A model generated the notes under the pieces. That model was not told where the DNA came from. It worked only from the letters and a program-made list of their open reading frames with translations, and did not search any database. A DNA stretch of 11,149 bases, from contig JBCCQY010000231.1 of the NCBI GenBank assembly GCA_039208735.1, positions 1 to 11,149 on the forward strand, read 5' to 3'. The stretch's first letter is position 1. Each line of letters opens with the position of its first letter. The position numbers and the translations under genes were made by a program. This DNA comes from Myxococcota bacterium (GTDB lineage: Bacteria; Myxococcota_A; UBA796; GCA-2862545). This document shows, piece by piece, positions 1 through 11,149 of the stretch.

Positions 1-208
1 CAGCTTGCAGGAGCGGAGCGACGAAAGCTGGCTGCGTAGGCCTGCAGATGTAGCGCCGAAGGCCAGCAGGAACCAGCTTGCAGGAGCGGAGCGACGAAAG
101 CTGGCTGCGTAGGCCTGCAGATGTAGCGCCGAAGGCCAGCAGGAACCAGCTTGCAGGAGCGGAGCGACGAAAGCTGGCTGCGTAGGCCTGCAGGTGTAGC
201 GCCGAAGG
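1..208. repeat. 73-bp tandem repeat array (REP/BIME-like), about 2.85 copies visible, probably continuing left of the window
   Basis: Units start at 1, 74 and 147. Copies 1 and 2 are identical. Copy 3 has one A>G change (ctgcagAtg to ctgcagGtg) and ends after gccgaagg at 208. Each unit contains an inverted pair (CCAGCTT...AAGCTGG) and mini-hairpins GCGGAGC and GCCGAAGGC. Confidence 0.93.
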
Positions 209-237
209 GATTTGAATCCGCGTCGCGACGCGCTGCG

Positions 238-390
238 TCACTGGCCGATGAACGTGCCCAGGATGTCCCAGAAACTGGCCCCCATGCCACCGCAGATCAC
301 AAGAGCCGGGACTCCGCCGCAAAGAAACGCAGCCACCACGATGAGAATGGCCGCCGCCGAGATTGGCGATCCCGAATCCGATTCACCCAT
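238..390 (-). CDS. small (50 aa) predicted membrane protein, MGESDSGSPISAAAILIVVAAFLCGGVPALVICGGMGASFWDILGTFIGQ
   Basis: The internal ATG at 390 of ORF 238..474 has GGAGG 4 nt upstream and overlaps the stop of the upstream gene (ATGGGTGA). There is a long hydrophobic core. Confidence 0.6.
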   Translation of the reverse strand: MGESDSGSPISAAAILIVVAAFLCGGVPALVICGGMGASFWDILGTFIGQ

Positions 391-2038
391 GCTGCCTCCA
401 ACGACGAACCACAAGCAGCACCAAAAGCCCGAGTCCCCAATTCCAGGGGGACGACAGCGGTGTCGCGCAACCACACGCCGGACCGGGGATCACTGCGATG
501 GCGATCGTGGCCCGTCGCGATGTGTAGGTGCCATCCGAAACGGTGTACGAAAAGGTCTCCCGCGCGACCCAGGGCACGTCGGTGAGCGGGACATACACCA
601 GATTGGGAGGCTCACCTTCGAGCCTCCCAAACTCTGGTTGAGCGTCGACCTCGTACCGAAGAAAAGTGGAATCGGCATCGGTCGCATCCAGGAAGATATC
701 GACCGCGCGGTTCGCGGAAGTCGAGACCTCCACATCCTGAACCACCGGTCCGGACCGACCAAAACGGCTTCCGTCGATGAGCAGGATGCGGTCGTCCGCT
801 CCGTGGGTCCAGGTCGAAACCAGCAGGTCGTGACTGACCGGATCGAACTCGATGCCCCAGGGGCCTCGGCCGAGGCCGGTCGCAAACGGTGCGATGAATG
901 GCTTGCTCGTGCCCAACAGGGGCCGCTCGGTCGATGCATCGATCGGATGGCCCGTATCTGGGTCGATCGCGAGACGATGAATCGCCCCGGCCGACCAGTC
1001 CGTGTACAGCAGATGGCCCGCCCATTCCCCCACCGGAACGAACGCCAACCCTCCCGCCGGTGTGGGCAGCTCGGCAAACGTCGATGCTCGGAACCGTAGA
1101 ACCCGACTTTCGAGCAAGAGATGAAGCTTCGGATCTTGCAGCGTGCTCACGACCCAGTCCTCGAGAACTGGCGATTGAGCAAGTCCTGAAACCGCGTCGT
1201 CGACTCGTAGGACGATGCGGTCCGACGGTGCGTACCCTGCGGTCGGGTCGTTGGGGCGCTCCCGAAGTTCATTCTCGGGCCAGGACGGATACAACAGCCG
1301 ACCAGCAACCCCACGCTCCAGTCCGGCGCTGATCCCGACGGGACCCGAGACGGCCTCGTCGTCGATGCTGCTGAACTCCAACACCGGATCCTCGAGCCAG
1401 CGGATTCGGCCTGCCGCATCGCGCTCGACCGCCAACGAGTACACGGAGCTGTCCAACGTGTCGCTCCCGGCCACGACGAACAGCCGCCTACGATCTTGAC
1501 TAAACAGCATGCCGCCGAGTTTGCCCGGGATCCCTAGATCGGATGCCCAGAACGTGCGCTCGACGGGAAACGCACTGGGCAGTTCGGGGTCGAGGTCAGG
1601 GTCGACCGATGGCGGCACGACCGAAGGACAATCCTGAAGCGGCGTCGTCGCCACGTTGTTGTCTAACTCGGTGTCGGTCTCTGCGTCATGAAGCAAGCGT
1701 ACGCCAAAGTAGGCGAAGCAGGCGGGATCGTGGCTAAACGGAGGTTTTGCCAGGTACGACAGTGTGGCGACCTCTCGCACCCAAAGATCGAGATCCGCGG
1801 ACACTCGGACCGCGGCTTCGTGAGGCCCCTGCAAGTCAGGATCCACCGCAACCAGCCCATCGAGCTGCACCTGGACAGGCCCCGTACGCGTGACTCCCTC
1901 ATTGCGAACGCTGACCTCGAACGCGATCCCCTCGGTATCGAAGCCGAGAAGCTGCACATCGATGACCGACAGTTCAGGCGCCGGTTGCGCCTCAGCCAGG
2001 CCCAAAAAGAGGTGAAAAATCGCCAGCAAACTTGACAT
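383..2038 (-). CDS. secreted/surface protein: CARDB-like domain, beta-propeller-like region, Ig/cadherin-like (Big_9-type) domain and MYXO-CTERM anchor (about 551 aa)
   Basis: Start moved to ATG 2038 (AGGAG 9 nt upstream; signal peptide MSSLLAIFHLFLGLAEA). CARDB-like motifs: FEVSVRNEG...ETDTELDNN. Propeller-like motifs: GGMLFSQD, GGLAFVP, PWGIEFDP. Ig-like motifs: ATDADS..LRYEV..QPEFGRL..LVYVP..FSYTVSDG. C-terminus CGCAT-PWNWGLGLLVLLVV-RRWR. Confidence 0.85.
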   Translation of the reverse strand: MSSLLAIFHLFLGLAEAQPAPELSVIDVQLLGFDTEGIAFEVSVRNEGVTRTGPVQVQLDGLVAVDPDLQGPHEAAVRVSADLDLWVREVATLSYLAKPPFSHDPACFAYFGVRLLHDAETDTELDNNVATTPLQDCPSVVPPSVDPDLDPELPSAFPVERTFWASDLGIPGKLGGMLFSQDRRRLFVVAGSDTLDSSVYSLAVERDAAGRIRWLEDPVLEFSSIDDEAVSGPVGISAGLERGVAGRLLYPSWPENELRERPNDPTAGYAPSDRIVLRVDDAVSGLAQSPVLEDWVVSTLQDPKLHLLLESRVLRFRASTFAELPTPAGGLAFVPVGEWAGHLLYTDWSAGAIHRLAIDPDTGHPIDASTERPLLGTSKPFIAPFATGLGRGPWGIEFDPVSHDLLVSTWTHGADDRILLIDGSRFGRSGPVVQDVEVSTSANRAVDIFLDATDADSTFLRYEVDAQPEFGRLEGEPPNLVYVPLTDVPWVARETFSYTVSDGTYTSRRATIAIAVIPGPACGCATPLSSPWNWGLGLLVLLVVRRWRQHG

Positions 2039-2406
2039 CGAGGCGGACTCCTGACCTGTGGGACAAGCCGAAATACCGGCGTCCCCCCGTATCGTGTCGA
2101 TCCCAGTCGACAAGTTCTAGCGGGTGGCTGAAACCTTCATCTAAATTGATACGCGGAATGTGGCCGCATTTCGGCGCCGCGATGGCTGAAACTTTCCCCC
2201 CTTACATGAAAAAATAGGTGACGGCCGCTTACGCTTAAGATCGCACCTAGGCACTCGATGTCCACAATGTCTTAGGCCATGTAAGTTCAGGTAAGTCGAA
2301 CTCGTCCCGCCACCCGTGGTTCAGTCTGAACGAAACTCACCGGGCGAAAGGCCACCGGCCGCGGGCCTTCGCGTAGCTACCGGTGCGGCCAGACAGGGGG
2401 ACGACG
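2039..2406. promoter_or_regulatory. divergent intergenic promoter region
   Basis: Non-coding gap between divergent genes, locally more AT-rich. Contains repeated CTTA/TAAG words and the palindrome GTTCAG-T-CTGAAC (2319-2331). Exact promoters cannot be assigned. Confidence 0.55.
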
Positions 2407-3483
2407 GTGAACCGAATGTTGCTCATGGCAAGCGTCAGTCTTTTGTGGGCTTGTGCAGAAGCTCCCGAAAGATCGGTCGAAGAACTTGATATCGAGGCAC
2501 TGCTCTCGCAGTGTGGCCCGACTTGGGACGTTCAGGACGTCGAGTCGTACAATGGGACCTTGGGCGTCACCGTGGGATTCGTAAACACCCACGAAGGTCC
2601 CGTAGGCTACCACGTGGACGTGGGCTGCTCGGGCACGCTTATCGCACCCGATTTGTTTCTTTCGGCCGGCCATTGCCAGTACCTCGTCGGTGACACGGTC
2701 CGATTCAACTATCAGGATGATCCCAACGGAAACCCACGCCCCACCACGGATTACACGGTTACCGCCGTGTTGGAACAGGAAAACTCGGCCACCTGGGACT
2801 ACGCCATCGTTCGCCTCAACGGCAACGCGGGCAATACGTTCGGGACAGCGGTGATGCATCACTCGGACTTCGCCTCGGGCAACACGGTGGCGGTGATCCA
2901 GCATCCCAACCGTGTTCCTAAGGTCGTCGATGCGGGTCCGTTGGTCGACTACAACTCGCCCGTTGGGAGCAATTGGTTCCGTCATGCGGTCGATACGGTT
3001 GGTGGAAGCTCGGGCTCGGGCGTCATTGGAAGCAACGGCCGCCTCGTCGGACTGCACACGAATGCTGGCTGCAGCACCGGGAGCAACGTCGCGGGAAACA
3101 ACGCGATGCGCATGTCGCGCCTTTTGGATTACTCGCCCACGCTGCAGAGCATTTTCCCTGGCTGGTCGTACTGCACCCCGGGCGATCCCTGTCCTGACGG
3201 CTTTGGGGACTGCGACTCCAACGCCGACTGTGACGCGGGCACCGTTTGCGTGAATGACGTAGGGGCGAACTACGGTTGGGCCAATACCGTCGACGTCTGT
3301 GAAGGCTCGTCGCAGCCGAGCTGTCCATGGCAGCCCGGTGATTGGAACTATTGCCGAGATTGTGGACCCTGCCTTGCGGGCGAGGGCGACTGCGAGCCCG
3401 GAGAGTGCGCGGCAGGGCTCGTATGCGCCACAGACGTCGGGCCGAACTACGGTTGGGCCGCTGCGGTGGATGTCTGCGAATAG
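2407..3483 (+). CDS. lipoprotein trypsin-like (S1, V8-like) serine protease with two C-terminal Cys-rich repeats
   Basis: GTG 2407 follows GGGGGA (ATG 2416 is an alternative start). Lipobox LWAC. Catalytic triad motifs CSGTLI..SAGHC, WDYAIV and DTVGGSSGSGV, plus LVGLH. C-terminal repeats contain GDC..C..G.VC..DVG.NYGW...VDVCE. Confidence 0.9.
   Translation: MNRMLLMASVSLLWACAEAPERSVEELDIEALLSQCGPTWDVQDVESYNGTLGVTVGFVNTHEGPVGYHVDVGCSGTLIAPDLFLSAGHCQYLVGDTVRFNYQDDPNGNPRPTTDYTVTAVLEQENSATWDYAIVRLNGNAGNTFGTAVMHHSDFASGNTVAVIQHPNRVPKVVDAGPLVDYNSPVGSNWFRHAVDTVGGSSGSGVIGSNGRLVGLHTNAGCSTGSNVAGNNAMRMSRLLDYSPTLQSIFPGWSYCTPGDPCPDGFGDCDSNADCDAGTVCVNDVGANYGWANTVDVCEGSSQPSCPWQPGDWNYCRDCGPCLAGEGDCEPGECAAGLVCATDVGPNYGWAAAVDVCE
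3163..3480 (+). repeat. two intragenic Cys-rich repeats of about 46 aa (3163-3303 and 3343-3480)
   Basis: WSYCTPGDPCPDGFGDCDSNADCDAGTVCVNDVGANYGWANTVDVCE aligns with WNYCRDCGPCLAGEGDCEPGECAAGLVCATDVGPNYGWAAAVDVCE. The 17-mer CGAACTACGGTTGGGCC is identical at 3266 and 3443. Confidence 0.9.
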
Positions 3484-3488
3484 GCTGA

Positions 3489-3514
3489 CACCCGTCGACA
3501 CACGTCGACGAGTG
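3489..3514 (+). other. intergenic hairpin between the protease and TolB-like genes
   Basis: CAC-C-CGTCGAC-acac-GTCGACG-A-GTG. There is no U-tract, so it is more likely an mRNA stability or processing element than an intrinsic terminator. Confidence 0.4.
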
Positions 3515-3550
3515 GCCAAGCGTACGGGGGGACTCCCTCTGGAGTTCACC

Positions 3551-4405
3551 GTGCGCTTTGCTGCTCTGGCCATTCTGGTCGCGTGTGCCGACCCTGAACC
3601 CGACGAGCCGAACTCGGTTCCTACGCCCATGACGGATGAGGTCCCACGCATGGCCTTCGAATCCGCAGGCCGCATCCTCCTCTACGATGGCGTGGAGACC
3701 GTTCCCATTGTCGCGGGCCGTCGGCCGGCGGTGTCTCCGGATGGCACCCAGATCGCCTTTGTGCGCGGGGACGGGACGAACGAAGAGATCTTTGTCGCCA
3801 AGCTCGATGGGAGCGACGTACGGCAACTCACGAACAACGCGCTCGAAGACAGCAAACCTACCTGGTCCCCCGACGGCGCCCAGATCGCATTCGCACGGAC
3901 CGATGACGCCGGTGAGATCTGGACCATCGCGGCGAATGGAAGCGAACCAGCCGTTCAAGTCACCTTCCGAGGTGGCTTGGCCGATGAGCCGACATGGGGA
4001 GTCGAAGGCATCCTCTTCGTGGATGAGGCCGAAGATCCCTGGGTCACCTACCTGATCGGCGCGAACGACGCTGAACCAACCCAACGCCTCGACAACCTCC
4101 AGTACGAAAACGACGTGAGCTGGGGTCCCGACGGCTCGATCGTATTTTCCGCCTTCCTCGACAACAACCAGAACGAAGAAATCTATGTGCTGCCTTCAGG
4201 CAGCGATGAGCGCATCCAGCTCACCACCTTTCCCGGTGAAGACGACGAAGCCGATGTGTCACCGGACGGAACCCAGATCGCCTTCGAGAGCGATCGTGAC
4301 GGGATCCTCGACCTCTACGTCATGGCGGCCGACGGCAGCGACGTACGCCGGCTGATCCCGGATCTGCCCGAGGCAGAGCGCCGACGACCCGCCTGGGTGC
4401 CGTAG
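3551..4405 (+). CDS. TolB-like PD40 beta-propeller lipoprotein (about 284 aa)
   Basis: GTG 3551 has GGAG at 3541. Signal/lipobox MRFAALAILVAC. PD40 repeats: PAVSPDGTQIAF, PTWSPDGAQIAF, VSWGPDG.IVF, VSPDGTQIAFESDRDG..DLYVMAADGS. The TolB N-terminal domain is absent, so it is not called tolB. Confidence 0.9.
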   Translation: MRFAALAILVACADPEPDEPNSVPTPMTDEVPRMAFESAGRILLYDGVETVPIVAGRRPAVSPDGTQIAFVRGDGTNEEIFVAKLDGSDVRQLTNNALEDSKPTWSPDGAQIAFARTDDAGEIWTIAANGSEPAVQVTFRGGLADEPTWGVEGILFVDEAEDPWVTYLIGANDAEPTQRLDNLQYENDVSWGPDGSIVFSAFLDNNQNEEIYVLPSGSDERIQLTTFPGEDDEADVSPDGTQIAFESDRDGILDLYVMAADGSDVRRLIPDLPEAERRRPAWVP

Positions 4406-4408
4406 CGG

Positions 4409-4775
4409 CTACGCAGAATCCTCCATCAACCGTACCGCAGCGGCATCGTGGTCGGCTCGAAAGCCAGCATCTTGACCACGGAACCGAGGACGGACCGTGC
4501 GATGTTCGAAGGGTTCCACCACCTCAGCATCTTCGAGGATCACGAAGTCCGCCTCGGCAACCGAGTGGGCCTCGGCCCAAGCCGCAATCTCCAGGCCTCG
4601 GTCAAAGTCGTCACGGACCGGCGTAGCCCCCACCACATTCACGGTGTTGGACTCATGCCACACAATCGGGATCCATCAATTCATGCTTGCGAGAGTCCAA
4701 CGAGCCTGTGGCGTACCACGCGTCCCAGGTGTCTTCCGTGGCAAGAACCCCATCGATATCTAGAAAAACGTACAT
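4409..4775 (-). pseudogene. disrupted HAD-family protein (Swiss Army Knife RNA-repair-like HAD type), in two frames
   Basis: 4775-4653 encodes MYVFLDIDGVL...MDPDCVA* (HAD motif I, DxDGVL). A different frame, 4663-4409, encodes VVGATP...RGLEIAAW...FVILED...GF, which matches the C-terminal half of this family. The central VxSSxWR segment is missing. Confidence 0.7.
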
Positions 4776-4906
4776 ACGAAATCCGTAACGGAACCCGTGT
4801 TGAAGCTCACCCTGAGATCCTCGATGCGAAACGCGAGACCCTCCTCGCATCGGTGCGTATGGGCGTACTGCACCAACTCCGCACGGGGCATGGCATGATG
4901 TCCGCC

Positions 4907-5380
4907 ATGACGACGCTCGATTGGAAGTTGGATCAAGAGCCGGACCAGCCCGTGGCTTTCGTCCGCCTCGAAGTGGCGCCCGGTGAGGCGGGAACGACCG
5001 TACCGAAGGTCCTTCACCGTCTACGGACGTGGGCCACACAACAGGGCCTTGCGGCCACCCTGCCCTATGGTCGCTTCGTGCAGTGGGACGGGGCGACCGG
5101 AAGTGGCATCATGGAGGTCGGGGTTTGCGTCGATGGCGATGCTCCAGGGCAGGACGACATCGTCCGAGGGCGACTACACGGCGGTCTTGGCGCGTGTGCG
5201 TGGCATGAAGGCGCGTACCACGCACTGCCTCAAACGTGGAAGACGCTGGACGCCCTCGTGAAGGCTCAAGGCCTTCAGGTAAGGGCACCCGGCTACGAGG
5301 TGTATACAAACTTCTTTGACGCCCCGCCCGAGGCAGAGTTGAGAACTCGTGTGGTGCTCCCGGTCGAACCAGCCGAGTGA
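4907..5380 (+). CDS. GyrI-like small-molecule-binding domain protein (about 157 aa)
   Basis: C-terminal part of ORF 4448..5380: QPVAFVR...MEVGVCV...LHGG..ACAWHEGAYHALPQTW..L...GL......EVY......RTRVVLPV. ATG 4895 and ATG 4898 are alternative starts. Confidence 0.85.
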   Translation: MTTLDWKLDQEPDQPVAFVRLEVAPGEAGTTVPKVLHRLRTWATQQGLAATLPYGRFVQWDGATGSGIMEVGVCVDGDAPGQDDIVRGRLHGGLGACAWHEGAYHALPQTWKTLDALVKAQGLQVRAPGYEVYTNFFDAPPEAELRTRVVLPVEPAE

Positions 5381-5393
5381 GTACAGCCTTGGT

Positions 5394-6638
5394 TCACGCA
5401 GCAAAGGACAAGGCGAGGCCCTCACAAACCGTCGTGAACGCCTCGCCACCACGCACTTTCTGGGGCTCAAAGCGGTCTTCGAAGCGAGCCTTGAGGAAGG
5501 GCAACTGAGAGGTTCCACCGGTGAGGAAGACCTCATCAATGTCGGTTTCTCGGCATCCGGCAAGCTCGAGCACCCTGTCGATCGCTGCCTCGTAGGCGTC
5601 GAGGACGGAACCACTGGCTTCGGCAAACGTCGTCCGTTCGACCGGTGCCTCCACATTGAGCCGCGGCGACTCATAGGCGTCGAACACAAAATCCACGGTT
5701 GAACGTTCGGAAAACCCACGTTTGGCACGTTCGATGGCGCGGGCCAAGGGATATCCCAAGTCGTCGAACACCAACTTGCGGACTCGCTCGATACCCACCG
5801 GATCCTCGGTCCGATCCTGAAGATCCTGGAGAAAGCGTTCCAGACGGGGCTCTCGCAGGCGATGCAAGTCGTACAACCGGCGGATTTGACGAAGCCACCC
5901 CGGCGACCAGGCCCGAGCATCCTCGGCTCCCCGAGGGACAAACCGACTGCCTCGACCCATGAAGTCGAGCACGAATGCATCGACGAAGACGCCATCGAGA
6001 ACGTCGCCTGCTTGCGCGACCCCGGATGTGCCGAGGACCCGTTCATCGGAGCGAGGTTGCTTGGGCCCCACTTTTAGAATCGCGAAGTCGGCCGTTCCTC
6101 CACCGAAGTCGCCGACCAACACGATGCGGTCCGCGTCCAGCGTTCGTTCGTAGCGAAGTGCCGCCGCCACCGGCTCGAGCTGAAGGACGGGTTCGGGTAA
6201 GCCGCTGATTCCGATCGCTTCTTTGAGGTTCGCCAACGCTCGCTCATGACGGTCCGCATCGGCATGAAACCGCACCGGCCGTCCGACGACGACCTTTTCG
6301 ATCGGTTCGCCGGCTACAGACTCGGCCCGTTCCGCGAGAAACGTCAAGTAGCGAGCCACGAGATCGACAAACCGCATCGTCTTGTGGCCGATGCGCGTGG
6401 GCGGAACGTCGTGGGGCAGGAATGCCTTCAGGGAGCGCAGGAACCGTCCCCGCAGGTCGCACTCGAGGTAGCGGTCAAACGCCTCGTTGCCGAACGTGAT
6501 GACCCCCGACAGGTCGGAGTGGATGACCGTTCGTTGCGTCCGCTCGCCAGGGACGAGTTCAAGGATTCGCGGCTGTCCGTCGTCGCGCAGGACCGCGACG
6601 GCAGAATTGGTGGTACCGAAGTCAATGCCCAACCGCAT
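5394..6638 (-). CDS. Hsp70-family protein, YegD-like (ATPase domain only, about 414 aa)
   Basis: MRLGIDFGTTNSAVA (phosphate 1), RFLRSLK, VVVGRPVRF, LEPVAAA, DFGGGTADF (phosphate 2), AIERAK, VFLTGGTS, VCEGLA. ATG 6638 has AAGGGG upstream. There is no substrate-binding domain. Confidence 0.9.
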   Translation of the reverse strand: MRLGIDFGTTNSAVAVLRDDGQPRILELVPGERTQRTVIHSDLSGVITFGNEAFDRYLECDLRGRFLRSLKAFLPHDVPPTRIGHKTMRFVDLVARYLTFLAERAESVAGEPIEKVVVGRPVRFHADADRHERALANLKEAIGISGLPEPVLQLEPVAAALRYERTLDADRIVLVGDFGGGTADFAILKVGPKQPRSDERVLGTSGVAQAGDVLDGVFVDAFVLDFMGRGSRFVPRGAEDARAWSPGWLRQIRRLYDLHRLREPRLERFLQDLQDRTEDPVGIERVRKLVFDDLGYPLARAIERAKRGFSERSTVDFVFDAYESPRLNVEAPVERTTFAEASGSVLDAYEAAIDRVLELAGCRETDIDEVFLTGGTSQLPFLKARFEDRFEPQKVRGGEAFTTVCEGLALSFAA

Positions 6639-6886
6639 GGAAGACCCCTTTCGTCGTACAGGACGTGTCATTGGACCGCTCTCATGGGCGGTCGCACTGT
6701 ACTTGTCGCGTAACGCGTCGCGTTCTCAAGAACAGGGGCCGGCCTTGCCTCGACCTTACGCGGTTCAAGGGTCGTCCGCCTTGCTCCGTTTCCGTAGGAT
6801 CTACGCAAGATGTGGGGGTGTACCTGCATTCCTAGGGGAAGGGGGCCCGGGCGTAGGCCTGGGCCACTCACCTAAGAGGAACCAAC

Positions 6887-8092
6887 ATGACGTCGATGCT
6901 CACGGTGCTGGTGCTGGCACTGCCCAGCCACGCCAAGGATGGCGCCCGTCAATCCGAGATCTGCAACTGCAAGGACGACGATGGTGACGGTCTCGTCGAC
7001 GAAAACCTGATCTGCAATTACGACCTCACGCTCGAGCTGACGGCCGATGATGCCTATGAAGTCTTCTTCGATGGCAGTTTCATGGGATTCGACACGGACT
7101 GGACGGATATCGAGACCTACACGCAATCGGTCCCCGCAGGCATCCACCATCTCGCAGTGTATGCAAAGGACCAGTACAACGTGGCCGCCGGCTTTCTTGC
7201 GGCAACGCATGTGGCGGGCCAGCAAGTCGATGTGACCGGCCCGAACAGCGCCTGGCGCGGTACCTCAACGCCCCCCACGGGCAACTGGACGACCACGACC
7301 GCGGGACTCAACCTTCCCGTTCCCGCCACGTGTACGGCGTGGGGCACGTATTGGCCCGCAGCACTCCTGGGTCAGGGCGCGAGCTGGATCTGGGATGCGG
7401 ACTGCGCCGCTCCCACCACCTACTCGGCCAACTGGTACGTACAGGAGGTGGAAGTCTGCATTGAAGCCTACGAAGCCTGTGACGGTGTCGACAACGACGG
7501 GGACGGAGACATCGATGAGGGCTACCCCGACACCGATGGAGACGGCATCGCGGACTGCGTGGACCGTGAGGAGTGCGACTGCCTCGACAACGATGGCGAT
7601 GGCGACGTCGATGAAGGGCTTCGCTGCGAATACCCGGTTGGGATGCGCATCACCGCCGACGATTCGTACGAGGCGTACTTCGACGGCGCAGCCTGGGGCT
7701 CCGATACCGACTGGACGGACATCGAAAGCTACAGCACCACGGCCACGGCAGGGACGCACCACATCGGGGTGTACGCCTGGGACACGTATGGCGTGGCGGC
7801 TGGGTTCATCGCTGCCGTGGCCGTCAACGGACAGGTCACCGACCTAACGGACACCACGACGAGCGACTGGCTCGGTTCGAGCACCTTCCCTGGCGGCACC
7901 TGGGCCACGTCAACCGCCAACCTCGCACCGACGGTCTCCGCGGCCCAGTGCGGAGCTTGGGGCACCTATTGGCCCGGGCCCCTGCTCGGCATGGGCGCAG
8001 GTTGGGTATGGGATGCAGATTGCGGCGCGCCGGCGACGTACCCCGAAAACTGGTACGTGCTCGAGTTTGACGTCTGCCCCGAAGCCCTCTGA
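6887..8092 (+). CDS. secreted protein with MopE-like/Ca-binding DxDGDG repeats and two lectin-like beta-sandwich modules (401 aa)
   Basis: AAGAGGA RBS and signal peptide MTSMLTVLVLALPSHA. Motifs EICNCKDDDGDGLVDE, EACDGVDNDGDGDIDE, DTDGDGIADCVD and EECDCLDNDGDGDVDE. Duplicated module TADD.YE..FDG...DTDWTDIE.Y...G.HH..VYA.D.Y.VAAGF.A...WGTYWP..LLG.GA.W.WDADC.AP.TY..NWYV. Confidence 0.85.
   Translation: MTSMLTVLVLALPSHAKDGARQSEICNCKDDDGDGLVDENLICNYDLTLELTADDAYEVFFDGSFMGFDTDWTDIETYTQSVPAGIHHLAVYAKDQYNVAAGFLAATHVAGQQVDVTGPNSAWRGTSTPPTGNWTTTTAGLNLPVPATCTAWGTYWPAALLGQGASWIWDADCAAPTTYSANWYVQEVEVCIEAYEACDGVDNDGDGDIDEGYPDTDGDGIADCVDREECDCLDNDGDGDVDEGLRCEYPVGMRITADDSYEAYFDGAAWGSDTDWTDIESYSTTATAGTHHIGVYAWDTYGVAAGFIAAVAVNGQVTDLTDTTTSDWLGSSTFPGGTWATSTANLAPTVSAAQCGAWGTYWPGPLLGMGAGWVWDADCGAPATYPENWYVLEFDVCPEAL
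7019..8077 (+). repeat. intragenic duplication of a module of about 147 aa (about 7019-7459 and about 7631-8077)
   Basis: The protein alignment is clear by eye. Shared DNA words include GACTGGACGGA(T/C)ATCGA and AACTGGTACGT. Confidence 0.88.
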
Positions 8093-8201
8093 ATTTCCGT
8101 CAGGGAGTGTAGGATCGGTGAAGGGTGTAGAGGTCGCCGTTCTGTCCTAGCCCAATAGGGGAAGAAACCCCTTGACCATCAGGGCAGGAATGCGAGCACC
8201 T

Positions 8202-10571
8202 CTACTCAATCTTCGCCAGGTCGGCGGCCACCAGGCTTCGGAACAGTCGGAAACCGACCGTATCGCCTCGCATTCCTGGTCCAACGGCGAAGCGAGCAGC
8301 CAGGTGAGCCCCCGTGGCGGTGAAGAACCAGCATCCGCCACGGACGACCTGCTCGGCGGCCGCATTCGAAGGCGAGGAAGGCAAGTAGAACTGAGTGGAA
8401 CACCACTCCCGCACGTTGCCCGCCATTCCCCTCACGCCATACACGCTGCAATCCACGCGAAAGTCGTGCACCGAGGCTGGCAACGGACGCCCCTCTCGAC
8501 TGGTTCGAACATTGGCGTACGGATGGACGAATTCGTCTCCCCAGGGGTAGGCCCGCCCATCCACTCCTCGAGCGGCCTTTTCCCACTCTTCTTCGGTGGG
8601 CAACCGCCACGGGCGGCCTGTACGATCCGCCTCCCACGCCGCATACGCACAGGCGCCCGCATAGTCGACGAGGAAGACCGGCCAGTCCGACTGCCACACG
8701 TCCCCATCGGCATCTGCGACAAGAGTGAAGTGGCCCTGTGCATCCCGCGCGTAGCACAACGGTCCTGGTTGATCCGGACGGGCGCTGCGTTCTCGCGGAG
8801 CCGCCTGCAAGGCCTCCGTTTCTCGGCCTTGGTCGACCAAATCATCCAGGAATGCGATGTACTCCGCGTGCGTGACGGGAAAGCGGCGTACGATAAACGC
8901 ATCGACCGACACGAGGCCCCCGGGCAACGCCTGGAGCATGGGCGATTGTGTGCCTCGAAAGAACGGACCTGCAGGGACGTAACAGTCGTCGGGACCCATC
9001 GCGTCCGGCTGAAGCAGCGTCACCGGAGGCCCTTGCCACCTGTGATTCCTCGGGATCCAGAGGGGCACGCGAATGGGTGGAGTACTCTGCAATTCGACGA
9101 GATAGCGCCCCATGTCGAGCGGCTGTTCGATCGGAGTGACGCCGATCGAACGGGGAGCGCGAGGTTCAAGCACTCGATCCCGCTTTTCGTACCGGTACAG
9201 CGTTGCGGGCACGGCGTGAGGCGTCGTGGCGAGGTGGAGGGCACCGCGACCTTCGAGGTAGACCCGGTGGGCTCCGCGATCGACATGGCGCAATTCGGCC
9301 TCGGCTTCGGCCACCGCGGCCGCATCGCCTCGGGCCTCCGCATCCGCGTGCATCGCGTGCCAGTGCGCGGCCAAGGCCTCCAGGACCTCGGCACACGAGC
9401 TATCGTGGGTGAGCGCGCCGTGCAGCGTCTGAAGGCGTTCCCGACGCAGCGCATCGGCCCGGTCGACATCGGCCGCAAGCTCGGTCGAGCGACGCCACAA
9501 CGGCGAGCGCTCGGCGACGGGAGCCCACGTCGGAAGCGCCGCCCCTTGCCGACGCAGCTCGACCCGAGTGGACTCAATCCTTATCCGGAGCGACGTTTCT
9601 TCCTTACGCAACGCGGCAGCCCGAGCCACTTGCCGCAATGCAAGCTCGCGTTGGGCCTCTCCATCGAGCCAGGCGCCAAGTACGCGAGCGACTTCGCTGG
9701 CCGCCGTGGGGCGGTCCCGTGGATCGGCGGCGAGGGCCCGGTCGACAAGCTCCCGCAGCGTCTCAGGCCCATCGGTACACGGGGGAATCTCGCCCCGGGC
9801 GACCCGCACCATCGCTTCGCGGGGCGACCGACGATCGAACAGCGGTCGGCCATGAAGCAACTCAAAGAGCACGGCCCCCAACGCAAAGACGTCGGATGCG
9901 GGGGTTGCCACCTCCCCGCGCGCCTGCTCGGGCGAGAAGTAGCCCGGGGTACCGGCCACGCTGCCCAACCGCGTGTGGCCCTCGCGCACGGCCAGGACGG
10001 CGGACTCAGTCGCTCGAAACAAGCCCCAATCCAGCACGAACACCGTACCGAAGGGTCCCACCATGATGTTCGCAGGCTTGAGATCGCGGTGCAGCACCCC
10101 TCGTTCATGGGCGTAGCTCACCGCATCCACAGCTCGCCGAAAGACCTCAACCACCCTTCGCAGTCCCGCTTGCGTGGCTGGGATCTCGCGCGCCACTTCG
10201 CCAAGCGTTCGGCCCCGGACCACCGCCATCGTGAACCAAGGGCGACCGTCCGAGAGTTGGCCAATCTCGTGGATCGGGACGATGCCAGGGTGGACCAGCT
10301 GGGCCGTAGCCCGAGCCTCCCGAAGGAACCGCTCGCGCACGTTGGGATCCGCGGCGAGTTCGGCCCGCAGCACCTTCATCGCAACCCGCCGCCCGAGTTG
10401 CGTGTCCTCCGCCTCCCAAACCTCTGCGGTGCCGCCCTCACCGAGCAGATGCACCCGGCGCAGGTGGTCTGCGCCTTCGGTTGCGCTTTCCACCAGAGCG
10501 ACCAATTCCGCGACCCCTTCGGGATCCAACCCGTACCGAGCTGCAAGTTCGAGGACCGCATCGTCCAGCAA
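8202..10571 (-). CDS. Hanks-type Ser/Thr protein kinase fused to a helical linker, a PEGA-like segment and an FGE-sulfatase (SUMF1/EgtB/PvdO-type) domain
   Basis: Kinase motifs: LGEGGTAEV, VAMK, RFLREA, HRDLKPAN, DWG, GTPGYFSPEQ, SDVFALG. FGE motifs: VPAGPF, FPVTHAEY, WPV, RLPTEEEWEKAARG, YPWG, MAGNVREW, VVRGG.W, GFR. Preferred start is TTG 10571 (GGAGG 5 nt upstream, 789 aa). The ORF-track ATG at 10640 is the alternative. Confidence 0.92.
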   Translation of the reverse strand: MLDDAVLELAARYGLDPEGVAELVALVESATEGADHLRRVHLLGEGGTAEVWEAEDTQLGRRVAMKVLRAELAADPNVRERFLREARATAQLVHPGIVPIHEIGQLSDGRPWFTMAVVRGRTLGEVAREIPATQAGLRRVVEVFRRAVDAVSYAHERGVLHRDLKPANIMVGPFGTVFVLDWGLFRATESAVLAVREGHTRLGSVAGTPGYFSPEQARGEVATPASDVFALGAVLFELLHGRPLFDRRSPREAMVRVARGEIPPCTDGPETLRELVDRALAADPRDRPTAASEVARVLGAWLDGEAQRELALRQVARAAALRKEETSLRIRIESTRVELRRQGAALPTWAPVAERSPLWRRSTELAADVDRADALRRERLQTLHGALTHDSSCAEVLEALAAHWHAMHADAEARGDAAAVAEAEAELRHVDRGAHRVYLEGRGALHLATTPHAVPATLYRYEKRDRVLEPRAPRSIGVTPIEQPLDMGRYLVELQSTPPIRVPLWIPRNHRWQGPPVTLLQPDAMGPDDCYVPAGPFFRGTQSPMLQALPGGLVSVDAFIVRRFPVTHAEYIAFLDDLVDQGRETEALQAAPRERSARPDQPGPLCYARDAQGHFTLVADADGDVWQSDWPVFLVDYAGACAYAAWEADRTGRPWRLPTEEEWEKAARGVDGRAYPWGDEFVHPYANVRTSREGRPLPASVHDFRVDCSVYGVRGMAGNVREWCSTQFYLPSSPSNAAAEQVVRGGCWFFTATGAHLAARFAVGPGMRGDTVGFRLFRSLVAADLAKIE

Positions 10572-10581
10572 GGAGGCCTCC
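10572..10581. promoter_or_regulatory. palindromic candidate bidirectional ribosome-binding site GGAGGCCTCC
   Basis: The + strand reads aaGGAGGcctcc-GTG(10582). The - strand reads cacGGAGGcctcc-TTG(10571). Both start codons are in frame with their genes. Confidence 0.6.
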
Positions 10582-11149
10582 GTGGGCTGCCATGAAGTGT
10601 ATGTGGTGTTGGCACAAGGTTCGGGATCCGAGGTCCGCATGCGGCCCGGAGACCTCGTAGGCCGCCTTCGTTCCGCCGACTTACGAATCGATGATCCACG
10701 CGTCAGCGAAGCCCACGCCTACGTGAGCCTTCGCGAGGGTGCACTGCGCCTGTTGGCCCTTCGGGGCGGGCTGGCGGTCGATGGCCGGCTGTTGCGTGAG
10801 GTGAGCCTCACCCAAGGACAGCGGATCCTCCTCGCCAAAGGCCCCCCCCCCGTCGAACTCACGGTTCGGGATGTGGTGCACCCCCAAGTGATGCTGGCCC
10901 TCCGCGGAGGCGGATTTGACGATGAAGTGCTTACCGGCCGCTGCCTCTCCATCCTCGGCCCGGCTCCGCTCTCGCTTGTCGAGGGCTACCGGCCGACGGC
11001 CCACGCCGTACTGTGGACCAACGGCGAAGGTTGGATGATCCGACTCGGCGACGAGGCACCTCGAACGCTGGTTACGGGCCTGGTCCTGCCGGTGGCAAAC
11101 GCCCAAGTCGAAGTGGTCGAGGTGGCACTTCGAAAGGCCCACACCACGC
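10582..11149 (+). CDS. FHA-domain protein, 3'-truncated by the window edge (not in the ORF track)
   Basis: Manual translation is open to the window end: MGCHEVYVVLAQGSGSEVRMRPGDLVGRLRSADLRIDDPRVSEAHAYVSLREGALRLLALRGGLAVDGRLLREVSLTQGQRILLAKGPPPVELTVRDVVHPQVMLALRGGGFDDEVLTGRCLSILGPAPLSLVEGYRPTAHAVLWTNGEGWMIRLGDEAPRTLVTG... It has the FHA signature GR...D..VS..HA. AAGGAGG lies at 10570-10576. ATG 10639 is an alternative start. Confidence 0.85.
   Translation, partial: MGCHEVYVVLAQGSGSEVRMRPGDLVGRLRSADLRIDDPRVSEAHAYVSLREGALRLLALRGGLAVDGRLLREVSLTQGQRILLAKGPPPVELTVRDVVHPQVMLALRGGGFDDEVLTGRCLSILGPAPLSLVEGYRPTAHAVLWTNGEGWMIRLGDEAPRTLVTGLVLPVANAQVEVVEVALRKAHTT

Follow-up and report, generated by a model that had tools for sequence, protein, structure and literature searches.

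A Predicted Kinase Promoter within the First Codons of a Head-to-Head FHA/Winged-Helix Regulator Gene in Myxococcota

Two genes on opposite strands of a Myxococcota contig start only ten bases apart, and these ten bases form a palindrome; this raises the question of where the two promoters lie, and whether the junction is a regulatory device or simply two ribosome-binding sites pressed together. The window analyzed is the whole stretch of 11,149 nucleotides (contig JBCCQY010000231.1, assembly GCA_039208735.1), in which CAA (10569-10571), GGAGGCCTCC (10572-10581), and GTG (10582-10584) follow each other directly. This arrangement and its two in-frame starts, claimed by a first-pass annotation, were confirmed in the sequence: TTG 10571 on the minus strand is in frame with an open reading frame (ORF) encoding Pkinase and FGE-sulfatase domains, and GTG 10582 on the plus strand with an FHA ORF that reaches past the contig end (table 1).

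Table 1.— Features of the kinase/regulator junction, in window coordinates.
Feature	Position	Strand	Details
Ser/Thr kinase gene	8202..10571	-	789 aa from TTG 10571; Pfam PF00069 and PF03781
Shine-Dalgarno (SD) of FHA-wHTH gene, AAGGAGG	10570..10576	+	5 nt ahead of GTG
Intergenic spacer GGAGGCCTCC	10572..10581		10 bp; contains both SDs
Predicted kinase 5' UTR, 17-18 nt	10572..10589	-	Transcription start ~10588-10589, based on where the -10 lies and on the 6-nt -10-to-start peak of leaderless-type genes in the window genome
SD of kinase gene, GGAGG	10577..10581	-	5 nt ahead of TTG
5' part of predicted FHA/beta-domain/OmpR-type winged-helix regulator gene	10582..11149	+	189 codons, cut by contig end; FHA by Pfam
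Predicted kinase -10 box, TACACT	10596..10601	-	FHA codons 5-7, opposite strand; 24 nt before kinase start

The kinase consists of a short helical N-terminus, a Hanks-type kinase domain (PF00069, E 1.7e-36), and a C-terminal FGE-sulfatase-like domain, with the Gly-rich loop and the VAxK, HRDLKPxN, and DxG motifs invariant in all seven orthologues. An 807-aa plus-strand ORF over the kinase gene had no Pfam match and was read as an antisense shadow; a conserved noncontiguous operon across the kinase was also rejected, as gene identity and direction beyond its 3' end vary among five relatives. Full-length orthologues of the regulator are about 300 aa long. The window copy ends before the winged helix, which was seen on the orthologue from the related genome G002: the model of this protein (pLDDT 92) runs from the FHA domain through an all-beta middle to the wHTH, its C-terminus matches AdeR (E 0.0074), and in structure comparison its winged helix aligns with GlnR (Z 9.5, rmsd 2.7, 94 aligned) and also resembles ArlR, CadC, PrrA, and CssR (Z 8.6-8.9). 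Trans_reg_C was detected in 11/68 sequences; NCBIfam gave no match above its curated cut-off, and Rfam gave none in positions 8000-11149. No RNA run was listed for positions 6000-11149, which does not bear on expression. The kinase partner, previously described as a likely phospho-reader, does have the FHA domain, and a transcription regulator combining FHA with an OmpR-type winged helix, as predicted from the model, fits it better.

Both starts were borne out by related genomes. The G002 orthologue reads CAT-10 bp-ATG, with both starts at positions identical to those of the window, and the alternatives named beforehand fail. Extension of the kinase to ATG 10640 is excluded by in-frame stops that precede the G-x-D-P-E motif of the kinase by 16-23 codons in G002, G084, and G081 (three of the five other tightly spaced orthologues), and ATG 10639 is not conserved in orthologues and, as an FHA start, would delete the first two FHA strands. 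From position 1, the window FHA N-terminus aligns residue for residue with P0016 (63% identity). Among starts predicted by gene callers, the same offset is found in 16 of 17 motif-anchored relatives, and nine metagenomic relatives open with M-G/S-x-H/D-E-V/M-Y, the window protein with V-G-C-H-E-V-Y. On the kinase side, M1, A10, and G14 are invariant in 7/7 aligned orthologues, and a gene caller using the coding score only chooses 10571. G083 lacks ATG, GTG, or TTG at the expected FHA start and its public record begins 26 residues earlier; we infer a CTG start in this genome.

SD use in the window genome is established by start-site statistics. The 16S rRNA is absent from the assembly, so the standard anti-SD core was used for duplex energies: the FHA-side SD (-10.6 kcal/mol) beats 94% of 847 unambiguous starts and the kinase-side SD (-9.5 kcal/mol) 80%. 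An equally strong reverse-strand SD accompanies a real forward SD at about 0.6% of starts (1500 of the 3453 SD-bearing starts tested). According to our in-house gene calls, the window spacer is the shortest nonoverlapping divergent spacer among 1174 pairs, the median being 126 bp for the 589 pairs with confident starts, and among the 27 pairs at -12 to 30 bp only this one has an SD motif of at least 5 nt on both strands. The palindromic 10-mer itself is not enriched, with 24 copies in the 9.4-Mb genome versus 24-30 expected (Markov orders 2-5); only one of the 24 copies lies between start codons of the two strands.

The gap was measured in six related myxobacterial genomes, including the window genome, as 9, 9, 10, 10, 14, and 15 bp. 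These six tight pairs form one clade (support 98/99), whose end branches measure 0.34-0.69 changes per column, in a tree that left out 10 of 43 rows, among them the close relative L160, for want of the anchor motif. The spacer is a perfect palindrome in the window genome only (1/6). Two usable SD halves are present in four of the six, above chance; in G083 and G081 the SD on the FHA side is no stronger than background. Of the earlier proposals, the gap of about 10 bp held across the clade and its GGAGG/CCTCC symmetry did not; the two-sided SD stands for four genomes and lapses in the two with a background FHA side. Because the gap is conserved in all six, the palindrome in one, and the two SD halves in four, the junction is two squeezed ribosome-binding sites and not a symmetric device. 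A hairpin role was rejected, as the predicted leaders and start regions share no common fold.

With starts back-to-back at 9-15 bases, the kinase promoter is likely to lie inside the first codons of the regulator. The -10 motif of the window genome is TAnnnT, which peaks 6 nt before 7.8% of 245 divergent starts versus 0.18% background, and on the kinase strand this motif occurs 23-29 nt upstream of the kinase start in 6/6 orthologues, as the top position weight matrix site within 350 nt in five and the second in G002. The last T of the box pairs with the third base of FHA codon 5, which is A in all six across Glu, Thr, and Ala codons, in gene bodies where third-position A makes up 0.7-3.1% in five orthologues and 14.7% in the window; it is the sole 6/6 column among 932 codon columns, no other exceeding 4/6, a wobble-base signal drawn from six related DNA sequences of three genera. 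The Tyr that encodes the TA of the box is present in 17/17 motif-anchored further relatives versus only 18/84 family-wide. No -35 element was seen at the junctions, and a sigma-70 consensus scan gave no sites, as expected for a genome without a visible -35. New here is a kinase -10-like box, predicted in partner codons 5-7 of all six genomes and marked by a rare third-position A, and a kinase promoter written in these codons is likely. The predicted kinase leader runs antisense across the SD core, the start codon, and the first codons of the FHA gene, and a perfect duplex across this leader alone amounts to -36 to -53 kcal/mol.

The counterpart was not found. Each gene had been proposed to carry the promoter of its partner, which the kinase box agrees with; on the FHA strand, no TAnnnT was detected within 300 nt and no leaderless-type -10 ahead of the start in any of the six genomes. 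None of the six spacers contains TAnnnT either, and thus no shared or back-to-back -10 box of a bidirectional promoter. In a weak recurrent candidate about 300-340 nt upstream, the bases are dictated by the I-V-P motif of the kinase, and it was therefore set aside. The motif GAAC/CGTC, which we take to be that of an ECF-like promoter, was discarded, its spacing being wrong and its letters following from Val-Phe and Asp codons. No operator repeat is common to the six junctions, and a 10-nt direct repeat of the window (10518 and 10620) is absent from orthologues. If the regulator SD is used, the position of the starts implies that the regulator promoter must lie beyond the kinase start.

Outside this clade the arrangement differs. 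Among 123 homologous loci (duplicates included), 63 have a kinase that follows the regulator immediately on the same strand, and of the 12 more distant divergent pairs, 11 carry an FHA-side leaderless-type -10 within the spacer. Most distant divergent pairs have both -10 boxes in longer spacers, back-to-back and nonoverlapping; in some, such as L143 and L137, the boxes overlap or lie back-to-back in the spacer. The tandem loci and the nonoverlapping -10 boxes of the distant pairs suggest that kinase and regulator are normally coexpressed in this family. A putative derivation of the tight spacer by deletion from a 38-bp spacer like that of L143 would fit the distances; the tree does not resolve G022 and L143. 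In a second kinase/FHA family, two of three close members have a kinase-strand box at FHA nt 14-19, and two of three an FHA-strand box within the kinase gene.

On balance, and with somewhat better than even confidence, we favor a head-to-head pair with the likely kinase promoter in regulator codons and with transcripts that would start face-to-face and probably damp each other, not switch each other off. The kinase mRNA would start near 10589 with a leader of 17-18 nt, and the regulator mRNA, if its SD is used, past the kinase start codon, so that the 5' ends would share at least about 20 nt, including both SDs. RNA polymerase on the kinase promoter would cover the regulator start region, and transcription of the regulator would pass through the kinase promoter; occlusion or sitting-duck interference, together with short antisense pairing, would then be the likely means of setting the kinase:regulator ratio. 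By synteny, and by analogy with PknH-EmbR, the kinase may bind or phosphorylate the adjoining regulator, probably closing a feedback loop. The perfect palindrome would be an incidental end point of fitting two SDs into 10 bp.

Such damping could be negligible, since for Escherichia coli bidirectional promoters low basal activity is described as giving no interference unless one side is activated (PMC12825309). A possible, if less probable, reading is compaction without regulation: an ancestral deletion took the intergenic promoter region, the kinase promoter survived in the codons of its neighbor, the SDs were kept for translation only, and the overlap has no meaningful effect on expression. 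What is conserved is indeed what each gene needs, the -10 box and the SDs, and not the symmetry; the kinase-side overlap is just 17-23 nt, and interference does not have to arise between weak promoters (PMC12825309). Antisense -10 boxes embedded in a neighbor are likewise seen at other short junctions: among unrelated genes of the window genome, the window pair excluded, boxes at CDS nt 13-17 were found at 4/60 short divergent junctions versus 67/6944 (post hoc p 0.003). Against compaction, a clade that totals several changes per site has kept the gap at 9-15 bp, although fixed -10-to-SD-to-start distances could account for this, and a similar layout recurs in the second kinase/FHA family.

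We consider it unlikely that the pair forms the toggle proposed in the first-pass annotation, in which transcripts that run face-to-face and pair as antisense over both SDs yield mutually exclusive, bistable kinase-on and regulator-on states. The two mRNAs are separate molecules, and the DNA palindrome by itself brings no ribosome competition; moreover, the two-sided SD is absent in 2/6, and most distant divergent pairs have nonoverlapping -10 boxes. Since about half of the homologous loci are in tandem, a toggle is less likely than mutual damping. Nevertheless, the geometry forces overlap over both SDs if both are used, a perfect leader duplex would reach -36 to -53 kcal/mol, one partner is a predicted DNA-binding regulator, and bistability has been modeled for the 53-bp overlap of scbA/scbR (PMC3134472). 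A wider proposal, that myxobacterial kinase/FHA-winged-helix modules shifted at least twice from leaderless back-to-back promoters to SD-led face-to-face ones dual-coded in partner codons 5-7, giving an 80-bp self-wired switch, appears improbable as well; if true, a phosphorylation-activated regulator and its own kinase would exclude each other in transcription and translation, in a natural minimal toggle without dedicated regulatory DNA. Finally, it is very improbable that one start is misassigned (FHA GTG 10597 or ATG 10639, kinase ATG 10640) and the shared SD an annotation accident, for although the coding-score-only caller favored GTG 10597, a GAGG sits 5 nt upstream of ATG 10639, and the margins of the start model are slight (1.8 and 1.3), the G002 starts, the offsets and N-termini predicted in relatives, and the in-frame stops all speak against it.

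The locus would be a compact natural case of regulatory and coding information on the same bases, with one synonymous position apparently held by the neighbor's promoter across a diverged clade. As a very small face-to-face architecture, with SDs and starts within 16 bp, it asks whether short 5' overlaps regulate; if the effect is compaction only, it is still a caution for gene callers and for N-terminal codon recoding. It also draws attention to the FHA/winged-helix regulators that accompany Ser/Thr kinases in Myxococcota, a large and apparently little-studied family whose members mostly have leaderless-type promoters.

Face-to-face promoters and divergent excludons are already known. A literature search covering few subscription papers found nothing on shared, palindromic, or bidirectional ribosome-binding sites, nor on this layout or regulator family in myxobacteria; the accessible parts of PMC2716372 and PMC2478687 do not address it. 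In scbA/scbR of Streptomyces coelicolor, face-to-face promoters with a 53-bp 5' overlap are proposed to act through interference and antisense effects, and as in the window the genes lie on opposite strands, one encoding a transcription regulator and the other setting its signal (PMC3134472). That system has mapped promoters and operators and a butyrolactone signal (PMC3134472), whereas the window has a Ser/Thr kinase partner, starts 9-15 bp apart, and one predicted dual-coded -10 box; a second promoter and an operator are mapped in scbA/scbR only. The Ecl18kI restriction-modification genes also have facing divergent promoters, with one start point outside the spacer opposite the partner's initiation codon, and are regulated by promoter competition (PMC2760811). 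Their intergenic operator is bound by the methyltransferase (PMC2760811), whereas SDs fill the window gap and leave no room for an operator. A regulator gene, common to both systems, is matched here by the OmpR-type winged helix of the G002 orthologue; of the facing promoters, the window clade has a -10 on the kinase strand in 6/6 and none found on the other. ExcludonFinder lists 16 divergent excludon pairs in E. coli and 10 in Staphylococcus aureus, a class that requires measured overlap of transcripts and mutually exclusive expression; their mean intergenic distances are 95-118 nt (PMC12288877) versus 9-15 bp in the window clade. The window pair shares their adjacent, head-to-head position on opposite strands, and its excludon-like 5' overlap is a prediction drawn from both SDs and the -10 box of the kinase. 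PknH-EmbR of Mycobacterium tuberculosis likewise joins a Ser/Thr kinase to a regulator with FHA and OmpR-type DNA-binding domains (PMC4601284). The window family has both of these domains but not the N-terminal wHTH followed by a helical BTAD: EmbR is wHTH-BTAD-FHA (SARP family; PMC4601284), the window family FHA, all-beta middle, and wHTH with no BTAD, and the window kinase differs in having an FGE-like C-terminal domain. Bidirectional promoters with a shared symmetric -10 (PMC12825309) resemble some of the distant pairs, such as L143 and L137; the window clade differs from them in that its sole detected -10 box lies within the partner gene and points across the gap, a convergent geometry.

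The head-to-head junction between the Ser/Thr kinase gene and the gene for a predicted FHA and winged-helix regulator (FHA-wHTH) is real and conserved. When all 154 genomes available for the order were searched with the kinase, five close orthologues (G002, G084, G025, G083, and G081) proved to have an FHA gene diverging from them, as did the more distant G022, whose spacer is 43 bp; the same five headed the ranking when these genomes were searched with an FHA profile, as expected of a profile built from them. A tree of 33 kinase domains, built after 10 rows with a missing anchor motif had been dropped, groups the window and these five (the tight pairs) in a single clade (98/99), and in all six the gap of about 10 bp noted in the first-pass annotation is kept, at 9-15 bp. 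The window is one entire 11,149-bp contig of a 9.4-Mb assembly (64% GC), and its closest relatives are MAGs labelled Myxococcota or Myxococcales, some carrying other labels. By home-made, unvalidated gene calls (a dicodon caller, 7642 genes, starts first chosen without a Shine-Dalgarno [SD] term), its spacer is the shortest non-overlapping one among 1174 divergent pairs under an SD-aware start model; for the 589 confident pairs the median is 126 bp. Five predicted divergent pairs of the same genome (contigs C39, with two, C5, C30, and C15) share a CATG in which the predicted start codons overlap by 2 bp.

Features of the junction, its relatives, and neighboring genes (positions without a locus label are those of the window)
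Feature	Position	Strand	Evidence or value
CAA-GGAGGCCTCC-GTG	10569-10584	both	sequence
Kinase with FGE-like C-terminal domain, 789 aa	start TTG 10571	-	ORF and domain match
FHA protein, cut by contig end	start GTG 10582	+	ORF and domain match
401-aa protein, repeated Cys/Asp-rich motifs	6887-8092	+	ORF; no Pfam or NCBIfam match
Spacer lengths, tight pairs			10 (window), 10, 9, 15, 9, 14 bp; orthologue DNA
Putative kinase -10 boxes, six tight pairs (kinase strand; - in the window)		-	TACACT once, TAGGAT three times, TACGAT twice
SD duplex, FHA side/kinase side, window			-10.6/-9.5 kcal/mol; standard anti-SD core
SD duplex, FHA side/kinase side, G002			-9.5/-5.6 kcal/mol; standard anti-SD core
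SD duplex, FHA side/kinase side, G084			-8.6/-5.6 kcal/mol; standard anti-SD core
SD duplex, FHA side/kinase side, G025			-5.8/-10.9 kcal/mol; standard anti-SD core
Second kinase/FHA pair	G000:C2 53091/53112 (L185, L188), L189, L190	divergent	spacers 17-29 bp, -10-like boxes in partner's first codons
Lipoprotein-like gene after FHA-wHTH	L075 5947-6678, L076 5935-6648, L077 5952-6719, L078 5897-6643

Both starts read by the first-pass annotation are borne out by N-terminal alignment. The orthologue in G002 has ATG and ATG at positions exactly matching the two starts of the window; counting against this, its kinase gene has another ATG four codons further up. Protein searching returned 23 matches (including four of its own seeds and one truncated), and 16 of the 17 motif-anchored new ones begin, by gene-caller starts, at the window's offset, the remaining one a residue shorter; nine relatives open, again by predicted starts, like the window's V-G-C-H-E-V-Y. 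The longer kinase start considered earlier, ATG 10640, is ruled out by in-frame stops in G002, G084, and G081; the alternative FHA start, ATG 10639, is not conserved. That either gene starts elsewhere is highly improbable. These two ATGs lie on opposite strands of a second palindrome, CCGCATGCGG (10635-10644), each in frame with one gene; it is not kept in orthologues. A further point against the assigned starts is G083 (L035/L077), where no ATG, GTG, or TTG occurs at the expected FHA-wHTH start; we infer a CTG start there, 9 bp from the kinase ATG, with the public record starting 26 residues earlier.

At divergent junctions, 131 of 245 starts chosen blind to the SD carry GGAG, GAGG, or AGGA 3-11 nt upstream, and TAnnnT ends 6 nt before 7.8% of them, against a background of 0.18%. 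From these statistics we conclude that the organism uses SDs and that TAnnnT is its -10 motif. A TAnnnT ending 6 nt before the start is the geometry of leaderless mRNAs, for which we found no literature report in this phylum; 144 of the 1876 starts of this genome without a 4-nt SD have it. The GGAGG/CCTCC symmetry, proposed as a conserved feature, did not hold up: a perfect palindrome occupies the spacer in the window alone among the six, and the 10-mer GGAGGCCTCC is not enriched (24 copies in the genome vs. 24-30 expected), with start codons on both sides of one copy only. The two-sided SD itself is retained in part, with strengths of at least the -5.6 kcal/mol threshold on both sides in four of the six tight pairs (energies use the standard anti-SD core, the assembly containing no 16S gene), but the FHA-side SD is at background strength in G083 and G081. 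Because reverse-strand SDs seldom arise by chance at real SD starts (-5.6 in 9-12%, -9.4 in about 0.6%), two-sidedness is selected in part of the clade; the symmetry is not.

The proposal that each promoter lies inside the partner gene finds a candidate on one side. On the kinase strand, TAnnnT stands 23-29 nt before the start in all six tight pairs, over the same FHA codons. Its TA derives from a Tyr codon, and this Tyr is present in 6/6 and in 17/17 further relatives but in 18/84 sequences family-wide. Its final T pairs with the wobble base of the second codon ahead of the Tyr, an A in all six although the residue varies among Glu, Thr, and Ala. Third-position A makes up 0.7-3.1% in gene bodies of five of the six and 14.7% in the window. 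Of the ungapped codon columns (178 in FHA, 754 in the kinase), none but this one has A or T in 6/6 (next best, 4). The invariant A gives strong support to a putative embedded kinase -10, the six sequences being related, so that no p-value is attached. Transcription would begin near 10589, giving a 17-18-nt leader antisense over the FHA start codon; predicted kinase leaders span 5-11 nt of FHA coding sequence across the six. On the FHA side, no TAnnnT occurs within 300 nt in any tight pair; by this motif, therefore, the FHA gene would not be leaderless, and use of its SD would require a promoter situated past the kinase start. FHA codon 23 (10648-10650), some 47 nt ahead of the predicted kinase -10, is GGA (Gly) in 4/6 orthologues and possibly part of an upstream promoter element. 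An 807-aa ORF (8172-10595, +), antisense to and in frame with the kinase and without a Pfam match, was rejected as a gene and read as a GC-rich shadow.

Across the FHA-wHTH family, a kinase lies directly downstream on the same strand in 63 of 123 homologous loci (duplicates included, flanks 1.5-5 kb), with 19 having a divergent kinase, 39 neither, and 2 at an edge. Leaderless-type geometry is frequent in the family (loci L061-L154): where a start could be called (84 loci), a strict TAnnnT 5-9 nt upstream is seen in 29 and a 4-nt SD in 15. Among 12 divergent pairs that are more remote (spacers 25-161 bp, starts assigned by the analyst), 11 have the FHA -10 inside the spacer at 5-9 nt from the ATG, and 10 have a kinase -10 within the spacer; since most of these pairs carry both boxes in their spacers, the window's clade is set apart from its relatives by being SD-led with a displaced putative promoter. 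The change likely ran from a leaderless-type layout to that of the SD-led clade, whose sister group is unsettled in the tree. In G022 each partner gene contains a weak TAnnnT candidate (at 87 and 72 nt). Searched by tblastn with the kinase, the window's genome gives 169 matches; about ten are long and extend to the FGE-like end.

All 68 homologues keep the FHA Gly-Arg and Ser-x-x-His residues unchanged, and their profile matches the AdeR DNA-binding domain (E 0.0074); Trans_reg_C is matched in 11/68, at E up to 0.1. In an AlphaFold model of the G002 orthologue (pLDDT 92), the FHA domain is followed by an all-beta middle domain and then by a C-terminal domain, which superposes on GlnR (Z 9.5, rmsd 2.7, 94 residues) and on ArlR, CadC, PrrA, CssR, TcpP, VanR, and PmrA (Z 8.4-8.9). 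By analogy, the partner probably works like EmbR of the PknH-EmbR pair, which joins FHA and OmpR-type domains and is phosphorylated by PknH (PMC4601284); unlike that SARP, it lacks a BTAD and has the reverse domain order. In 4/5 relatives, the FHA-wHTH gene is followed by one that encodes about 240-255 aa and whose product, judged by eye, begins like a lipoprotein; it may be a third component of the module, and the three copies tested had no Pfam match. Also by eye, a homologue of the 401-aa protein (L075 1161-2306) adjoins the kinase in G002, co-directional there and convergent in the window, and two short ORFs at 4409-5039 (-) look like a single HAD-like protein that a frame change has broken in two; they overlap a GyrI-like ORF on the + strand in its 5' part.

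A second kinase/FHA family has similar junctions. In its pair on contig C2 of the window's genome, where the spacer is 20 or 29 bp, the kinase strand reads TATGCT at FHA nt 14-19; the G001 orthologue has TACACT at the same position, with G088 lacking a box there. On the FHA strand, a TAnnnT placed 33-34 nt upstream, within the kinase gene, is shared by G001 and G088 but missing from C2. Four of the 30 loci in this family have a divergent kinase, and many others look leaderless; L188 and L189 also have a kinase downstream of the FHA gene. Genome-wide, with the window excluded and positions chosen after the data were seen, 4/60 genes at spacers up to 35 bp carry a TAnnnT in antisense at CDS nt 13-17, versus 67/6944 others (p 0.003), so this geometry is also a general outcome of short gaps.

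The reading we favor, with some reserve, is a kinase/regulator module with mutual damping: face-to-face promoters would produce 5' ends that overlap over both SDs, for no fewer than about 20 nt, RNA polymerase on the kinase promoter would cover the regulator's start region, and regulator transcription would traverse the kinase promoter. Its main rival, neutral compaction, in which the overlap has no regulatory effect, is rather unlikely. The true toggle suggested earlier is still less probable, the tandem layout being usual in the family and the SDs uneven across tight pairs.

In literature of incomplete coverage, we found no publication on a shared, palindromic, or bidirectional SD/RBS and no report of the FHA-wHTH family in myxobacteria. 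Face-to-face promoters of divergent genes are already known from Ecl18kI (PMC2760811) and from scbA/scbR, described with a 53-bp overlap and modelled bistability (PMC3134472), and divergent excludons have been catalogued (PMC12288877). Bidirectional promoters, as described in PMC12825309, match some of the distant relatives better than the window's clade.
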